This document shows, one piece after another, positions 1 to 64,000 of a stretch of 64,000 bases of DNA. The first letter of the stretch is position 1; every line of letters begins with the position of its first letter. The DNA is from Candidatus Heimdallarchaeota archaeon (GTDB taxonomy: Archaea > Asgardarchaeota > Heimdallarchaeia > Hodarchaeales > Hodarchaeaceae), in NCBI GenBank assembly GCA_011364965.1, contig RDOB01000006.1, positions 116,244-180,243 of the forward strand, given 5' to 3'. A program made the translations under genes and the position numbers. The notes beneath the pieces were generated by a model. It did not search any database and was not told where the DNA came from. It saw only the letters and a program-made list of their open reading frames with translations.

Positions 1-989
1 AAAATTACCCATCGAAGGCTTGATTGCATTTTAAGTCCGTATAAATAGGTAAAAACAACCATAAATATGAATCCTGACAAGAACATGGGCCACATATCTG
101 AACTTCCTAACATGAGGGTGTTATTAATGGCTACTGCAACTGCATGAACACCAACAAATCCTTCAAGTAAAATAATCCACTTCCGATTGAAATGAAAATT
201 AGTATAAGATAAAGAAACTTGAATGAACAATAAGAACATGTAGAAAAATCCAGTAAGTAATTGGGGGTCATTATCCATCGGATGGAACCAAAATGTATAT
301 ACTAAAGCCCAAGAAAAAACATACATGTGTAATTTCATAAAAACGTTAGCAACTTCTCGTGTAATTGGTTTACCAGCTTTTTTGCCAAGGATTATCCCTC
401 GTTGTCTATTCTGCATGATTAAGAGAAAAACTAACATTAAGATGACTGACCCTTGGGATGTCCAAATAGGTACATCTTGGGCTAATCCATCATACCAGAT
501 ATGAGTCTGTAATAAGTGGAGATATATGAATATTCCATTTATAAGTAAGGCAATCCAATTGTAGGTAGTAAGACCAAAGCGTGATTGTTCTCTCAATTGC
601 GTTATATGTTTTTGAGCCCAGTAGATAAGAATCCAAAATGAAACTTGATGACTAAAATAAAACAACCAAACAATAATTTGCGAGGTTATATCTGGAACTG
701 GAAGTTGCCAATAGTACCACGTTGGCCCCAAATCTGGCCCCAATTCAAATCGTCGTAATAAAGGCCCTAATATCCAAATCAGAGCAATGAAAAGTACACT
801 GAATATTAAAGTAATAATAAAGGTATATTTTGGCATGTTTGAAGAACTTTTAACTGTAGAATCATTAAAAGACTGAATTCTCTTCTTTTCTTTCTTCTGT
901 AAGATAAATAATCCAAAGAAGGATATAACACTAAATAAAATAGTCGTTCCTAATATAATAATCATCTCTGAAGTTAAATCATTTGACAT
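1..989 (-). CDS. Uncharacterised polytopic membrane protein, runs off the window edge (3' end missing), downstream of crtI-lycopene cyclase
   Basis: Not in the ORF track; translated by hand from ATG at 989: MSNDLTSEMIIILGTT...WYYWQLP...SHQVSFW...YLHLLQTHIWYDGLAQDVPIWTSQGSVILML...LHMYVFSWALVYTFWFHPM...GVHAVAV...MWPMFLSGF. Open through position 3, many hydrophobic helices, 28 bp after the cyclase stop. Confidence 0.85.
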   Translation of the reverse strand, partial: MSNDLTSEMIIILGTTILFSVISFFGLFILQKKEKKRIQSFNDSTVKSSSNMPKYTFIITLIFSVLFIALIWILGPLLRRFELGPDLGPTWYYWQLPVPDITSQIIVWLFYFSHQVSFWILIYWAQKHITQLREQSRFGLTTYNWIALLINGIFIYLHLLQTHIWYDGLAQDVPIWTSQGSVILMLVFLLIMQNRQRGIILGKKAGKPITREVANVFMKLHMYVFSWALVYTFWFHPMDNDPQLLTGFFYMFLLFIQVSLSYTNFHFNRKWIILLEGFVGVHAVAVAINNTLMLGSSDMWPMFLSGFIFMVVFTYLYGLKMQSSLRWVI

Positions 990-1017
990 TGTCTATTTCA
1001 CCATTTTTGTCCAAAAA

Positions 1018-1818
1018 TTATGATAAAATTCTGTTTAAAGTGTTTTTAAATCTGGTAATGCTTCTTAAATCCGTAATTAATGTTAATCCAAAAATAATTA
1101 ATATATTAGTAATAAGGAAAAAAACGAATTCTTCAATCGGTAAGATTCCTCCTAATAAAGCATTTATTGATGTAGAATTACTAATTATCCAGATTCCCTC
1201 TGAAATTGCTATGGCATCTGCGATAGCCAAGTACAGAGTCGAAATAGATATAGTAAGTATTAATTCTCTTTTGTGAGAATAAAGAATATTGGCACCATAA
1301 GTCAATTGAATAATAATTGGGGGAAATCCCCATAATACTATTAAATTTAAATATATCAAAGGTTCTATATTATTAAAAAAAGCAAATAAAGAAATAAACC
1401 AAATCATCAATAATGGGATAATAGAAAAAATCCTGATTGAGTTTAAACTGGAATTTATCTTCTGAGTAATATCATTTCCTTTTAGCAAAATCCATCCTGA
1501 GATCAGTCCTATCAAAATAGTTTGGACCACAAAAAATGCATATTCCTCTATTGGTACAAAACCGATTAAAATTCCCATTACTTTCTCTGGATCATAATAC
1601 CATACATTATTCTCAACAAGATAATTATCCCAAGGAGTTGTATAAATTAAAGCAACTATAATTAATATTATTATAGCAATAAATATTCTCTTCATCAATA
1701 TTTTTTGCTTTTCTTCAGCTTCTTGATATCTTTTTATGTAAAAAAGAATGGTAATTATTAAAGGAATTCCTATAAAGAGAATAAGGAAAGAAAAGTAAGT
1801 TAGCACTTTTTCTTCCAT
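1018..1818 (-). CDS. crtY: Membrane lycopene cyclase, fused two-repeat CrtYc/Yd type
   Basis: Duplicated motifs YTTPWDNYLV..W.Y..G.VPIEEYAFF and IADAIAI..GIW..G.LPIEEFVFF; 1 bp gap after crtI. Confidence 0.88.
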   Translation of the reverse strand: MEEKVLTYFSFLILFIGIPLIITILFYIKRYQEAEEKQKILMKRIFIAIIILIIVALIYTTPWDNYLVENNVWYYDPEKVMGILIGFVPIEEYAFFVVQTILIGLISGWILLKGNDITQKINSSLNSIRIFSIIPLLMIWFISLFAFFNNIEPLIYLNLIVLWGFPPIIIQLTYGANILYSHKRELILTISISTLYLAIADAIAISEGIWIISNSTSINALLGGILPIEEFVFFLITNILIIFGLTLITDLRSITRFKNTLNRILS

Positions 1819-1819
1819 C

Positions 1820-3385
1820 CTAATTGTGATTTGAATCCAATAGCTTGGAATTCAATATAGATCCATCTCGAGAACCAAGAATTAGATCAGTTGTAACTTT
1901 TGCGCTTGAGACCACGCCAGGCAGTCCTGCTCCAGGATGTGTCCCAGCACCAACGAGATAGAGTCCCTCGATATCCTCAGATTTGTTATGTGGACGAAAC
2001 CAAGCTGATTGGGTAAATATTGGTTCCACGGAAAAACCAGTGCCTTTAAAACTATTATAATCACGTTCAAAATCTAGGGGGGTTAATATTCGTTCTGTAA
2101 CTAAATTCTCTTTCAAACCTGGTAAGTAATGTTCATCCAAAAAATCAAAGATTTTCTGTTTAAAAGGTTCAGCCAACTGTTCCCAGTCAATCTCAGAATC
2201 TTGATGAGGGACTGGAATTAAAATATAAAAGGCTTCATGGCCCTCAGGTGCTAAACTTGGGTCAGTACGAGTAGGAACATGCAGATAACTTGAGAAATCT
2301 TCTGTTAAAACTTTTCTCTTGAAAATATCTTCCAAAAGACCTTTATATCTTGGTCCTAAAATAATCGTATGATGTTTCATATCTGGATATTGTTTTTTTG
2401 TGCCAAAATATATCACTACTAAACCCATTGAATATTTTGCTTTCTTATAGCGCTTATCACTATTCTTCTTGCGATATTTTGCGTCTATCAACCTAGTATA
2501 CGTAAACGCGGGGTCAGCATTGCTTATTACGATTTTTGTAGGATAAAATTCATCTGAGATAGTTCTGACGCCAATAACTTGGTTGTTCTCAACCTCAATT
2601 TTCTTTATTTCACTATTTACTAAAATTTTTCCTCCAAGTTCTTGGAATAATTTTGCTAGCGCATGAACTAGGGCAGTGGTACCACCACGAGCAAACCATA
2701 CGCCAAATTCCTTTTCAAGATATTGAATAAGGCTATAAATAGAAGGAACAGAGTAAGGATTACCCCCAATTAACAAAGGATGAAAACTATACACAATCCG
2801 AAGATTCTCATTTTTTATATATCGGGATACAAAATTATAATTAGACCTGTACGATTGTAATTTGATAAGTGAGGGAGCAACTTTCAACATTGAAGTAAAT
2901 TTATGAAACGGTTCGAAAGATAGTTCTAGAAATCCTTTCTCATAAATTGGTTTGACTGCTTTTAGCATCCGTTTATATCCCTCTACATCATTAGGGTTTA
3001 TTTCTTCAATTTGAGGAACATTTTTTTCTGGAGTCGAATAATCAAAAAACGTACCATCACTAAAGTGTATTCGATAGAATGGCTCAACAGGAATTAAATC
3101 CACATAATCCGCCATTTTTCTACCCGCTAAAGTGAATAAATCTCTAAAGATGTCAGGGACAGTTATCACCGTAGGACCTGCATCAAAAGTAAAACCCTTA
3201 TCATTAAATACCCGAGCACGGCCACCAACTTGATCTAATTTTTCTAGTATTATGACTTTGTACTTCCCTGTTGCTTGGAGTCTAATTCCAGCAGCCAGTC
3301 CCCCAAATCCTGATCCAATGACGATAATCGTAGAAATATTATTATTAAATAAGTCATTAGCTTGTTTTATATAGCCATTATTCAT
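1820..3385 (-). CDS. crtI: Phytoene desaturase (CrtI family)
   Basis: FAD-binding VIGSGFGGLAAG, GFTFDAGPTVIT, C-terminal LYLVGAGTHPGAGLPGVVSSAK. Confidence 0.95.
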   Translation of the reverse strand: MNNGYIKQANDLFNNNISTIIVIGSGFGGLAAGIRLQATGKYKVIILEKLDQVGGRARVFNDKGFTFDAGPTVITVPDIFRDLFTLAGRKMADYVDLIPVEPFYRIHFSDGTFFDYSTPEKNVPQIEEINPNDVEGYKRMLKAVKPIYEKGFLELSFEPFHKFTSMLKVAPSLIKLQSYRSNYNFVSRYIKNENLRIVYSFHPLLIGGNPYSVPSIYSLIQYLEKEFGVWFARGGTTALVHALAKLFQELGGKILVNSEIKKIEVENNQVIGVRTISDEFYPTKIVISNADPAFTYTRLIDAKYRKKNSDKRYKKAKYSMGLVVIYFGTKKQYPDMKHHTIILGPRYKGLLEDIFKRKVLTEDFSSYLHVPTRTDPSLAPEGHEAFYILIPVPHQDSEIDWEQLAEPFKQKIFDFLDEHYLPGLKENLVTERILTPLDFERDYNSFKGTGFSVEPIFTQSAWFRPHNKSEDIEGLYLVGAGTHPGAGLPGVVSSAKVTTDLILGSRDGSILNSKLLDSNHN

Positions 3386-3450
3386 TTCGTTTGCACCTAT
3401 TATTGTATCATTGTTATTTAAAACGATTTCAGCCTTTTTTTTAACTATCT

Positions 3451-3511
3451 TACATTTATCAAAATGTATTTAAATACTTATTTCATGAAGTTAGTTCAAT
3501 TCATGAAATAA
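3451..3511. promoter_or_regulatory. Divergent crtI/crtB control region with palindromic TATA-like element and candidate operator
   Basis: TACATTT-N4-AAATGTA (3451-3468), perfect palindrome GTATTTAAATAC (3466-3477), and perfect 12-bp inverted repeat TTATTTCATGAA-N10-TTCATGAAATAA (3478-3511). Confidence 0.65.
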
Positions 3512-3527
3512 TAATGGAAGAACTAAG

Positions 3528-4472
3528 ATGTATACAACTCAAAAACCAACCGAATGGGGACTTGTTCCTGAAAATATGTTATCTAAATACAATTTACAAG
3601 AGAAAACTCTCGATGAAAGTTACCAGGTTTGTTTGGACTGGATGGCTGAGCATAGTAAATCTTTTTATTTCGCTAGTCGATTTTTACCTGATGATCAACG
3701 AAAAAGTGTTGCTGCTCTTTATGCAGTATGTCGCTTAAGTGATGACATCGTTGATGAAGCTCCCAGAGAAGTCACAATGGATCAAATTAATAGCAAACTT
3801 GATCAATTAAAGGTTACTATTGCTAAGCTCGCTAACGGATACAGTTCTACAAATCCTCTTTTACATGCTTTTGGAGATACGTTAAGAAAGCATAAGATAC
3901 CAGTCAAATATATGCATGAGCTTATTGAAGGCATAAGAATGGATCTTACAAAAAATGAATATTATTCTGAAGACGAACTTGATTTGTATATGTATCGGGT
4001 AGCAAGTACTGTTGGATTGATGATGACTCACATTTTTATCAAAAATCCTCTAGAACGGACTTTAGCAAGAGCAGCAGATCTAGGTAAAGCAATGCAGTTG
4101 ACCAATATTTTAAGAGATGTTAAAGAGGATTTTCTCAAGGGCCGAATATATCTTCCTAAACAGACTCGTGACGATTACCAAGTCACTCTTGACGACCTAA
4201 AGCAAAACAAAGTAAGCAAAAATCTTAAGGCGCTCATTCGATATGAATCTGAAAGAGCCAAGGCCTATTATAAGATCGCTGATCTCGGAATCGAAGAATT
4301 ACCCTCAGCAGGCGCTTATACGGTGAAAGTTGCAGCTATTGTATATGGTGAAATACTTAACGAAATAAAAAGACGTAATTATGAAATTTTAAATCAAAGA
4401 GTTGTTGTTTCTAAAGTCAGAAAGGTGCTTTTGGCTACTAAAGTGCGTTTAGAATATTTACGGAAGCTTTAG
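3528..4472 (+). CDS. crtB: Phytoene synthase
   Basis: HSKSFYFASRFL, LYAVCRLSDDIVDE, YMYRVASTVG, AMQLTNILRDVKED..GRIYLP. Confidence 0.95.
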   Translation: MYTTQKPTEWGLVPENMLSKYNLQEKTLDESYQVCLDWMAEHSKSFYFASRFLPDDQRKSVAALYAVCRLSDDIVDEAPREVTMDQINSKLDQLKVTIAKLANGYSSTNPLLHAFGDTLRKHKIPVKYMHELIEGIRMDLTKNEYYSEDELDLYMYRVASTVGLMMTHIFIKNPLERTLARAADLGKAMQLTNILRDVKEDFLKGRIYLPKQTRDDYQVTLDDLKQNKVSKNLKALIRYESERAKAYYKIADLGIEELPSAGAYTVKVAAIVYGEILNEIKRRNYEILNQRVVVSKVRKVLLATKVRLEYLRKL

Positions 4473-4475
4473 ATA

Positions 4476-4503
4476 GTTCATAAAACAAAAATATGTCATG
4501 AAC
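4476..4503. promoter_or_regulatory. Second copy of the candidate operator, upstream of the B12-binding regulator
   Basis: TTCATAAA (4477-4484)-N10-GTCATGAA (4495-4502): same half-sites and spacing as 3482-3507; outer GTTCAT/ATGAAC inverted repeat. Confidence 0.55.
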
Positions 4504-4529
4504 AACAACAAAAGGAAACGAAATAGCGG

Positions 4530-5483
4530 ATGAACCCATTAATGGAAAAACACACGCTCCCCGCACGAGATCAGATTTTAAGCTATCTGAGAAGAAATCG
4601 CGGAAAAGAAGTCCCTGTTTCTGAACTCGCTTCTAATCTCAATCTTAAACGCTCAACAATATCTAATGCTATAAAAGAACTTAATTTACAAGGTCACATC
4701 GAAATTGAACGTCGATCCCTAAAGCGAGGCCGGTATACTGTTGTTTATTTAACTGGAGATTTAATACAAGAATCCTACGTTCATAAAAATGAAATTATAA
4801 AGATTAAAAGAGAGTCGAAGTATAAAAAACAAGAAAAAAGGGTTCCTCTTTTAGAAATGTCTTTTATTAATGAAATGATTTATATCCTCAAGTCTCCAGA
4901 TTATAATCCAGAAAAATTCTTTGAAAAAATTGAATCTAGGTTTCCTAAAAGTATTGAATTTATTACAGATTTTGTTACACCATTAATGCATGAGGTCGGA
5001 ATAGGATGGACTCAAACCAACCTCTCAACTGCTGAGGAACATATAATCTCTAATCGCGTTGAGGAGCTCATCATTGCAAGAATGCCGATAAATGGGGACA
5101 ATCAGGAGAAAGGAACAATAATTTTAGTACCAGTGGAAGGGGAAAGGCATGTTATCAGTTTATTGTCTCTCGAATATATATTTAGAGATTTAGATTACAA
5201 AATAATTAATCTTGGAAGATCTCTTCCCATTGAATCATTGGTTCAATATATTAAAGATTTACCTGACTTACCTGACTGGATATTTATGTCTATCACACTC
5301 CCTACATATCTTGGAACCATAAGAAGAAATCTGGATTATTTACATGATGTTTTTAAAGACCAAATTCACTTCGCTATAGGAGGACAGGGTATATCAGAGA
5401 ATGAACGAAATTTTTTTCCTCTGGCAGACATTGTTTCCATTACCAAAGAGGATTTATTGAATTTTATTGATATTATGAATTAA
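4530..5483 (+). CDS. Winged-HTH plus cobalamin-binding (CarH/LitR-like) transcriptional regulator
   Basis: N-terminal wHTH (ILSYLRR..VPVSELASNLNLKRSTISNAIKEL..GHIEI); cap domain with W-x9-EH (GWTQTNLSTAEEH); B12 Rossmann domain VEGERHVISL..INLG..SIT..IGGQG. Confidence 0.85.
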   Translation: MNPLMEKHTLPARDQILSYLRRNRGKEVPVSELASNLNLKRSTISNAIKELNLQGHIEIERRSLKRGRYTVVYLTGDLIQESYVHKNEIIKIKRESKYKKQEKRVPLLEMSFINEMIYILKSPDYNPEKFFEKIESRFPKSIEFITDFVTPLMHEVGIGWTQTNLSTAEEHIISNRVEELIIARMPINGDNQEKGTIILVPVEGERHVISLLSLEYIFRDLDYKIINLGRSLPIESLVQYIKDLPDLPDWIFMSITLPTYLGTIRRNLDYLHDVFKDQIHFAIGGQGISENERNFFPLADIVSITKEDLLNFIDIMN

Positions 5484-5522
5484 AAGGGTGAAAAACTATT
5501 TCTAAAGTCCAATTAAGAAAAT

Positions 5523-5535
5523 GTGATCGGATCAC
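5523..5535. promoter_or_regulatory. Short palindrome upstream of the MFS gene
   Basis: GTGATC-G-GATCAC, just before AGGGGG and the ATG at 5550; function unknown. Confidence 0.25.
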
Positions 5536-5549
5536 TTAGGGGGAATTTA

Positions 5550-6866
5550 ATGTTAAATTACAATAATAATCGACAATCCAAAGCAATTATGGTCTTATTT
5601 TTAGCAGTTTTCGTCGACCTGCTCGAATTTGGGATTATAATTCCCCTCTTACCATTTTGGGCTCTAAATTTGGGAGCAACACCGTTTATTTATGGTGTTT
5701 TAACCAGCTTATATTCTTTCATGAGTTTTGCTTTAGCTCCTGTTTGGGGAAGGTTTTCAGATAAATATGGAAGACGTCCAGTAATCTTAGCTGGATTGAT
5801 TGGAACTGTGGTAGGTCTTTTGTTGTTAGTACTTGCAGCTTCTGTATTTACTGACTCTTTAATTTTAATTTTCTTTTCACGAATTGTAGGAGGATTTTTC
5901 ACTGCAGCAACCTTACCCACGAGTCAAGCATACATTTCAGATATGACCACAGGGAAAGATCGAGCTAGAGGATTTGGGTTACTTGGTGCAGCTTTTGGTC
6001 TAGGATTCGCAACGGGTCCTGCAATTGGTGGTATTCTAACAGAAATAGGAGGATATTTGTTACCTTCGGTGTTTGCTACTCTTATTGCACTAATTAATTT
6101 ATTCGCTGCAATTAAATACCTTCCCGAATCGTTAACTGATGAAACTAGAAGACAATATCAAAATAGAAAACTAATACTATCCGAAGATGGCAGAAATTCA
6201 ATTAAGAGTATTTTAATAAATAATCCCTTAATAAGCCTAAGTATTTTTCTATTTGCGTTAATCTCTTTTGCATTTTCTAAAATGCAAACAACTTTAGCAT
6301 TATTAGGAGAAATCCGATTTGGATTAAATGAATCACTGACTGGAGCAGTTTTCTTTGTTGTTGGATTAATAGTGGTAATTACTCAAGGAGGTTTAATACG
6401 TCCGCTAACAGGAAGATTTTCTGATTCGGCGCTTTTTACTTTCGGTCTATTCTTCCTTACAATTGGTTTTCTTGGTCTAAGTACAGTTAGATCTCTTACT
6501 GAAATGATCATATGGATTATTCCTTTATCAGTTGGATCATCAATATCAAACCCAACTTTAGGAGCTTTTTTATCGAAAAGGACTCCTTCCAAAAGTTCAG
6601 GAACGATTTTAGGTTTGAATCAAGGAATAGGATCACTTATGCGAGTTATCGGGCCACTAATCGGAACTGCACTTTTTGAGATCAATGAGGCATTTCCATA
6701 TTATCTGGGAGCTGTTGTGTTGTGTGCTGGGTTTGTTTTAGCTTTTAATATATGGTTTAAGTCTAAGAAAGAAATTCGGTACAGTCCATGTATAAATTGC
6801 GGCTTACAATTGCGTGAAGGGACAGCAGCTTGTTCTCAATGCGGAATTTCTAAATCTAACAAATAA
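5550..6866 (+). CDS. MFS transporter (TetA/DHA1-like) with C-terminal zinc ribbon
   Basis: Motif A WGRFSDKYGRRPV, motif C GFATGPAIGG, about 12 TM helices; tail CINCG..CSQCG. ATG 5550 preferred over GTG 5523. Confidence 0.9.
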   Translation: MLNYNNNRQSKAIMVLFLAVFVDLLEFGIIIPLLPFWALNLGATPFIYGVLTSLYSFMSFALAPVWGRFSDKYGRRPVILAGLIGTVVGLLLLVLAASVFTDSLILIFFSRIVGGFFTAATLPTSQAYISDMTTGKDRARGFGLLGAAFGLGFATGPAIGGILTEIGGYLLPSVFATLIALINLFAAIKYLPESLTDETRRQYQNRKLILSEDGRNSIKSILINNPLISLSIFLFALISFAFSKMQTTLALLGEIRFGLNESLTGAVFFVVGLIVVITQGGLIRPLTGRFSDSALFTFGLFFLTIGFLGLSTVRSLTEMIIWIIPLSVGSSISNPTLGAFLSKRTPSKSSGTILGLNQGIGSLMRVIGPLIGTALFEINEAFPYYLGAVVLCAGFVLAFNIWFKSKKEIRYSPCINCGLQLREGTAACSQCGISKSNK

Positions 6867-6874
6867 TAAGAAAT

Positions 6875-7012
6875 TTACTCCAATTCAAGATTTTCAAGTA
6901 ATTTTTATTTTCCAGTTTATTTTTGCCTTACTTTTTCTAAAACAATTGCTTCTTTAATTCGTATCTCATTTGACCAAGTAGTTCCATCAATAAACCAATC
7001 CTGAGGATCCCA
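6875..7012 (-). pseudogene. Remnant 3' end of a paralogue of the 7095-8132 gene
   Basis: Minus-strand translation WDPQDWFIDGTTWSNEIRIKEAIVLEKVRQK* aligns with WIPTDRFVEGITWSTEMRTKGAEVLEIVKDE of the neighbour. Confidence 0.7.
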
Positions 7013-7094
7013 AGATTAATATCCACATCAAACGATATCAACACTGTTTCTGAAGTATATTCTTTTAATGAGAATTATTGATTTAATGAAATAA

Positions 7095-8132
7095 TCACAT
7101 TTCTACTTGATCTAAAAGATCGAATACCTTTTTCTCTTCATCTTTTACGATTTCTAAAACTTCCGCACCTTTGGTTCGCATTTCGGTTGACCAAGTTATC
7201 CCCTCAACAAAACGATCCGTTGGGATCCAAATTCTGTTCTCTTTTTCTTTTACCCAAAATTTGAATGGAAAATAGATCCAATTCTCAAATAAAATACTTT
7301 TTATATCCTCTAATGTTTCTGCAGCTTCTTTGATTACCTCTGCATCTGATTTACTGAACTCTGGACAAACTCGGTTGAGATATTCAGCAGCTGCATGCCT
7401 AGCGTCTATTAAAGAGCTATAAATCCACGCATTCACATGCCATCGAAAATTAAATTTCTCTTCATCCAATTCAGTTATCTTCTCTTCATCCCTGAGCTCC
7501 TTGATCCAATATTCATACGCTTTAAGACCGCATGTATAATGAGTATTTATTGTATTGGTATAAAATAGTTTTACTGCATTCTTCAATGAGTTGTAAATAC
7601 TATCTAGTAGTATGGGCGCTTCTTTATTTGGTTTCATTGTCATAATAATCCAAGGAAAGTTCTTTGCAATTGAATAATCTTTAGATGTATCATGATACGT
7701 TCTTCCAAGGAGTTTATCATCTTCAAATCCAGTGATAACTCCCCAATCAGGTGGAGAGATTAAATCAATGGCAAGTACTGGCCTATTGTCTGTAATTTCC
7801 TTCTGAATAATTTTTAACATCTTTTTCTTATTGAAGTCAGTCTTATTTTGCTGTTTTTTACCTTCTTCTAATAAATGATAGAATCTAAAATCATAACCGA
7901 ACGCATTTGCAATATATTCAGGATAGGGACCAATTGAGTCATCAGGTGAACTAGGACACCAAGAAGTGTGAAACTTAAGGTTAAATGCTGCTGTAGACAA
8001 TCCCATTAAGTCAAAGTAATCATAAGGTTCCCCCAAAAATTGTAAAGCAACTGTCATTGCACCAAAAAATGTGCTTTCCATGCTGCTACCCCATTTCAAA
8101 GGAGCGATACTACGAAGAATTTTGGTAGTCAA
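7095..8132 (-). CDS. Hypothetical protein, possibly BtrH-N/C39-like fold
   Basis: 345-aa ORF; YFDLMGLS.AAF, WCPSSPD and I..NRPVLA...DWGVITGF resemble BtrH-like domains; catalytic residues not evident. Confidence 0.5.
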   Translation of the reverse strand: MTTKILRSIAPLKWGSSMESTFFGAMTVALQFLGEPYDYFDLMGLSTAAFNLKFHTSWCPSSPDDSIGPYPEYIANAFGYDFRFYHLLEEGKKQQNKTDFNKKKMLKIIQKEITDNRPVLAIDLISPPDWGVITGFEDDKLLGRTYHDTSKDYSIAKNFPWIIMTMKPNKEAPILLDSIYNSLKNAVKLFYTNTINTHYTCGLKAYEYWIKELRDEEKITELDEEKFNFRWHVNAWIYSSLIDARHAAAEYLNRVCPEFSKSDAEVIKEAAETLEDIKSILFENWIYFPFKFWVKEKENRIWIPTDRFVEGITWSTEMRTKGAEVLEIVKDEEKKVFDLLDQVEM

Positions 8133-8263
8133 TTAATATGCCTTCATATTATAAGTAATGTAGATATAACAAAAGCCCTTTATAATGATTTTTACAGGAT
8201 ACCATATTTATGGTATAGCATTTTGTACGCTTAAATGGAATATTAGATGAGAGGAATCACCGT

Positions 8264-9808
8264 ATGAATCCCAAAATTAGTCAAAAGTCTAGTTTCGCTC
8301 CTACTATGTTTTATAAGGAAAGAATGGGTGGATTGCTTCTTCATATTACTAGTTTACCGGGAAAATACGGAATCGGTGATATTGGCTATGAATTTTACAA
8401 GATTATCAATTTTTTAAATAAATATGGCATGAAAATACTTCAAATACTACCCCTAGGTCCAACAGGTTACGGAAACTCCCCTTACTCAAGTATATCAGCA
8501 TTTGCTGGTAATTCTCTTCTTATTAGTCCTGATCTTCTTCGAGAAGAAAATTTATTATCTTCAAAAGAATGTGTACCTCCAAGATTTCCAGCAACTAGTG
8601 TTGACTTCGAAGCAGTGATTCCTTTCAAGAATGAGTTGTTAAAAACAGCAAATGAGAAATTTAAAGAGCAGTCAGGTACACTCTTGAAAAAGAGATATGT
8701 GAAATTTCTAACCGATGAATCTTTCTGGCTAGATGATTTTGCTTTATATATGTCCATTAAGGATGCATATAATCAGAAAGAGTGGAGTAAATGGGATATT
8801 GCATTAAAGAAACGAAACTCCAACGCTCTAAAGGACTGGGAAAGAACTCATAAGGGTGAAATTGACTTCTACAAATTCTCACAATTTATTTTTGTCGAAC
8901 AATGGGCTAAAGCAAAGAAATATGCCAATGAGAAAAATATTTGGATTATTGGTGACATTCCTCTTTATTGTGCATATGATTCTGTAGATGTTTGGGCAAA
9001 TTCTGAATTATTTCACTTAAATGAAGAAAAAGAGTTGAAATTTGTAGCTGGTGTTCCTCCAGATTATTTCTCTGCTACAGGCCAGCGCTGGGGAAATCCA
9101 ATTTACAATTGGGAAAAAATAAAAGAACAAAAGTTTGGTTGGTGGGTCAAACGAATCAAACATCTTTTCAGATTTATTGATGCTCTTCGTATTGACCATT
9201 TTCGAGGATTAGAATCTTATTGGCAGATTCCTGCAGCAGAACCAACAGCTATCGTTGGAACATGGAGATCTGGGCCAGGGAAAGAGTTCTTTAAAGCTTT
9301 GGAAAACGAATTAGGAACTTTAGCGATAATAGCAGAGGATTTGGGGATAGTAACACCAGAGGTTGATAATTTGAGAGAAATTACTGGTTTCCCTGGGATG
9401 AGGGTTTTACAGTTCGCATTTGCTGATCAAGGTGAAGGAGGATATTGTAAAAATCCATATCTTCCTCATAATTATGAAAAAAATACAGTTGTTTATACAG
9501 GAACCCATGATAATGCACCAACAAGAACTTGGTTCAAGAATGCATCAGATGATGTAAAAAACCACATATATGAATATATTAATCCTCGCATCGATGATAT
9601 ATGTGGAGAGATGATGAAACTTGCCTGGGCTTCAGTTGCTCATCATGCAATCGTTCCTCTCCAAGATTTACTAAGATTAGGTGTGGAATCACGAATGAAC
9701 TTACCAGGAACTGGTGAGAGAAATTGGGAATGGCGTTTTACTTGGGATCAATTAACTGATGCTCATGGAAAAGAGATTCAGAGATTAAATAGACTTTACT
9801 GTCGTTAA
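8264..9808 (+). CDS. malQ: 4-alpha-glucanotransferase (amylomaltase, GH77)
   Basis: GLLLHITSLPG, GVPPDYFSATGQRWGNP, LRIDHFRG, IIAEDLG, YTGTHDN, RMNLPG. Confidence 0.96.
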   Translation: MNPKISQKSSFAPTMFYKERMGGLLLHITSLPGKYGIGDIGYEFYKIINFLNKYGMKILQILPLGPTGYGNSPYSSISAFAGNSLLISPDLLREENLLSSKECVPPRFPATSVDFEAVIPFKNELLKTANEKFKEQSGTLLKKRYVKFLTDESFWLDDFALYMSIKDAYNQKEWSKWDIALKKRNSNALKDWERTHKGEIDFYKFSQFIFVEQWAKAKKYANEKNIWIIGDIPLYCAYDSVDVWANSELFHLNEEKELKFVAGVPPDYFSATGQRWGNPIYNWEKIKEQKFGWWVKRIKHLFRFIDALRIDHFRGLESYWQIPAAEPTAIVGTWRSGPGKEFFKALENELGTLAIIAEDLGIVTPEVDNLREITGFPGMRVLQFAFADQGEGGYCKNPYLPHNYEKNTVVYTGTHDNAPTRTWFKNASDDVKNHIYEYINPRIDDICGEMMKLAWASVAHHAIVPLQDLLRLGVESRMNLPGTGERNWEWRFTWDQLTDAHGKEIQRLNRLYCR

Positions 9809-9810
9809 GA

Positions 9811-10400
9811 TTATTTTATTTCTATATTAAATTTAGAAATCACTTGAAATAGGGAATCACTCAGATTATTCAATTCTTCCGCTGTTGCTGATAATTGACT
9901 CATGGAGGCTGTCTGTTCCTCTATTCCTGCAGCAACTTCCTCTGAAGATGCACTGAATTCCTCTGATTGCGCAGCGAAATTTTGGAATGCTTCCTGTAAT
10001 TCATTGACGTTTTTCATAAAATTATCAATCATAAACTGGTTTATGACGCGATATCCTCCACGCTTATCTTTGTACCCTCTGCTAAACGTCGAGTACTGCT
10101 CGTGACGACTGCAAAACCTCGCTCAGAGTCACCAGCTCTTACTGCTTCAATAGCTATGTTGAGGACAAGAATGTTAGTCTGACTTGATATGTCACCAATC
10201 ATTCAGAGGTGGCTCCGATATCCTGTAACGATTTTTTGAGTAATTCCAATGTAAGACTTACATCTTTGAACCTTTTTTCTGCGAGCTCTGTTTAAGATGA
10301 AGCTCCCCTGCTGATTTGCAAAATTGTAACAGAACTTTCTTCAGAGAGCGCATTGACTTCTTTTATTGTCTCTACTAATCATTTGACTGATGTTATAATA
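9811..10400 (-). pseudogene. Degraded methyl-accepting chemotaxis protein signalling domain
   Basis: [41 protein letters not shown] (about 10202-10075) followed by TAA and a frameshift into SEEFSASSEEVAAGIEEQTASMSQL; upstream QISRGASS* also interrupted. 5' limit approximate. Confidence 0.85.
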
Positions 10401-10585
10401 TTTATTGCCACAAAAACATCAAGTCCTTTCACAGCAAATTTTTTCATTTGATCATAGAATGACACTTCTGTTGAGTAGTTCATGTTCTCGTACCTTCTTC
10501 CATCCTCTTTATTCAATCAAACACTCAAGGATATTCTCACTTAAATATTTAGTCTTAAAAATGAACATAAAGGAATTATTTCCAA

Positions 10586-11005
10586 ATGAAAAATATGTAC
10601 TTTGCATTTATGCAAAGGAGTATTAATGTCGAATCTAGAACAAGTGGTGAGATAGAGTTGAGTGATGATAACCTAGAAGAGATTAAAACAGATCCAATTC
10701 AAAAGGAAATAATCGGAGAGCTCGCTAAGCTAATCTCTCAAAAATTAAATCTTAGAGAAATGGTTGTGAAAGGATTTTTATGGCGCGGGCTTAGAGAATG
10801 GCAAATTTCTCATGGCATAACTCACCAGCAGACCGAGGATGGGCTTCGTAGTTCGCCACGAAAGCGGATGGAACAAATGACGGAAATATTGGAGCTGTTT
10901 GAAAAACAAGTAGTTAAAATTTTGAGTTCTGAAAAATCCAATGAATTGGATCATACATTAAAGAGTGCCCTTCAAATGTATGAAGAGAAATATGCAAATC
11001 GATGA
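10586..11005 (+). CDS. Hypothetical helical protein
   Basis: 139-aa ORF with protein-like composition; start uncertain. Confidence 0.6.
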   Translation: MKNMYFAFMQRSINVESRTSGEIELSDDNLEEIKTDPIQKEIIGELAKLISQKLNLREMVVKGFLWRGLREWQISHGITHQQTEDGLRSSPRKRMEQMTEILELFEKQVVKILSSEKSNELDHTLKSALQMYEEKYANR

Positions 11006-11166
11006 AGACACCTTTATTTGATGTCTTTTTTAACTATTGATTTTGCTTTTTGCCGATACTTATCAATCTACTGATATCGCTCTTAATTTTGCCAAGAATA
11101 CAAGTTATAAAAACTTGTATGCTGATGAGTAACCAGAAGTGACATAGGTTAAGTGTGGTAAAATAT

Positions 11167-11427
11167 ATGAGCGATAAGAAGGAAATTCATGGGGGATATG
11201 GATTCGGGCTGGGAAAAATAAGTCAAAAAAAGCTCAAAGGGGTTTCCTCCTCCAAAGAAGCTTTTGATGAACATTTACTTCATAAAGATTTAGAACGAAT
11301 TAAGAATAATGGTAAATCATCTCGTGTTTTGGAATTAGAGCGTGTTTATACTGGACCCAACATGCGTAAGGAACGAGATCAATTTCGCTCAAAAGCTTGT
11401 TCCTATATATTATTCAAATATTTTTAA
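11167..11427 (+). CDS. Small hypothetical basic protein
   Basis: ORF 11155-11427, ATG at 11167; no recognisable motif. Confidence 0.4.
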   Translation: MSDKKEIHGGYGFGLGKISQKKLKGVSSSKEAFDEHLLHKDLERIKNNGKSSRVLELERVYTGPNMRKERDQFRSKACSYILFKYF

Positions 11428-11557
11428 TGAATCAGAATATAACGGTTAAGAGGACGAAGAGGGGAGAGAGGTATATTTTTTTAAAATCTGATAAAGCTAC
11501 TGTTTTTTAATTGCACTTATCTTAGTATTTATTTATTTTAACCACATTTCGGGATTT

Positions 11558-12736
11558 ATGCGAAAAACCGTAATTATCATTAGATTAACCATACTCTTCC
11601 TATTTCTCTCTTATTCGGTTGAAAATTTTAAAATTAAATCAATAACAGAAAATAATGGCTCGATTAATCAGTTGAGGATCTCTTCTCCTAGAAATCAAGG
11701 ATTAAGTGAAGATATCATCACCAATATGCTTGAGGGTATAAATCAAAGCTTAATAAAGATGGATAGCTTATTAATAGTAAAAAATGGATATCTTGTTGTT
11801 GAAGAATATTATAATGGGTATTCAGAGGGATTGGCGCATCAATTATATTCTGTTACGAAAAGTGTCATATCCGCTTTGACGGGGATTGCGATTGATCACG
11901 GATATTTCAATTTAAATGATACTGTGATGAGTTTTTTTCCAAATTATACCTTTAATTATGAAAGTAAATGGAAGGAGGAAATAACAGTGCAACACTTGCT
12001 TTCGATGAGAGTAGGTATAGAATGGGATGAATGGAGTTTAGATTACACAGACCAAGATAATCCATTTACTCAAATGAGAAACAGTGAGGATTGGGTCCAG
12101 TACATACTGGATAAACCTATGGCTTGTGAACCAGGTAGTCATTTTGTTTATAATACTGGTGCGAGTCACTTACTATCCGCCATTATTCAGCAAACGGTGA
12201 ACATAACAACATTAGATTTTGCAAATAAATACCTATTTGACCCTTTGGATATCGAGCCGAGTGTGTGGGTAGCTAGCCCAAATGACATTGTCTGTGGAGG
12301 ATATGGTTTATGTATTACACCACGAGAAATGGCTAAGTTTGGCTTACTTTTTTTAAATAACGGAAGTTGGAACAACCAAGTAATTATCCCCAAAGAATGG
12401 GTAATACGATCAACTAGAGAGGGGTTTAAAATGAGTGATGAATCCAAAGAGGAATACGGATTTCAATGGTGGATTTCACCCGAAAGGTTCAATTACTTTA
12501 TGTATTCGGCTCGTGGGTATGCAGGTCAATATATAATTACTTTACCTGAACTGGAGTTAATTCTTATTCTAACATCAAGTGGGGGGTCTGCTGAATATAG
12601 TGAGCTGCTTCAAAAGTACATCATCCCCGCAGCTGAAAATAATTCTCGGCAAATTTCTGGTTTAGAATTAGATATGATATTAATCCTTGGAATATTTCTA
12701 TTAGTGTTTGTGAGGTTAAGAAAAAAGATAGGTTAA
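11558..12736 (+). CDS. Secreted, C-terminally anchored serine hydrolase (beta-lactamase/AmpC-like family)
   Basis: SxxK (YSVTKS), FVYNTG, YGFQWW, ARGYAGQ; signal peptide; C-terminal TM plus RLRKK. Confidence 0.9.
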   Translation: MRKTVIIIRLTILFLFLSYSVENFKIKSITENNGSINQLRISSPRNQGLSEDIITNMLEGINQSLIKMDSLLIVKNGYLVVEEYYNGYSEGLAHQLYSVTKSVISALTGIAIDHGYFNLNDTVMSFFPNYTFNYESKWKEEITVQHLLSMRVGIEWDEWSLDYTDQDNPFTQMRNSEDWVQYILDKPMACEPGSHFVYNTGASHLLSAIIQQTVNITTLDFANKYLFDPLDIEPSVWVASPNDIVCGGYGLCITPREMAKFGLLFLNNGSWNNQVIIPKEWVIRSTREGFKMSDESKEEYGFQWWISPERFNYFMYSARGYAGQYIITLPELELILILTSSGGSAEYSELLQKYIIPAAENNSRQISGLELDMILILGIFLLVFVRLRKKIG

Positions 12737-12805
12737 AAGTTTTTATTAAACCCTCCATAATTATTTAACTACACATGATGTATTTCATCAGGGAGAATTA
12801 CCCCA

Positions 12806-13282
12806 ATGGATGAAGAACAACGTACTAAAGTCTGGACAAAAATAAAAGCTATTCGTGCGAGCTGGCAAGATACTTCAAAGCTTGAAAAGGAATTGATAGA
12901 TTGGGAGAATTTTTTTGGATCTAAATACCTTAAGGTTGCTGAAGAAATTCTCGCAGAGAAAATATATAAACAGTTTGAGAACATAGGAAGAGAAAATCAA
13001 CCCAATACTCCAGAAACCCTGGTAAAAATTATGTGGAAAGGATGGACCGAAGGAAAATTTACGATTGAAAAAACTGGGGAAAAAATCCAAATTCTCTGTA
13101 CAAAATGTCCAATTGCTGATGCTTATATTACTGTTGGAAGGCCAGATCTTGGATTAGTTTTTCAATGTAGTGAAGATTTTCATATCGTAAAAGGATTTAA
13201 TCCAGAAATAAGATTTAGTCGAACCAAGACTTTGATGAGCGGAGATGAATGCTGTAATCATTGCTATTCAACAGATTTCTAG
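12806..13282 (+). CDS. ATC-hydrolase-like (V4R-related) protein
   Basis: CTKCPIA..FQCSEDF..GFNPEIRFSRTKTLMSGDECCNHCY. Confidence 0.8.
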   Translation: MDEEQRTKVWTKIKAIRASWQDTSKLEKELIDWENFFGSKYLKVAEEILAEKIYKQFENIGRENQPNTPETLVKIMWKGWTEGKFTIEKTGEKIQILCTKCPIADAYITVGRPDLGLVFQCSEDFHIVKGFNPEIRFSRTKTLMSGDECCNHCYSTDF

Positions 13283-13395
13283 GATTTAAACTTGTAAATA
13301 AGAGTAGTTGTTAAAAATAAGGGATTTGATGACCAAAACCAAGATATCTTATTTTCAGGAAAAATGAGAATACAATAAAAGAAGGAGAATTTCGA

Positions 13396-14319
13396 TTGAC
13401 TGAATATATATATAAGAATTGGGAACCTAATAAAGGATTTGAAAACCTTCAAGCTGATGTTTTTAATGAGGCTAATCAATTTAAATTTGCACCTGCCAAT
13501 GGAGATCAAATAAAACAGGAGTATGAACAAGAGAAAGTTGATCCCCAGACTATTCAGTATGCATTTCATGGGGATAAAATGATCGCCTATGTAAAGGGAC
13601 GGATGCGAAAGAAGTCCAAAGAAGTCCATATAAGTTTTCCCTGGGCAGTTCAGGGAACTCCAGTTGAAGTTCAAGATAAATTATTTGCTGATATGATCTT
13701 GTATCTACAAAGGCAGTATCCATCTTATCAGCTGCGAGTGAATGCAATGGCAAAACCTGAGGAAAATTTAGATTTTTTGAAGAAAAGAGGATTTGTTGAG
13801 AGAAATCTTTGGAAAGCTGTTTATTTATCAGTCCAATCGCTCGTGGAAGCCTCTTATAAAATTCCTTATACTTCTCGATTAGGATCTGAGTATGATATAG
13901 ATGCATTAATTAAACTATTCAAGGCAGATGGTCGATATTCGGCCCAATTTCCCACTGATGAAGACATAGTTAAATATTTTAGGGATAATGTATTTACTAC
14001 TGGACATCTTATATTGCTTTATGAAAATGACAAATTGATAGCGGCTTCTGCCCCACTGGTTACATCCTCCTCCCCTGAGGAAGAAGAAAGTATCATTCAG
14101 CGATTTACAGCTTATAAATTTCTAAAAGAACAGAAAGGTTCAATACCATTGCTCATAGAACTGGCTAAAGAGTGTTTAGTAACGGGTTATGGAGCAAATA
14201 AACCATTTTTAACCTATATAGATGATATGGATTCACCTCGCGATCTGAGGGAATTCATAGGAAAAATTACGCCGCTGAAAAGTAAAGTTTTGATGTATTA
14301 CTATTATTTAAAGAATTAA
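13396..14319 (+). CDS. Hypothetical tandem-GNAT-like protein, paralogue of 47128-48039
   Basis: Shared blocks WEPNKGFENLQADVFNEA / YEPEKGYEEIQASIYNEA, ISFPW / IGYPW, FLKKRGF / FAKKKGF, QRFTA / LRFSA. Confidence 0.65.
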   Translation: MTEYIYKNWEPNKGFENLQADVFNEANQFKFAPANGDQIKQEYEQEKVDPQTIQYAFHGDKMIAYVKGRMRKKSKEVHISFPWAVQGTPVEVQDKLFADMILYLQRQYPSYQLRVNAMAKPEENLDFLKKRGFVERNLWKAVYLSVQSLVEASYKIPYTSRLGSEYDIDALIKLFKADGRYSAQFPTDEDIVKYFRDNVFTTGHLILLYENDKLIAASAPLVTSSSPEEEESIIQRFTAYKFLKEQKGSIPLLIELAKECLVTGYGANKPFLTYIDDMDSPRDLREFIGKITPLKSKVLMYYYYLKN

Positions 14320-14342
14320 GCTATCTTCTTACTTTTACTAAT

Positions 14343-14528
14343 TTAGAACTCGTCCCAAATCTTCTTCAAAGCCTGTTCGCTATATTGTTTAACCCAAAAT
14401 TCCAAACAATCCTCCAGAACTAAGGCTGCAATAGCTGATGGTCTAATTCGGAGGATCTCAGCAAAATTATCAAGCTTCTCGCGTACCTCACTCGGTATTC
14501 TCACTGAAATAACAGCGGTTTTGGTCAT
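14343..14528 (-). CDS. Ribbon-helix-helix (CopG-like) DNA-binding protein
   Basis: MTKTAVISVRIPSEVREKLDNFAEILRIRPSAIAALVLEDCL: beta-strand followed by two helices. Confidence 0.7.
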   Translation of the reverse strand: MTKTAVISVRIPSEVREKLDNFAEILRIRPSAIAALVLEDCLEFWVKQYSEQALKKIWDEF

Positions 14529-14581
14529 AATAAGCACCTTGATACCAATTAAGAATATGAACCTATAGATTAAAATTTCAG

Positions 14582-15352
14582 CTAATTAAGTTCATTGAAG
14601 AGAAGAGGATAATTGATTTTATCAACAATTTTCAATATGGAATGGCTTTGTCTTACTAATAAAATGCCAAAAAAGGGCAAGATGAACACTTGGAGAGCAA
14701 TGCTAAATAGAATTATATCCAATCCTAATACAATACCAATAAATCCAACTAAATCGCCAAATTGGTAAATTAAATATCCTAAAAGCATAGTTATAAGGTG
14801 TGTTAGTAACTGACTGGTATATTTTTGCTCTGCAAATTTTAATTTAACATGTCTTAATCTAATCAACATAATTATGACTAAAATATCAACTAGGAAGGCA
14901 ATCCCATACAAACCAAAAAAGAGAAAGGTCTCTAATATCTCATTAGAGATAATTAGTGATGTGATTAACATTCCCAGAACTAGTGTTGGAATCAAGGGGA
15001 TATAGTGTTCAAAAAATACATTTCTATTTGAGGAGAGATGTAAATAGAGAAACGTAAATTCGGTCATTGTTATCAGCATAAATACAGAGATAATTTTACC
15101 CATTTCAGAGAGTTTCATTACTTCAAGTGTTTCAAACATCTCCGAAGCGGCAGTAGGTGTAAATATAGACAGCAAGCTTAGCAATAAAATAGTAGTACCA
15201 AATAAAAGCAAAACCATAATCATATGAAGGAAAGTTTCTTCACGAATTGTTTTATAGAGAGGAATGGAAAAAGCACTGGCAAAAAAAATTGAAATAGCGC
15301 CAAAAAAGAGGAATCCACCAATAATTTGCACGAAAAGAGACATAGTTCTCAA
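14582..15352 (-). CDS. Uncharacterised membrane protein with about 7 TM helices
   Basis: Seven hydrophobic segments by eye in 256 aa. Confidence 0.7.
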   Translation of the reverse strand: MRTMSLFVQIIGGFLFFGAISIFFASAFSIPLYKTIREETFLHMIMVLLLFGTTILLLSLLSIFTPTAASEMFETLEVMKLSEMGKIISVFMLITMTEFTFLYLHLSSNRNVFFEHYIPLIPTLVLGMLITSLIISNEILETFLFFGLYGIAFLVDILVIIMLIRLRHVKLKFAEQKYTSQLLTHLITMLLGYLIYQFGDLVGFIGIVLGLDIILFSIALQVFILPFFGILLVRQSHSILKIVDKINYPLLFNELN

Positions 15353-15534
15353 ATTAAAACAAACAAATTACGTTTTTAAATTTCTGTACGTATTGTAAGC
15401 GTTTATTACAATCCTTTTTTTGTAGTTTAACAATACATGTAAATATAAAGCTCAAAAAGAAGGAATTTAAACGGCTAATATCTCCGCTTAAATGTACAAT
15501 TATAAAATACTACTGCGATAAGGTAGGGTATGAT

Positions 15535-16239
15535 ATGATAGAATTAAAAGCGATTGGAAAACACTATCAAATGGGGGAAATTAAAGTAAAAGCTTTGGAT
15601 GACATAAATTTAGAAATAACAAAGGGTGAAATCGTAGTATTACTCGGACCTTCGGGTTCTGGGAAAACTACTTTATTAAATCTGATTGGGGCTCTAGATT
15701 CTCCAACTGCTGGTGAAATAGATATTAATGGAACCCGCATCTCAAAATATAAGCGAAGTCAACAATTTAAATTCCGTCGTAATACTATTGCATTCATATT
15801 CCAGACCTTTAATCTATTTCCAACTTTATCTGCATTCGAAAATGTCCAATATGTTGCTGAACTTTCCAAAATAAAAGAAAGTAAGAAAAAGTCCAAGGAT
15901 GCTTTAGAAGCTGTAGGTCTTGGGGGTCGAATTCGACATTTTCCGCATCAACTATCTGGAGGAGAACAGCAGCGAGTAGCAATTGCAAGAGCTTTAGTCA
16001 AAGAATCACCAATCATATTAGCAGATGAACCAACAGGAGAATTAGATTTCAAAACAGGAAAACAAATCCTCGAATTACTTGTTCAACAGCATGGGAATGG
16101 AACCACTGTTTTAATAGTTACTCATAATCGTGAAATAGCTCGAGTATCAAATCGTGTGGTTGAATTACACTCAGGAAAAGTTACGAGTGATGGGCCTCCT
16201 CAAAATGGCAAAGTTCCTATCGATAAGCTCCATTGGTGA
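15535..16239 (+). CDS. ABC ATPase (MacB/LolD family)
   Basis: [39 protein letters not shown]. Confidence 0.95.
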   Translation: MIELKAIGKHYQMGEIKVKALDDINLEITKGEIVVLLGPSGSGKTTLLNLIGALDSPTAGEIDINGTRISKYKRSQQFKFRRNTIAFIFQTFNLFPTLSAFENVQYVAELSKIKESKKKSKDALEAVGLGGRIRHFPHQLSGGEQQRVAIARALVKESPIILADEPTGELDFKTGKQILELLVQQHGNGTTVLIVTHNREIARVSNRVVELHSGKVTSDGPPQNGKVPIDKLHW

Positions 16240-18719
16240 TAGAAATGGGTAATTTAAAACTATTACTACGCTGGTCAATTCGAGATTTACAACAGCGCTG
16301 GATCCAAGTCATTACGATATCAATTATTATTGCTTTAGGGATTGGGGTATACACGGGATTAAGTAGCACAACACCATGGCGTCAAACATCCTTTGAAGAG
16401 AGTAATGAAGCATTGAACATGTTTGACTTAAAAATGAGTCTTTTGACGGGAGGTTGGATCAATCAAACAGATCTAGATGCATTAATTATGAATTTAACAT
16501 ATTCAGAGAGCTTAAAGGGTATCGAATATCGAATCAGTATACCTACAACAGTAAATGCTTCCACAGTAAATAAATCAATTCTTGTTAATGGAAAAATAAT
16601 TGGAGTTGACATGGTAGAGGGATCAGAGGCAGTAGAGGTGAATGGATTTGCTATAACTGAAGGACGTCATATTCAATCAAATGAACGATCTGAAAACGTT
16701 TGCCTAGTAGAATACAATTTTGCCCAGTATTATGAACTTACAGCAAATAATCAGACACTTCAGATCTCAGGAGGATATGAACTCTCATATATAGGGACAG
16801 TATTGACCCCAGAATATTTTATGGTGGTCGAGGGAAATTTAATATTTGCAGAATCCGCATTCTGTGCATTGTTTGTACCCCTAGAAACCGCGCAATTTAT
16901 TTTAGAACACTCTATTGGAATCCCTAAAGGATACATAAATGAAGTACTTTTTTTATTTGATGAAGGTGGAGACATCACTTCATTTGCACAAGAGCTTGAA
17001 GATGAAATTGAAACGCAATATCCTCAATTGAGTATTGATTTAATGGAGAAAGATGAACATCCTTCTTATAAATTACAGCTAGAAGATATTCCAGGGGATC
17101 AGGAGATGTATTACATATTTTCTTTCTTGGTTTTGCTCATCGCAATTTTTGGTGCATATAATCTTATCTCACGGGTAGTAAATTCTCAACGTAGGCAAAT
17201 TGGAATCAATATGGCATTAGGTGTACCTCCAAGGTTCATAGCCATCCGATATTTTCTATTTAGTCTGGAAATTTCACTGGGGGGTATTTTTTTTGGATAT
17301 ATTTTTGCATTATTCTTTGGCCACGCCTTAGGAGGAGTGATAAAGGAATTAATCCCTTATGTGGTCTGGCGAGAGTGGTTGGTAACTGAATTATTTATAC
17401 AAGGAACACTCATTGGGATAATCATTCCTATTTTTGCTTCCTTCATTCCCATATGGCGCGCTATTCGAATGCAGCCTATAGATGCAATTCAAACAGGAGC
17501 AAGAATTGGAACAGGAAAGAAATTTTCCCCTTTTTTGACCTACCTTCGGTTGCCTGGATCAATTTTCCTTCAAATTCCAATTCGGAATCTAACCCGAAAT
17601 CTCAGAAGAACTCTCTCGACATTTGGGGGAATAGCTCTAGCAATCTGTGTCTTGGTTGGAGTAATAGGATTTATGGATGGTGCAGATAAATTACTTGCTG
17701 ATGAGGAGGCTCTCATTATAGGCGATTCAGAGAACCGAATTGATGTGACTCTAAATAATTTATATAATGCCACCTTATACCCCGTGACAAATATGACTAA
17801 TCATGAAGATGTAAGGTCTGCAGTAACAATGCTTCAGTTTCCTGTTTCCATTTATTCAACAGGCAAGTCTATCGATATAATTATGCGAAGCTTTAATATT
17901 ACGAACGAGATATGGGTTCCTCTTTCAGCAAGTGAATTAGAAGGGAAAAATTTGTACAAAGGAGCTATTATTTCACAAGAAGCAGCCCAAGACTTGAATG
18001 TTAAGGTGGGGGATGAAATCACGCTTGAACACCCCTATCGAGAATCAGCATTTCGTTATACCAAGCAAAATACCACATTCCACCTCCTAGCGATTCAAAA
18101 AAGTAATATCCGATTTTGGATGTACTGCGATCTCACTGCTAATAGCCCCATATTCAATATGACAGGATTAACCAATTCACTCATGGTACTCCCAAAAGCT
18201 GGAGTAACAGAATTAAACCTTAAAGAAAGCTTTTTTACCCTTCCGGGATATAGTAGTGTTCAATCGGTCACTCAGATTGTGAAAGTTTATGAAGAGCTGA
18301 TAGAAGTATTTAGGTCAATTTTTGAAGTTTTACAGTATGTAGTAATCGTATTGGCCGTACTGCTGGTATATAACACCACATCGGTCAATATGGAAGAACG
18401 TACTCGAGAACTGGCTACCATGGGTGCATTTGGTACCCCAATTCGGATCACTTCCCGAATCTTGATGTTGGAGGCATTTATGGCCGGGGTACTGGGATCT
18501 GTCACTGGGTATTTCTTGTTATCCCCTTTTATAGTAACTGTGTTAGAAAATAAGGTCACGGAAGCTATGGATGAGATTGGATTGACCGCAACGCTGACCC
18601 TCACCAGTTTAGGTGTACTTATCGTGATTGGAGTGATCTTAGTGACAATAATTCCCTTGCTTTCAGTACGAAAGTTAATGCGAATGGATCTGCCTTCAGC
18701 TCTACGTGTGAGTGAATAA
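16233..18719 (+). CDS. ABC permease, duplicated FtsX/MacB type
   Basis: Two repeats of TM-ectodomain-3TM; QRRQIGINMALG and ERTRELATMGAFG; overlaps the ATPase stop. Confidence 0.9.
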   Translation: MVIEMGNLKLLLRWSIRDLQQRWIQVITISIIIALGIGVYTGLSSTTPWRQTSFEESNEALNMFDLKMSLLTGGWINQTDLDALIMNLTYSESLKGIEYRISIPTTVNASTVNKSILVNGKIIGVDMVEGSEAVEVNGFAITEGRHIQSNERSENVCLVEYNFAQYYELTANNQTLQISGGYELSYIGTVLTPEYFMVVEGNLIFAESAFCALFVPLETAQFILEHSIGIPKGYINEVLFLFDEGGDITSFAQELEDEIETQYPQLSIDLMEKDEHPSYKLQLEDIPGDQEMYYIFSFLVLLIAIFGAYNLISRVVNSQRRQIGINMALGVPPRFIAIRYFLFSLEISLGGIFFGYIFALFFGHALGGVIKELIPYVVWREWLVTELFIQGTLIGIIIPIFASFIPIWRAIRMQPIDAIQTGARIGTGKKFSPFLTYLRLPGSIFLQIPIRNLTRNLRRTLSTFGGIALAICVLVGVIGFMDGADKLLADEEALIIGDSENRIDVTLNNLYNATLYPVTNMTNHEDVRSAVTMLQFPVSIYSTGKSIDIIMRSFNITNEIWVPLSASELEGKNLYKGAIISQEAAQDLNVKVGDEITLEHPYRESAFRYTKQNTTFHLLAIQKSNIRFWMYCDLTANSPIFNMTGLTNSLMVLPKAGVTELNLKESFFTLPGYSSVQSVTQIVKVYEELIEVFRSIFEVLQYVVIVLAVLLVYNTTSVNMEERTRELATMGAFGTPIRITSRILMLEAFMAGVLGSVTGYFLLSPFIVTVLENKVTEAMDEIGLTATLTLTSLGVLIVIGVILVTIIPLLSVRKLMRMDLPSALRVSE

Positions 18720-18859
18720 ACAGGAAATCTCACTCACAATCCTTAACTTTTTTCCTTTTCCGAGGCATATGGCGATACTCGATATGAAACGCGAGATATC
18801 TAGATTATTAAACCAAATGATATACATTTAAATAATGCAAAACTGGTTTGTGATGGGAA

Positions 18860-19582
18860 TTGATATTCTTGAAAAAGAGTGCATTCAATCGGTTGAATTT
18901 CTCTAGTATCTTACTTGCGTTTTTGGTAGCTACTTCAAGTTCATCAGATTGCTTTATTCAGGCATCTGTACCCTCTGAAATACATTCTGCAAATGCAATC
19001 TGGATAGAACCATCAAATCTAACAATCAAGGACATAGGTGATAAATTCAACATTACTGTTTTTATTAACATAACACAGGTCAGCTTCGCTTGGCAGATCA
19101 AATTGTATTTTAATTCAACAGTATTAATGGCACTTAAAACAGGTTATACCTGCATTAACGGAAGTGAGTTTTTTTCCGAATACCCTTCGATAACTGTAAC
19201 TCCAATAATTAACAATGAAGAGGGATACATTCTTCACGGGGAATCATTACTTAGTAATGATGAGAAAGCTTCCGGATATGGAAGTTTAATATGGATAGAG
19301 TTTAATCTAACACAAATTCCGACCCAGAATGACTCTACAGTATATTTTTCGATACCCTATGGAATTGATACTTTTATTTTAACACCATACATTGATATAA
19401 TTCCTATGGATTCGATGAACGGAGCAAAAGTCTCTATAAAGACTACAAACTTACCACCCTTTCCAGATATCATTACACTAATAATAATTACTATCATTAT
19501 CGGAATAGTTGTGGGTACTCTTGTATTACTGAATAGAAAAAGAAGAAGGAAGAAAAAGGATTTTGAAGAACAGGAAAATTAG
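18860..19582 (+). CDS. Membrane-anchored cohesin-like domain protein
   Basis: Signal peptide; AIWIEPS..IGDKFNITVFIN..FAWQIKLYFNSTVL..GYGSLIWIEF matches the cohesin beta-sandwich pattern; C-terminal TM plus RKRRRKKK. Confidence 0.7.
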   Translation: MIFLKKSAFNRLNFSSILLAFLVATSSSSDCFIQASVPSEIHSANAIWIEPSNLTIKDIGDKFNITVFINITQVSFAWQIKLYFNSTVLMALKTGYTCINGSEFFSEYPSITVTPIINNEEGYILHGESLLSNDEKASGYGSLIWIEFNLTQIPTQNDSTVYFSIPYGIDTFILTPYIDIIPMDSMNGAKVSIKTTNLPPFPDIITLIIITIIIGIVVGTLVLLNRKRRRKKKDFEEQEN

Positions 19583-22331
19583 ATCAATTTGCATATTCGT
19601 AATAATACTCTATGCTAGCATTATAAGTGTAACTCTCGGCGCTGCACCTGTGAATACGTCTTCCTTAAATATTGAGAAAGCGTTCTCAGAATCTACTGGT
19701 AATGATATCCTGATTATAAGTGATCCAAGTAAATATGCTTTTTTTGGATGGTATAGACCAACTTATTTTAGTGTTACAATATGGGAACTCTTAAATAGAA
19801 CTGTACTGTGGGCTTCTAGCTATACTCAACCCAATGAGACAAAAATTGTGTTTTTCCAAGAAAGTAATGATACAAATGCAGCAGAAGTATATACATGGCT
19901 AATCAATGGAGGTTATTCCGCTGAGAATATCATATTACATCCCACATCAGATACTGCTACATTACTTTCTAATTATTATGATAATAGTGATTTGGTGCTC
20001 TATTGGAACACTTTTGGCTATGAATCAATGAATATTGTCAATTCAGGGATTCCTTTCATTACAGTATCCGCTATGCAGACCGATGAGATGGGAATTGGCA
20101 TTGGAAGTTCCACCAAAAGCGCATCCAACGATACATTTCATGTTGTTAATAACAAATACTATCCGACAGAAAATTATCCTTTAGGTCCCTTAATTTTTGA
20201 TGATACATATCATTATGAAGCCACAGAAGCTTCAAGCGAGGGAAAAGTTCTGATTCAGGCGGAGGTGAAGAGTGTTGCTTCCCAGGTAGAAATCTCAATT
20301 TTTCAAAATATCGAGGTTTTAGAGAATGGGAGTGCATATATGAGTTATACAATTGTTGTTCCTGAATCCCCGTTAGCTACTCTCTTACGTCAGTCTTTTT
20401 TTTCCAATACATCATCTCTTGAACCTAATGTCGAGTATGATGTGCCAGATAATATAACGGTTACTGATGAGACTACTCTGGAGAAGAATATTAAAACTGT
20501 AGCCTTAAAAGGGGATGTGAGCGATGGTGATGGCCAAGTTGATAAGGAGGATCTTGAGCTTATAGCGGGAAACATTGGTTCCATGATAGGTGATGATAAC
20601 TGGAAAACTGATCTAGATCTAAACTGGGACGGAAAAATTGATGTAAAAGACCTCGCGATCGCAGCACACAATTATGAGAAAACTGTCGAGGGTACAGGAA
20701 ATTTATATATTGCAGGATACTATAACGGAACATTGATTAATTGTACAGATGTTTACTATCGTGGACCAGAAGGATCAGCAAAAACGGATTTCTCAAAGTC
20801 GGGATTCATTTGGTATAATCTACCCCCTGGTAATTATACAATTTATGGATCCTATAATGAGACTGAGAAGAGCACAAATGCCATAATTGAGCCGAGAAAG
20901 ACGACTTTTGCTCAAATAAATTTCGGTGGGCAGCAACCACTCGCTGAACGAACAGATCAGGCTCCAGTAAAGGAAGCTTTATACCAAGGAATTGCCTCGG
21001 AGCAACTGATTCTTCTAGGTTTTGACATGAATATAACTCAATCCAAAATAATCCCTTTTAGCTCTGCAAATGAAACTAGAATCTTACTAATGGCTAAATC
21101 AACTAATTTTGCGGAGTATATAGGTGGCTTGGATTGGAGAATCAATATTGGAGCCTGGAACGAAAGTGACAAAGCACTAGTGGCTGAGTTCATTTTCACA
21201 AAAATACAATATATGATGCTAATGCTTCAATCACTTCCAGGGGAACAGAAATATATATCCAATTGGTCAATGAATATTAGTTTACCTGTTGGATACACCC
21301 TCTTTGATCAAAGTAAGCTCAACCAGCTGAATTGGACGATTGATTTTGGAGAGGGAACAATTATCCAAGCCAATGTGACAGAGATTGCTGGAAATATCAT
21401 TGTAGATGAAGTTTTGGTAGTAACTGAACGAAATATAACAGCAAATGAAACATACCTAGCAACCGCCTTAGGTCAATATAAAGTGTTTGCAATCAATTAC
21501 TCTCATCCTTATATTCCCCCAAGTATTATGATGAAATCAATATGCAAACCAGGGGGGGATTGGTCGAAGACATGGAGTTATACAATAGCTCCTGCCCCTT
21601 GTGAAAAGACTTGGAGTATTGGTGGAACCGTGGGGTTAGATATTACAGTGAGAGCAACTCCTGTATTAAGAATTCAATGGTTTATGGGGTGGGAAAGGAA
21701 ATGGGAAAGGAAAGGATTTAAACTCCAATGGTTTGAATCTTGGATGAAAATTACTCCTTCAATAAAAGTAGAAACATCTTTAGGAGTAGGGGTTAGTTAT
21801 AGCAAAGAGTGGACTTATAGACTATTAACGTTATCTAATAGATTCTATTTTTGGGCAGGAAGTGTACCAGTCTGGGCTAACTTACAATTATCGGTGGATG
21901 CAGGTATAATATTTGATGCATGGGGAAAAATTTCAGTTTCGACCTGGGTGTTGTTAGAAACAATGTATAAAGCTGGAGTTAGATGGGATGTAGCATCTGG
22001 TTGGAGCACAATATGGGATAGTGCTGTAAGCGTGAATCGTGGGACTCCCCAAATATCAGGATCAGCAGGATTAAGTGTAACTCCAAAAGCAACCTGTAGA
22101 CTAGCATTCTTGATATATGATGTCGGGGGGCCTTTTGTTGCAGCTGTACCTTATGCACCAATGGAGATAATTTATTATTCAAACCAACCTAATGAATGGT
22201 CTATCCAACTTAGATTCAAAATTGAAGCAGGAGTTACCCTCGCAGGCTGGATAAACAAAATACTCAACCTTTTATCCTATTCAAAAACAATTAAAGATTG
22301 GCTTCTGAAATCGTGGAGCGGTAATTGGTAA
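19563..22331 (+). CDS. Large secreted multidomain protein with internal type I dockerin
   Basis: Signal peptide; duplicated Ca-binding loops GDVSDGDGQVDKEDL and DLNWDGKIDVKDLAIAAHNY (about 20511-20676); PEGA/prealbumin-like LPPGNYTIYG; Trp-rich beta C-terminus; no TM anchor. Confidence 0.8.
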   Translation: MKNRKIRSICIFVIILYASIISVTLGAAPVNTSSLNIEKAFSESTGNDILIISDPSKYAFFGWYRPTYFSVTIWELLNRTVLWASSYTQPNETKIVFFQESNDTNAAEVYTWLINGGYSAENIILHPTSDTATLLSNYYDNSDLVLYWNTFGYESMNIVNSGIPFITVSAMQTDEMGIGIGSSTKSASNDTFHVVNNKYYPTENYPLGPLIFDDTYHYEATEASSEGKVLIQAEVKSVASQVEISIFQNIEVLENGSAYMSYTIVVPESPLATLLRQSFFSNTSSLEPNVEYDVPDNITVTDETTLEKNIKTVALKGDVSDGDGQVDKEDLELIAGNIGSMIGDDNWKTDLDLNWDGKIDVKDLAIAAHNYEKTVEGTGNLYIAGYYNGTLINCTDVYYRGPEGSAKTDFSKSGFIWYNLPPGNYTIYGSYNETEKSTNAIIEPRKTTFAQINFGGQQPLAERTDQAPVKEALYQGIASEQLILLGFDMNITQSKIIPFSSANETRILLMAKSTNFAEYIGGLDWRINIGAWNESDKALVAEFIFTKIQYMMLMLQSLPGEQKYISNWSMNISLPVGYTLFDQSKLNQLNWTIDFGEGTIIQANVTEIAGNIIVDEVLVVTERNITANETYLATALGQYKVFAINYSHPYIPPSIMMKSICKPGGDWSKTWSYTIAPAPCEKTWSIGGTVGLDITVRATPVLRIQWFMGWERKWERKGFKLQWFESWMKITPSIKVETSLGVGVSYSKEWTYRLLTLSNRFYFWAGSVPVWANLQLSVDAGIIFDAWGKISVSTWVLLETMYKAGVRWDVASGWSTIWDSAVSVNRGTPQISGSAGLSVTPKATCRLAFLIYDVGGPFVAAVPYAPMEIIYYSNQPNEWSIQLRFKIEAGVTLAGWINKILNLLSYSKTIKDWLLKSWSGNW

Positions 22332-22362
22332 TGTTCTCTATCCATAATACATTGATTGCATC

Positions 22363-23517
22363 TCACTCCTCGTGAGAAATAGAGGAAGAAGAATTCCGAG
22401 GTTTAATCCCTTTCTTCTTTTCCCAGAGTGTACGTAGCAGTAGTATTAGGCTTCCAGCGGAAACAATACTACCAACGGGCCAGTAGAGTACCTCAATAGA
22501 ATATCGATGATCATCTTTTATCTTATAAAATCTGAAACCTATAAATCTATCAGGAGCATGATAAGGGAAAGAATCATATTCTAAAGGAAAAACAAGAAGA
22601 TTTCTATTATATGGTACTCCAGATAATGTCCAATTAGTAAAAATAAAAAGTGGTTCAGTTTTTTGTATCTCTCCTCGAGATAAACGGTAATCAGGTTGCT
22701 CTAATCCATTTATAATGTTTACTGATTTGGTGATAGAACGTTTTTGTAGATTATAACCCAAAAAATTGGATCTGGAAGAAAGGATTCGCGTATTTGGGTC
22801 AGATTCATACCAAAAAATGCCATCTATGTCAAGATAGAGAAAATTGGAATCGAGTCTAGCCAGATTTACTGTGTTGATTAGAGTCAAAGTTTGGATATCA
22901 TAAGCTAATATGTTGATAAAGTCATTCTCGGAATTATAATAATCCCATCCAATCTCTAAAAGCCAAAGGATTTGGTTTTGAATTCCAAAAACCGCGCGGT
23001 AATATTCATTCAGCTCTGTTAAAAGACTAACATTCGTAACACTAATTGTTTGATTTGAAATGACACCTTGATCTTTCGAAAAGCATATTAATTGCTGAGA
23101 GGAAGCTAACCATGAGTCAGATTTTTCCAAGGTCCAAAAATATGTGTTATTCAATATCAATCCTAGATAAGTTTTATTAGGGTTAAGAGGAAGGGAATAA
23201 ATCCCATAATCATCAACACTTGAATATAATTCGGTGAAATTCACTTCAAGTAAGTTCCATGGAGAGGGATTATCAATAAAGTGAACGAAATCATAGAAGC
23301 TGTTTTTATTAATGAAACCACTGTCATAACGGAAAGAATGGTCTAAGGTAACGTTAAGTGGATCAAGAAAGAGGAGATCAGAAGGATGTGATTCCTCAAC
23401 AAGAAATAATGACCCAAAACGAGCATTACGATCCAGAACTATGAAAAAACTGATCTGAGATATAAGAAGAAGGCCAATACTAGCAATTGCCCAGAGAATA
23501 AGCTTTGAATTTGTCAT
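22363..23517 (-). CDS. Membrane-anchored extracellular protein, beta-rich
   Basis: N-terminal hydrophobic segment, several N-x-S/T sequons, C-terminal TM plus KKK. Confidence 0.7.
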   Translation of the reverse strand: MTNSKLILWAIASIGLLLISQISFFIVLDRNARFGSLFLVEESHPSDLLFLDPLNVTLDHSFRYDSGFINKNSFYDFVHFIDNPSPWNLLEVNFTELYSSVDDYGIYSLPLNPNKTYLGLILNNTYFWTLEKSDSWLASSQQLICFSKDQGVISNQTISVTNVSLLTELNEYYRAVFGIQNQILWLLEIGWDYYNSENDFINILAYDIQTLTLINTVNLARLDSNFLYLDIDGIFWYESDPNTRILSSRSNFLGYNLQKRSITKSVNIINGLEQPDYRLSRGEIQKTEPLFIFTNWTLSGVPYNRNLLVFPLEYDSFPYHAPDRFIGFRFYKIKDDHRYSIEVLYWPVGSIVSAGSLILLLRTLWEKKKGIKPRNSSSSISHEE

Positions 23518-23642
23518 TCAACATTACCAGGGAGGAACAAAAACATGATGAAATGAAATTTTAAATTAATAAACTATTTGATTGTAGAAAAAGCGTTTCT
23601 TTTTGAAAATAAAAAGACATATTAGGCAGTAAATATACAGTA

Positions 23643-25118
23643 TTAACGCAAATCATGGTTGGGGACGTATGTATCATTAAGAGAAAGAGCGAATCGGAAA
23701 TAATCAACGGGTGTGAAGATTTTGTAATAGAACTTCACACTATACTCTTTCTTGACCTTATCTACTTTTCTAGCAAATGGTTTGATCCATTTGTTTGGCA
23801 TCTTCAGGTAACCAAAATAATAATAGGGTGATTCGCGATCCTGCAAAAAAATATCACATTTTGGGAACGAGAGGAAATGTTGAGGCCAATGAATGTCTTT
23901 TGTCTCGGTTGAAACAAATAGAAATACTGAGAGATCAAGGCCAATATTGAAGAATTGATGTGTTTTTAAAAGTAAGCTAGATTTATCATACTCATCGAGG
24001 CGTGTGGAGATTTGAGGAACCGAAACATTAATAGTTTTGCTTAGATCCTTTAAATTCCGAAAGCTCCCCTCAATGGTTAGAAAATCAAGAATCTTGATAT
24101 CAGCAGGGGTTAATGGTCGAAAGGGATTAAATGTTGGCTCTAGGGACTGAGAAATATCGGGGGAAGGAGTGATGATTTCCACTGTAGGGGTTGCATGAAG
24201 GAAGGAAGGAGCAATCTGCCATTGATCCTCACCAGGGGAAAGGTTTGTTAAGTTCCAAGATTGTGTACGGTTCAACATGGGCTGAAAGACTGTATTTTTC
24301 ATTTGATCTTGAAGTGAAATGAATACATTCGTTTCATGATACGGAAGTTGTACTATACTGAAAGTTGCCATAGTTAAATCGATTGAAAGAAGTAAATATT
24401 TCATAAATTCCTTGGGGAATGGGTTCTGATGTATCAGCAGGAACGTTTCATACCCCAGTCGTCCCATATCTAGCGTGAAATCCGACTGAACAAGCTGCAT
24501 CAACTGAATTACGTTCATGCGACGCTGAAGAGTTCGGAGGGAGATCCCAATGTCATCTGCAGCGGTAGATTGAATTAATTTAAATTGCTTTATTGCTGAA
24601 GTGTCCATCAGGGAACCCTGATAAGATTTTAGGATTGCAATATCCACAGTATCAAGCGGAACAGAAAAATTTGTCAGAATGGGAAAGAGGAACTCAAACA
24701 GATCCTCACAAGTAGGTTGGATTTCTTTCGTCAAAATCCTATTGATAAAATATGTAATTAGATTCCTCTGATGGTAGCAAATTTCATACGTAATTAGATT
24801 GAGTGGAAAAAGGATATTTCCCCTTTTCTGGAAATTTATGGCTATAGAAGAGTAGGATTTTAACCAAGCCTTATTGAGAGTAAGGTAACCCTTATTTTTG
24901 TGCGTTTCAAAAAACGGATAGATGTGAGAATCTAATATCGTTTTAGAAAAGTTCAGGGCATCAGCTAAATCATAGTTTTTAGCTTCGTGATGAATATAGT
25001 CCCAAATATTGAGAAAATCAAGTACAATCTCCTCAATGTGATAGACACTGGATTTTTGTCGGAGAATTTCGACTCCAGTAAGTGTCTGACTTTTTGGTGG
25101 CATCACGTGTGAATGCAT
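23643..25118 (-). CDS. Large transcriptional regulator with two wHTH (Lrp/AsnC-like) units
   Basis: DIAILK..AADDIGISLRTLQRRM..LDMGRLG and DIKILDFL..LSKTINVSVPQISTRL..FNIGLD. Confidence 0.75.
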   Translation of the reverse strand: MHSHVMPPKSQTLTGVEILRQKSSVYHIEEIVLDFLNIWDYIHHEAKNYDLADALNFSKTILDSHIYPFFETHKNKGYLTLNKAWLKSYSSIAINFQKRGNILFPLNLITYEICYHQRNLITYFINRILTKEIQPTCEDLFEFLFPILTNFSVPLDTVDIAILKSYQGSLMDTSAIKQFKLIQSTAADDIGISLRTLQRRMNVIQLMQLVQSDFTLDMGRLGYETFLLIHQNPFPKEFMKYLLLSIDLTMATFSIVQLPYHETNVFISLQDQMKNTVFQPMLNRTQSWNLTNLSPGEDQWQIAPSFLHATPTVEIITPSPDISQSLEPTFNPFRPLTPADIKILDFLTIEGSFRNLKDLSKTINVSVPQISTRLDEYDKSSLLLKTHQFFNIGLDLSVFLFVSTETKDIHWPQHFLSFPKCDIFLQDRESPYYYFGYLKMPNKWIKPFARKVDKVKKEYSVKFYYKIFTPVDYFRFALSLNDTYVPNHDLR

Positions 25119-25173
25119 TGCAAGTCACTTGGAGGGATATGATTTTTAAAGCTACCTAGAGAAATCATCCGAG

Positions 25174-25210
25174 TGACCCGATAATTTGTTAGGAAAAAAA
25201 TGTCGGGTCA
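25174..25210. promoter_or_regulatory. GC-rich inverted repeat between the regulator and a small secreted-peptide ORF
   Basis: TGACCCGA-N21-TCGGGTCA in an otherwise very AT-rich intergenic region. Confidence 0.5.
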
Positions 25211-25320
25211 ACACAAGAAAAAAACCAAAATACAAAACGACTTAAGTCATAAGAGTTGAAAAAAAGATGGAACGTAAATTAAGAAACCGAGTAAGCACAC
25301 TTGATATTCAAATAATATTG

Positions 25321-25419
25321 ATGAAATTATTACCATGGATATTCTTCCTCTTATTATTAGTAGCATCCTCTTCCTTAGGTATTGCAACTGGTGATCCTAA
25401 GAGACCAGCAGTAGATTAG
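25321..25419 (+). CDS. Putative small secreted peptide precursor (32 aa; 50 aa if started at ATG 25267)
   Basis: MKLLPWIFFLLLLVASSSLGIATGDPKRPAVD*: signal-peptide-like segment followed by about 10 polar residues; below the ORF-track cutoff. Confidence 0.5.
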   Translation: MKLLPWIFFLLLLVASSSLGIATGDPKRPAVD

Positions 25420-25779
25420 GCAAAAAGTCATTTGAACTTTAAAACTAGTCTAAAGAGGATACTCTGCAAGAGGTGCATCTCTGGGTATTCATTGTTCGCA
25501 TTCGCCCCGAATTAGAATAGCAGGGTGAATACTAGAATAACTATATACTGTAATAAAGGGATCAACGCCTCGGGAGTTTCCCAAATAAAATCAGAGAGAG
25601 GAGACTCCACAATCATTTTTCTTATGTTGAATTCCTTGCCATTAGGAGTTCAATTGAAATAAATATTTCTTTCTGAAGTAATTTCAATCTCAAGTTTTAA
25701 ATAAGGTGATAAAAGCTATCATTCAAACATAAGATAAAAAACATTAAACATGTTATTTAAACAAATACAAGGTGAAAAA

Positions 25780-26136
25780 ATGTCTGGACAAAAAATGCGA
25801 GAAGAAGTAATTATGGTTTCAACAACGGATGAAATTCCAGGATATGAGATTGTAGAATATCTCGGAATTGTTTTTGGAATTACAGTGAGATCCCGAGGTG
25901 TGGGTGGAAGATGCATTGGTGGCTGTGAGGCTTGTTTTGGCGGTGAAATAACAGCTTATACCCAAAGTGCAATTGAAGCACGTAATGATGCTATCAACCG
26001 CTTATGCTATCAAGTTCAGCAAATTGGGGGTAACGCAGTACTTGGTGTTAAATTTGATAGCTCACGATCTGGACAAGACTCTTCGATGACAGATATTGTG
26101 GCATATGGTACTGCAGTACGTGTTCGATCCAAATAA
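25780..26136 (+). CDS. YbjQ/UPF0145 family protein
   Basis: STTDEIPGYEIVEYLGIVFG, GGEITAYT..EARNDAI.RL, GGNAVLGVKFD, AYGTAVRV. Start chosen after AGGTGA. Confidence 0.9.
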   Translation: MSGQKMREEVIMVSTTDEIPGYEIVEYLGIVFGITVRSRGVGGRCIGGCEACFGGEITAYTQSAIEARNDAINRLCYQVQQIGGNAVLGVKFDSSRSGQDSSMTDIVAYGTAVRVRSK

Positions 26137-26169
26137 GGAATAACTAAAGCAAACTACTGGGTTCTAGGA

Positions 26170-26835
26170 GTGTTATCTCAAAACAGATTTATTAAATCTC
26201 TTCCTTTAAAAAAACGAATTTTCTTCTTTAAACGGTACTTAGAGTTAATACTTCCAACCCATTTTGCTCATCATCCTTTATGTGATAATTTTAAACAAGA
26301 AATTCTCTCCTTAAAGATTTTAACTAAAAATTTTTACATTTGTAGAGGTTGCTTTTGGGTATTTCTTTCAATGATTCTTAGTTTCTCGGTTTTAATTATA
26401 ATGAATCCTTTCAGGAATCAAACAGCCATAGAAAAATTTATAATAGTAATTTTAGTCTCATCTCCAACTTGGATTGGAGTCCTATTTTCATTTAAATATC
26501 GGATTTGGAAAGATCTTCTTAGAATATCGCTTGGTACCGGTTTTGGTATAGCTTTGGGGGAATTAATCCTTACTCCAAATTTTTTTCTTAAGATTCTCAT
26601 CGCTGGATTTATTTTTGTCTTCATCTGGACCTTTTCTTATTTTAGAAAACGTTTTTCGAGGGGAAAAAGTCAAATAATATGTCTTGACTGTGAAAAGATG
26701 AATACTGGCATTTGTGAGGGATTTAAACAACAGATAGATGCCCAACGACAATATAGCCAAGAACTAAGTAATTATATCCAAGAAAATTCTTCATGGGTAG
26801 ATATTAAACAAAAATTAAGCAGAAAAAGATACTAA
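26170..26835 (+). CDS. Membrane protein with Cys/His motifs (DUF2085-like)
   Basis: HFAHHPLC, ICRGC, four TM helices, C-terminal CLDC..C. Confidence 0.6.
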   Translation: MLSQNRFIKSLPLKKRIFFFKRYLELILPTHFAHHPLCDNFKQEILSLKILTKNFYICRGCFWVFLSMILSFSVLIIMNPFRNQTAIEKFIIVILVSSPTWIGVLFSFKYRIWKDLLRISLGTGFGIALGELILTPNFFLKILIAGFIFVFIWTFSYFRKRFSRGKSQIICLDCEKMNTGICEGFKQQIDAQRQYSQELSNYIQENSSWVDIKQKLSRKRY

Positions 26836-26955
26836 AGTTAAATGGTAATCAAAACCATGGTGATATAGAGATAAATCATCAACTCAGGTTATGATCAATT
26901 TAGTAATAATCAGATTCACTAAACTAGTTAATAACACCTAAGGCTAGAAAAGCAG

Positions 26956-28131
26956 ATGAATAATGTCCATATTTCTCAGCAAAACCGGTTCTACCTACTA
27001 GCAGTAGATCTTTTGAAGGGGATCGCAATTTTCCCCATGATCTTTGGCCATAGTATTGGTTGGTGGGACTTGAGTATATCCAAAAGTTATGATACATCAG
27101 GGGATTTCGTGATAATCATAATTTGGATCACAGGCTTGCTGGTGTTTCCCTGCTTCCTTTATCTCTACGGTTTTAACCAAGTTAACTCATTTCTCAGAAA
27201 AAAATTAGATATATCATATTCTCAAAATATTCGGGGGAATTCCATAAAACGAGTCGCCATATTTTTCTTATTCGCTTCAATTACTCTAGCGATAATGGCT
27301 TTGATTAAAGCTCCTGGAAAATTATTGAATTATCTCCTCACATGGCATTTATTTCACCTCTTCGCGTTTTCTACACTCTTCCTCCTCGTTTTGTGGGAGC
27401 TCGCTTCATGGGTTGAAAAAAAAGGAAGTGCTTATTGGAGTTATATCCAAATTTACACAATTCTTTTAATGCTTTGTTTTGGAATTATTCTCCTTCTTTT
27501 TATTTACTTCCATGATTATACGATTGCAAGAGAATCCTCTAGATTGTTTCCAGTATCATTGGAGATAAAAACGATTCTAGAAAATATTCTTCTTGATGTT
27601 TCCTCCTGTGGCATAATTCCATGGCTTTCTTTCCCACTAGCAGGTGGAATTACTGCTTCACTTCTCAATTTGCCTTCATCCTCCATAAAAAATACTTTCC
27701 AAAAGTCCAAAGTCCTTCTTCTAACCGATTCTACCTTTTTAATTTTTGGAATATTGAGTTTAAGGACAGAGAGGTTTGTTTCAGCTGGTTTAGGATATGC
27801 GTCCACTTTTCCGCATGTTTTTATTTCAATCGGATTAATCGGATGGATCTTTGTAGTATTAATCTTAGTACTTGATATTTCTCAAAAAATACCTCGTATA
27901 AATAGTTACAGGCTATTTTATCCGATTCTTGTTGTCAGTAAGATCTCCCTTACAGTCTATTTGATCCATCCGGTTGTTGGGGTCTTTGATCCTACACTCA
28001 TCTCCTCAAAGCCAGTGTTGTTATTGCTTGTCTCAATCTACAGTTTCTTTTTCATAATATTAGCTCATTTCTGGCAAAAGCGGGATTTCAAGTATAGTTT
28101 GGAATGGATTGTACGAAAAGTCACTGAGTAA
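26956..28131 (+). CDS. Multi-pass membrane acyltransferase-like protein (DUF1624/HGSNAT-like)
   Basis: AVDLLKGIAIFPMIFGH, IIPWLSF, ISLTVYLIH, SLEWIVR. Confidence 0.7.
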   Translation: MNNVHISQQNRFYLLAVDLLKGIAIFPMIFGHSIGWWDLSISKSYDTSGDFVIIIIWITGLLVFPCFLYLYGFNQVNSFLRKKLDISYSQNIRGNSIKRVAIFFLFASITLAIMALIKAPGKLLNYLLTWHLFHLFAFSTLFLLVLWELASWVEKKGSAYWSYIQIYTILLMLCFGIILLLFIYFHDYTIARESSRLFPVSLEIKTILENILLDVSSCGIIPWLSFPLAGGITASLLNLPSSSIKNTFQKSKVLLLTDSTFLIFGILSLRTERFVSAGLGYASTFPHVFISIGLIGWIFVVLILVLDISQKIPRINSYRLFYPILVVSKISLTVYLIHPVVGVFDPTLISSKPVLLLLVSIYSFFFIILAHFWQKRDFKYSLEWIVRKVTE

Positions 28132-28405
28132 ATAATAACATTGCTGGTTTGAAGATTGCTATACTGGATGCATATACATTCGCAACTTGTGGCTATACTG
28201 AGTTTTATGCTGACCAATTGTTGGATTAGAAAACATAAAGAACAGTGGATGATTCTTATCAAAGCGAAACATGATTTTTGATATTGGTAAAAGAAGTCAT
28301 TTGTCCTGTAAATATCGGAAGATATCTAGATTAAAATGCTTTATTCGATGCAATAAGGTGCTAGCATGGAGCTAACAATTTCTTTCAAACACTCTTTGAG
28401 CAGTA

Positions 28406-28741
28406 TTAAGCTACCTTAAGGCCATTTGTTACTCTTCTATCAGGTTGAAGTAATACTACATCTACTTTGTTTTCCAGTATTACACCTAATATTAACACTT
28501 CAGACTTAAAATTAGCAATTAATTTTGGGGGAAAGTTAATTACAGCTATTACTTGACGATTGATCAGATCTTTTTTATTTTTATACAATGATGTAATTTG
28601 AGCTGATGATCTTCTTACCCCTAGCGGTCCAAAATCAATTTTTAGTTGATATGACGGTTTAATTGCAGCAGGAAAGTCCAGTACCTCAATAATTGTACCA
28701 ACACGAATGTCAACTTTCTTAAAATCGTTCCAATTTATCAT
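28406..28741 (-). CDS. csaA: tRNA-binding/secretion chaperone CsaA
   Basis: DFKKVDIRVGTI, IDFGPLGVRRSSAQIT, VINFPPKLIANFKSEVLILG. Confidence 0.9.
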   Translation of the reverse strand: MINWNDFKKVDIRVGTIIEVLDFPAAIKPSYQLKIDFGPLGVRRSSAQITSLYKNKKDLINRQVIAVINFPPKLIANFKSEVLILGVILENKVDVVLLQPDRRVTNGLKVA

Positions 28742-28753
28742 AAAAAATTACTC

Positions 28754-29635
28754 CTAACTTAATTCACCTATAGATTGATTTTCAACTATTTTTATGATAG
28801 AATTTATAATTTTAAATCCCGTATAAAGGGTTTTATTAGCAACATCCTTTTCCGGATTAAAAGCCGTAAGAGCTGCAGCTTTAATCTGAATGTTATCACC
28901 AATTAGCATAAGGGCTTCCTCCATTTCATTTAGAAGGAATCCCTCAGATGTAGGAAAGTCAACACCAGGGGCAACTGACGGATCAAGCACATCTATATCA
29001 ATATGGAGATACACTTGCTGAGTTTGGGACTTTAATTCCATTAACTTCGGTAGAAGACCATGCGTTATTCCTCTCTTCTTCAATATGATATTATTAACTG
29101 TAAGAACCTCAGTACTTTCAAGTAATTTCCGTTCTCCAAGATCCAAATCACGTGCTCCTATGAGTAATGTACAAGCCTCTTGAATCGGGTGCATATTCTC
29201 AATTATATTATTTATATCCTGAAAACATTGACCTGTTGCAATAGCTAACCCCATGCCATCAAGAAAACCACTAGGAGTTGTTTCTGGAGTATTAAAATCC
29301 CCATGGGCATCGAACCAGATAATTCCTGGTTTTGGTTTATTAAATCCTGCTAGTGTTCCTAGGCAAGTGTTGCAATTCCCTCCGAGAATGAAAGGAAAGA
29401 ATCCTTCTTTCAATGTTTTTTTGATAATTTTTCCCAAAGCATTATTTAAAACAGCAATGGTTTTCAACTGGTTCCTATATTGTTTAAAAAGTTGTATTTT
29501 CTCAACCTTTATCTGATGACCTTGATCCTTCAAATTTTGATCAATTCTTGCGTCTAAAAATTTTATGGGTCCCTTTCCCATACCAATATTCTCTTTATCC
29601 AAATGAAATGGAACTTGAATGAGAGCGATCTTCAA
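28754..29635 (-). CDS. Arginase/ureohydrolase family protein
   Basis: WFDAHGDFNTPETTPSG, LHIDIDVLDP; GGNC replaces the canonical GGDH. Confidence 0.88.
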   Translation of the reverse strand: MKIALIQVPFHLDKENIGMGKGPIKFLDARIDQNLKDQGHQIKVEKIQLFKQYRNQLKTIAVLNNALGKIIKKTLKEGFFPFILGGNCNTCLGTLAGFNKPKPGIIWFDAHGDFNTPETTPSGFLDGMGLAIATGQCFQDINNIIENMHPIQEACTLLIGARDLDLGERKLLESTEVLTVNNIILKKRGITHGLLPKLMELKSQTQQVYLHIDIDVLDPSVAPGVDFPTSEGFLLNEMEEALMLIGDNIQIKAAALTAFNPEKDVANKTLYTGFKIINSIIKIVENQSIGELS

Positions 29636-29889
29636 AACTTCGTTACCTCCAAGATTAAAGTTAATAATTCCATTATTTTTTCCATGTGAGAATTAATGTT
29701 CCACTAGAATTAGTTTTTGTTCTTATGGTATAAATTATATTAATTAATCTTCCTGATTTGAAAACTGATCTACAGTTTGAGGAGGAGAAATGGACTGAAG
29801 TTGAGCACGGTTTCCGCCGTATGAACGGTTACATATTCGCAGACGGATGAAAGAAGTGGACTAAGAGACTTTAGTTGGAGATTGACGCA

Positions 29890-30200
29890 ATGGAATTTGA
29901 ATTAGCCCGTTGAGCTACTGAAACTATCTTCATTGTCGACCAATCTCACTATACCCTCACCTGCGCTGATCTACAGGGGCTCACCCACAAAACTGGTCAA
30001 TTAACCCACCATACTGTTCTTGGTGATAAGCTGCTCTTTCAAAACACCCAGCAACTGGTCGTAGCTCCCGATATCCCTTGTGGCCTCTTTGCTAGCTATG
30101 TCCGGAAGTTAACCCGCATTACGCGCTGCGTGGTGCCCTATTTTTTTTCTGGTCTTAGCGCAGAAAATCGCCCAGCAGTCTGCGCTGATAGCTTCAGATG
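29890..30200 (+). pseudogene. Disrupted paralogue of the central domain of the 30598-31452 protein
   Basis: ATG 29890, in-frame TGA 29911, then LTCADLQGL..LLFQNTQQLVVAPDIP..VRKLTRITRCVVP, frameshift in a poly-T run, then LVLAQKIAQ; compare ISEDDLIDL..IRFVDIDRLTFAPDIT..IKELRRIELVLIP..YLLASKIAR. Confidence 0.6.
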
Positions 30201-30369
30201 TCATCTGTTCTTCTTGATTTTTAGATTTCTGAAGTCTTTTCATGATAATTCTGTAATTTCATGTTACCTTCATTATCCAATGTATTTCACGTGGAACAAT
30301 GCAAACTTTTAAAAACTCTGTTAACATAGTTATACATAGTCAACTATATTTTTTAGGTTGTTGTGAATT

Positions 30370-30570
30370 GTGATGTTTAACCGTCTGAAGTCTGATTTGC
30401 ATGTTTTTGACCCCGAAAAATACCTCCTCATGGCCAAAGCCGTGGTAGAGAACCATCAACCGGTCTCTGCTCCTCAAATAGCTTCCCCTCCCCCATCGTC
30501 CCATCCTTCTCAGATGGTTTCCCCTTCTCCCAAAGAATTAGTTGTTTTCCATGTTTTACGTCATATTTAA
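30370..30570 (+). CDS. Small ORF or gene fragment resembling the RHH part of the next gene
   Basis: VFDPEKYLLMAKAVVENHQPVS resembles GLDYRKYKLVAKRAKAQGKTIS; followed by a Pro/Ser-rich tail. Confidence 0.35.
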   Translation: MMFNRLKSDLHVFDPEKYLLMAKAVVENHQPVSAPQIASPPPSSHPSQMVSPSPKELVVFHVLRHI

Positions 30571-30597
30571 CGATTTTATTGTACAGGTGATGTTCTT

Positions 30598-31452
30598 TTG
30601 ATGTTTGATGCTTTTGAAGATGAAAACGAAGATTTAGACGAAGATGAAGATGATGACGATGAATGGGTGGATGAAGAGTACGTGCATGATGAGGATTCTG
30701 TTGATCATATAAAACGCCGCGTTCAGGCTGCAGCCCGTGAATATCGTCGTGCTGCCCCTCCTAAACCTCCTAGACCTCCTGTACCTCCTCTCCCTCCCAA
30801 GGTTCCTGAGGTTATTGGCATCCGTGGGTTGGATTATCGTAAATATAAGCTTGTGGCCAAGCGTGCCAAAGCACAGGGTAAAACTATTTCCGAGCTCCTC
30901 AATGAGATTCTCGACCAGTATTTATCTGAGGAAGAAGGGTACATTGGGGAAATTGAGGCTTTAGAGATTTCTGAAGATGATCTGATCGACCTTGAGGAAA
31001 ACATTCGTTTTGTTGACATTGATCGTCTAACTTTTGCCCCTGATATTACTCGTCAGGCCTTTAAAAAGATCAAAGAATTACGACGGATTGAACTCGTCCT
31101 TATTCCCTCCCATTTGTATCTTTTAGCTAGTAAAATCGCTCGAGATTGCACCATTGAGAAGTATACCGAAGATGCGCCTTCTATTGTCGAAAAGACCTTT
31201 AATGGTGATGTCACTTTGCCTCGGGAGTTTTTTCAGGTTTTTCATGAGAGGAATGAGCAGCTTAAGCTCCGTGTTTATGGTTCTCTTACTTTGAATCATG
31301 ATGTGATACGTGACGAATTTGCCTCTGTTGTTCATACTCTCGATGTTGATGAGGATATCTATTGTCCCCAGCATCTCATTGGGATGGTTTATGCCATGCC
31401 TGGCCGTGTTGATGGGGAAATTATTTTGTCCCGTCCCTCTGATGATTCTTAA
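30598..31452 (+). CDS. Protein with acidic N-terminus, polyproline linker, RHH-like domain and beta-repeat C-terminal region
   Basis: DEDEDDDDE; PPKPPRPPVPPLPP; IGIRGLDYRKYKLVAKRAKAQGKTISELLNEILDQYL. Confidence 0.75.
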   Translation: MMFDAFEDENEDLDEDEDDDDEWVDEEYVHDEDSVDHIKRRVQAAAREYRRAAPPKPPRPPVPPLPPKVPEVIGIRGLDYRKYKLVAKRAKAQGKTISELLNEILDQYLSEEEGYIGEIEALEISEDDLIDLEENIRFVDIDRLTFAPDITRQAFKKIKELRRIELVLIPSHLYLLASKIARDCTIEKYTEDAPSIVEKTFNGDVTLPREFFQVFHERNEQLKLRVYGSLTLNHDVIRDEFASVVHTLDVDEDIYCPQHLIGMVYAMPGRVDGEIILSRPSDDS

Positions 31453-31569
31453 TGATCTTTTTCCTCCCACTTCTGCAAATACGGCTGGAAGCATCAATCA
31501 CTGAACTGATGTACTTCCTTTTTTTGGCCTCCGATCAAGATGAATGAATGCTCCCAGTACCTAAAAATC

Positions 31570-32487
31570 CTACTTCTCCTTTATTTTTCTTCCTTTCTTC
31601 CAGAGGGATATCCAGATACTTGATATTAAAACTATGAATCCTGGATATGACACAATGCCCCCTGCTTTCTTCGTTAACCAATGAATCTTTAGGTATAACC
31701 CATCAGGCTGCCAATCTGTAAATGCAGCTGATAGAACCATAAAATCAGTTGTGTGGATTACTTGAGAATCAACTTCAGTTTGTTTGTTATTAAAGTCGAT
31801 TCCGTTTATTTCTCCTGTTTCATACTCTTCATTTTTTATCCTGAATTCAAAATAAGCGCTGTCTAATGTATGGTTCCACCATCGTGTGGATCCTATGATG
31901 TATCTGAACTCATTATAATAGTACTTGGATTCATCAGGATGATTAGTTCGATAAGCGTACTCTCGCTGATAAGTTGTAGAGAGAGTGATCTCTTCCAGCC
32001 CCGTGAAAGTAAGTTGAAATTGGATTACATCTGCGATTTGAATTGAGGTTACATGCATCGTGCTTAAATTAATTGGGATCATTAAAGAGTCATCTGTCGA
32101 ATGGTCACTATAAGGAATCTCATACAACTCAATATGCGTTATATTTTCTCCTGCTCGGGTGAGACTGATATTTGTGGGGATATTCGCAAATGGGAGTAGT
32201 ATCTGAAGTGTGGTTGTATTTTGAGACAGATTTTCGAATGTGTAATTAGCATTTATCGTTGCGAGGTCTGGATAAAATGTTACATTAATTATTTCGGATT
32301 TTAAATAAGCTGGAAATGTTTGGTTCCAGAATATCTGCGTGGAATTGACAGGAAAAGGTGAACCTTCAGGCTGCAAATCCCAAAAGGCAGGAAGGGGGTT
32401 CGAGGTGACAGTTCTAGGATGCCAAATGAACCCAAAAATGATCAGTATTATGAAAAGCTCATTCCAACGCATATAAATATTATTCAT
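31570..32487 (-). CDS. Secreted, C-terminally anchored protein (DUF4424/VIT-like beta domain)
   Basis: Signal peptide; SEIINVTF..ANYTFEN..ILLPF; FRYIIGSTRWW; YPGF-TM-basic tail. Confidence 0.7.
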   Translation of the reverse strand: MNNIYMRWNELFIILIIFGFIWHPRTVTSNPLPAFWDLQPEGSPFPVNSTQIFWNQTFPAYLKSEIINVTFYPDLATINANYTFENLSQNTTTLQILLPFANIPTNISLTRAGENITHIELYEIPYSDHSTDDSLMIPINLSTMHVTSIQIADVIQFQLTFTGLEEITLSTTYQREYAYRTNHPDESKYYYNEFRYIIGSTRWWNHTLDSAYFEFRIKNEEYETGEINGIDFNNKQTEVDSQVIHTTDFMVLSAAFTDWQPDGLYLKIHWLTKKAGGIVSYPGFIVLISSIWISLWKKGRKIKEK

Positions 32488-32589
32488 GACAGATGTTAAT
32501 AAAGTTTAAGAAGAGTGAAAGAAAGATCTTTGCTCTAATGATTTTGTATGTATTTTTTATCTTTCCGATCATTTGGTGCCGTATTTATT

Positions 32590-33612
32590 CTATTCTTCTT
32601 TCTCTAAGCAGGTAATTATTTTTGGAGCGCTAAAGCATTTATTACAGGAGATGCAATCCGCTTGTTTCTTTCCCTTCTGGAATTTTTTAACTAAATCTGG
32701 TTCTCTGATAAATGGTCGACTGAGAGAAATAAAATCTGCATAGTCCTGACGGATCTTTTGAATCGTGTGTATGGATCGAAGTCCTCCCACTACGGACAGC
32801 GGTGTGTCCCCTATTTGTTCTTTTATCCTCTTGGCGTTTTTCGTAAAATATCCTTCTTCCTCAAATTTCGTTCGTGTAGATTGATTCCCACTTACTTCAA
32901 TCGCATTGATTCCCGCGTCTGCTAACCATCTCGTGACTTTACATGCTTCTTCCACAGGAAATCCTTCCCGTGGTTCGTCTGAATTATTGATTTTTACTAG
33001 CACTGGGTAATTAGAACCTGTTTGAGACCGAATTTCACGATAAATTTCGAGGAGGAGTTTTACTTTATTTTCCAATCTTCCACCCCATGAGTCCTGTCTT
33101 TGATTACTTTTACTAGATAAAAATTGGCTTACTAAATATCCATGAGCAGCATGGATCTGAACAGCATCATACCCAATTTGTTTCGCTTTCAATGCTGCGC
33201 TTCCAAAGCTTTTTATTACGGATTCGATGTCATCTTCCGTCATCATGTAGCCTTCTTTTCCATCAAGGACGGATGGAGCTTTTTTAGAAACTGAATGAAT
33301 CCCTCCATGGTTTAATTGCGCTGCAACCTTACTATCACTATTTGTACCATGAATAGTGCTCACAATTTGCTTAAGTCCCTTTAAGTGATAATCATGGACA
33401 ATACCTGCCATTTTTTCATGGGCTTTTCCTTCATCCATTATATAGAGATGTCCTTGAATGATCAGACCCACTTTTCCTCTGGCTAAATCCTTATATAACT
33501 CGTAATATTCATCTATTACTGTACCATCTGGATTTGCACCAAATTCAGCTGTTGCTGATCGGATAAAGCGGTTAGGGACTTTCATTGTTCCTATTCGTCC
33601 AGGTGTAAACAT
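32590..33612 (-). CDS. NADH:flavin oxidoreductase (Old Yellow Enzyme family)
   Basis: NRFIRSATAE, QLNHGG, GYDAVQIHAAHGYLVSQFLS, SRPFIREPDL, CISCNKC. Confidence 0.93.
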   Translation of the reverse strand: MFTPGRIGTMKVPNRFIRSATAEFGANPDGTVIDEYYELYKDLARGKVGLIIQGHLYIMDEGKAHEKMAGIVHDYHLKGLKQIVSTIHGTNSDSKVAAQLNHGGIHSVSKKAPSVLDGKEGYMMTEDDIESVIKSFGSAALKAKQIGYDAVQIHAAHGYLVSQFLSSKSNQRQDSWGGRLENKVKLLLEIYREIRSQTGSNYPVLVKINNSDEPREGFPVEEACKVTRWLADAGINAIEVSGNQSTRTKFEEEGYFTKNAKRIKEQIGDTPLSVVGGLRSIHTIQKIRQDYADFISLSRPFIREPDLVKKFQKGKKQADCISCNKCFSAPKIITCLEKEE

Positions 33613-33662
33613 ATCTAAACGCTTGGTTCTACATGTTAAAATAAGTTATTGAGGTAGATATT

Positions 33663-34097
33663 TTATGTAGAAAGCCTGTTTAATTCCGCTACACAGGTTT
33701 CATAGATTGTTTGTCCTTTATTCAAAGCTATCGGTGCATATTCTTTGAAATGATCTTCATTCAAATCCTCTTCAAATCCATATCCTGCTAAATGACGTTG
33801 TTCTGTTAATTGAACTAACCATTCAGAAAATTTTGATATTGATTGGCGAAACTCCTCGCTTAGTTCCTCTTTACTAGGTAATAGAGAGAATGGGACACTT
33901 ATATCATGAACACGTTTGTAGCTGACTCCCATGGCTAATAAGATGCCTTTCATTGATTGTTCTGCCCCCATTTGTGCACTATAAACAACATCATTCCATC
34001 TTTTTTCTTCAAGAGCAACTTCAGCATTTCGCATCCAGTCTTTTGCCCTTTTCAATGCTTTATGGGCAATTCTTAGTGATTGTCTTGAATAATCCAC
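33663..34097 (-). CDS. HEPN domain protein
   Basis: DVVYSAQMGAEQSMKGIL, KRVHDI, QRHLAGYG; overlaps the upstream nucleotidyltransferase by 25 bp. Confidence 0.88.
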   Translation of the reverse strand: MDYSRQSLRIAHKALKRAKDWMRNAEVALEEKRWNDVVYSAQMGAEQSMKGILLAMGVSYKRVHDISVPFSLLPSKEELSEEFRQSISKFSEWLVQLTEQRHLAGYGFEEDLNEDHFKEYAPIALNKGQTIYETCVAELNRLST

Positions 34098-34780
34098 ATT
34101 TTTTCACCTGTAGGGGTTTCTATGTAAATTTTCCTTTTTTTTACTAGATCCTTTTTTATCAAAGCAAATAAATTCGTCATGTAATCGTTTCTTTCCCATA
34201 AAATAATTCCAGTTCTCTGAATATCTGGAAAAATTGCATGATCGCGTTCTAATTCTTCTTCTGCGAGTGGATAATAGGATACTGGAATGTCAAAAATATC
34301 TTTCATTTTTGCTAGTGTTCTTCTTCTCAGTCGATAGAGCTCTGTTGATCGCTCCCATGTTGGTTGATCCCATTTTTTTACAATTATCAAAATATCGATA
34401 TCACTTTCAGGGTGCCAGTTTGTTGTTGAAGAGCCAAATAGTGCAATTCCGAGTAGATTTTTATTAAAATACTGGACTAAATCTAGAATATGGTAAAATA
34501 AAAACTCCTGAATTTCTTCTCTGGGAATGTGCTTAATAGTTTCCGACACATGAAAAAGCTGGTCAACTTCCTCAATTATCGTATTAAACACGTTTCCTTT
34601 CTCTGTAAGGTGGTAGATCTTCCTTTTCCTTTCTAGTAATCCTTCTTTTGTTGCTATTTCAAGATATTTTGCTAAGGTTTTGGCATTAAAATCCTTTCTT
34701 AACTCTGAGAAAGTAAGAGGAGATGTATTTTGAAAATATCGAGTAAGATTCCAGATACGAGGAAAAATGTATTTATTCAT
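34073..34780 (-). CDS. wHTH-fused minimal nucleotidyltransferase (MNT)
   Basis: N-terminal LTFSELRK..TLAKYL..YHLTEKG; IALFGSS..ESDIDILIIV. Confidence 0.88.
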   Translation of the reverse strand: MNKYIFPRIWNLTRYFQNTSPLTFSELRKDFNAKTLAKYLEIATKEGLLERKRKIYHLTEKGNVFNTIIEEVDQLFHVSETIKHIPREEIQEFLFYHILDLVQYFNKNLLGIALFGSSTTNWHPESDIDILIIVKKWDQPTWERSTELYRLRRRTLAKMKDIFDIPVSYYPLAEEELERDHAIFPDIQRTGIILWERNDYMTNLFALIKKDLVKKRKIYIETPTGEKMWIIQDNH

Positions 34781-34960
34781 AGTGTACTATTCTATACTAA
34801 GTTTATAAATGTTTACATATTATAATGAATTATGCAAATTTAACCCTTATTGATACCAATTTTGTAAATAAGGGTATCGTCTCCTTCGTCTAGAACAGAG
34901 AGTGATATATTTTTGAGAATTCCAGTATTTTGGATCCTTTACTTAAGATTTCAATCTTTT

Positions 34961-36088
34961 CTATCGGTTAATTCGCTTTTTGGTAGCTAGGACTGCTAAC
35001 TTTAATGTTTCCAAACCATTCATCTCATCGATCACCCGTTGATGAGTAGGATCAAGAATATACCTAATTTGGTCACGGATTAATGCTTGAACTGCCTGAG
35101 CATATACTTTAAACTTCGGATCAGGTAATTGATAATCAAACCTGAATTCATGGACGTTTTGGATGTTTTTCCACCGACCTGTCATTTTACTTGGTGTTTT
35201 ATCATTAATAGAGAGGTTACCTTCTGGACATATGGATTGAAGTATTTGACTGTTTTCCTTTGTTATATATCCCTGAATTTCAATAGATAATGGAATCCAG
35301 CCTTTAATGAGGATATCAGCAGTTTCAAATAAAATCCCGTGAACTTGCCTGTCGAGTAAATCTGGTTGATCAAATCCATGGTAATGAGATGAAAACACTC
35401 CCGAAGCATGTTTCATTGCGCAATAAACCCTATCTTCGATCGCTGTGCCTTCTCTCATTAGTCTAGTGGCCCACAAAACTTCCGAGTTACCAAACCAATA
35501 TTGATATAGGTCAAAGAAATGTACTCCGTGTTCGATAAAGATCCCTCCACTTTGAGTTGAATCCCAGAACCAATGTTTTGGGTGAAGTTTTTCATCAGCA
35601 GCATAGTTTTCAAAATAAGCTCGAATGGGTTTCCCAAACAGCTGGTTATCTATTATTTCCTTGATAATATCTACAATAGGGACATACCGTAGAATAAAAT
35701 TTACAGGAAGAATTCGATTCTTTGCTTTAGCTAGGTTCACGAGCTGATTTCCCTCTTCTATTGAGAGAGCCAGAGGTTTCTCACATAGAACGTGTTTCAT
35801 TTGTTGAAGAGCTTGGCTTGCGAAGGAAGCATGGGTGTTAGGAGGAGTTGCGATGTGCACTAGGTCAATTTCGGGATTATTAATGATCTGATCTGGATTA
35901 GAATACCACCTCACACCATAAAGATCACCTGTCTCTTTGGCAATCTTTGCATTTGTATCAGCAACTGCAATTAATTCTATATCCGAGGTTTTGCTATATG
36001 CAGTTAAACAAAATCTACCAAACCATCCACAACCAATTAATCCCATTTTTAAAGGAGTTTTCGATCGTTTTTCAGGCATATTCATCAT
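34961..36088 (-). CDS. Gfo/Idh/MocA family oxidoreductase
   Basis: IGCGWFG, IATPPNTH, HVLCEKPLA, SGGIFIEHGVHFFD. Confidence 0.92.
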   Translation of the reverse strand: MMNMPEKRSKTPLKMGLIGCGWFGRFCLTAYSKTSDIELIAVADTNAKIAKETGDLYGVRWYSNPDQIINNPEIDLVHIATPPNTHASFASQALQQMKHVLCEKPLALSIEEGNQLVNLAKAKNRILPVNFILRYVPIVDIIKEIIDNQLFGKPIRAYFENYAADEKLHPKHWFWDSTQSGGIFIEHGVHFFDLYQYWFGNSEVLWATRLMREGTAIEDRVYCAMKHASGVFSSHYHGFDQPDLLDRQVHGILFETADILIKGWIPLSIEIQGYITKENSQILQSICPEGNLSINDKTPSKMTGRWKNIQNVHEFRFDYQLPDPKFKVYAQAVQALIRDQIRYILDPTHQRVIDEMNGLETLKLAVLATKKRINR

Positions 36089-36147
36089 TAATTATTTATA
36101 CAAAATCCTTTATTTAAATTAATAAAATTAGTCTGGAATTAAAATTT

Positions 36148-37437
36148 CTACATCTTCTTGGAAGGAGATGCCTTATATTTCTTTCTTGCTATCAAAATAT
36201 TTGTGATAATCCCTAAGCTTATGAATATCAGCATCAAATATATATCAGGAGATATATAGAAATTTTTCGGAGTAATTAATCCTTCAGGAACTTCCACCAA
36301 TTGCAGGTTTACGATTTGAAATTGTTCTTTAGAATTCGTTCCATAAACGAACAAGATCAAGTCTTTTGAGAGTGTTGTTGAAGAAATATTAAAAGAGAAA
36401 TAATCAGATCGAATTATTATGTCAGGATAATAAATAGAATTTGGAAATTCGTTTTTTGTAAGGATAGCAACTCGTGTTGTTTCTCTTGGAATTTTAGTAA
36501 AAATAATGATTTCATTTATATCTCCATTTTTGTGATATTTTCCTTTAAGATTACTTCCTTCTATAGGTTGATCTACATCTTGGTTAGCTTGAAGTTGGAG
36601 CAGAAATGTTCTTTCTATTAAGAAATTGCTGTCTATGCTAAACCTGATAGTAAAGGGTAATATTGTCCAAATTGAATCTTCTGGAAAAGAATATTCAAAT
36701 GTAGCATAATAGGTTCTTCTATCACTACATATAAGTGAGCATTGATATCCTTCAGTGAAAATATCAGCAAATCTTAGAAGGGAAGTCTCATTTTGTATTA
36801 TAATTTCATAATTGTGAGAAATAACATCTCTATTATTGATATTTATTAGAATTTTCCCAGTGGAAGATGTTTCATTCATTATTGCAGAGTAAGTCGCCAA
36901 AACTTCACTATTTGCATACAAAGGATACATTTTCGAAGAAACATGCGATTTGTACAAGGAGTTAAAATCTCTATAGACCCAAATCCATTCCGTCGCGGAG
37001 AAAGCTGTTTCAGAGGTCGTATTGTCGAATAATAAAATATTGAAGGTTTGAACTGAGGAAAGAAATAATGTATCATTCGTTTCATATCTCATTTGGAATG
37101 AAATGTTTATCGATTCCCCCGCTGCTAATATAAAACTCTTTAGATGGTTTTTAAAAGTTTCAATTCCTCCTAATTCTTTAATAAAGACCATAGATCCATT
37201 TATCTTTAAGTTAAAATAACAATTTTCCCCCTCATTCTGTATCTTGATGGATAATCCAATTTGCTCTCCAATAATTGCTAACTGTTTCTCTAAAGATACC
37301 TGGACTTGAACTTGGGTTTTAATCAATTTAGTGGTCTGGAGTTCTGTTTGTAAGGAGACTTTTTCTACAATTAAAGATGAAGTTACCAATGTTGCAAACA
37401 CTAGCACTAGAAAAAAACCAAACCAGTGCTTCTTCAT
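36148..37437 (-). CDS. Secreted, C-terminally anchored Ig-like/beta-rich surface protein
   Basis: Signal peptide, N-glycosylation sequons, C-terminal TM plus RKKYK; 4-bp overlap with the upstream gene. Confidence 0.7.
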   Translation of the reverse strand: MKKHWFGFFLVLVFATLVTSSLIVEKVSLQTELQTTKLIKTQVQVQVSLEKQLAIIGEQIGLSIKIQNEGENCYFNLKINGSMVFIKELGGIETFKNHLKSFILAAGESINISFQMRYETNDTLFLSSVQTFNILLFDNTTSETAFSATEWIWVYRDFNSLYKSHVSSKMYPLYANSEVLATYSAIMNETSSTGKILININNRDVISHNYEIIIQNETSLLRFADIFTEGYQCSLICSDRRTYYATFEYSFPEDSIWTILPFTIRFSIDSNFLIERTFLLQLQANQDVDQPIEGSNLKGKYHKNGDINEIIIFTKIPRETTRVAILTKNEFPNSIYYPDIIIRSDYFSFNISSTTLSKDLILFVYGTNSKEQFQIVNLQLVEVPEGLITPKNFYISPDIYLMLIFISLGIITNILIARKKYKASPSKKM

Positions 37438-38291
37438 TTTGAATACCTTCTCCTTATTAGCAATATATTTACTAGAAATAAGCTTAATAGAGTTAAAGGA
37501 GGATCCAGAAAAGGTACAGAGTCATTTTTTATTAATTGGATGACTAGTTCATTTAATCCTTCTGTTATTTTGTATGAATGATTCGCAATCGGAAAATTAA
37601 ATCGCTCTGTAGAGGGATATGTCATCTGTTGAATTATTCCTGTTCTAGCATCATAAGCAAGATCAAAGACGTACGTTTCTAATCCAATATTATTAGAAAG
37701 GAAATTTGATGTAGTTACATGCCCTGAAACAATAGTTCCTGTTTTCCCATTTCTACCAATATTAGATAATGATCCGTTTTCTATATCGCAATTCCAAATT
37801 AATTCGCTAAACTCCAAAGGTAAATCTGCACTTGGAAGTTGATAGCTATTAAACCATAGCCTTTCTAAAGCATTGAGACCTGAATCTTCTACTCCCAATG
37901 AATTAATAATATATAGAGGCGCTATTAAAAAGTTGAAGAACGATTCATTTTTTGAATTATTCAAGATTCTTGATCCTACCTGAACTTGAATCCCTGAATA
38001 ATTCAATGCTTGATTTATGTTTACATCTAATGTTTTACTTGGAAATGTTAACCATTTCAGGGTTATAAAGTCATTTTGGGACAGCTCTAGAAAGTTAGCC
38101 CATTTCCAAATCCAATTTGTTCTATTATCTATCGTTTTGACTGTTTCGATCTTCCATCTGAATTCACTCCCCCTTTTGATACTGGAATGAAATTCGACCC
38201 CTTCAGTTAATCCTCTAGACGGTGATAAGCTCGATACACTAATTATAAAGATAGCAAAGAGTAATTTACTATGAATTTTTGCTCTCATCAA
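37434..38291 (-). CDS. Secreted surface protein with C-terminal sorting-like signal
   Basis: Signal peptide; ends SVPFLDPP-TM-RRRYSK. Confidence 0.7.
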   Translation of the reverse strand: MMRAKIHSKLLFAIFIISVSSLSPSRGLTEGVEFHSSIKRGSEFRWKIETVKTIDNRTNWIWKWANFLELSQNDFITLKWLTFPSKTLDVNINQALNYSGIQVQVGSRILNNSKNESFFNFLIAPLYIINSLGVEDSGLNALERLWFNSYQLPSADLPLEFSELIWNCDIENGSLSNIGRNGKTGTIVSGHVTTSNFLSNNIGLETYVFDLAYDARTGIIQQMTYPSTERFNFPIANHSYKITEGLNELVIQLIKNDSVPFLDPPLTLLSLFLVNILLIRRRYSK

Positions 38292-38495
38292 TAAATTCCT
38301 CTATTTCGATAATATTCTATCCTTATCTTATCTGTAATTATACGAAAATCCAATTATAAATTACCATTATGGAATTAAATTGATAAATCAATAATTAAGA
38401 TTTAAATAAACTCTCTCTCCTCCTTCGCCATTCTTCAGATCTTTGGTAATTAAAGCTAAGCTTTTTACTTAATTTACTGATTTTCCTAATTTACA

Positions 38496-40682
38496 CTAAG
38501 ATTTTGTATCAAATTCAAAAACTATTCTACGGGATTTCAAATAATTCAATCCTAGCCATCCTAATGCTAACCCAGAAGCAACTAATACAATAATTACTAC
38601 TCCTGACTTAACAGGAGTGTTATATATTTCCGGAAAGCTAAATGTGGTGTTCAATACACCTAGTATATTATCTAAGAAAGAAATTTGCGCAAATCCAGCA
38701 ATTAGTAATGTAACAACTTTAATCAATCTACCTTGGCTCTCTGATACTCTATCTTTATATTTTAGTAGTAAATCATCCGCAGTTCTAATGATTCCTTTTT
38801 GAGATTCTTTCACCATAGCCAATTTCCTTTCAAGAGACTGAATGACTGGTTCAAGGTTGATATTCGCGATAAGTGTATTCATGAAATTCGCATGATCAAA
38901 ATATTTTAGAGTACCTTGGTCTCTTAATAACTGAATAGATTGGAGTGCGAGTAGTTCAAATTCTGTTATTTCGATAGATCTTTTCCGAATCTTATCAATC
39001 ATTTCATTAACTTTTTTCATTTGAACTCGTTCTAATGCATATTTTGCATCCTGTACTCCATGAATTAGATTGGAACGAACCGACTCTGCCATAACGTCAA
39101 AACTGATGATTAAAGTTGCGATATCATTAACTAGTTCCCCGCACGCTAGAATCTGATCTATAATCCAATTTGGGTCATCTGGCATGAAAACTGTTAAGGA
39201 GTGCCGGGATTGAACAATTAAATCAGTACAGTGTCCTCTAATTTCAGCTAGGTTCCTCCATTCCAATAATGGTTTTTGAATCCAGTCGTCTAAAGCACTT
39301 CGTCCTTCGAAAAGAGGAATAACCAATCCTTTGAATTCCTCACTCGCTTTTAAAACAGTATAATCATAAATACGAATTAATTCCCCCGTTACTGGATTTT
39401 TCAGCAAAACGTTCTTTAAAATGCTCCGAGCAAACCAAGTACGTTCGTGTTCGAATGGAACTTTGTCCATCATAAAATCTGGTAGAATCTGGCTGGTTTT
39501 CTTCCATTCATTATGGAATCTAAGCAAAAAATCTTCAATTTCTCGGCAAATTTCATCAAATCGGAAGAATTTTCGTTCTTGCCATTGGATCTCATTTGTT
39601 CCTGCTTGCGGTCCTACAAGTTGTTGAATTGTTCTTAAATCTGAAACTGTTAACGCTTCGCAATCTAGTGTGATGGCAACTGTTGCTACTCCAAAACGTC
39701 TAATATACAAATCAACCGTAAATAACACGTTATTACCTAAGAGATTAATTTGACCTTCACCTAGCATTAGATGGAGCTTATCAGCATACTCAGATCCTAT
39801 TGCAGTTTCTAAGAAATCATCTAGGGTATCAATTCCCGCTGATTGAATGGTTATATTTGAGCTGAACAATTTTTCCGAAATTATGTGACTTTTCTCCCCT
39901 GAAAATGAGTTTATTACATAATTAGAGTAATCTCCGCCAGTGTAAAAAGAGATAGACAGTACGTGACTCGAATTTTCAATTATTATCGCTGGAGTCTTCT
40001 TATCTCGAATTAATTTCAGATAATTGATATTTTGGAGAAAGGCATTCACTTCTGTTATTGTGACATCAGTACCAATTTCCTCAAGTACAGACACATGATT
40101 TTCTAAGCTTTCTACTCGTGAAGGGAATTCAACATCAAATTGGCTTGGATTTGTACGGAGCAGCGTAACCATTTCTCCGTATTCTGCCATTCCCGCTTGA
40201 TAGTGGTAATATTCAACAAGTGTCTCCTTCATAACTGATAATTGAGAATCTTCCTCCAATTCTTCTGGAAAGTTGCTTATTGCTTTTTCTCCTATTTTTG
40301 CTGCTTGAAATGCGATCTCTGACATCTTTTTTGGGTCATTTCCGACTAATGCGTTCTCAACCTCAACTGCTCGGTCATTTATCTTGGAAAGTGCTTCAAA
40401 ACCTTCAACTAGAAATCTTTCTTCTCCCTCTAGTTGTCTTATCAAATCACTAAAAAGTTGGATACTCTTCTCAAACTTTGAGTGAATAGCTCCATAATTA
40501 TAACTTTTCTCCCACTCTTCACTTGCTTCAGCGTATTGGCAAAGCCCTTGAATTACTAGTTGGTATTTATCATCTTTTTCGGATTTTTTTAATTCCTCTT
40601 GGCATAGATGAATCAAATTTTGATATTCATCTTCCATATAAGCGTCAAAAATCTCTTCGGGGATAATAATCATGTGTTTCAC
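38496..40682 (-). CDS. Large protein: helical N-terminus, alpha/beta core, coiled coil and two C-terminal TM helices (CorA-like architecture)
   Basis: 728-aa ORF; TM1 LIKVVTLLIAGFAQISF, TM2 GVVIIVLVASGLALGWLGL; no GMN motif. Confidence 0.55.
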   Translation of the reverse strand: MKHMIIIPEEIFDAYMEDEYQNLIHLCQEELKKSEKDDKYQLVIQGLCQYAEASEEWEKSYNYGAIHSKFEKSIQLFSDLIRQLEGEERFLVEGFEALSKINDRAVEVENALVGNDPKKMSEIAFQAAKIGEKAISNFPEELEEDSQLSVMKETLVEYYHYQAGMAEYGEMVTLLRTNPSQFDVEFPSRVESLENHVSVLEEIGTDVTITEVNAFLQNINYLKLIRDKKTPAIIIENSSHVLSISFYTGGDYSNYVINSFSGEKSHIISEKLFSSNITIQSAGIDTLDDFLETAIGSEYADKLHLMLGEGQINLLGNNVLFTVDLYIRRFGVATVAITLDCEALTVSDLRTIQQLVGPQAGTNEIQWQERKFFRFDEICREIEDFLLRFHNEWKKTSQILPDFMMDKVPFEHERTWFARSILKNVLLKNPVTGELIRIYDYTVLKASEEFKGLVIPLFEGRSALDDWIQKPLLEWRNLAEIRGHCTDLIVQSRHSLTVFMPDDPNWIIDQILACGELVNDIATLIISFDVMAESVRSNLIHGVQDAKYALERVQMKKVNEMIDKIRKRSIEITEFELLALQSIQLLRDQGTLKYFDHANFMNTLIANINLEPVIQSLERKLAMVKESQKGIIRTADDLLLKYKDRVSESQGRLIKVVTLLIAGFAQISFLDNILGVLNTTFSFPEIYNTPVKSGVVIIVLVASGLALGWLGLNYLKSRRIVFEFDTKS

Positions 40683-40876
40683 ATCTTGGATTCTATTGGA
40701 ATGAATATTTGTTAATAGATATAAGCTATTACCAATATTCGGTTTTGTATAGAGATAAATTGAGAACTCAATCCTTGTTTAAAATATAATCCAAATAAAA
40801 TTATTTAATTCAGTGATTCCTAATTCATTTATAGAAGAAATTCAATCCGATTTAAAGAAAGAGGGATGAGAGTTGA

Positions 40877-41368
40877 TCATTTTTTTCTTGTACGTTTTTT
40901 AGCAGATTTAAATGTCAGCTCAAGAAAATTAACTGATTCTTTAAGTTTGAATCCTAATTTTTCCTGAAATAATGTCGAGGATTCTTCGTTCGTCCCTTTA
41001 ACATCCGTAACAACCTTAGGAACTCCCTTTTCTTTATAAGCTGCGAGTAAGTGATTTACCAGCTGAGTAGCAATACCTTTTCGTCGAAATTCTTTACTAA
41101 CAGCTAGCCATTCTAAATACCCCACATCACTTATGTGCTCATATTGAGGATGCCCTAAAGCAAATCCAATTAATCTGCCATTAGTTTCAGCTACATATGC
41201 CAGCTCTATATTTTCTTGGGTTATATGAGCTACCGCCATGAGAGACCAATAGCTATAAACATATGACTTATCTGCTTTTTTTTCATCAATGAAAGCCTGT
41301 TTTCCAAGTTTGTAAACATTTATAATGTCATCAATAGTCATTTGTCTAATTTTGACATCTTGGGTCAT
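40877..41368 (-). CDS. GNAT acetyltransferase
   Basis: LEWLAVSKEFRRKGIATQLV acetyl-CoA-binding motif; N..S..LF..LGF. Confidence 0.92.
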   Translation of the reverse strand: MTQDVKIRQMTIDDIINVYKLGKQAFIDEKKADKSYVYSYWSLMAVAHITQENIELAYVAETNGRLIGFALGHPQYEHISDVGYLEWLAVSKEFRRKGIATQLVNHLLAAYKEKGVPKVVTDVKGTNEESSTLFQEKLGFKLKESVNFLELTFKSAKKRTRKK

Positions 41369-41509
41369 TATTTTCGTCTCCGATTTACTGCAAATAGTTT
41401 TAGTAATAGAGTCTTCTATTCTACCCTACTATATACTTTGAATTTTAAGAGGTTCCTTCGTTCAATTACATACATATTCTCTTTTTAAAAAATGGTTTTT
41501 TGAAAGGTT

Positions 41510-42322
41510 ATGGAAAAACAAAGGCGAAATCTTTCCCCGTCGCTCATGGAACAGATTCTACAAAATTTGATTCCTATTCTAGGAGACAAATTGGTAGCTC
41601 GGTTTCCAAAATCAATGTATATAACTCTATTTTTCATTTATTTTGGACTTACGATTCTTGTTTTCCTTTTATTCCATTTCAATTTCCTTGTATTTGCTTT
41701 ATTATGTTTTACAGTAACAGGTATCCTTTTATGGTCATATAGTTTTTCTACTCTAGTTAAAAAGATTAGGGAAACTCGTTATCCATTTTTTGATTCTGAA
41801 GCAGTTAATATCCACTGCAATTTCTATGAATTGTTGGTTAAGAACCATTCTCTTGTATTTTCAACAGTATTTTGTCTATTAGGAATATCTTATTTTGTAG
41901 CTTTTGATCTTGTTTCTACGAGTCAAGTTATATTTAATGTCACAAATCAAATTCCTATTCTACAGATTATTTTCTACTTCTATGTCTTTCTTTTGACATT
42001 TGATGTTTCATTTCGTGTTATCACTACGTTGAATGGAGTATTAGCTACTTTCTATCGTAATTTCCTTTATCAACAACACTTGAAAAAAGAAGTAAAAAAT
42101 ACTAAATCTATATTACCTTATATTGAGTTATCAACAAAATTTGATAAAGGCATTTATGCCTTATTTATCTATTTGATATTCTGGTTTCCCATTGCTTTTA
42201 TCTTAGAGGATCTATTATTAATATTACTATTTATTATTGGATTATTTTTTGGTTATTTCGTGTTTCTGATGAATCAAGCTTATGTTAGACGACTTAAAAT
42301 AAAAGCTAAAAAGGAATTCTAG
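41510..42322 (+). CDS. Hypothetical membrane protein (about 6 TM)
   Basis: Hydrophobic hairpins throughout 270 aa. Confidence 0.65.
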   Translation: MEKQRRNLSPSLMEQILQNLIPILGDKLVARFPKSMYITLFFIYFGLTILVFLLFHFNFLVFALLCFTVTGILLWSYSFSTLVKKIRETRYPFFDSEAVNIHCNFYELLVKNHSLVFSTVFCLLGISYFVAFDLVSTSQVIFNVTNQIPILQIIFYFYVFLLTFDVSFRVITTLNGVLATFYRNFLYQQHLKKEVKNTKSILPYIELSTKFDKGIYALFIYLIFWFPIAFILEDLLLILLFIIGLFFGYFVFLMNQAYVRRLKIKAKKEF

Positions 42323-42406
42323 AACAGCTGGACTACTGGCGTTCTTCAGTAAGAGATTATCATCTTAGCATTTATGAAGAAAATTGGAAAAATACTGAAT
42401 TTAATT

Positions 42407-44335
42407 TTAATTTCGTGGTTTATTTTTTGTCAATAAGAGAATTAACTTTTCAAGATATCTAACAGAATCTTCCAAACCCCCAATTCGATTTCTTTTAATC
42501 CAGAGTACTTTATGATCAGCAATAAGCATATTTAAACGATTTATTAGTGGATTTTTTATGATATCAGGTAAACTGACAAGCGGTCGGTTAATTCCGCATT
42601 CTATCCTGTTCATCCCTAGATCACAACTAATTTGAACGATTTTACAAACCCAGATTAGTTCCTGAACAGCTAAAACTTCCTTGATTGAATTATTTGTTTC
42701 AAGAATCTGAAGATATTCACTAATTTTATTATTAATTGCTTCTAGATTTTCTATTGTTGTATTTTGGAGAATCATTTCCGAATCTACTCTATTCGGAAAA
42801 AGCAATGTTAAGAATAATCCCGAAGAATTCGGGAAATCAACTCCAAGTAAATCAGGTAGTGTACCAATATCAAACAAGAGAGAACCAACTGAGAAGCTTA
42901 ATTGATTTTTAAAAATGTATTTGTCCAATAATTGCGAAACATACTCTCTTTTTCTGAAATTATCCTGTGAGGTCTCACTTGAATTCCACGAAAGGCCCGA
43001 ACCTACCAAAAATCCAATATAGCTTATCGGAAGAGGTTGTAAATGCCCATGGTCTCCCCAATCTGTGATCAGGTATCCTAGGGCATCCTCTGCTTTCCCC
43101 CATATCGCAGCTTTTATTAAATTCTCAATTGCATTATATGTTCTCCCTGTAAAGCTGTTCCAGCTGCTTGTTCCTGGACAAACATAAAATGAAAAACCCA
43201 ATTGATGAAGCTTTTTCGTTTGCTGTTCATAAGGGTGATCTTTTTCATATCCCCATAGAAGAGGAATAGTAGTTTTTGGAATTAAAGGGATAATTTCCTC
43301 ATCTTGAAATATCATATCAGCCCAAAATTGGATTGTTTTACCAAATTTAGCTACTAAATCGCACACCTTTAATAAAAACTCCAAGTAAACATAGGATTTG
43401 CTCTTTTTCTGGCAGATCTCTGCAGATTTTCCCTCTCCAAGGTCGAAAGTTTCATCTAATCCAACATTGAACATCGTACTTGTGAAATTTGGTAATAATT
43501 GGGAATATAAGTCCTCGAGCAATGAAACTACTCGTTTATCAGTGGGGTTTAAACTAAAAGGTTCTTTATTGAGACTAAAAGGATGCTTATAGCCATCTGG
43601 ACATTCTGCAAGATCTCGATATTCATCATGAATCAACCAACGGTGAAAATGACCAAAGCTATTTTGATTGGGTACCAGTTCAATGTAATGCTCTTTACAA
43701 AATTTATCAAGTGTTTTAATTTCATCTGCGGTAAATGGGGAAGCATTTTTCCATACAATTTCATGTTTTTCATACGCAAATGTATGCTCAAAATACAATT
43801 GCAATTGATTAATTTTCCAAGAAGACAATAACTCAATGAGAGAGTATAATGTATCCATCGTTGGTACCTTGTCTCTTGAGACATCTAACATAATTCCTCG
43901 CGCTGGAAAATCAGGAAAATCATTTATTACTAATTCTGGTAATAAAAAATCGGATGAATTGTTTATAGCTGATCCAAATATTTGAATGAGTGTGGATATA
44001 CCATAGTATCCTCCAGCATCATCGTTAAATATAATTTTAATTACTTTTTCTTCAATAATTAATTTATATCCATTATAATGAGGAATAAGTTCTTTTTGTC
44101 TTATTAAAAAAACTTCAATGAGTCTTTCATGCTTTTCCTCAGATTTCGTTTGTAAAAGTTCCAGAACATTTAATTCTTGGCTTAAAATCTGCTCTAAATG
44201 TCGATTAATACTATTAATATGTATTTGAGTTGTAGATTTTTTCATTTTCAAAAATTTATTGAATAAAATTACTTCTTTTGGGAGTGGATGTAGATTAGCA
44301 AGTAATTCAGTCAACAAAGATGCCATTCTAAACAT
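42407..44335 (-). CDS. Beta-N-acetylhexosaminidase (GH20)
   Basis: DFPDFPARGIMLDVSRDKVP, PNQNSFGH, catalytic NVGLDE, ITDWGDHGH. Confidence 0.92.
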   Translation of the reverse strand: MFRMASLLTELLANLHPLPKEVILFNKFLKMKKSTTQIHINSINRHLEQILSQELNVLELLQTKSEEKHERLIEVFLIRQKELIPHYNGYKLIIEEKVIKIIFNDDAGGYYGISTLIQIFGSAINNSSDFLLPELVINDFPDFPARGIMLDVSRDKVPTMDTLYSLIELLSSWKINQLQLYFEHTFAYEKHEIVWKNASPFTADEIKTLDKFCKEHYIELVPNQNSFGHFHRWLIHDEYRDLAECPDGYKHPFSLNKEPFSLNPTDKRVVSLLEDLYSQLLPNFTSTMFNVGLDETFDLGEGKSAEICQKKSKSYVYLEFLLKVCDLVAKFGKTIQFWADMIFQDEEIIPLIPKTTIPLLWGYEKDHPYEQQTKKLHQLGFSFYVCPGTSSWNSFTGRTYNAIENLIKAAIWGKAEDALGYLITDWGDHGHLQPLPISYIGFLVGSGLSWNSSETSQDNFRKREYVSQLLDKYIFKNQLSFSVGSLLFDIGTLPDLLGVDFPNSSGLFLTLLFPNRVDSEMILQNTTIENLEAINNKISEYLQILETNNSIKEVLAVQELIWVCKIVQISCDLGMNRIECGINRPLVSLPDIIKNPLINRLNMLIADHKVLWIKRNRIGGLEDSVRYLEKLILLLTKNKPRN

Positions 44336-44469
44336 ATTATATACTTATTAAACGATATAAAAAATTATTTTTCATATTGAGTTTCGAAAGACTGGGAGCA
44401 AGAATCTTATTCTCTAAACTAGTATTGATAATAGTAATGAATTAGAAAGCTTTTTGGAAACAGGCTGAA

Positions 44470-45549
44470 ATGAAAAATCTAGTCTTTTTAATAGTAATCT
44501 TATTCAATTTAGGAATGCAATTTTCTTCTATGGAAACCAATCCTGAAGTAAAAGTAAGTGAGATTGCTCTGGAATGGCATTTTATTGCAATGGGAGACAG
44601 TAGAAACTGGGAAGTGCTAACAGTCAATCCTCTCCGTGCATCTATTATGAATGAAGTGGTGGAAGCAAATCCCAACTTAGAGTTTATTCTGCATTCTGGT
44701 GATCTTGTCAATCAAGGCGGAGATCAAAGAGAATGGGATTTATGGTTTGAAGATATTGAAAATGCTACCTTGAACAACGTGACGATTTATAGTGCGATTG
44801 GAAACCACGAAATTTATGCTGTTGATGGCCCTGACGACCAAGATTTTTCCACCTACATGGAAAATGTTAATTTACCAGGGAATGAGCGATTTTACAGTTT
44901 TAATTACAACAAAATCCACTTCATTATACTAAATACCGAAGAAAACTGGAATGGACAATTTGAAATGACTACTGAACAGCGAGAGTGGTTGATTACAGAT
45001 CTAGAAAATAATCGTTTAGATTTCATCGTGGGATTATATCACCGCCCTTGCTTTTCAGTCCGTAGTGTAGCAAGACAGAATGATGCCAAGGAAATTCGTG
45101 AAGTGTTACAACCGATCTTCATTGATTATGGTGTTGATTTAGTCTTTGCAGGTCATGATCATCAATATTATCGTACATTTCGAGATGGTGTGATGCATGT
45201 GACTACTGGTGGCGCAGGTGCCCCTTTATATCCAAAAGACACTAATTCTGAGTGGCAGGAAGGTGATGTGTTCTTTTCTAATTATCATTACATTAACGTT
45301 TCTGTTACAGAATACATGAATGAATCTGTTTCACTTCAATTAGACATGTATATATACTACGAAGAAAATCAATCGATTTCTTTGGGTGATAGCTTCCAAT
45401 TACCAATGAACTATGTTCCCTCCACAACCACAACAACTATAACGAGCACAACTAGCACAATGACCACATCCGTTATCACAATATTTCCCGTACTTACTAT
45501 AGTTGCTGGATTAACAATAATATCCATTATTAAGAAGATGGAACGTTAA
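44470..45549 (+). CDS. Secreted metallophosphoesterase (purple acid phosphatase-like) with Thr-rich linker and TM anchor
   Basis: GDSR, HSGDLV, IGNHE, YHRP, FAGHDH motifs. Confidence 0.92.
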   Translation: MKNLVFLIVILFNLGMQFSSMETNPEVKVSEIALEWHFIAMGDSRNWEVLTVNPLRASIMNEVVEANPNLEFILHSGDLVNQGGDQREWDLWFEDIENATLNNVTIYSAIGNHEIYAVDGPDDQDFSTYMENVNLPGNERFYSFNYNKIHFIILNTEENWNGQFEMTTEQREWLITDLENNRLDFIVGLYHRPCFSVRSVARQNDAKEIREVLQPIFIDYGVDLVFAGHDHQYYRTFRDGVMHVTTGGAGAPLYPKDTNSEWQEGDVFFSNYHYINVSVTEYMNESVSLQLDMYIYYEENQSISLGDSFQLPMNYVPSTTTTTITSTTSTMTTSVITIFPVLTIVAGLTIISIIKKMER

Positions 45550-45713
45550 ATCCCAAATATTATTATTTTTCAAACAACATGGGAATAAAAAATTCATGTA
45601 AATTACAAATATGTAAGGCCAAATTCGGTCAGATATCTAGGATAGTATTGGATAACGATCTAAATTCACCATAATCTCAAATTTTTCTCTTAAAGACAAT
45701 CAATACCAAAGTA

Positions 45714-46103
45714 TTACAATTTTCCGAATAATTTTAGAATAAATAACTCAAGCGACTTGTTAAGATTCTCATCACATACGAATTCATCAAAATGGGGACA
45801 ATAATCATCTGAAACTACCTTATGAGAATCTAAATCCCAGATACACGGATAAAATTGACACCCTTCTGGTCTGAAATCATATATACTGCATAAACCATCA
45901 CGTTGAAGGAAAAAACAAATTTTTTCTCCATTAAAAGTCTTGTTTCGGAGCATCCAATGTCCTTCCTCTGTTTGGTACACAAACTTTACTGGTGATATTC
46001 CAAGCTTTGTTTGAATTCGTTTTATATCAGATTTAATAAGTAACATTTCTGTTTCGATACAGCAATGGTGACAATTATGTATTCTACAAGGAATGGAATG
46101 CAA
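45714..46103 (-). CDS. YkgJ/UPF0153 cysteine-cluster protein
   Basis: CRIHNCHHCC, CFFL..GLCSIYDFRPEGCQFYP. Confidence 0.9.
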   Translation of the reverse strand: MHSIPCRIHNCHHCCIETEMLLIKSDIKRIQTKLGISPVKFVYQTEEGHWMLRNKTFNGEKICFFLQRDGLCSIYDFRPEGCQFYPCIWDLDSHKVVSDDYCPHFDEFVCDENLNKSLELFILKLFGKL

Positions 46104-46151
46104 AGTTCAACCTCAAAATATTGATTATACTAAAGGATCTAGTACTAGTAT

Positions 46152-46931
46152 TCAAAAAAAGCTTATGGTTTCTTGTGGTTGAGTGCTTTTTACCATAAAT
46201 TCATCAACTACTATATCCAAATTCCTAAGATTGTTAAACAGTAACTCAAAGATTTGACCTATTCTCTGCCTCAATGCCCTTTGAGCTCTCTCATCATCTG
46301 GGAGATGAATAAGTTGGGTTAAATTTTGTTTTATTTGCTCTAATTTGGTAATGGTTATTTCACGTTCAAGTTTTTGAATCGCGCGTATTAATTTTTCTCT
46401 ATATTGTAAAATTGAGGGAAAATATAGACAGATCTCACTCCCATTGGTAGATGACGTAAAACATTCTTCAAAATCGATAGCATAGAAATCACCTTCTGCT
46501 TTGATTAGATAATTTCCACCATGACGATCTTTTGCACCAATCCAAGCTAAAAAGACTATTAACTTGTAAAGGTCAGTTTCTCGAATTTTAGGTTCAGATA
46601 GATCAAAATGTGAGAGTTCTGTGGCATCTGCAATCCATTCTTGAATCAGTCCAAACGAGTGACCAGTAAAACCGATATAAGACCGTGGAACTTTAATTCC
46701 GAAAGCATTAGCTAGATAAGAGACCACATATTCATTAACAAGGCTATTAAATCTAAGTTTTTTCCAGATATAAATCTGGTTATCAGTATCTTTAAACAGA
46801 TTCGCTTGAGATTTGAAATTACTTCCCCTAATAGATTTATTAAATATAGATTGAAGTTCAAACCTGGAAGTCTCTTCCAGATTGGGAGAAAGAACTATCT
46901 TTGGGAGAGCAGGAACTTCCATCATGATCAC
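46152..46931 (-). CDS. HipA-like / PI3-PI4-kinase-superfamily kinase
   Basis: WKK..LVNEYVVSYLA..GIKVP, GLIQEWI, catalytic DRHGGNYL, metal-binding AIDFE. Confidence 0.8.
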   Translation of the reverse strand: MIMMEVPALPKIVLSPNLEETSRFELQSIFNKSIRGSNFKSQANLFKDTDNQIYIWKKLRFNSLVNEYVVSYLANAFGIKVPRSYIGFTGHSFGLIQEWIADATELSHFDLSEPKIRETDLYKLIVFLAWIGAKDRHGGNYLIKAEGDFYAIDFEECFTSSTNGSEICLYFPSILQYREKLIRAIQKLEREITITKLEQIKQNLTQLIHLPDDERAQRALRQRIGQIFELLFNNLRNLDIVVDEFMVKSTQPQETISFF

Positions 46932-47127
46932 CAGAGTAAAGGATTCCTTTCAGATTCGTACCGATCCCTTCCTTCATCTGAAAGTAGGAAAAAGATTGGT
47001 TAGGGTCATCTGTTGCAATAAATTCCTTTTATGGTCAATTTCTGGATGATAAGAAATGGGTTTTTGAATTTTTAGATTTAACTAGTTAATTCATCCGCTA
47101 AAACGGAAATTTTCAACAGAAATTTTT

Positions 47128-48039
47128 TCAATCTCTCTTTAATTCAAAAAGCAATTGATTGGTATGAATTCTAGCGCCAATCTCCTTCAAGAACTGTCTT
47201 CGTGATTCATTCCCACTTGGTGATACGATAAATAACTGGTCTTGCCAGTTTTCTTCGAAGAAGTGCTGACTTATGACTTTTATAAGGTAGTTCCAAGCGT
47301 TATCGTGAGCTGGTCTTTGAGCAGAAAATCTCAATAATACTCCTTCCGCTGAAAATCCCTCTAATGGTGCTCCAGCACACACTAACAATTCCTTTCTAAA
47401 TATCATGAAGGTGTGGCCATCTGGAATTACTCTTTCTGAAAAATATTTTTCAATCGCTTGCTCATGAGGAAAAAACTTATTAACAACAGGATCTGATTTA
47501 ATAAGGTCAACAAGGAGAGGTATATCGTTTTCTATAGCCATTTTGCTTTGATATATAGATTTCACATCAGAAGGTACTTTTTTCACATCAATCGCAAATT
47601 GTGGGTTTTCATCCACAATTTCGAATCCTTTTTTCTTTGCAAAAGCTATGGGTTCCTTCCAGGTAGACATCCAGTACCCCATAACTAACTGACTATCAGG
47701 GTCTCGTTTTTGTATGTAATTGAAAACTTCTTCAAATAATTGTTCTTTAACTGCCTGAGGGCACATTTTTGTTCCCCAAGGATAACCTATATAAGTTCTT
47801 TTCTCTCCATCCACACTTTCAGTTACACGGGTCTGAATATACGCAAGAGGAGTTCCCTCGTCGTTGAAAACATATCGAATTCCTTTCGGATCAGGATTTT
47901 CACCCTGATACCGTTGTTTAATTTGTTCAGGAGTAATGTTCACTTGAGTGCCCATTAATTTTGTCGCTTCGTTGTAGATCGATGCCTGTATTTCTTCATA
48001 TCCCTTTTCAGGTTCATAGTGCTTGACTATAATCTGCAA
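47128..48039 (-). CDS. Hypothetical tandem-GNAT-like protein, paralogue of 13396-14319
   Basis: Blocks shared with 13396-14319; start moved to TTG 48039 (after GAGGA) to match the paralogue N-terminus. Confidence 0.65.
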   Translation of the reverse strand: MQIIVKHYEPEKGYEEIQASIYNEATKLMGTQVNITPEQIKQRYQGENPDPKGIRYVFNDEGTPLAYIQTRVTESVDGEKRTYIGYPWGTKMCPQAVKEQLFEEVFNYIQKRDPDSQLVMGYWMSTWKEPIAFAKKKGFEIVDENPQFAIDVKKVPSDVKSIYQSKMAIENDIPLLVDLIKSDPVVNKFFPHEQAIEKYFSERVIPDGHTFMIFRKELLVCAGAPLEGFSAEGVLLRFSAQRPAHDNAWNYLIKVISQHFFEENWQDQLFIVSPSGNESRRQFLKEIGARIHTNQLLFELKRD

Positions 48040-48189
48040 TTTTCCATCCTCATATAATTTGATTCGTTTAGAAGTACAATTGTATGTGGAGTTCAAATTT
48101 ATATGAACATAAATAATAAGGGTAAAAAAAAGCATTTTACCTATGAATGTTAAATTTTATAATTGTCTATTTAATGTGGTGCATTCCAT

Positions 48190-48942
48190 ATGACGTTACA
48201 GATAGAGAATCTGACTAAAGATTATGTAATGGGTGAATTAGTGGTCTCTGCTTTGAATGGAGTATCTATTGATATAAAGCAAGGTCAATTCATTGTCATT
48301 CTCGGACCTTCTGGTTCTGGTAAGACGACTTTACTCAATGTTATTGGGGGGATCGATCGTCCAACAGCTGGAAAGATTTTTTTTGATAGAAATGGTAAAA
48401 AAATTGATCTAACAGCGCTTAATGAAAAAAAATTAACTGCTTATCGAAGGCTTAATGTGGGATTTATATTCCAGTTTTACAATCTTGTTGCCTCACTTAC
48501 AGCTTTTGAAAATGTGGAACTCGCCGCTAAGCTCACAAATCCTGCTGCAGAGGCACGTTATCTAACAAGTGAATTATTAGAAGAAGTTGGATTAGGTGAT
48601 AAAAGTAATAAATTCCCTGCTCAGCTGAGCGGAGGTGAACAACAACGAGTTGCTATTGCTCGAGCATTAGCCAAAAAACCTAGGATTCTATTAGCTGATG
48701 AACCCACTGGGAATATTGATAGTGAAACAACGGGAAAAGTCCTCAAACTCCTCCAAAAAGTTAATGAGAATCATAAAGTTACCATACTTCTTGTAACTCA
48801 CAATGTAGGTATTTCTACCCTTGCTGATACCGTTGTTTACCTACGAGATGGAAAAATCTTTGGTACTTCCCAATATGATCCCGCTAAAGAAAAAGAATTT
48901 TGGGAGCAATTAACAGTTACTCCTCCAATTGATATAACATGA
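48190..48942 (+). CDS. ABC ATPase (MacB/LolD family)
   Basis: [35 protein letters not shown]. Confidence 0.95.
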
Positions 48943-48958
48943 TTTTGAGAGTGATTAT

Positions 48959-51352
48959 ATGATTATATTTATACGGAAAGCATGGCGAGACGTAAAAAGC
49001 AAAAAGCTTCGTTCTATTCCTATTATTTTGGTCATAACTATTGGATGCATGATAACACTTATCTATTCAGCACTATATTTCAACTGGTTAGAGATAGAGG
49101 AAAGCTCTTGGATTGACCATAAATATCATCATTTGTTAATTACAACCAAAGAAATGGACAAATCAAATTTAACAGTGATAGTGAACCAAATAAAAGATGA
49201 TTTAAACGTTGAAATTGAATTTGAATTGCGAGAATTTCATGAATTGCAGGTAGCAAAATCGGGGGTGGAAACACAAGTTGCTACACATGTATTTGCGGTT
49301 AGGGAGGATGAATTGTTTGTGGATAAATTATATTACCATTCAGGATACTTAAATACTCTTCATGGATCATCAGAGCCTAATATAGCAGTAGTTGAAAAAT
49401 TAACTGCTGAGATGCAAGGATGGGAAATAAATAATGTACTAGAGGTATCTACTCCTTCAGGAATACTTAATTTAACAATTACTGCAATGGTTGATTCACC
49501 TGAATTTCTTATATCACCTGGAATCATCACTGAATTCTACGGAAGAGCTATGTGGGATGGCCCAGTGATTTGGTTGAAAAATCAAGATTGGAATAACCAC
49601 GAGAATAGCTCAAATCAAGCAAACCAAATCGCTTTCTACTTTAATGATCCTTCAATGGTGAATGATTATTTAGAAGAATTTTTGACCGTGATGAGTAGAG
49701 AATATGGATCTGAATCCGTAATTCAATATAGTGGTCGAAATCCGTTTTTATTAACAATTGCTCCGACATTTTCAGGATTGGCGTTAATTCTTTCTTTTGT
49801 ATTCGCAATGATAACTGGAATTATGTTATTCATTGTTTTAAAGCGAATTATCGAAGAGGAAATTACTACTTTAGGTATTTTCAAAGCTTTAGGATTTACT
49901 AATTGGGAAATCATTTCTAGTGCTATAATATTCACATGGGTATTAGGTCTACTGGGAGGATGCTTCGGAGTAATACTTGGGCTGATAGGGGGTTTAAATT
50001 TAGGAGACTTTTACATTGAATTAGCAGGAATTAAGCGTTTACCAAACGTGGCTCGAATTTCATCAGTGCTCTTGATAATCCCAGCACTAGGAATTTTCAG
50101 TTTAATTCTTTTCTTTGCAACAGTTGCGTCCTTAATTGCGTGTTGGCGAATCGTGAGAATGGCCCCAATAGATGCACTTCGGCCTCAAGCTTCTTTCAAA
50201 TCTTCTCGTTCAGTTACAATCGAGAAGCTGTTGTTAAAAGTGGTGAAACTCTCCCCATTGACGAAATTTTCAATTCGTTCTGTTTTTCAAGAGAAACGAA
50301 AGGCATCTTTCATAATTTTTGGCATTATTCTCGCAACGACCATCTCATTCTTTGGTTCGACTACAGGAATGAGTTTTGTTAATGGTATTGAAAAGCAATT
50401 TCAATTTTATCAAACTTGGGATGCACAAATTACTTTCAATAATCTTCAGAATTCAACGGAAATTGAAAAAATGCTTGAAAATCTCACATGGGATCACTAT
50501 GAAGCAATTGTTTTTGTTCCAATAAGATTGCAACTGGATATGGCTCAGAATTATGTTGTAACTGGATTGGAAACATCTACTCAGAGTCGGAATTTCGATA
50601 GAGGAGGTGTTCCTCATTATCAAAACGTTGTAATCTCAAAAGACTTAGCTATAAGGTTTAATCTCGCTCTGGGCAAGAATCTGACTTTATATGACGTACA
50701 TGGAAATGAAAGGGAATTGAAGGTTGAAAATGTTCTGGCAGAATTCACCGGTGGTGGTTTATATACTTCGATAGATACCGCACGATGGCTTTTAGGAATT
50801 ACTCACTCAGATTATGCTAATGGAATTTACATTCACTCCTCGAATACAAGCCAGATAGAAGACATATTACATGAAAATTCCAATATTCAAGAAATAGTCA
50901 TTAAATCAGTTCTTGAAAAATCAGTAAAGGATGCAATGACCCTAGGATTTGTCTTCATGTTGGTTGCAATGTCTGCAGGTTTAATTGTGGGAGTAGCTAT
51001 TACGGTTTCAGTGGTATCAATTTCTATTTCAGAAAGAAAATATGACTTTGCCAACTTCCGTGCATTAGGAGTCTCTAATCGCGAAATTTTTCTCACAATA
51101 TTGTTCGAATTAGTCATTACAAGTATCGTTGGTATTCTAATAGGATTTATTTCTGGTGCACTCTTATCGAATTTTATCTATGAATGGGCTGCGGAATTTG
51201 GGGTCATCCTTATTCTAGATATGACCTTCCTTGGTTTTAGCTTGATAATAATTAATATAACCTTAAGTATTATCTTCTCTGCCTATGTTTCACTCCGTTC
51301 CCTGTTTCGATCATCAATATCAGAGGAAACTCTAAGTCGTATTATTGGTTGA
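48959..51352 (+). CDS. ABC permease, duplicated FtsX/MacB type
   Basis: EITTLGIFKALG and ERKYDFANFRALG; two ectodomains. Confidence 0.9.
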   Translation: MIIFIRKAWRDVKSKKLRSIPIILVITIGCMITLIYSALYFNWLEIEESSWIDHKYHHLLITTKEMDKSNLTVIVNQIKDDLNVEIEFELREFHELQVAKSGVETQVATHVFAVREDELFVDKLYYHSGYLNTLHGSSEPNIAVVEKLTAEMQGWEINNVLEVSTPSGILNLTITAMVDSPEFLISPGIITEFYGRAMWDGPVIWLKNQDWNNHENSSNQANQIAFYFNDPSMVNDYLEEFLTVMSREYGSESVIQYSGRNPFLLTIAPTFSGLALILSFVFAMITGIMLFIVLKRIIEEEITTLGIFKALGFTNWEIISSAIIFTWVLGLLGGCFGVILGLIGGLNLGDFYIELAGIKRLPNVARISSVLLIIPALGIFSLILFFATVASLIACWRIVRMAPIDALRPQASFKSSRSVTIEKLLLKVVKLSPLTKFSIRSVFQEKRKASFIIFGIILATTISFFGSTTGMSFVNGIEKQFQFYQTWDAQITFNNLQNSTEIEKMLENLTWDHYEAIVFVPIRLQLDMAQNYVVTGLETSTQSRNFDRGGVPHYQNVVISKDLAIRFNLALGKNLTLYDVHGNERELKVENVLAEFTGGGLYTSIDTARWLLGITHSDYANGIYIHSSNTSQIEDILHENSNIQEIVIKSVLEKSVKDAMTLGFVFMLVAMSAGLIVGVAITVSVVSISISERKYDFANFRALGVSNREIFLTILFELVITSIVGILIGFISGALLSNFIYEWAAEFGVILILDMTFLGFSLIIINITLSIIFSAYVSLRSLFRSSISEETLSRIIG

Positions 51353-51408
51353 CACCAATAATATTTTTTTTCTCTTTTTTTAGAATTTCTACCTTTAAAA
51401 AATTTTAT

Positions 51409-52005
51409 TTATCCAAAAAATTTCTGGACGCAATTTGGACATAAATTGATGGAACCAAGTTCTTCACGATCTATTTTAAATCTATGAACATTACACATTA
51501 AATTTCTACAAGCAAAACAGACGGTTTGAGCTTTTTTAGAACGACAAAAAAAACAATAATTTTTATCAATAGAAGATCTTGTTCCAATTAGTGAAGACAG
51601 TAGTGATTCTATTGAGTTAATTAGATCTTTCGAATTTAAGGTATCTAGGCTTTTTCGCAATGTATTCCAATTTTCCAGATTTAAATTTCGATCTGACCAA
51701 ATCCTTAATTGTTCTACTAACTCTTTTTTGCCATCTTGAGCTTCAATCAGTCTTTCGGGAAAAATATTTACCATGGGAATTATGAATGTATGAGTTCTTC
51801 CATCTAGAAGGAGAGAAACTTCCTGAATTAAACCTGCGTTTATCATACCTTCTAAGTGATGATTTAAACTTGCTCGCTTTAAATCAAATTTTATGGAGAG
51901 ATCATTTTTTGAGACGAATTGCAATTTTGAAATAAATTGGAATAATTCCCTCCTTTTTTCATTATTTAAAGCTTCAAAAATAACAGAATAGTCATTGAGC
52001 TCCAT
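51409..52005 (-). CDS. ArsR-like wHTH protein with C-terminal B-box-like zinc finger
   Basis: FEALNNEKRRELF..RASLNHHL; CFFC-x8-CFAC-x4-CNVH-x14-CPNC. Confidence 0.8.
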   Translation of the reverse strand: MELNDYSVIFEALNNEKRRELFQFISKLQFVSKNDLSIKFDLKRASLNHHLEGMINAGLIQEVSLLLDGRTHTFIIPMVNIFPERLIEAQDGKKELVEQLRIWSDRNLNLENWNTLRKSLDTLNSKDLINSIESLLSSLIGTRSSIDKNYCFFCRSKKAQTVCFACRNLMCNVHRFKIDREELGSINLCPNCVQKFFG

Positions 52006-52063
52006 AATATTTCTGATTCCATTTTCAACATATTCAAACTAAAAAACTTCAAGACCCACAGGT

Positions 52064-53878
52064 TTAAATAAATATTTTTCTTTTCCTTAAGAATGATATC
52101 AATCCAATAATAAGCAAGAATAGTTCTATTGATAAAAATGGAGACATTTGAGATGATGGAATCGTGTTGGTCAATGTTATTGACGTACTTAGAGTTTCTG
52201 ATGTATTTGTTCCTTCATATATCAATTTATATATTTGTCCTGAATGAGTGACCACTAATTCTTGATTTTGATTCTCTATTAGACCATCATTATCTATTCC
52301 TATATTGTTTTCAGCTAATAAAAATGGTTGCTCTCTTGATAATGGCCAAACCTGCAGATCATCATTTCTACAAACAATAATTCCATCTTCGATCGAACTA
52401 TATCCTAAATTAGGTTCTACCATATAATCAGCTTCAATAAAGGTAGTGAATTGAATCTCTGCCAGATTTGACCCATTTGGAATTTTATATAGGATATTAG
52501 CTTTTCTTTCTAGAAGAAAAATATTTCCTCCATAATCTAGCGTGAATGATGTTCTGGTAATATTTTCTAACTCATAAGCCAATTCGTAATCCAACGGATT
52601 GTCAATAGGTATTCTCCATAATTGAGTATCCATCGAATCAGAAAACACTTCAATAGATATTATAAGTGCATGATTCAATTTATCATATTTCATCCCATGC
52701 AGAAATCCTTGTATATTTCCTTGAAACCAAACTGAAAATGCTCCATTTGATTCTAATTTATAAAGAGCTAATGTATCATTAATAATTCCGAAATATACTT
52801 CATTATATTTTGTTAATATTAAGCTATTACATTTTCCAGGTAGCTGTGAAGAAAACTCTACAACTTCTGTCCCAACTACTTCAAAAATATGATCTTCGAT
52901 CCCAAATAGAATTCTGCTATCATTTGTTTCAATTATTGCCCGTGTGTTAATAGTTGGTGTCAATAATTCTCCCTCTGCCTTTGTGAGGTCATATTTCACG
53001 ATGCAAGCTCCTCCACCAGCTGAACATAAAATAGCTTGATGCAATTCAGACCAAAAAATCGGACCAGTTCCATATTTAGCACTCATAACATTGATAAAAA
53101 TTTCTTGATCATATTTATTTAATCCTAGGGCATTTCCTTCTGCAGTATAATAATAAAGAGTTCCATTGGAGTCAACTGTTATTCCTATTCCTTCTCCTGT
53201 ACCTAGAATGCCAATATCAGCTACTAAAACAGCTGATACGTTACTTATAAGATTTAGCTGGTTAACCCTTCCCCTATAAGTTTCAGTATAATATAAAATC
53301 GTGTTATTTGGATGAATTGCTATCTGTGAACACCCCTGAATATGTTTTAAGATTGGTCCAAGCATATGTCCCGTTGCATTAAAATGATAGATAATTGAAT
53401 CATTAAACTCTGCTCCTACATAAATTGAATCGTCAGAGTTATCCACAGTTAAGGTACTAAACTGTACTTCAGGAGAATATTCTTGTAGAATTTCAAAAGT
53501 ACCACCCTCATTTAAGAAGTATAATAGATTACTACCTATCACTATTAGTCTATTGTGATTAGGTTGATAATGTATGGCATCGAAAGAGAAATTACCTGTT
53601 GAAACATAAATAGTGGTTTCTCCGTTAATATCTAATGATAAAATAGCTCCCGCAGCCTTATCTAATATTAATACATCATTTAAAGTTGCGCAAATGGAAA
53701 TAGGACCTAGAGGGTTCGTTTGGTAAATGGTTTCCCCTCTCCACCCCTCCTTTAAGTTTTTTACAGCTTTAATATAGCTATTAGAGCTCACAATTGTCGG
53801 TTGAACTACAAACGATGATATGCAAAACAAAATTACAGTAAAAGATAGGATTAAAGAAGACGTTGAATGATTATTCAT
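52064..53878 (-). CDS. Secreted beta-propeller (NHL/SMP-30-like) surface protein with C-terminal anchor
   Basis: Repeats such as GITVDSNGTLYY, LTVDNSDDSIYV, FTLDYGGNIFL; ends SPFL-TM-RKRK. Confidence 0.75.
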   Translation of the reverse strand: MNNHSTSSLILSFTVILFCISSFVVQPTIVSSNSYIKAVKNLKEGWRGETIYQTNPLGPISICATLNDVLILDKAAGAILSLDINGETTIYVSTGNFSFDAIHYQPNHNRLIVIGSNLLYFLNEGGTFEILQEYSPEVQFSTLTVDNSDDSIYVGAEFNDSIIYHFNATGHMLGPILKHIQGCSQIAIHPNNTILYYTETYRGRVNQLNLISNVSAVLVADIGILGTGEGIGITVDSNGTLYYYTAEGNALGLNKYDQEIFINVMSAKYGTGPIFWSELHQAILCSAGGGACIVKYDLTKAEGELLTPTINTRAIIETNDSRILFGIEDHIFEVVGTEVVEFSSQLPGKCNSLILTKYNEVYFGIINDTLALYKLESNGAFSVWFQGNIQGFLHGMKYDKLNHALIISIEVFSDSMDTQLWRIPIDNPLDYELAYELENITRTSFTLDYGGNIFLLERKANILYKIPNGSNLAEIQFTTFIEADYMVEPNLGYSSIEDGIIVCRNDDLQVWPLSREQPFLLAENNIGIDNDGLIENQNQELVVTHSGQIYKLIYEGTNTSETLSTSITLTNTIPSSQMSPFLSIELFLLIIGLISFLRKRKIFI

Positions 53879-53970
53879 AACTTTGAATCGCTTTTTAGAT
53901 ACTTTAAAAGTTCTCTCGATTTTGTTAATAATGAATGTTCGGCTCTCATTGTTTATAGTTAATAAGAAAC

Positions 53971-54429
53971 TTATTCACACTCAATTTTACCCAACATTCG
54001 TTCAATTTCTGCTATTTTCTTTTTCATATTCTCAAAACCCAAATTGTATCTCAAACTTAATCCCATAATAAAACTAGAAATCTCGATTTCAGTCATTCCT
54101 TTTGCAATCAATTCATATCCAAGATTCATTCTTATAAAACTCAAGGCTTGGCGTCCCTCTAAGGAATCCCTTTTTGAAAGATATTCATATAAGAGGCCCC
54201 CAATGTTATAACCCCACATTTTAGCAATATCATCAGGAGATCCCCCAACAAGAGCAATATTTTCTTCTGCTTGATCATAAGTGTCGTCTAGTTGTTCTTT
54301 AATATCTTTAGCAATTTTTTCGGGTATAAGCAAGCGTTTTTTCAGCTCATTGATTTTTCCAGCAAGTTCAACCAGTTCTTTTTTTGGTTCTTTTTTTGAT
54401 ATGTTATCTTTACTGTCTTCTAAGTCCAT
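53971..54429 (-). CDS. Hypothetical helical/coiled-coil protein
   Basis: 152-aa charged ORF, divergent from the histidine kinase. Confidence 0.6.
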   Translation of the reverse strand: MDLEDSKDNISKKEPKKELVELAGKINELKKRLLIPEKIAKDIKEQLDDTYDQAEENIALVGGSPDDIAKMWGYNIGGLLYEYLSKRDSLEGRQALSFIRMNLGYELIAKGMTEIEISSFIMGLSLRYNLGFENMKKKIAEIERMLGKIECE

Positions 54430-54575
54430 TAGATTCCCAGTCCATTTGCCTCAATATAATTCAAATAAAATGCAACTTGAACTTCTTAAAAATATACGGA
54501 AATTCAAAGAAATTTGCATATCTTTAAAGTGTAGGAGCTAGTATAATAATCAATTCAGAAGAAAGGCGAATATAT

Positions 54576-56240
54576 TTGGATTTACGTGAGATATTAGGCA
54601 AATATAATCTCCCCTTAAATGTAGCTAATTCTTTACAAAAGGAATTAGAAATTTTACTCTATTCGTGCAAAAGAGAAATTGAAGCGGAAATACAAATCAG
54701 CTTAGAAATGCTAAGAAACACTTTCAATGCAATGCCTGACCCCGCTGCGATATGGGAGAGAACAATTGACGGAAAAATTGTTCTAAAAGATATCAATACT
54801 TCTTTTAAAGACGTAACCCAAGGTCGAATGTCAGAGAACATTGGAAAAACTCCCCAAGAGATTTATGGCTCTGATTCTCAAGTTGTTAAGCGACTTGAAT
54901 ATGTGATGAAATCAGGATTACCCATGACTGATGGGAATTTTCATAAAGGACGTTTCACAACACCTGGACGGTATTTCCTTGTTGAATCAATAAAAATTTT
55001 AGAGGATCATGTTTTATCCATTGCAAGGGATTATACTGAGGATATACGGATTGAGGAAGAGCTCCTCAGGAGTAATGAACGATTTCGTGCTTTATTTGAA
55101 TATTCGCCAGTTGGATTGTTCGAGGAGGATTATTCAAAAATCAAGAAATTTCTCAAGAAGCTTCACGTAGAGGGAGTTGAAGATATCAATGGTTATTTGC
55201 AGGTAAATTCGCATATTATTCCTAAACTGATAAACTCTATACGGATCTTAGACATGAATAAAGCTGCAATCGAACTTTATAAGGGGAAGAAGAAAACAGA
55301 TATCTTGGAACGATTATATCGTTACCCTTCACCAAGAGCTCATTCAGCTTTCTTAAAGGAACTAAATTTCCTTTGGAACGGACTTTTAAATTTCACATAT
55401 GAATCATCACTCCAAACTGTGGATGGAGACATAATCCATACTGTTATCGGTTTCACAATTGTCCCAGGTTATGAAAAATCATGGGAAAAAGTGCTAATTT
55501 CCATTTCTGATATTAGTAAAAGAATAGAGGCTGAGAAAGTAAGAAAGGAATTAGAAAAGCGTAGGGATAACTTTGTATGGATGACATCACATGAATTAAG
55601 GACACCGCTGACTGTTGTGATAGGTTATTGTGATTTTCTCACAAAACACATTGATAATATTCAATCTGAACAGAGAGCTAAAATACTTGATATAGTTAAA
55701 CGTAACCTCCAGCGTTTAGAACGATTCATAAATGATGTTACCATTTTAACCAAAATCGATCAAGGAATACTCAAAATACAAACAGAAGATGTTGACATTT
55801 GTCAGCTTCTATGGGATACATTGAGTCTTTATCAACACTTAATAGAGGATCGTATTTCTACAAATATATGTCAATCAGATGAAAAAGTTGTTCTTCAAGT
55901 CGATCGTGAACGAATCCAGCAAGTGATTCTTAATGTCCTTGAGAACGCAATAAAAAATTCTCCTAAAGAAAAAACTCTAATTGATGTCTCTCTTTCTATA
56001 TTGTCGGATAAAATTATCATCAAAATTTCTGATTCAGGAGCTGGAATCGCCAAAGAAAATTTAGAGAGAATTTTTGAACAATTTGTTTCTATTCCTACGG
56101 AGTTTTCATCAGGAGGGACTGGTATTGGACTTCATCTATGTAGAGAAATACTGGATGCTCATAATGGATCTATTTCTGCTGATTCCCCTGGAATAGGAAA
56201 AGGATCATCCTTTACAATAATATTGCCTCGAGGAGAATGA
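54576..56240 (+). CDS. Cytoplasmic PAS-domain sensor histidine kinase
   Basis: Two PAS regions; H-box SHELRTPL, N-box NVLENAIKN, DSGAG, GGTGIGL, GKGSSF. Confidence 0.95.
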   Translation: MDLREILGKYNLPLNVANSLQKELEILLYSCKREIEAEIQISLEMLRNTFNAMPDPAAIWERTIDGKIVLKDINTSFKDVTQGRMSENIGKTPQEIYGSDSQVVKRLEYVMKSGLPMTDGNFHKGRFTTPGRYFLVESIKILEDHVLSIARDYTEDIRIEEELLRSNERFRALFEYSPVGLFEEDYSKIKKFLKKLHVEGVEDINGYLQVNSHIIPKLINSIRILDMNKAAIELYKGKKKTDILERLYRYPSPRAHSAFLKELNFLWNGLLNFTYESSLQTVDGDIIHTVIGFTIVPGYEKSWEKVLISISDISKRIEAEKVRKELEKRRDNFVWMTSHELRTPLTVVIGYCDFLTKHIDNIQSEQRAKILDIVKRNLQRLERFINDVTILTKIDQGILKIQTEDVDICQLLWDTLSLYQHLIEDRISTNICQSDEKVVLQVDRERIQQVILNVLENAIKNSPKEKTLIDVSLSILSDKIIIKISDSGAGIAKENLERIFEQFVSIPTEFSSGGTGIGLHLCREILDAHNGSISADSPGIGKGSSFTIILPRGE

Positions 56241-56241
56241 T

Positions 56242-56862
56242 TTATTCTTTCGGATGATTTCTTGGTAAAATATAATGATGAATACATCTAGGTTCATATC
56301 TTTCGGTTTGTCCACTTCCCTCAATTAAAACTAAAGGACTATCATAATTTGCAGGTTCATTATTAATTAAACGTTGAGTAAGAGTGGCTATTCTGGAACA
56401 ATCTTTGTATTCGCAAATTGCTGTCAATTTCGTAATCTCATGAGCCCTTCCCACTAAATATGGCATTGGACCAAAAGGTTCTGCTTTAAAACTCAACAAC
56501 AATCCACTAATAATAAGATGGTAATCATTTCTTAACAGATTGTCAACGATTTCAACTAATTTTATATCAAAAAATTGAGCTTCATCAATTCCGATTATCT
56601 GGAACTGTGTGCCTTTATTTTCCATTAAATATCTTATAATGTCCTCGGGACGGTTTTCATCAATAACAAAGGCATTTAGAGTTATATCATGAGCTCTAGT
56701 AGCTATTCCTGGTTCCCGCACATTTACTGCAGGTTTAAAGATAAGTGTTTTACATTTTGAATGTGCTAATTTTTTGAATCGATTGATAAATTGTTCACTC
56801 TTTCCAGATTTCATGCATCCAAAAATTACTTCAAGATAACCAGGTTTATAGACAGAAGACAT
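56242..56862 (-). CDS. tdk: Thymidine kinase
   Basis: GCMKSGKS, IGIDEAQF, LTAIC, TQRL, YEPRC. Confidence 0.95.
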   Translation of the reverse strand: MSSVYKPGYLEVIFGCMKSGKSEQFINRFKKLAHSKCKTLIFKPAVNVREPGIATRAHDITLNAFVIDENRPEDIIRYLMENKGTQFQIIGIDEAQFFDIKLVEIVDNLLRNDYHLIISGLLLSFKAEPFGPMPYLVGRAHEITKLTAICEYKDCSRIATLTQRLINNEPANYDSPLVLIEGSGQTERYEPRCIHHYILPRNHPKE

Positions 56863-57003
56863 TTATAATAAGATCTCCTCAAACAGATTCCTGTAGTTCA
56901 ACTTGCTAGAGAATTACCACATATTTAGTTAATTCGTTTTTATAGAATTTTAATTTAGAAAACTTCTCCAAAAAATCCCCTCAAGACCAAAACCGAGAAA
57001 GAT

Positions 57004-57023
57004 AAAGGAGATTAATCTCCTTT
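57004..57023. terminator. Perfect 20-bp palindrome just downstream of the M32 gene; possible terminator or protein-binding site
   Basis: AAAGGAGATTAATCTCCTTT, 6 bp from the stop codon. Confidence 0.4.
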
Positions 57024-57029
57024 TTTTGT

Positions 57030-58556
57030 CTAAAAGCCATATAGAGAGGAATATTTCTCTTCAAGATAGTTTAGGAAATACTTAGGGGAAAGTTCTTCTC
57101 TTGTAATCTTTTTAATTAACGCAGGAGGATCATATCTATTGCCATATCTATGAACATTTTTCACAAGCCAGTCAAAAATAGGTTTTGAATTTCCAGTTCG
57201 AATTAATTCTTTATAATCTGAGAGTTCTTTTTTCATTGTCGCTTGCATTTGAGCTGAGTACATATTACCTAATGCATAGGTTGGAAAGTATCCAAATCCA
57301 CCTCCTGCCCAGTGAGTGTCCTGCATGACTCCTTCTGCGTCGTGCTCGATATCTACGCCTAAATATTCCTTATATTTTTGATTCCAAATTTGAGGGAGCT
57401 CTTCAGTTGTTATCTTTCCACTTAGTAATTCCTGTTCCACCTCAAAGCGTATAATAACATGCAAGCAATAGGTGACTTCATCACTGGTAACACGAATTTT
57501 GGATGGTTCGACAACATTGACTGCATGAAGCATCGATTCAAGAGAGACATCAGAGAATATATCACCTGTTATTTCTTTAAATTTAGGAAAAAAATGCTCC
57601 CAAAACTCGTGGCTTCGACCTATTAAATTTTCCATCCAGCGGGACTGTGATTCATGAAATCCAAGAGAACAATATGTCCCAACTGGCTGATAAATATATT
57701 CTTTGGGCATGTTTTGGTTGTATATACCGTGTCCACCTTCATGCATAACTGAGTAAAGTGAATTAGTAAAATCTGTTTCATAAAAATGAGTTGTTATCCT
57801 AACATCGTCATAAAAACCTGTTGTGAAAGGGTGTTCTGTTGTATCAATTCGACCTCTCTCAAGATCATAAAAAACCTCCTTTGCTGCCTCAATTGCTAAT
57901 TTCTCTTGAATAATGATAGGAATTTTTCTGCTTAAGATGCTTTTATCTGGTTGGTTTGGAGAGTTCATACATTTCTTAATAAGCGGAATTAAACCCTCTT
58001 TGAGCTCTTTAAAAAGCACATCTACCATTTCTGAAGTCATACCAGGCTCGTATTCATCTAGAAGGACATCAAAGGGGCTTTTGTCTGGATCAAGATAATT
58101 AGCTCTTTTAACTGATAAATTGAGAATTTTATCTAATTCGGGTTTAAAAATCTCGTGATAAGCGTTATTATTAGTCGGTGCTTTAGCTTTTGCCTTTTTC
58201 CATGCTTGCACTGCGATTGTACTTTGTTTTGCAATTTCAGCAACTAAATCTGCAGGGACTTTTATTTCTCTTGTAGATTCTCGTTCCACCAAGTATACAT
58301 TACGTTTTTCTATTTCATTTAATGAATCGTAAGCTGAATCTTCTTTTATCAGCTTTAATAGTTCTCCAATTCTTGAGCAAGTTGTTTTCTCGTGGATTTT
58401 TGTAGCTAAATAACCGAATTGTTCTGATCGTTGTTGTACCGATTTTGATGGAATATAGGTTTCAAAATCCCAATATAATATGCTACGAATATTATTAAGC
58501 ATTATAACTTCTTTAGAATGTTCCATTAGTTCGTTATAGGCTTCTGCTAGATTCAT
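57030..58556 (-). CDS. Carboxypeptidase, family M32
   Basis: HPF, DVRITT, HEGGH, HESQSR, IRVTSDE, QDTHW, GYFPTYALG. Confidence 0.96.
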   Translation of the reverse strand: MNLAEAYNELMEHSKEVIMLNNIRSILYWDFETYIPSKSVQQRSEQFGYLATKIHEKTTCSRIGELLKLIKEDSAYDSLNEIEKRNVYLVERESTREIKVPADLVAEIAKQSTIAVQAWKKAKAKAPTNNNAYHEIFKPELDKILNLSVKRANYLDPDKSPFDVLLDEYEPGMTSEMVDVLFKELKEGLIPLIKKCMNSPNQPDKSILSRKIPIIIQEKLAIEAAKEVFYDLERGRIDTTEHPFTTGFYDDVRITTHFYETDFTNSLYSVMHEGGHGIYNQNMPKEYIYQPVGTYCSLGFHESQSRWMENLIGRSHEFWEHFFPKFKEITGDIFSDVSLESMLHAVNVVEPSKIRVTSDEVTYCLHVIIRFEVEQELLSGKITTEELPQIWNQKYKEYLGVDIEHDAEGVMQDTHWAGGGFGYFPTYALGNMYSAQMQATMKKELSDYKELIRTGNSKPIFDWLVKNVHRYGNRYDPPALIKKITREELSPKYFLNYLEEKYSSLYGF

Positions 58557-58764
58557 CTGGTTTTCCTCATAATCTAAAAAATTGGCAATTAATGTTTAAA
58601 ACAGAGGTGAGTATTTGGCAGGAGTATTATCTCATTTTTGTAGAAAGTAATTAGAAATTTCCTTATTATAGCAAGTATGAATCACAAAATCTTGGAGCTT
58701 TTTCCTTTAAATTTAGAAAATATTAAAAATTAGGAAGATTCAGTAAATCAGGTAGGTAATTGAT

Positions 58765-59064
58765 ATGAAATATTTGAAGATCAAATTGATATCTAAATTC
58801 GGTCGATGTCCTCACAATGTTGGGGATGAATGGGAGATTCCATATGCATTAATGAAGCCAGATGGTCTATGCGATGATGCACATTATTCCATGGTTCCTT
58901 ATCTCTCTATGGCTGCTTCAGGAGGAAAATCTTGGGAAAAAGATGGAGTTTGGAAAATTCATTGTCCTTCAAAATCAGGGGTTGTCTTCGAAATCATACC
59001 AATAATCGAAAAAGATCACGAATGGCCTGTAGATATGTCTTGGGCGAATCCAAAGAAGAAATAG
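58765..59064 (+). CDS. TIGR04076-like small Cys protein
   Basis: GRCPHNVGDEW, GLCDDAHYSM, IHCP..VVFEI. Confidence 0.7.
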   Translation: MKYLKIKLISKFGRCPHNVGDEWEIPYALMKPDGLCDDAHYSMVPYLSMAASGGKSWEKDGVWKIHCPSKSGVVFEIIPIIEKDHEWPVDMSWANPKKK

Positions 59065-59139
59065 AAGTAATATTAATGATAACGTATCTGAATAACGCTT
59101 AAAATGGCTTACGAATTTGATTATAAAATGTAATAATAA

Positions 59140-59961
59140 TTAATTTTTATTTTTTCTTTTTCGCAATCTCCATGGGGAAATTACTAGAAGTATCAAGCTT
59201 GATCCTATTGAAAAGCCAAAAGTAGAATTATTTATGGTAGTACTAGTAACAGTACTAGTAACAGTAGTAGTAGTAGCAGTAGGTGTAGTAGGCGAAGCTG
59301 AGGATGTTGTGCTTTCAGAATTGTTTTCAACCTTTCCAGTAACCTTCACTCCATAAACAGTATTAGCAAGAATTGGAATACCTTGAAAAACTTGATCTCC
59401 TACAATTAAGCTATCATAATGCCATACAGTTATATCGATTGAATCATTAATTATGAGGCCTAAATCTGCTAATTTATAATAGAATTCAATTGATTGATTT
59501 GTGGTAGAATCTATAGCAACTGAATTGTCGTAAAACACATCATGTTCTATAAGAGATTTGTTATTATAGGGGGAAAGGATATCAATTCCCCTGAAGATTC
59601 CAGTGAAACTCCAATGTGGAACTTCTTCAAATAAAATCTGACTTAATAAGACAAAAACTGTTTGATTAGGTATGCGAATCGTAATATTGGTCATTAAGGA
59701 TGCCCAATGTTGAGGAGTAACATCGAAATCCATTCTATAGAACAAATTTGTTTCGTTAGCTGTCATATAAACCGCTCCTACATCTAGGAAATGACTTTCA
59801 TTTATTGCTTCATCAATAATAATCGGATTAATTCCATTCCAGTCTGCTAAATCACCGTCAATGAATATGTTTGAAGTATCACCTGAAACTGGTGAGAAGT
59901 TGAGGAGTATAATCAACATTAGCAAAACAAACAAAGCTTTTTTCATTTTATCACTCTCCAA
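59140..59961 (-). CDS. Secreted DOMON/CBM9-like protein with Thr/Ser linker and C-terminal anchor
   Basis: IFIDGDLADW..VYMTANETNLFYRM; TTTTVTSTVTSTT; TFGF-TM-RKRK. Confidence 0.7.
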   Translation of the reverse strand: MESDKMKKALFVLLMLIILLNFSPVSGDTSNIFIDGDLADWNGINPIIIDEAINESHFLDVGAVYMTANETNLFYRMDFDVTPQHWASLMTNITIRIPNQTVFVLLSQILFEEVPHWSFTGIFRGIDILSPYNNKSLIEHDVFYDNSVAIDSTTNQSIEFYYKLADLGLIINDSIDITVWHYDSLIVGDQVFQGIPILANTVYGVKVTGKVENNSESTTSSASPTTPTATTTTVTSTVTSTTINNSTFGFSIGSSLILLVISPWRLRKRKNKN

Positions 59962-60253
59962 TAACTAAAAGTGTAGGGTTTTTAAAATATACCAACTCAA
60001 ATCGAAAATAACCTCTAAGATTCAAGTATCAAAGATCTAATGTTGGTAGCAAGGAATGCCCCGTAAAGCAAAAGGTGTTAAACGTATAATTAAAGAAGAA
60101 AAACGATTTTTTGAGAAAGAAAAGCAAGGAAAAAAATACCGTAAGCTAATTCATAAAAAACTAAAACATTTAAAAGATATTGAAATCCTAGAGGATTAAT
60201 CTGGAACTATATTTTAAAAAAATAAAAAAGGGAGAGTTAATATCAGTTCTCAA

Positions 60254-61999
60254 CTACTTCTTTATTTCGTCTTCTTTAATCACACGGCGTAAGACTTTCC
60301 CAATGGTGGACAGAGGGAGCTCCTCTCGGAATTCAACTTTTCGGGGACGTTTATATCCTGTCATTTTATCTTTACACCATTCAATAATTTCCTCTTCAGT
60401 AGCAGTTTCTCCATCCTTAAGTACTAAATAAGCTGCCACGTATTCATTAGTTGGATCATCTTCACGAGGAAGGCCAATAACAGCAGCAAGTTTTACTTTT
60501 GGATGGCCATATAGTATATCCTCGATTTCTCGGGGGTACGCTTTAAACCCACTTACAATCACCATATCCTTCTTCCGATCAGTAATTATAACGTAGCCTT
60601 CTTCATCGATATGACCAATATCTCCCGTTAAAAAGAATTTCATACCCTCAAATTCGCGAAATACTTCAGCAGTAGCTTCAGGTTTATTCCAGTAACCCTT
60701 CATGATTTGAGGTCCAGCTATAGCGACTTCACCATCCTCACCAATTGGTAACTCCTTATTACCAGTTTCTAAATCAACAATTTTTACAAAAGTATCTGAA
60801 ACTGGGAAACCAACAGATCCAAATTTCCGCTGAATTTTATTTGTTGGATTGAGAGTAGCGAGAGGAGAAGTCTCAGACAATCCGTAAGCCTCAAAGACCG
60901 TTCCTCCTGTTATTCGTTCAAAATTTTTAGCTAATTCAGGAGCCAAGGGAGCAGCTCCAGAACCACAGCCTAAAATTGAGGACAAATCATATTTTTCAGG
61001 ATTTTGCGAATAAATGCTCACTATTGCTGCATAAATCGTTGGAACAGCATGAAGAATAGTTACCTTATGTTTAGCGATCTCCTCTAAAACAACGGAAAGA
61101 GGTGGGTTACCTGCTCGGGGATCGGGGATTGGAATTACTTTTGCTGCTTTGTATGCCCCACCAAGCATTGTTAAAGTTAAACCGTAAGCATGATACCATG
61201 GAAGAGCACCAATATAGACTTCTTTCCCATAGCGGAGCTTAAAAGGTTCAGCACCATCTTCTGGATGAAGCCAGACAAATTCATCCAACTGGAGGACATT
61301 AGAATACAGATTATAATGTGTTAACATTACACCTTTTGGTATGCCCGTTGTTCCTCCAGTATATATTAATGTTGCCAAATCTTCTTTGGGGTTAATCACG
61401 ATTCCCTCTGGTTTGGTTGTGTTGGCCTGCATAACGTCCTTGAAGAAAATAGTTTTGTCAATTTCGTAATATGGGCTTTTCGGAACTTTTCCAATTAAAC
61501 TACCAATAAATCCTTTAGCTTTGGAGAGAAAATCTTTCGCACTACAAATTATAACTTTTCTAACCATAGTTCCCTTTATAGCTTCGTACGCTGTGGGAGC
61601 AAACTTCGAGTGGTCAAAAGCAAATACAAAAGCTGTCTCTGAGTCCTTTAATTGATAGTTTAATTCATCTTTTGTATATGTTGGGTTGCAGGTGACCACA
61701 ACTGCTCCAGCTTTCAGGATTCCAAAAAATATTATTGGATAATGTGGTGTGTTCGGCAAAAACATCGCAATTTTATCACCCTTTTTCACTCCATTTTGAA
61801 TCAAGAAATTTGCAACTTGATTTGCTGCATTGTTTGCCTGTGCATATGTTGTTGTTGTTCCACTAAAAACAGTATAAGGTAATTCCCCACTTTTCTCAGC
61901 AGCGTTTTCTAATATTTTATATAGAGGTTCATTTGGATATTCAAGGGTTTTTTTCACATTTTGAGGCCAATGGTATTTATGCCAGATTCTATCTTCCAT
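60254..61999 (-). CDS. Long-chain fatty acid-CoA ligase
   Basis: YTGGTTGIPKG, AYGLSET, TGDIG, DRKKDMV, GKVLRR. Start MEDRIW (61999) preferred; ORF extends to 62044. Confidence 0.94.
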   Translation of the reverse strand: MEDRIWHKYHWPQNVKKTLEYPNEPLYKILENAAEKSGELPYTVFSGTTTTYAQANNAANQVANFLIQNGVKKGDKIAMFLPNTPHYPIIFFGILKAGAVVVTCNPTYTKDELNYQLKDSETAFVFAFDHSKFAPTAYEAIKGTMVRKVIICSAKDFLSKAKGFIGSLIGKVPKSPYYEIDKTIFFKDVMQANTTKPEGIVINPKEDLATLIYTGGTTGIPKGVMLTHYNLYSNVLQLDEFVWLHPEDGAEPFKLRYGKEVYIGALPWYHAYGLTLTMLGGAYKAAKVIPIPDPRAGNPPLSVVLEEIAKHKVTILHAVPTIYAAIVSIYSQNPEKYDLSSILGCGSGAAPLAPELAKNFERITGGTVFEAYGLSETSPLATLNPTNKIQRKFGSVGFPVSDTFVKIVDLETGNKELPIGEDGEVAIAGPQIMKGYWNKPEATAEVFREFEGMKFFLTGDIGHIDEEGYVIITDRKKDMVIVSGFKAYPREIEDILYGHPKVKLAAVIGLPREDDPTNEYVAAYLVLKDGETATEEEIIEWCKDKMTGYKRPRKVEFREELPLSTIGKVLRRVIKEDEIKK

Positions 62000-62040
62000 A
62001 TTAATCCATCCTTTCATCGAAGTCGTGTTTTTCTTTGGGA

Positions 62041-63276
62041 TCATCTATAATTTTTAATAGATTTGGATTTCAGAAATTCTTCTATTCGCACAATTTTGCC
62101 TGTTTTAACAGATTCTTCTGCAGCAGCTCCAACAATTATAGACCAAAATCCTTCCTCGACCGTTGCAGTATTCGTTTCCTTACCCTGTATATTTGCTATG
62201 AAATTTTTGTGTTCAAAATAAGTCGCACCACTATGGCCATCCTCTTCAATATATTTAGGATACATAGGCGTAGAAATACGCGATGGATACCCCTCTCCGC
62301 GCATAACTTCAACATGAGTTTTGGGACGAGCTGCAGGGAGATAATCCTCATTCTCAGTTGCCTTTAGTCTCCCTTCCTCCCCGCAAATAATGATTTCTTC
62401 ATAAAACATTGGAGCAAACATGCAGAGATTGAAATTTGCTTGAATTCCGTTTTCATATTCAATCACCACATTAGCACTATCTAAGATATCTGATTTTTCA
62501 CCTTCGTATTCAAATTCTTTGAAATTAACGGCCATTTTACCCATAGCGTAGACAGTTTTTGGCTTAGCTTGAGCAAATAAGTTAATTAAGTCGAAATAAT
62601 GGCAACATTTCTCAACAAGTGTTCCACCAGAGAATTTAATGAATTTATTCCACTGATTGACTTTATCTAAGAATGGGACTCTATGTTCCATGATACTGAC
62701 CATATGGATTTTACCGAGGGATTGCCTCTCCAGTGCCTCGTGAATAGCTTCCACACTAATCGCTTTGTAACGATATTGCAATCCTATTTGTAAAACAGCA
62801 TTATAATCCTTTGCTAGTTTCAGGATTTCATACGCGTCCAGAACAGTGGTTGCCATAGGTTTTTCTAATAAAATATGTTTTCCAGACTTCATAGCAACTT
62901 TTAATACCTCTAAATGTGTATAATTGGGAGTACAGATTATCAATCCGTCCACTGCAGGATCATTACATGCATCTTCAAGGGAATCATATTCTGTAAGATC
63001 AATACCTGGATATAAAGTGAAAAACATTTGTTTTGCCACAACAATGCTCATTGGGTTTATATCATAGATTCCATGGATAATTGCTTGCCCCTCTGCCATG
63101 GTAATCCGCATATGTTCCATCCCCATCAACCCACACCCTATAATATTAAATTTAAATCGAGGTTTTTCAACTGCAAATAGATATTTATCTTTATCATCCA
63201 GATAATGGAAGATGGGGTTTCGAGCAAAATACTTACTACGAAATTCTTTTCCTTTTTTCATAATATTTGTCCTCAT
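62041..63276 (-). CDS. Gfo/Idh/MocA family oxidoreductase
   Basis: IIGCGLMG, ICTPNYTH, LLEKPMA, SGGTLVEKCCHYFDL. Confidence 0.92.
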   Translation of the reverse strand: MRTNIMKKGKEFRSKYFARNPIFHYLDDKDKYLFAVEKPRFKFNIIGCGLMGMEHMRITMAEGQAIIHGIYDINPMSIVVAKQMFFTLYPGIDLTEYDSLEDACNDPAVDGLIICTPNYTHLEVLKVAMKSGKHILLEKPMATTVLDAYEILKLAKDYNAVLQIGLQYRYKAISVEAIHEALERQSLGKIHMVSIMEHRVPFLDKVNQWNKFIKFSGGTLVEKCCHYFDLINLFAQAKPKTVYAMGKMAVNFKEFEYEGEKSDILDSANVVIEYENGIQANFNLCMFAPMFYEEIIICGEEGRLKATENEDYLPAARPKTHVEVMRGEGYPSRISTPMYPKYIEEDGHSGATYFEHKNFIANIQGKETNTATVEEGFWSIIVGAAAEESVKTGKIVRIEEFLKSKSIKNYR

Positions 63277-63442
63277 ATAGAATGCTTGTTGATTAATTAC
63301 ACAAAAGTAGTTTATTATGGTAAAAGAGATATTAGATTTAATTTTATAGATGGTTTACAGTATTAATAATTTCCTTAACAGATTTTCTGTGAGAGGGATA
63401 CTTTAATTAAAAGAAAAAATAGAATTAAAAGAAGGGATTTTT

Positions 63443-64000
63443 ATGAGTGACCTATTGATCAAAAATGCCGTAGTTTTGACTGTTAATACCAAAAATGAGG
63501 TTATCAAAAATGGGGGGGTTGTAATTACCGATAATATAATAACTCAAGTAGGTTCTATGGATCGATTGAAGGATTATACCGCAGAGGAAGAGTTAAATGC
63601 CAAAGGGATGGTTCTTATGCCAGGCTTTATCAATACTCACACTCACTTATCAATGACTCTTTTTCGTGGAGTTGCTGACGATGTTCCTGGGATTAATTGG
63701 TTACCCATCATTTGGTCCATTGAAAAAAACATAAATGAAGACTTCTGTTATTATGGTGCTCTGCTTGGGTGCCTCGAGATGATAAAATCAGGTACAACCT
63801 GCTTTGCTGATCAATATTGGTTCATGGATCGTGTAGCAACCGCTGTAAAAGAATCAGGTTTACGTGCTGATTTAGCTCAAGGGATACTTGAGTTGAATGA
63901 CCCCAACAAAGGCGTGAGAGAACTGAAGGAGAGTGTGGAATTTGCTACAAAATGGAATGGCGCTTTAAATGGACGTATTTCTTGCCGACTAGGGACACAT
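63443..64000 (+). CDS. Amidohydrolase (MTA/SAH deaminase-like), runs off the window edge
   Basis: Translated by hand: MSDLLIKNAVVLT..LMPGFINTHTHLSMTLFRGVADD..EMIKSGTTCFADQY. Confidence 0.9.
   Translation, partial: MSDLLIKNAVVLTVNTKNEVIKNGGVVITDNIITQVGSMDRLKDYTAEEELNAKGMVLMPGFINTHTHLSMTLFRGVADDVPGINWLPIIWSIEKNINEDFCYYGALLGCLEMIKSGTTCFADQYWFMDRVATAVKESGLRADLAQGILELNDPNKGVRELKESVEFATKWNGALNGRISCRLGTH

Follow-up and report, generated by a model that had tools for sequence, protein, structure and literature searches.

The window analysed here is a 64,000-nucleotide stretch of contig RDOB01000006.1 (positions 116,244 to 180,243, forward strand) in assembly GCA_011364965.1 of a Candidatus Heimdallarchaeota archaeon, whose genome spans 2.97 Mb, is 87% complete and is placed by GTDB in the lineage Archaea; Asgardarchaeota; Heimdallarchaeia; Hodarchaeales; Hodarchaeaceae. 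In its first 5,483 positions, crtY and crtI are divergent from crtB, and the next gene after crtB encodes a regulator:

1..989, minus strand: uncharacterised membrane protein, 399 aa in full, continuing 210 bases past the window
1018..1818, minus strand: crtY, two-domain membrane lycopene cyclase, 266 aa (TIGR03462, matched in two stretches)
1820..3385, minus strand: crtI, phytoene desaturase, 521 aa (TIGR02734, 606 against a cut-off of 238)
3528..4472, plus strand: crtB, phytoene synthase family, 314 aa (SQS_PSY, E 3e-74; both Asp-rich motifs)
4542..5483, plus strand: regulator gene, 313 aa, with a winged helix, a flexible linker and a cobalamin-binding domain

An earlier note, made from the sequence alone, had placed crtI, a lycopene cyclase and a membrane gene opposite crtB on a probable Asgard contig without a GGPP synthase in the cluster. 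Gene calls and profile matches agree with that layout throughout, and two polyprenyl synthases are encoded on another contig. The same-genus relatives are Hodarchaeota, Heimdallarchaeota and other Asgard archaea, and a bacterial contaminant contig was rejected; a viral origin was also rejected, with no relative among viral contigs, and a plasmid search with CrtB returned only distant matches (<40% identity) among the best ten. CrtI has a match of known structure in the phytoene dehydrogenase 4DGK (E 5e-158), and CrtY scores 120 bits on TIGR03462 against a cut-off of 39. The product of crtB is assigned by context, because it scores under the cut-off of every NCBIfam equivalog.

The membrane protein has no Pfam match; its homologues number more than 1,100 and come from both archaea and bacteria. 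Its gene was not seen in the fetched crt loci of 15 relatives, several of which end at contig ends, and a role as a fixed tailoring enzyme is unsupported for a gene not seen in these loci and common elsewhere; it is an accessory gene and no fixed component of the crt cluster. The crtI run extends beyond the window edge, with a 94-bp gap before uvsE, into uvsE, a photolyase gene (phr) and msrA, a coupling that is lineage-specific. Besides msrA, the neighbourhood has genes for a TspO-family protein and a Rieske oxygenase.

The regulator's winged helix and cobalamin domain

Residue numbers below follow the 313-aa protein that starts at the ATG at 4542, the position at which relatives start; an alternative ATG at 4530 would give 317 aa. 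The following elements were located within the gene:

4542..4766, plus strand: winged-helix DNA-binding domain, aa 1-75, MarR/ArsR/Lrs14-like (Pfam, structure model and Foldseek)
4998..5042, plus strand: GxxW...EH adenosyl-capping motif (G153, W156, E166, H167), in 44/44 family members
5139..5159, plus strand: G-E-x-H lower-ligand motif (H203) with Ser at H+3; G-E-x-H itself occupies 5139-5150
5214..5228, plus strand: GxxxP motif (G225-P229), lacking the Asp that pairs with Arg in the salt bridge of CarH dimers

The DNA-binding head matches HTH_11 (3e-8) and MarR_2 (3e-6) in Pfam, where no MerR family is found for the regulator at E<0.1. It is modelled with a pLDDT of 88 as three helices and a two-strand wing, and the Foldseek matches listed are ArsR, MarR, PadR and archaeal winged helices at E ~1e-3, none of them MerR. 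Profile scan, structure model and fold matches thus all support the inference in the earlier note of a non-MerR, archaeal-style head. Such a head is not unique in itself, because Cro/XRE helix-turn-helix heads occur in 33 of 81 near relatives and a thaumarchaeal head in about 20.

The second domain carries motifs known from adenosylcobalamin (AdoCbl) photosensors. The four published light-response motifs (GxxW, EH, GxxH and GxxxP; PMC11796333) are all present, and by pattern match they occur in 44, 44, 42 and 34 of the 44 family members. The W-x9-EH signature, which tells photoactive CarH from the B12-independent CarA (PMC9304148), lies at 5007-5042, and the structure model includes the helical cap. 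The lower-ligand motif, G-[ED]-x-H across the family, aligns with the same motif of Thermus thermophilus CarH, and the CarH/LitR Rossmann pattern D/E-x-H-x2-G/P ... S-x-T ... GG is represented by E201-x-H203, S250-x-T252 and G280-G281. Both signatures had been read from the letters before, with the remark that Ser replaces the usual Gly after H203, and both hold at W156, E166, H167 and H203. The replacement is harmless as evidence, since light-validated proteins carry Ser (8J2Y), Pro (8J2W) or Ala (8JBS) at the same HxxG position. Photocobilins, CarH and AerR head the fold matches to the domain, among which a single corrinoid protein ranks second. A methyltransferase corrinoid protein (MtbC, MtaC or MetH, with DxHxxG and with neither W-x9-EH nor a DNA-binding head) was rejected as an identity for the regulator, all such models falling far under their cut-offs.

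The regulator is also predicted to dimerise. The dimer model scores 0.72, against 0.00 for the best control. Of 30 solved pairs, 20 attain the mark set for this measure, as does 1 of 23 single chains; contacts agree between runs to at least 92%, with pLDDT of at least 79. In the modelled interface, cap residues 162-168 pack head-to-tail against partner residues 222-236. These models contain no ligand and may reflect likeness to solved CarH and photocobilin dimers. The Arg-Asp salt bridge of the CarH dimer is not kept in the family (Arg in 18/42 members, the partner Asp in 1/39), and no member (0/44) has an equivalent of His132, the His following the Trp that forms the bis-His light state. With both features absent, the tetramer switch of T. 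thermophilus CarH cannot be transferred to this regulator.

Relatives and predicted operators

Named full-length homologues of the regulator come almost entirely from Asgard archaea, and the database name 'MtbC1' that homologues carry is at odds with their architecture. As the earlier note's reading would require, these homologues are tied to crtB and crtI: crtB lies directly upstream of the regulator gene in 21 of 22 relatives examined, and across 61 genomes the two genes share the same genomes, two contig breaks excepted. In the locus of the single crt-less homologue (15 kb), the only perfect palindrome of the kind described below lies 36 bp before the homologue's own start. The tree is a quick version only and does not fix a donor.

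Three putative control elements were identified around crtB:

3459..3476, plus strand: predicted BRE and TATA box of crtB, with function inferred from the archaeal promoter consensus
3482..3507, no strand assigned: predicted main operator, a TTCATGAA-N10-TTCATGAA tandem palindrome and the only perfect copy in the 2.97-Mb genome
4477..4502, no strand assigned: predicted second, weaker operator before the regulator gene, with one mismatch per palindrome and the same 10-bp spacing

The TATA sequence (3467-3476) is itself palindromic, and the BRE and TATA elements are kept in closer relatives. The predicted main operator lies 5-31 bp past the TATA box, spans the expected start site and sits within a perfect 12-bp inverted repeat at 3478-3511. 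Its assignment to the regulator is a prediction without binding data. Comparative counts point to the same spacer: 20 crtI-crtB spacers (3,023 bp) hold 38 perfect palindromes, against 0.11 expected by shuffling, a count drawn from kin that are not independent, and 11 of the 12 perfect tandems in 61 genomes fall there, with 0 for a reversed control. The second site in genome G010 lies within coding sequence. Tandems before the regulator gene recur in three relatives (G019, G008 and G011), and single sites stand there in several others. A sigma-70 promoter scan remained at chance level, with a model unsuited to archaea.

A wider regulon is rejected for now. The source genome holds a single perfect tandem, no intergenic operator site accompanies uvsE-phr cassettes or second crtB copies elsewhere in relatives, and no operator was found upstream of photolyase cassettes elsewhere in seven related genomes.

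Signal and mode of action

A CarH-like sensor, an archaeal-style head and a conserved palindrome on a pigment promoter together probably constitute an undescribed archaeal light switch, for which there are no bench data. We consider it likely that an AdoCbl-bound dimer represses carotenoid synthesis in the dark and is released by light; AdoCbl binding and the light response are both inferred.

It is also possible, if unlikely, that the regulator binds cobalamin and the same operators and responds to redox state, oxygen or the form of cobalamin (adenosyl or hydroxo) instead of light, in which case the carotenoids would belong to an oxidative-stress or membrane response in sediment. The missing bis-His ligand fits such a signal, but validated photoreceptors also lack the His132 equivalent, which is not universal among them (PMC11796333). 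AerR, a close fold match, binds hydroxocobalamin, whereas the adenosyl-capping Trp, Glu and His are kept in 44/44 members here. The neighbouring msrA, TspO-family and Rieske oxygenase genes would suit an oxygen or redox cue, against which photolyase, a light-requiring enzyme, adjoins the crt cluster in three genomes and in two arrangements. The motif alone is no proof of light sensing, because clostridial XRE fusions and thaumarchaeal proteins carry it too; related domains occur in anaerobic Clostridiales, and the thaumarchaeal loci read have no crt genes.

It is quite improbable that the B12 fold is a relic in a repressor that needs no cobalamin, as is the case for CarA and class II LitR, and that is freed by a partner protein or by a lipid or carotenoid ligand. 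The domain does score under its Pfam cut-offs (27.6 against 32.1, and 17.2 against 23), and only 6 of 42 members retain the HxxG Gly; yet CarA lacks the Trp, while here Trp, Glu and His are universal and the lower-ligand motif is kept in 42 of 44 members. Cobalamin supply is similarly divided: no marker of uptake or synthesis was found in the 87% complete genome (CobS, BtuF-type and ECF components were sought), nor was PduO, but a CobA/BtuR adenosyltransferase is encoded beside the AdoCbl enzyme methylmalonyl-CoA mutase. No conserved antirepressor candidate adjoins the gene across loci.

Many archaeal winged-helix regulators are activators and a few distant members have some sites well upstream of crtB, but it is very improbable that the protein responds to light as an activator, or as a dual regulator, by recruiting TBP/TFB. 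Both palindromes in closer relatives lie downstream of the TATA box and across the expected start, a repressor's position, and if the AdoCbl-bound form activated in the dark, pigment production would be mistimed.

In the favoured mechanism of dark repression and release by light, CobA/BtuR would adenosylate salvaged cobalamin, and AdoCbl would be seated with the helical cap (W156, E166, H167) on one side and the Rossmann domain (H203) on the other. Head-to-tail dimers formed in the dark would place their winged helices on the TTCATGAA palindromes, probably one dimer to each palindrome, with cooperation between the two sites. Occupancy would block the crtB start region and would also dampen the regulator gene itself and the crtI promoter on the opposite strand. 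Light would break the Co-C bond, shift the cap and loosen the oligomer without a bis-His lock, releasing the DNA. CrtB, CrtI and CrtY could then convert GGPP to a cyclic C40 carotenoid, gamma- or beta-carotene, that would protect against photo-oxidation, and the same switch may extend to uvsE, photolyase and msrA downstream of crtI in the source genome. Type-1 rhodopsin was not found in 61 genomes, nor Brp/Blh or heliorhodopsin in the source genome; these results count only as 'not found', because the search controls also gave no match.

Relation to known systems and meaning

The regulator shares with CarH/LitR of T. thermophilus, Myxococcus xanthus and Bacillus megaterium (5C8D, 5C8E) a helical cap and Rossmann cobalamin domain, W-x9-EH and E-x-H, adjacency to crtB, an operator over the promoter and a predicted head-to-tail dimer. 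Those proteins have a MerR head (RxWERRY) in place of the winged helix and bind tandem 11-bp direct repeats (nnnnTnnACAn; PMC9304148), whereas the Asgard sites are 8-bp palindromes 18-19 bp apart at a TATA-type promoter, and the Asgard protein lacks His132 and the salt-bridge Asp. On the CarH/LitR equivalog NF052513 it scores 30.4 bits against a cut-off of 400. It works like CarH, a light function that is inferred, but stands outside CarH membership, having no MerR head, a different operator and no His132.

In both sequence and fold, the B12 domain is best matched by the photocobilins SasPcob and AbPcob (8J2W, 8J2X, 8J2Y) and CtMerR (8JBS), which are light-validated, likewise have no His132 equivalent and show Pro, Ser or Ala at the HxxG site. 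Their partner modules are a biliverdin-binding globin, a cyclase or a MerR head, and no archaeal winged-helix regulator is among them. AerR of Rhodobacter capsulatus (7TE2) is built on the same two-part cobalamin fold, with a TM of 0.70 on the target, and controls photosystem genes. It acts via a separate CrtJ and was solved with hydroxocobalamin, in contrast to the fused DNA-binding head found here. CrtR of Corynebacterium glutamicum has, to our knowledge, no cobalamin domain. Its description (PMC6739363) presents this MarR-type, winged-helix protein as controlling a crt operon whose output is induced by light and places it outside the B12-based CarH/LitR family.

Carotenoid genes are not new to the lineage: crtB/crtI or a lycopene pathway have been reported in Heimdallarchaeia (PMC11193907; PMC12137139), although B12, cobalamin and regulator are absent from the main texts of both papers, and the Kariarchaeum pelagium set provides linear carotenoids only, whereas the source cluster has a cyclase. 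The B12 photoreceptors described in the literature consulted are bacterial, and the word archaea is absent from the main texts of PMC11796333 and PMC10979010. The earlier note knew of no characterised example, and a literature search likewise found no description of such an archaeal winged-helix B12 regulator.

On balance we lean slightly towards regarding this protein as the first archaeal coenzyme-B12 photoreceptor to control transcription directly, blocking a TATA/TFB promoter through palindromes and without a bis-His lock, with a sensor that may share its origin with an undescribed thaumarchaeal family. Predictions place Heimdallarchaeia, Hodarchaeales among them, closest to eukaryotes; these cells are mostly sediment-dwelling, and their ecological use of light is described as unclear (PMC11193907). 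The predicted ligand, operator and target genes make light-controlled expression in this lineage testable at the bench without culture and independently of rhodopsin. If the proposal is true, it would provide a compact winged-helix repressor that is switched by light and recognises an 8-bp site; if the shared thaumarchaeal origin is also true, B12-based light sensing would be ancient among archaea rather than restricted to bacteria.

The carotenoid cluster of the window

Gene content and order are as claimed in the earlier note:

Features of the cluster (window coordinates)
1-989, minus strand: membrane gene, extending beyond the window edge
1018-1818, minus: crtY, two domains, passing TIGR03462
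1820-3385, minus: crtI (TIGR02734, 606 bits vs cut-off 238; 4DGK, E 5e-158)
142-bp spacer between the divergent crtI and crtB
3467-3476: predicted TATA box, 5 bp before the TTCATGAA pair
3482-3489 and 3500-3507: TTCATGAA pair within a perfect 12-bp inverted repeat in the spacer
3528-4472, plus: crtB (SQS_PSY, E 3e-74)
4477-4502: weaker palindrome pair before the regulator gene, kept in three close relatives
4542-5483, plus: regulator gene, downstream of crtB

4DGK is a solved phytoene dehydrogenase structure. CrtB reaches the cut-off of no NCBIfam equivalog. A cyclic C40 carotenoid is the likely product, an inference made because the cluster contains a cyclase. Two polyprenyl synthases are encoded elsewhere in the genome, which fits the proposed use of the general GGPP pool. 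In several relatives a second copy of crtB or crtI occurs with no operator pair (L030:11415-13917, L031:442-1962, L035:1-1097, L071 and L072). Loci L062 and L074 also hold genes for a glycosyltransferase, a hydrolase and a desaturase-like protein, which hints at modified carotenoids.

The regulator as a predicted cobalamin-binding protein

Residues 1-75 of the 313-aa regulator form a winged helix (Pfam HTH_11 and MarR_2; weakly, NCBIfam ArsR, Sta1 and Lrs14), and MerR is not among the Pfam and NCBIfam matches of this head. The modeled winged helix (pLDDT 88) matches ArsR, MarR, PadR and archaeal winged-helix folds at E about 1e-3; profile scan and structure model support the non-MerR, archaeal-style head that had been proposed. 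A disordered linker (residues 88-103), a helical cap and a Rossmann domain follow in the model, and the best fold matches of cap and Rossmann domain are photocobilins, a corrinoid protein, CarH and AerR.

A published light-response signature (PMC11796333) is complete in the regulator, as G153xxW156 (44/44 family members), E166-H167 (44/44), G200xxH203 (42/44) and G225xxxP229 (34/44). The serine that the earlier note had flagged at a usual glycine position has counterparts in light-validated proteins, where Ser, Pro and Ala all occur. Two residues of T. thermophilus CarH are absent, the His after the Trp (0/44 members) and the dimer salt-bridge Asp (1/39); validated photoreceptors can also lack this His (PMC11796333). 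A ligand-free homodimer model passed with a score of 0.72 vs 0.00 for the best control, possibly owing to likeness to solved dimers; of the solved pairs 20 of 30 attain the pass mark, as does 1 of 23 single chains. At least 92% of its contacts are common to runs, pLDDT is at least 79, and one chain's cap packs against the partner's Rossmann domain. A protein of this kind could instead sense redox state or the form of its cobalamin, a reading that we regard as unlikely.

The cell should make AdoCbl, since a CobA/BtuR adenosyltransferase gene adjoins both methylmalonyl-CoA mutase subunits in one run near a ribosomal-protein cluster (L053:7755-10462; G000:C13:215754-218461). The genome, 87% complete, yielded no CobS, BtuF-type or ECF component. 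We give little credence to repression independent of B12.

Predicted operator and gene linkage

The tandem TTCATGAA pair is the predicted main operator. The genome has no other perfect pair at any spacing between 4 and 19; across 61 genomes there are 12, 11 in the crtI-crtB spacer and one within a gene, and a reversed control gave none. Perfect single copies number 38 in 20 crtI-crtB spacers (3,023 bp) vs 0.11 in shuffles, the kin not being independent. Several other relatives have single sites before the regulator gene. One family member (L061:4259-5194), whose contig has 48% GC, lacks nearby crt genes and keeps, 36 bp ahead of the regulator start, the sole perfect copy in its 15-kb locus; this links the motif to the regulator rather than to crt promoters in themselves. 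Where spacers are long, separate sites lie close to crtI and to crtB, which suggests, in the absence of binding data, control of both directions. Most members have the palindromes 10-11 bp apart and distant ones have them further apart, from which we infer, on sequence alone, that the single palindrome is probably the unit.

Linkage to crt genes holds in relatives: crtB lies immediately upstream of the regulator in 15 related genomes, with divergent crtI in 14 (the remaining contig stops within crtB), and six more distant members share the crtB-regulator order. The two genes co-occur in 16 of 61 genomes, both exceptions being contig breaks.

That the regulator is an activator seems to us very improbable. 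We favor, with some confidence, a light-released repressor, a reading built on observed architecture, motifs, linkage and site position and, for binding, light response and repression, on analogy with CarH and the photocobilins. In the dark, AdoCbl-bound regulator would oligomerise and occupy the palindromes that span the crtB start, with a damping effect on crtI and on its own gene as well; on illumination the Co-C bond would be cleaved and the regulator would leave the DNA.

The minus-strand run continues left of the window after crtY (membrane gene to msrA; L001:10933-16989, G000:C15:111176-117232) in the order membrane gene, PNPOx-like, Rieske oxygenase, 139-aa membrane protein, UvsE (a UV endonuclease), photolyase and MsrA, with successive gaps of 28, 16, 11, -1, 94, 0 and 6 bp. 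A TspO-family gene lies nearby. The related genome G019 has the same run minus the membrane gene and msrA, and in G014 photolyase is downstream of the regulator. Seven other genomes of this genus have the uvsE-phr cassette elsewhere, without the operator. The crt-uvsE-phr link speaks for a light theme without amounting to a conserved regulon.

PNPOx-like, 139-aa, TspO and SDR genes recur next to crt or phr genes in relatives. The 399-aa membrane protein (window 1-989; L001:15790-16989) carries the automatic name 'serine active site containing 1'; its family is large, has no Pfam model and is common in Thorarchaeia and Chloroflexota. At 5523-6866 of the window, an MFS transporter bearing a C-terminal zinc ribbon comes next after the regulator here, in G019 and in G012, is close to it in G017, and may be co-transcribed with it.

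Relation to known systems and spread of the family

The presumed mode of working is, by analogy, that of CarH. Unlike CarH, the regulator lacks a MerR head and His132 and has a different operator; at 30 bits vs a cut-off of 400 it is not a CarH member. A non-MerR head by itself is not new, because 33 of the 81 nearest B12-domain relatives carry a Cro/XRE helix-turn-helix (13 carry MerR) and about 20 more of them, of thaumarchaeal type, bear a third kind of head. The Cro/XRE fusions to the same B12 domain include P0068, P0072, P0073 and about 30 others (alignment A2); the one checked is from Clostridiales/Bacillota.

The thaumarchaeal family (Nitrososphaeraceae, Nitrosocaldus, Nitrososphaerales; P0053, P0055, P0067, P0081; L055:398-1246, L076:7001-7921, L078:2589-3479) has the same W-x9-EH B12 domain, with an N-terminal head lacking a Pfam match. 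The loci read contain no crt genes and no TTCATGAA before the B12-domain gene, which in Nitrosocaldus comes after a pyrimidine-dimer glycosylase gene. The family is possibly a second archaeal B12 sensor; no published description of it was found. A quick tree places Asgard and thaumarchaeal B12 domains in one 51-row group (SH-aLRT 95) that leaves out the MerR and XRE fusions and takes in six unassigned proteins outside both families; we treat this grouping as a lead only. Carotenoid genes have already been reported in Heimdallarchaeia (PMC11193907, PMC12137139), and the literature searched, with most subscription papers outside coverage, yielded no archaeal B12 photoreceptor.

Named full-length homologues come from records labeled Hodarchaeales, Heimdallarchaeota, Kariarchaeaceae and other Asgard names, bar one labeled Methanobacteriota, bearing out an archaeal (Asgard) origin of the contig. 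Within the phylum, the winged-helix profile has matches in 16 of the 301 genomes; 14 of these belong to this genus and two to a single further family of the class. Among 1.84 billion representatives, just 17 proteins match the regulator at E < 1e-30, and matches beyond these span mainly the B12 domain. P0018 and P0024 have an insert in the linker, and P0028, P0040 and P0041 an extra N-terminal domain; in both subgroups this is an apparent second winged-helix-like segment of 60-70 aa, gained separately at different positions. The regulator family is small and, in the quick tree (SH-aLRT 100), a single clade. The module is real and conserved, and, its light response being inferred, it is probably light-switched.
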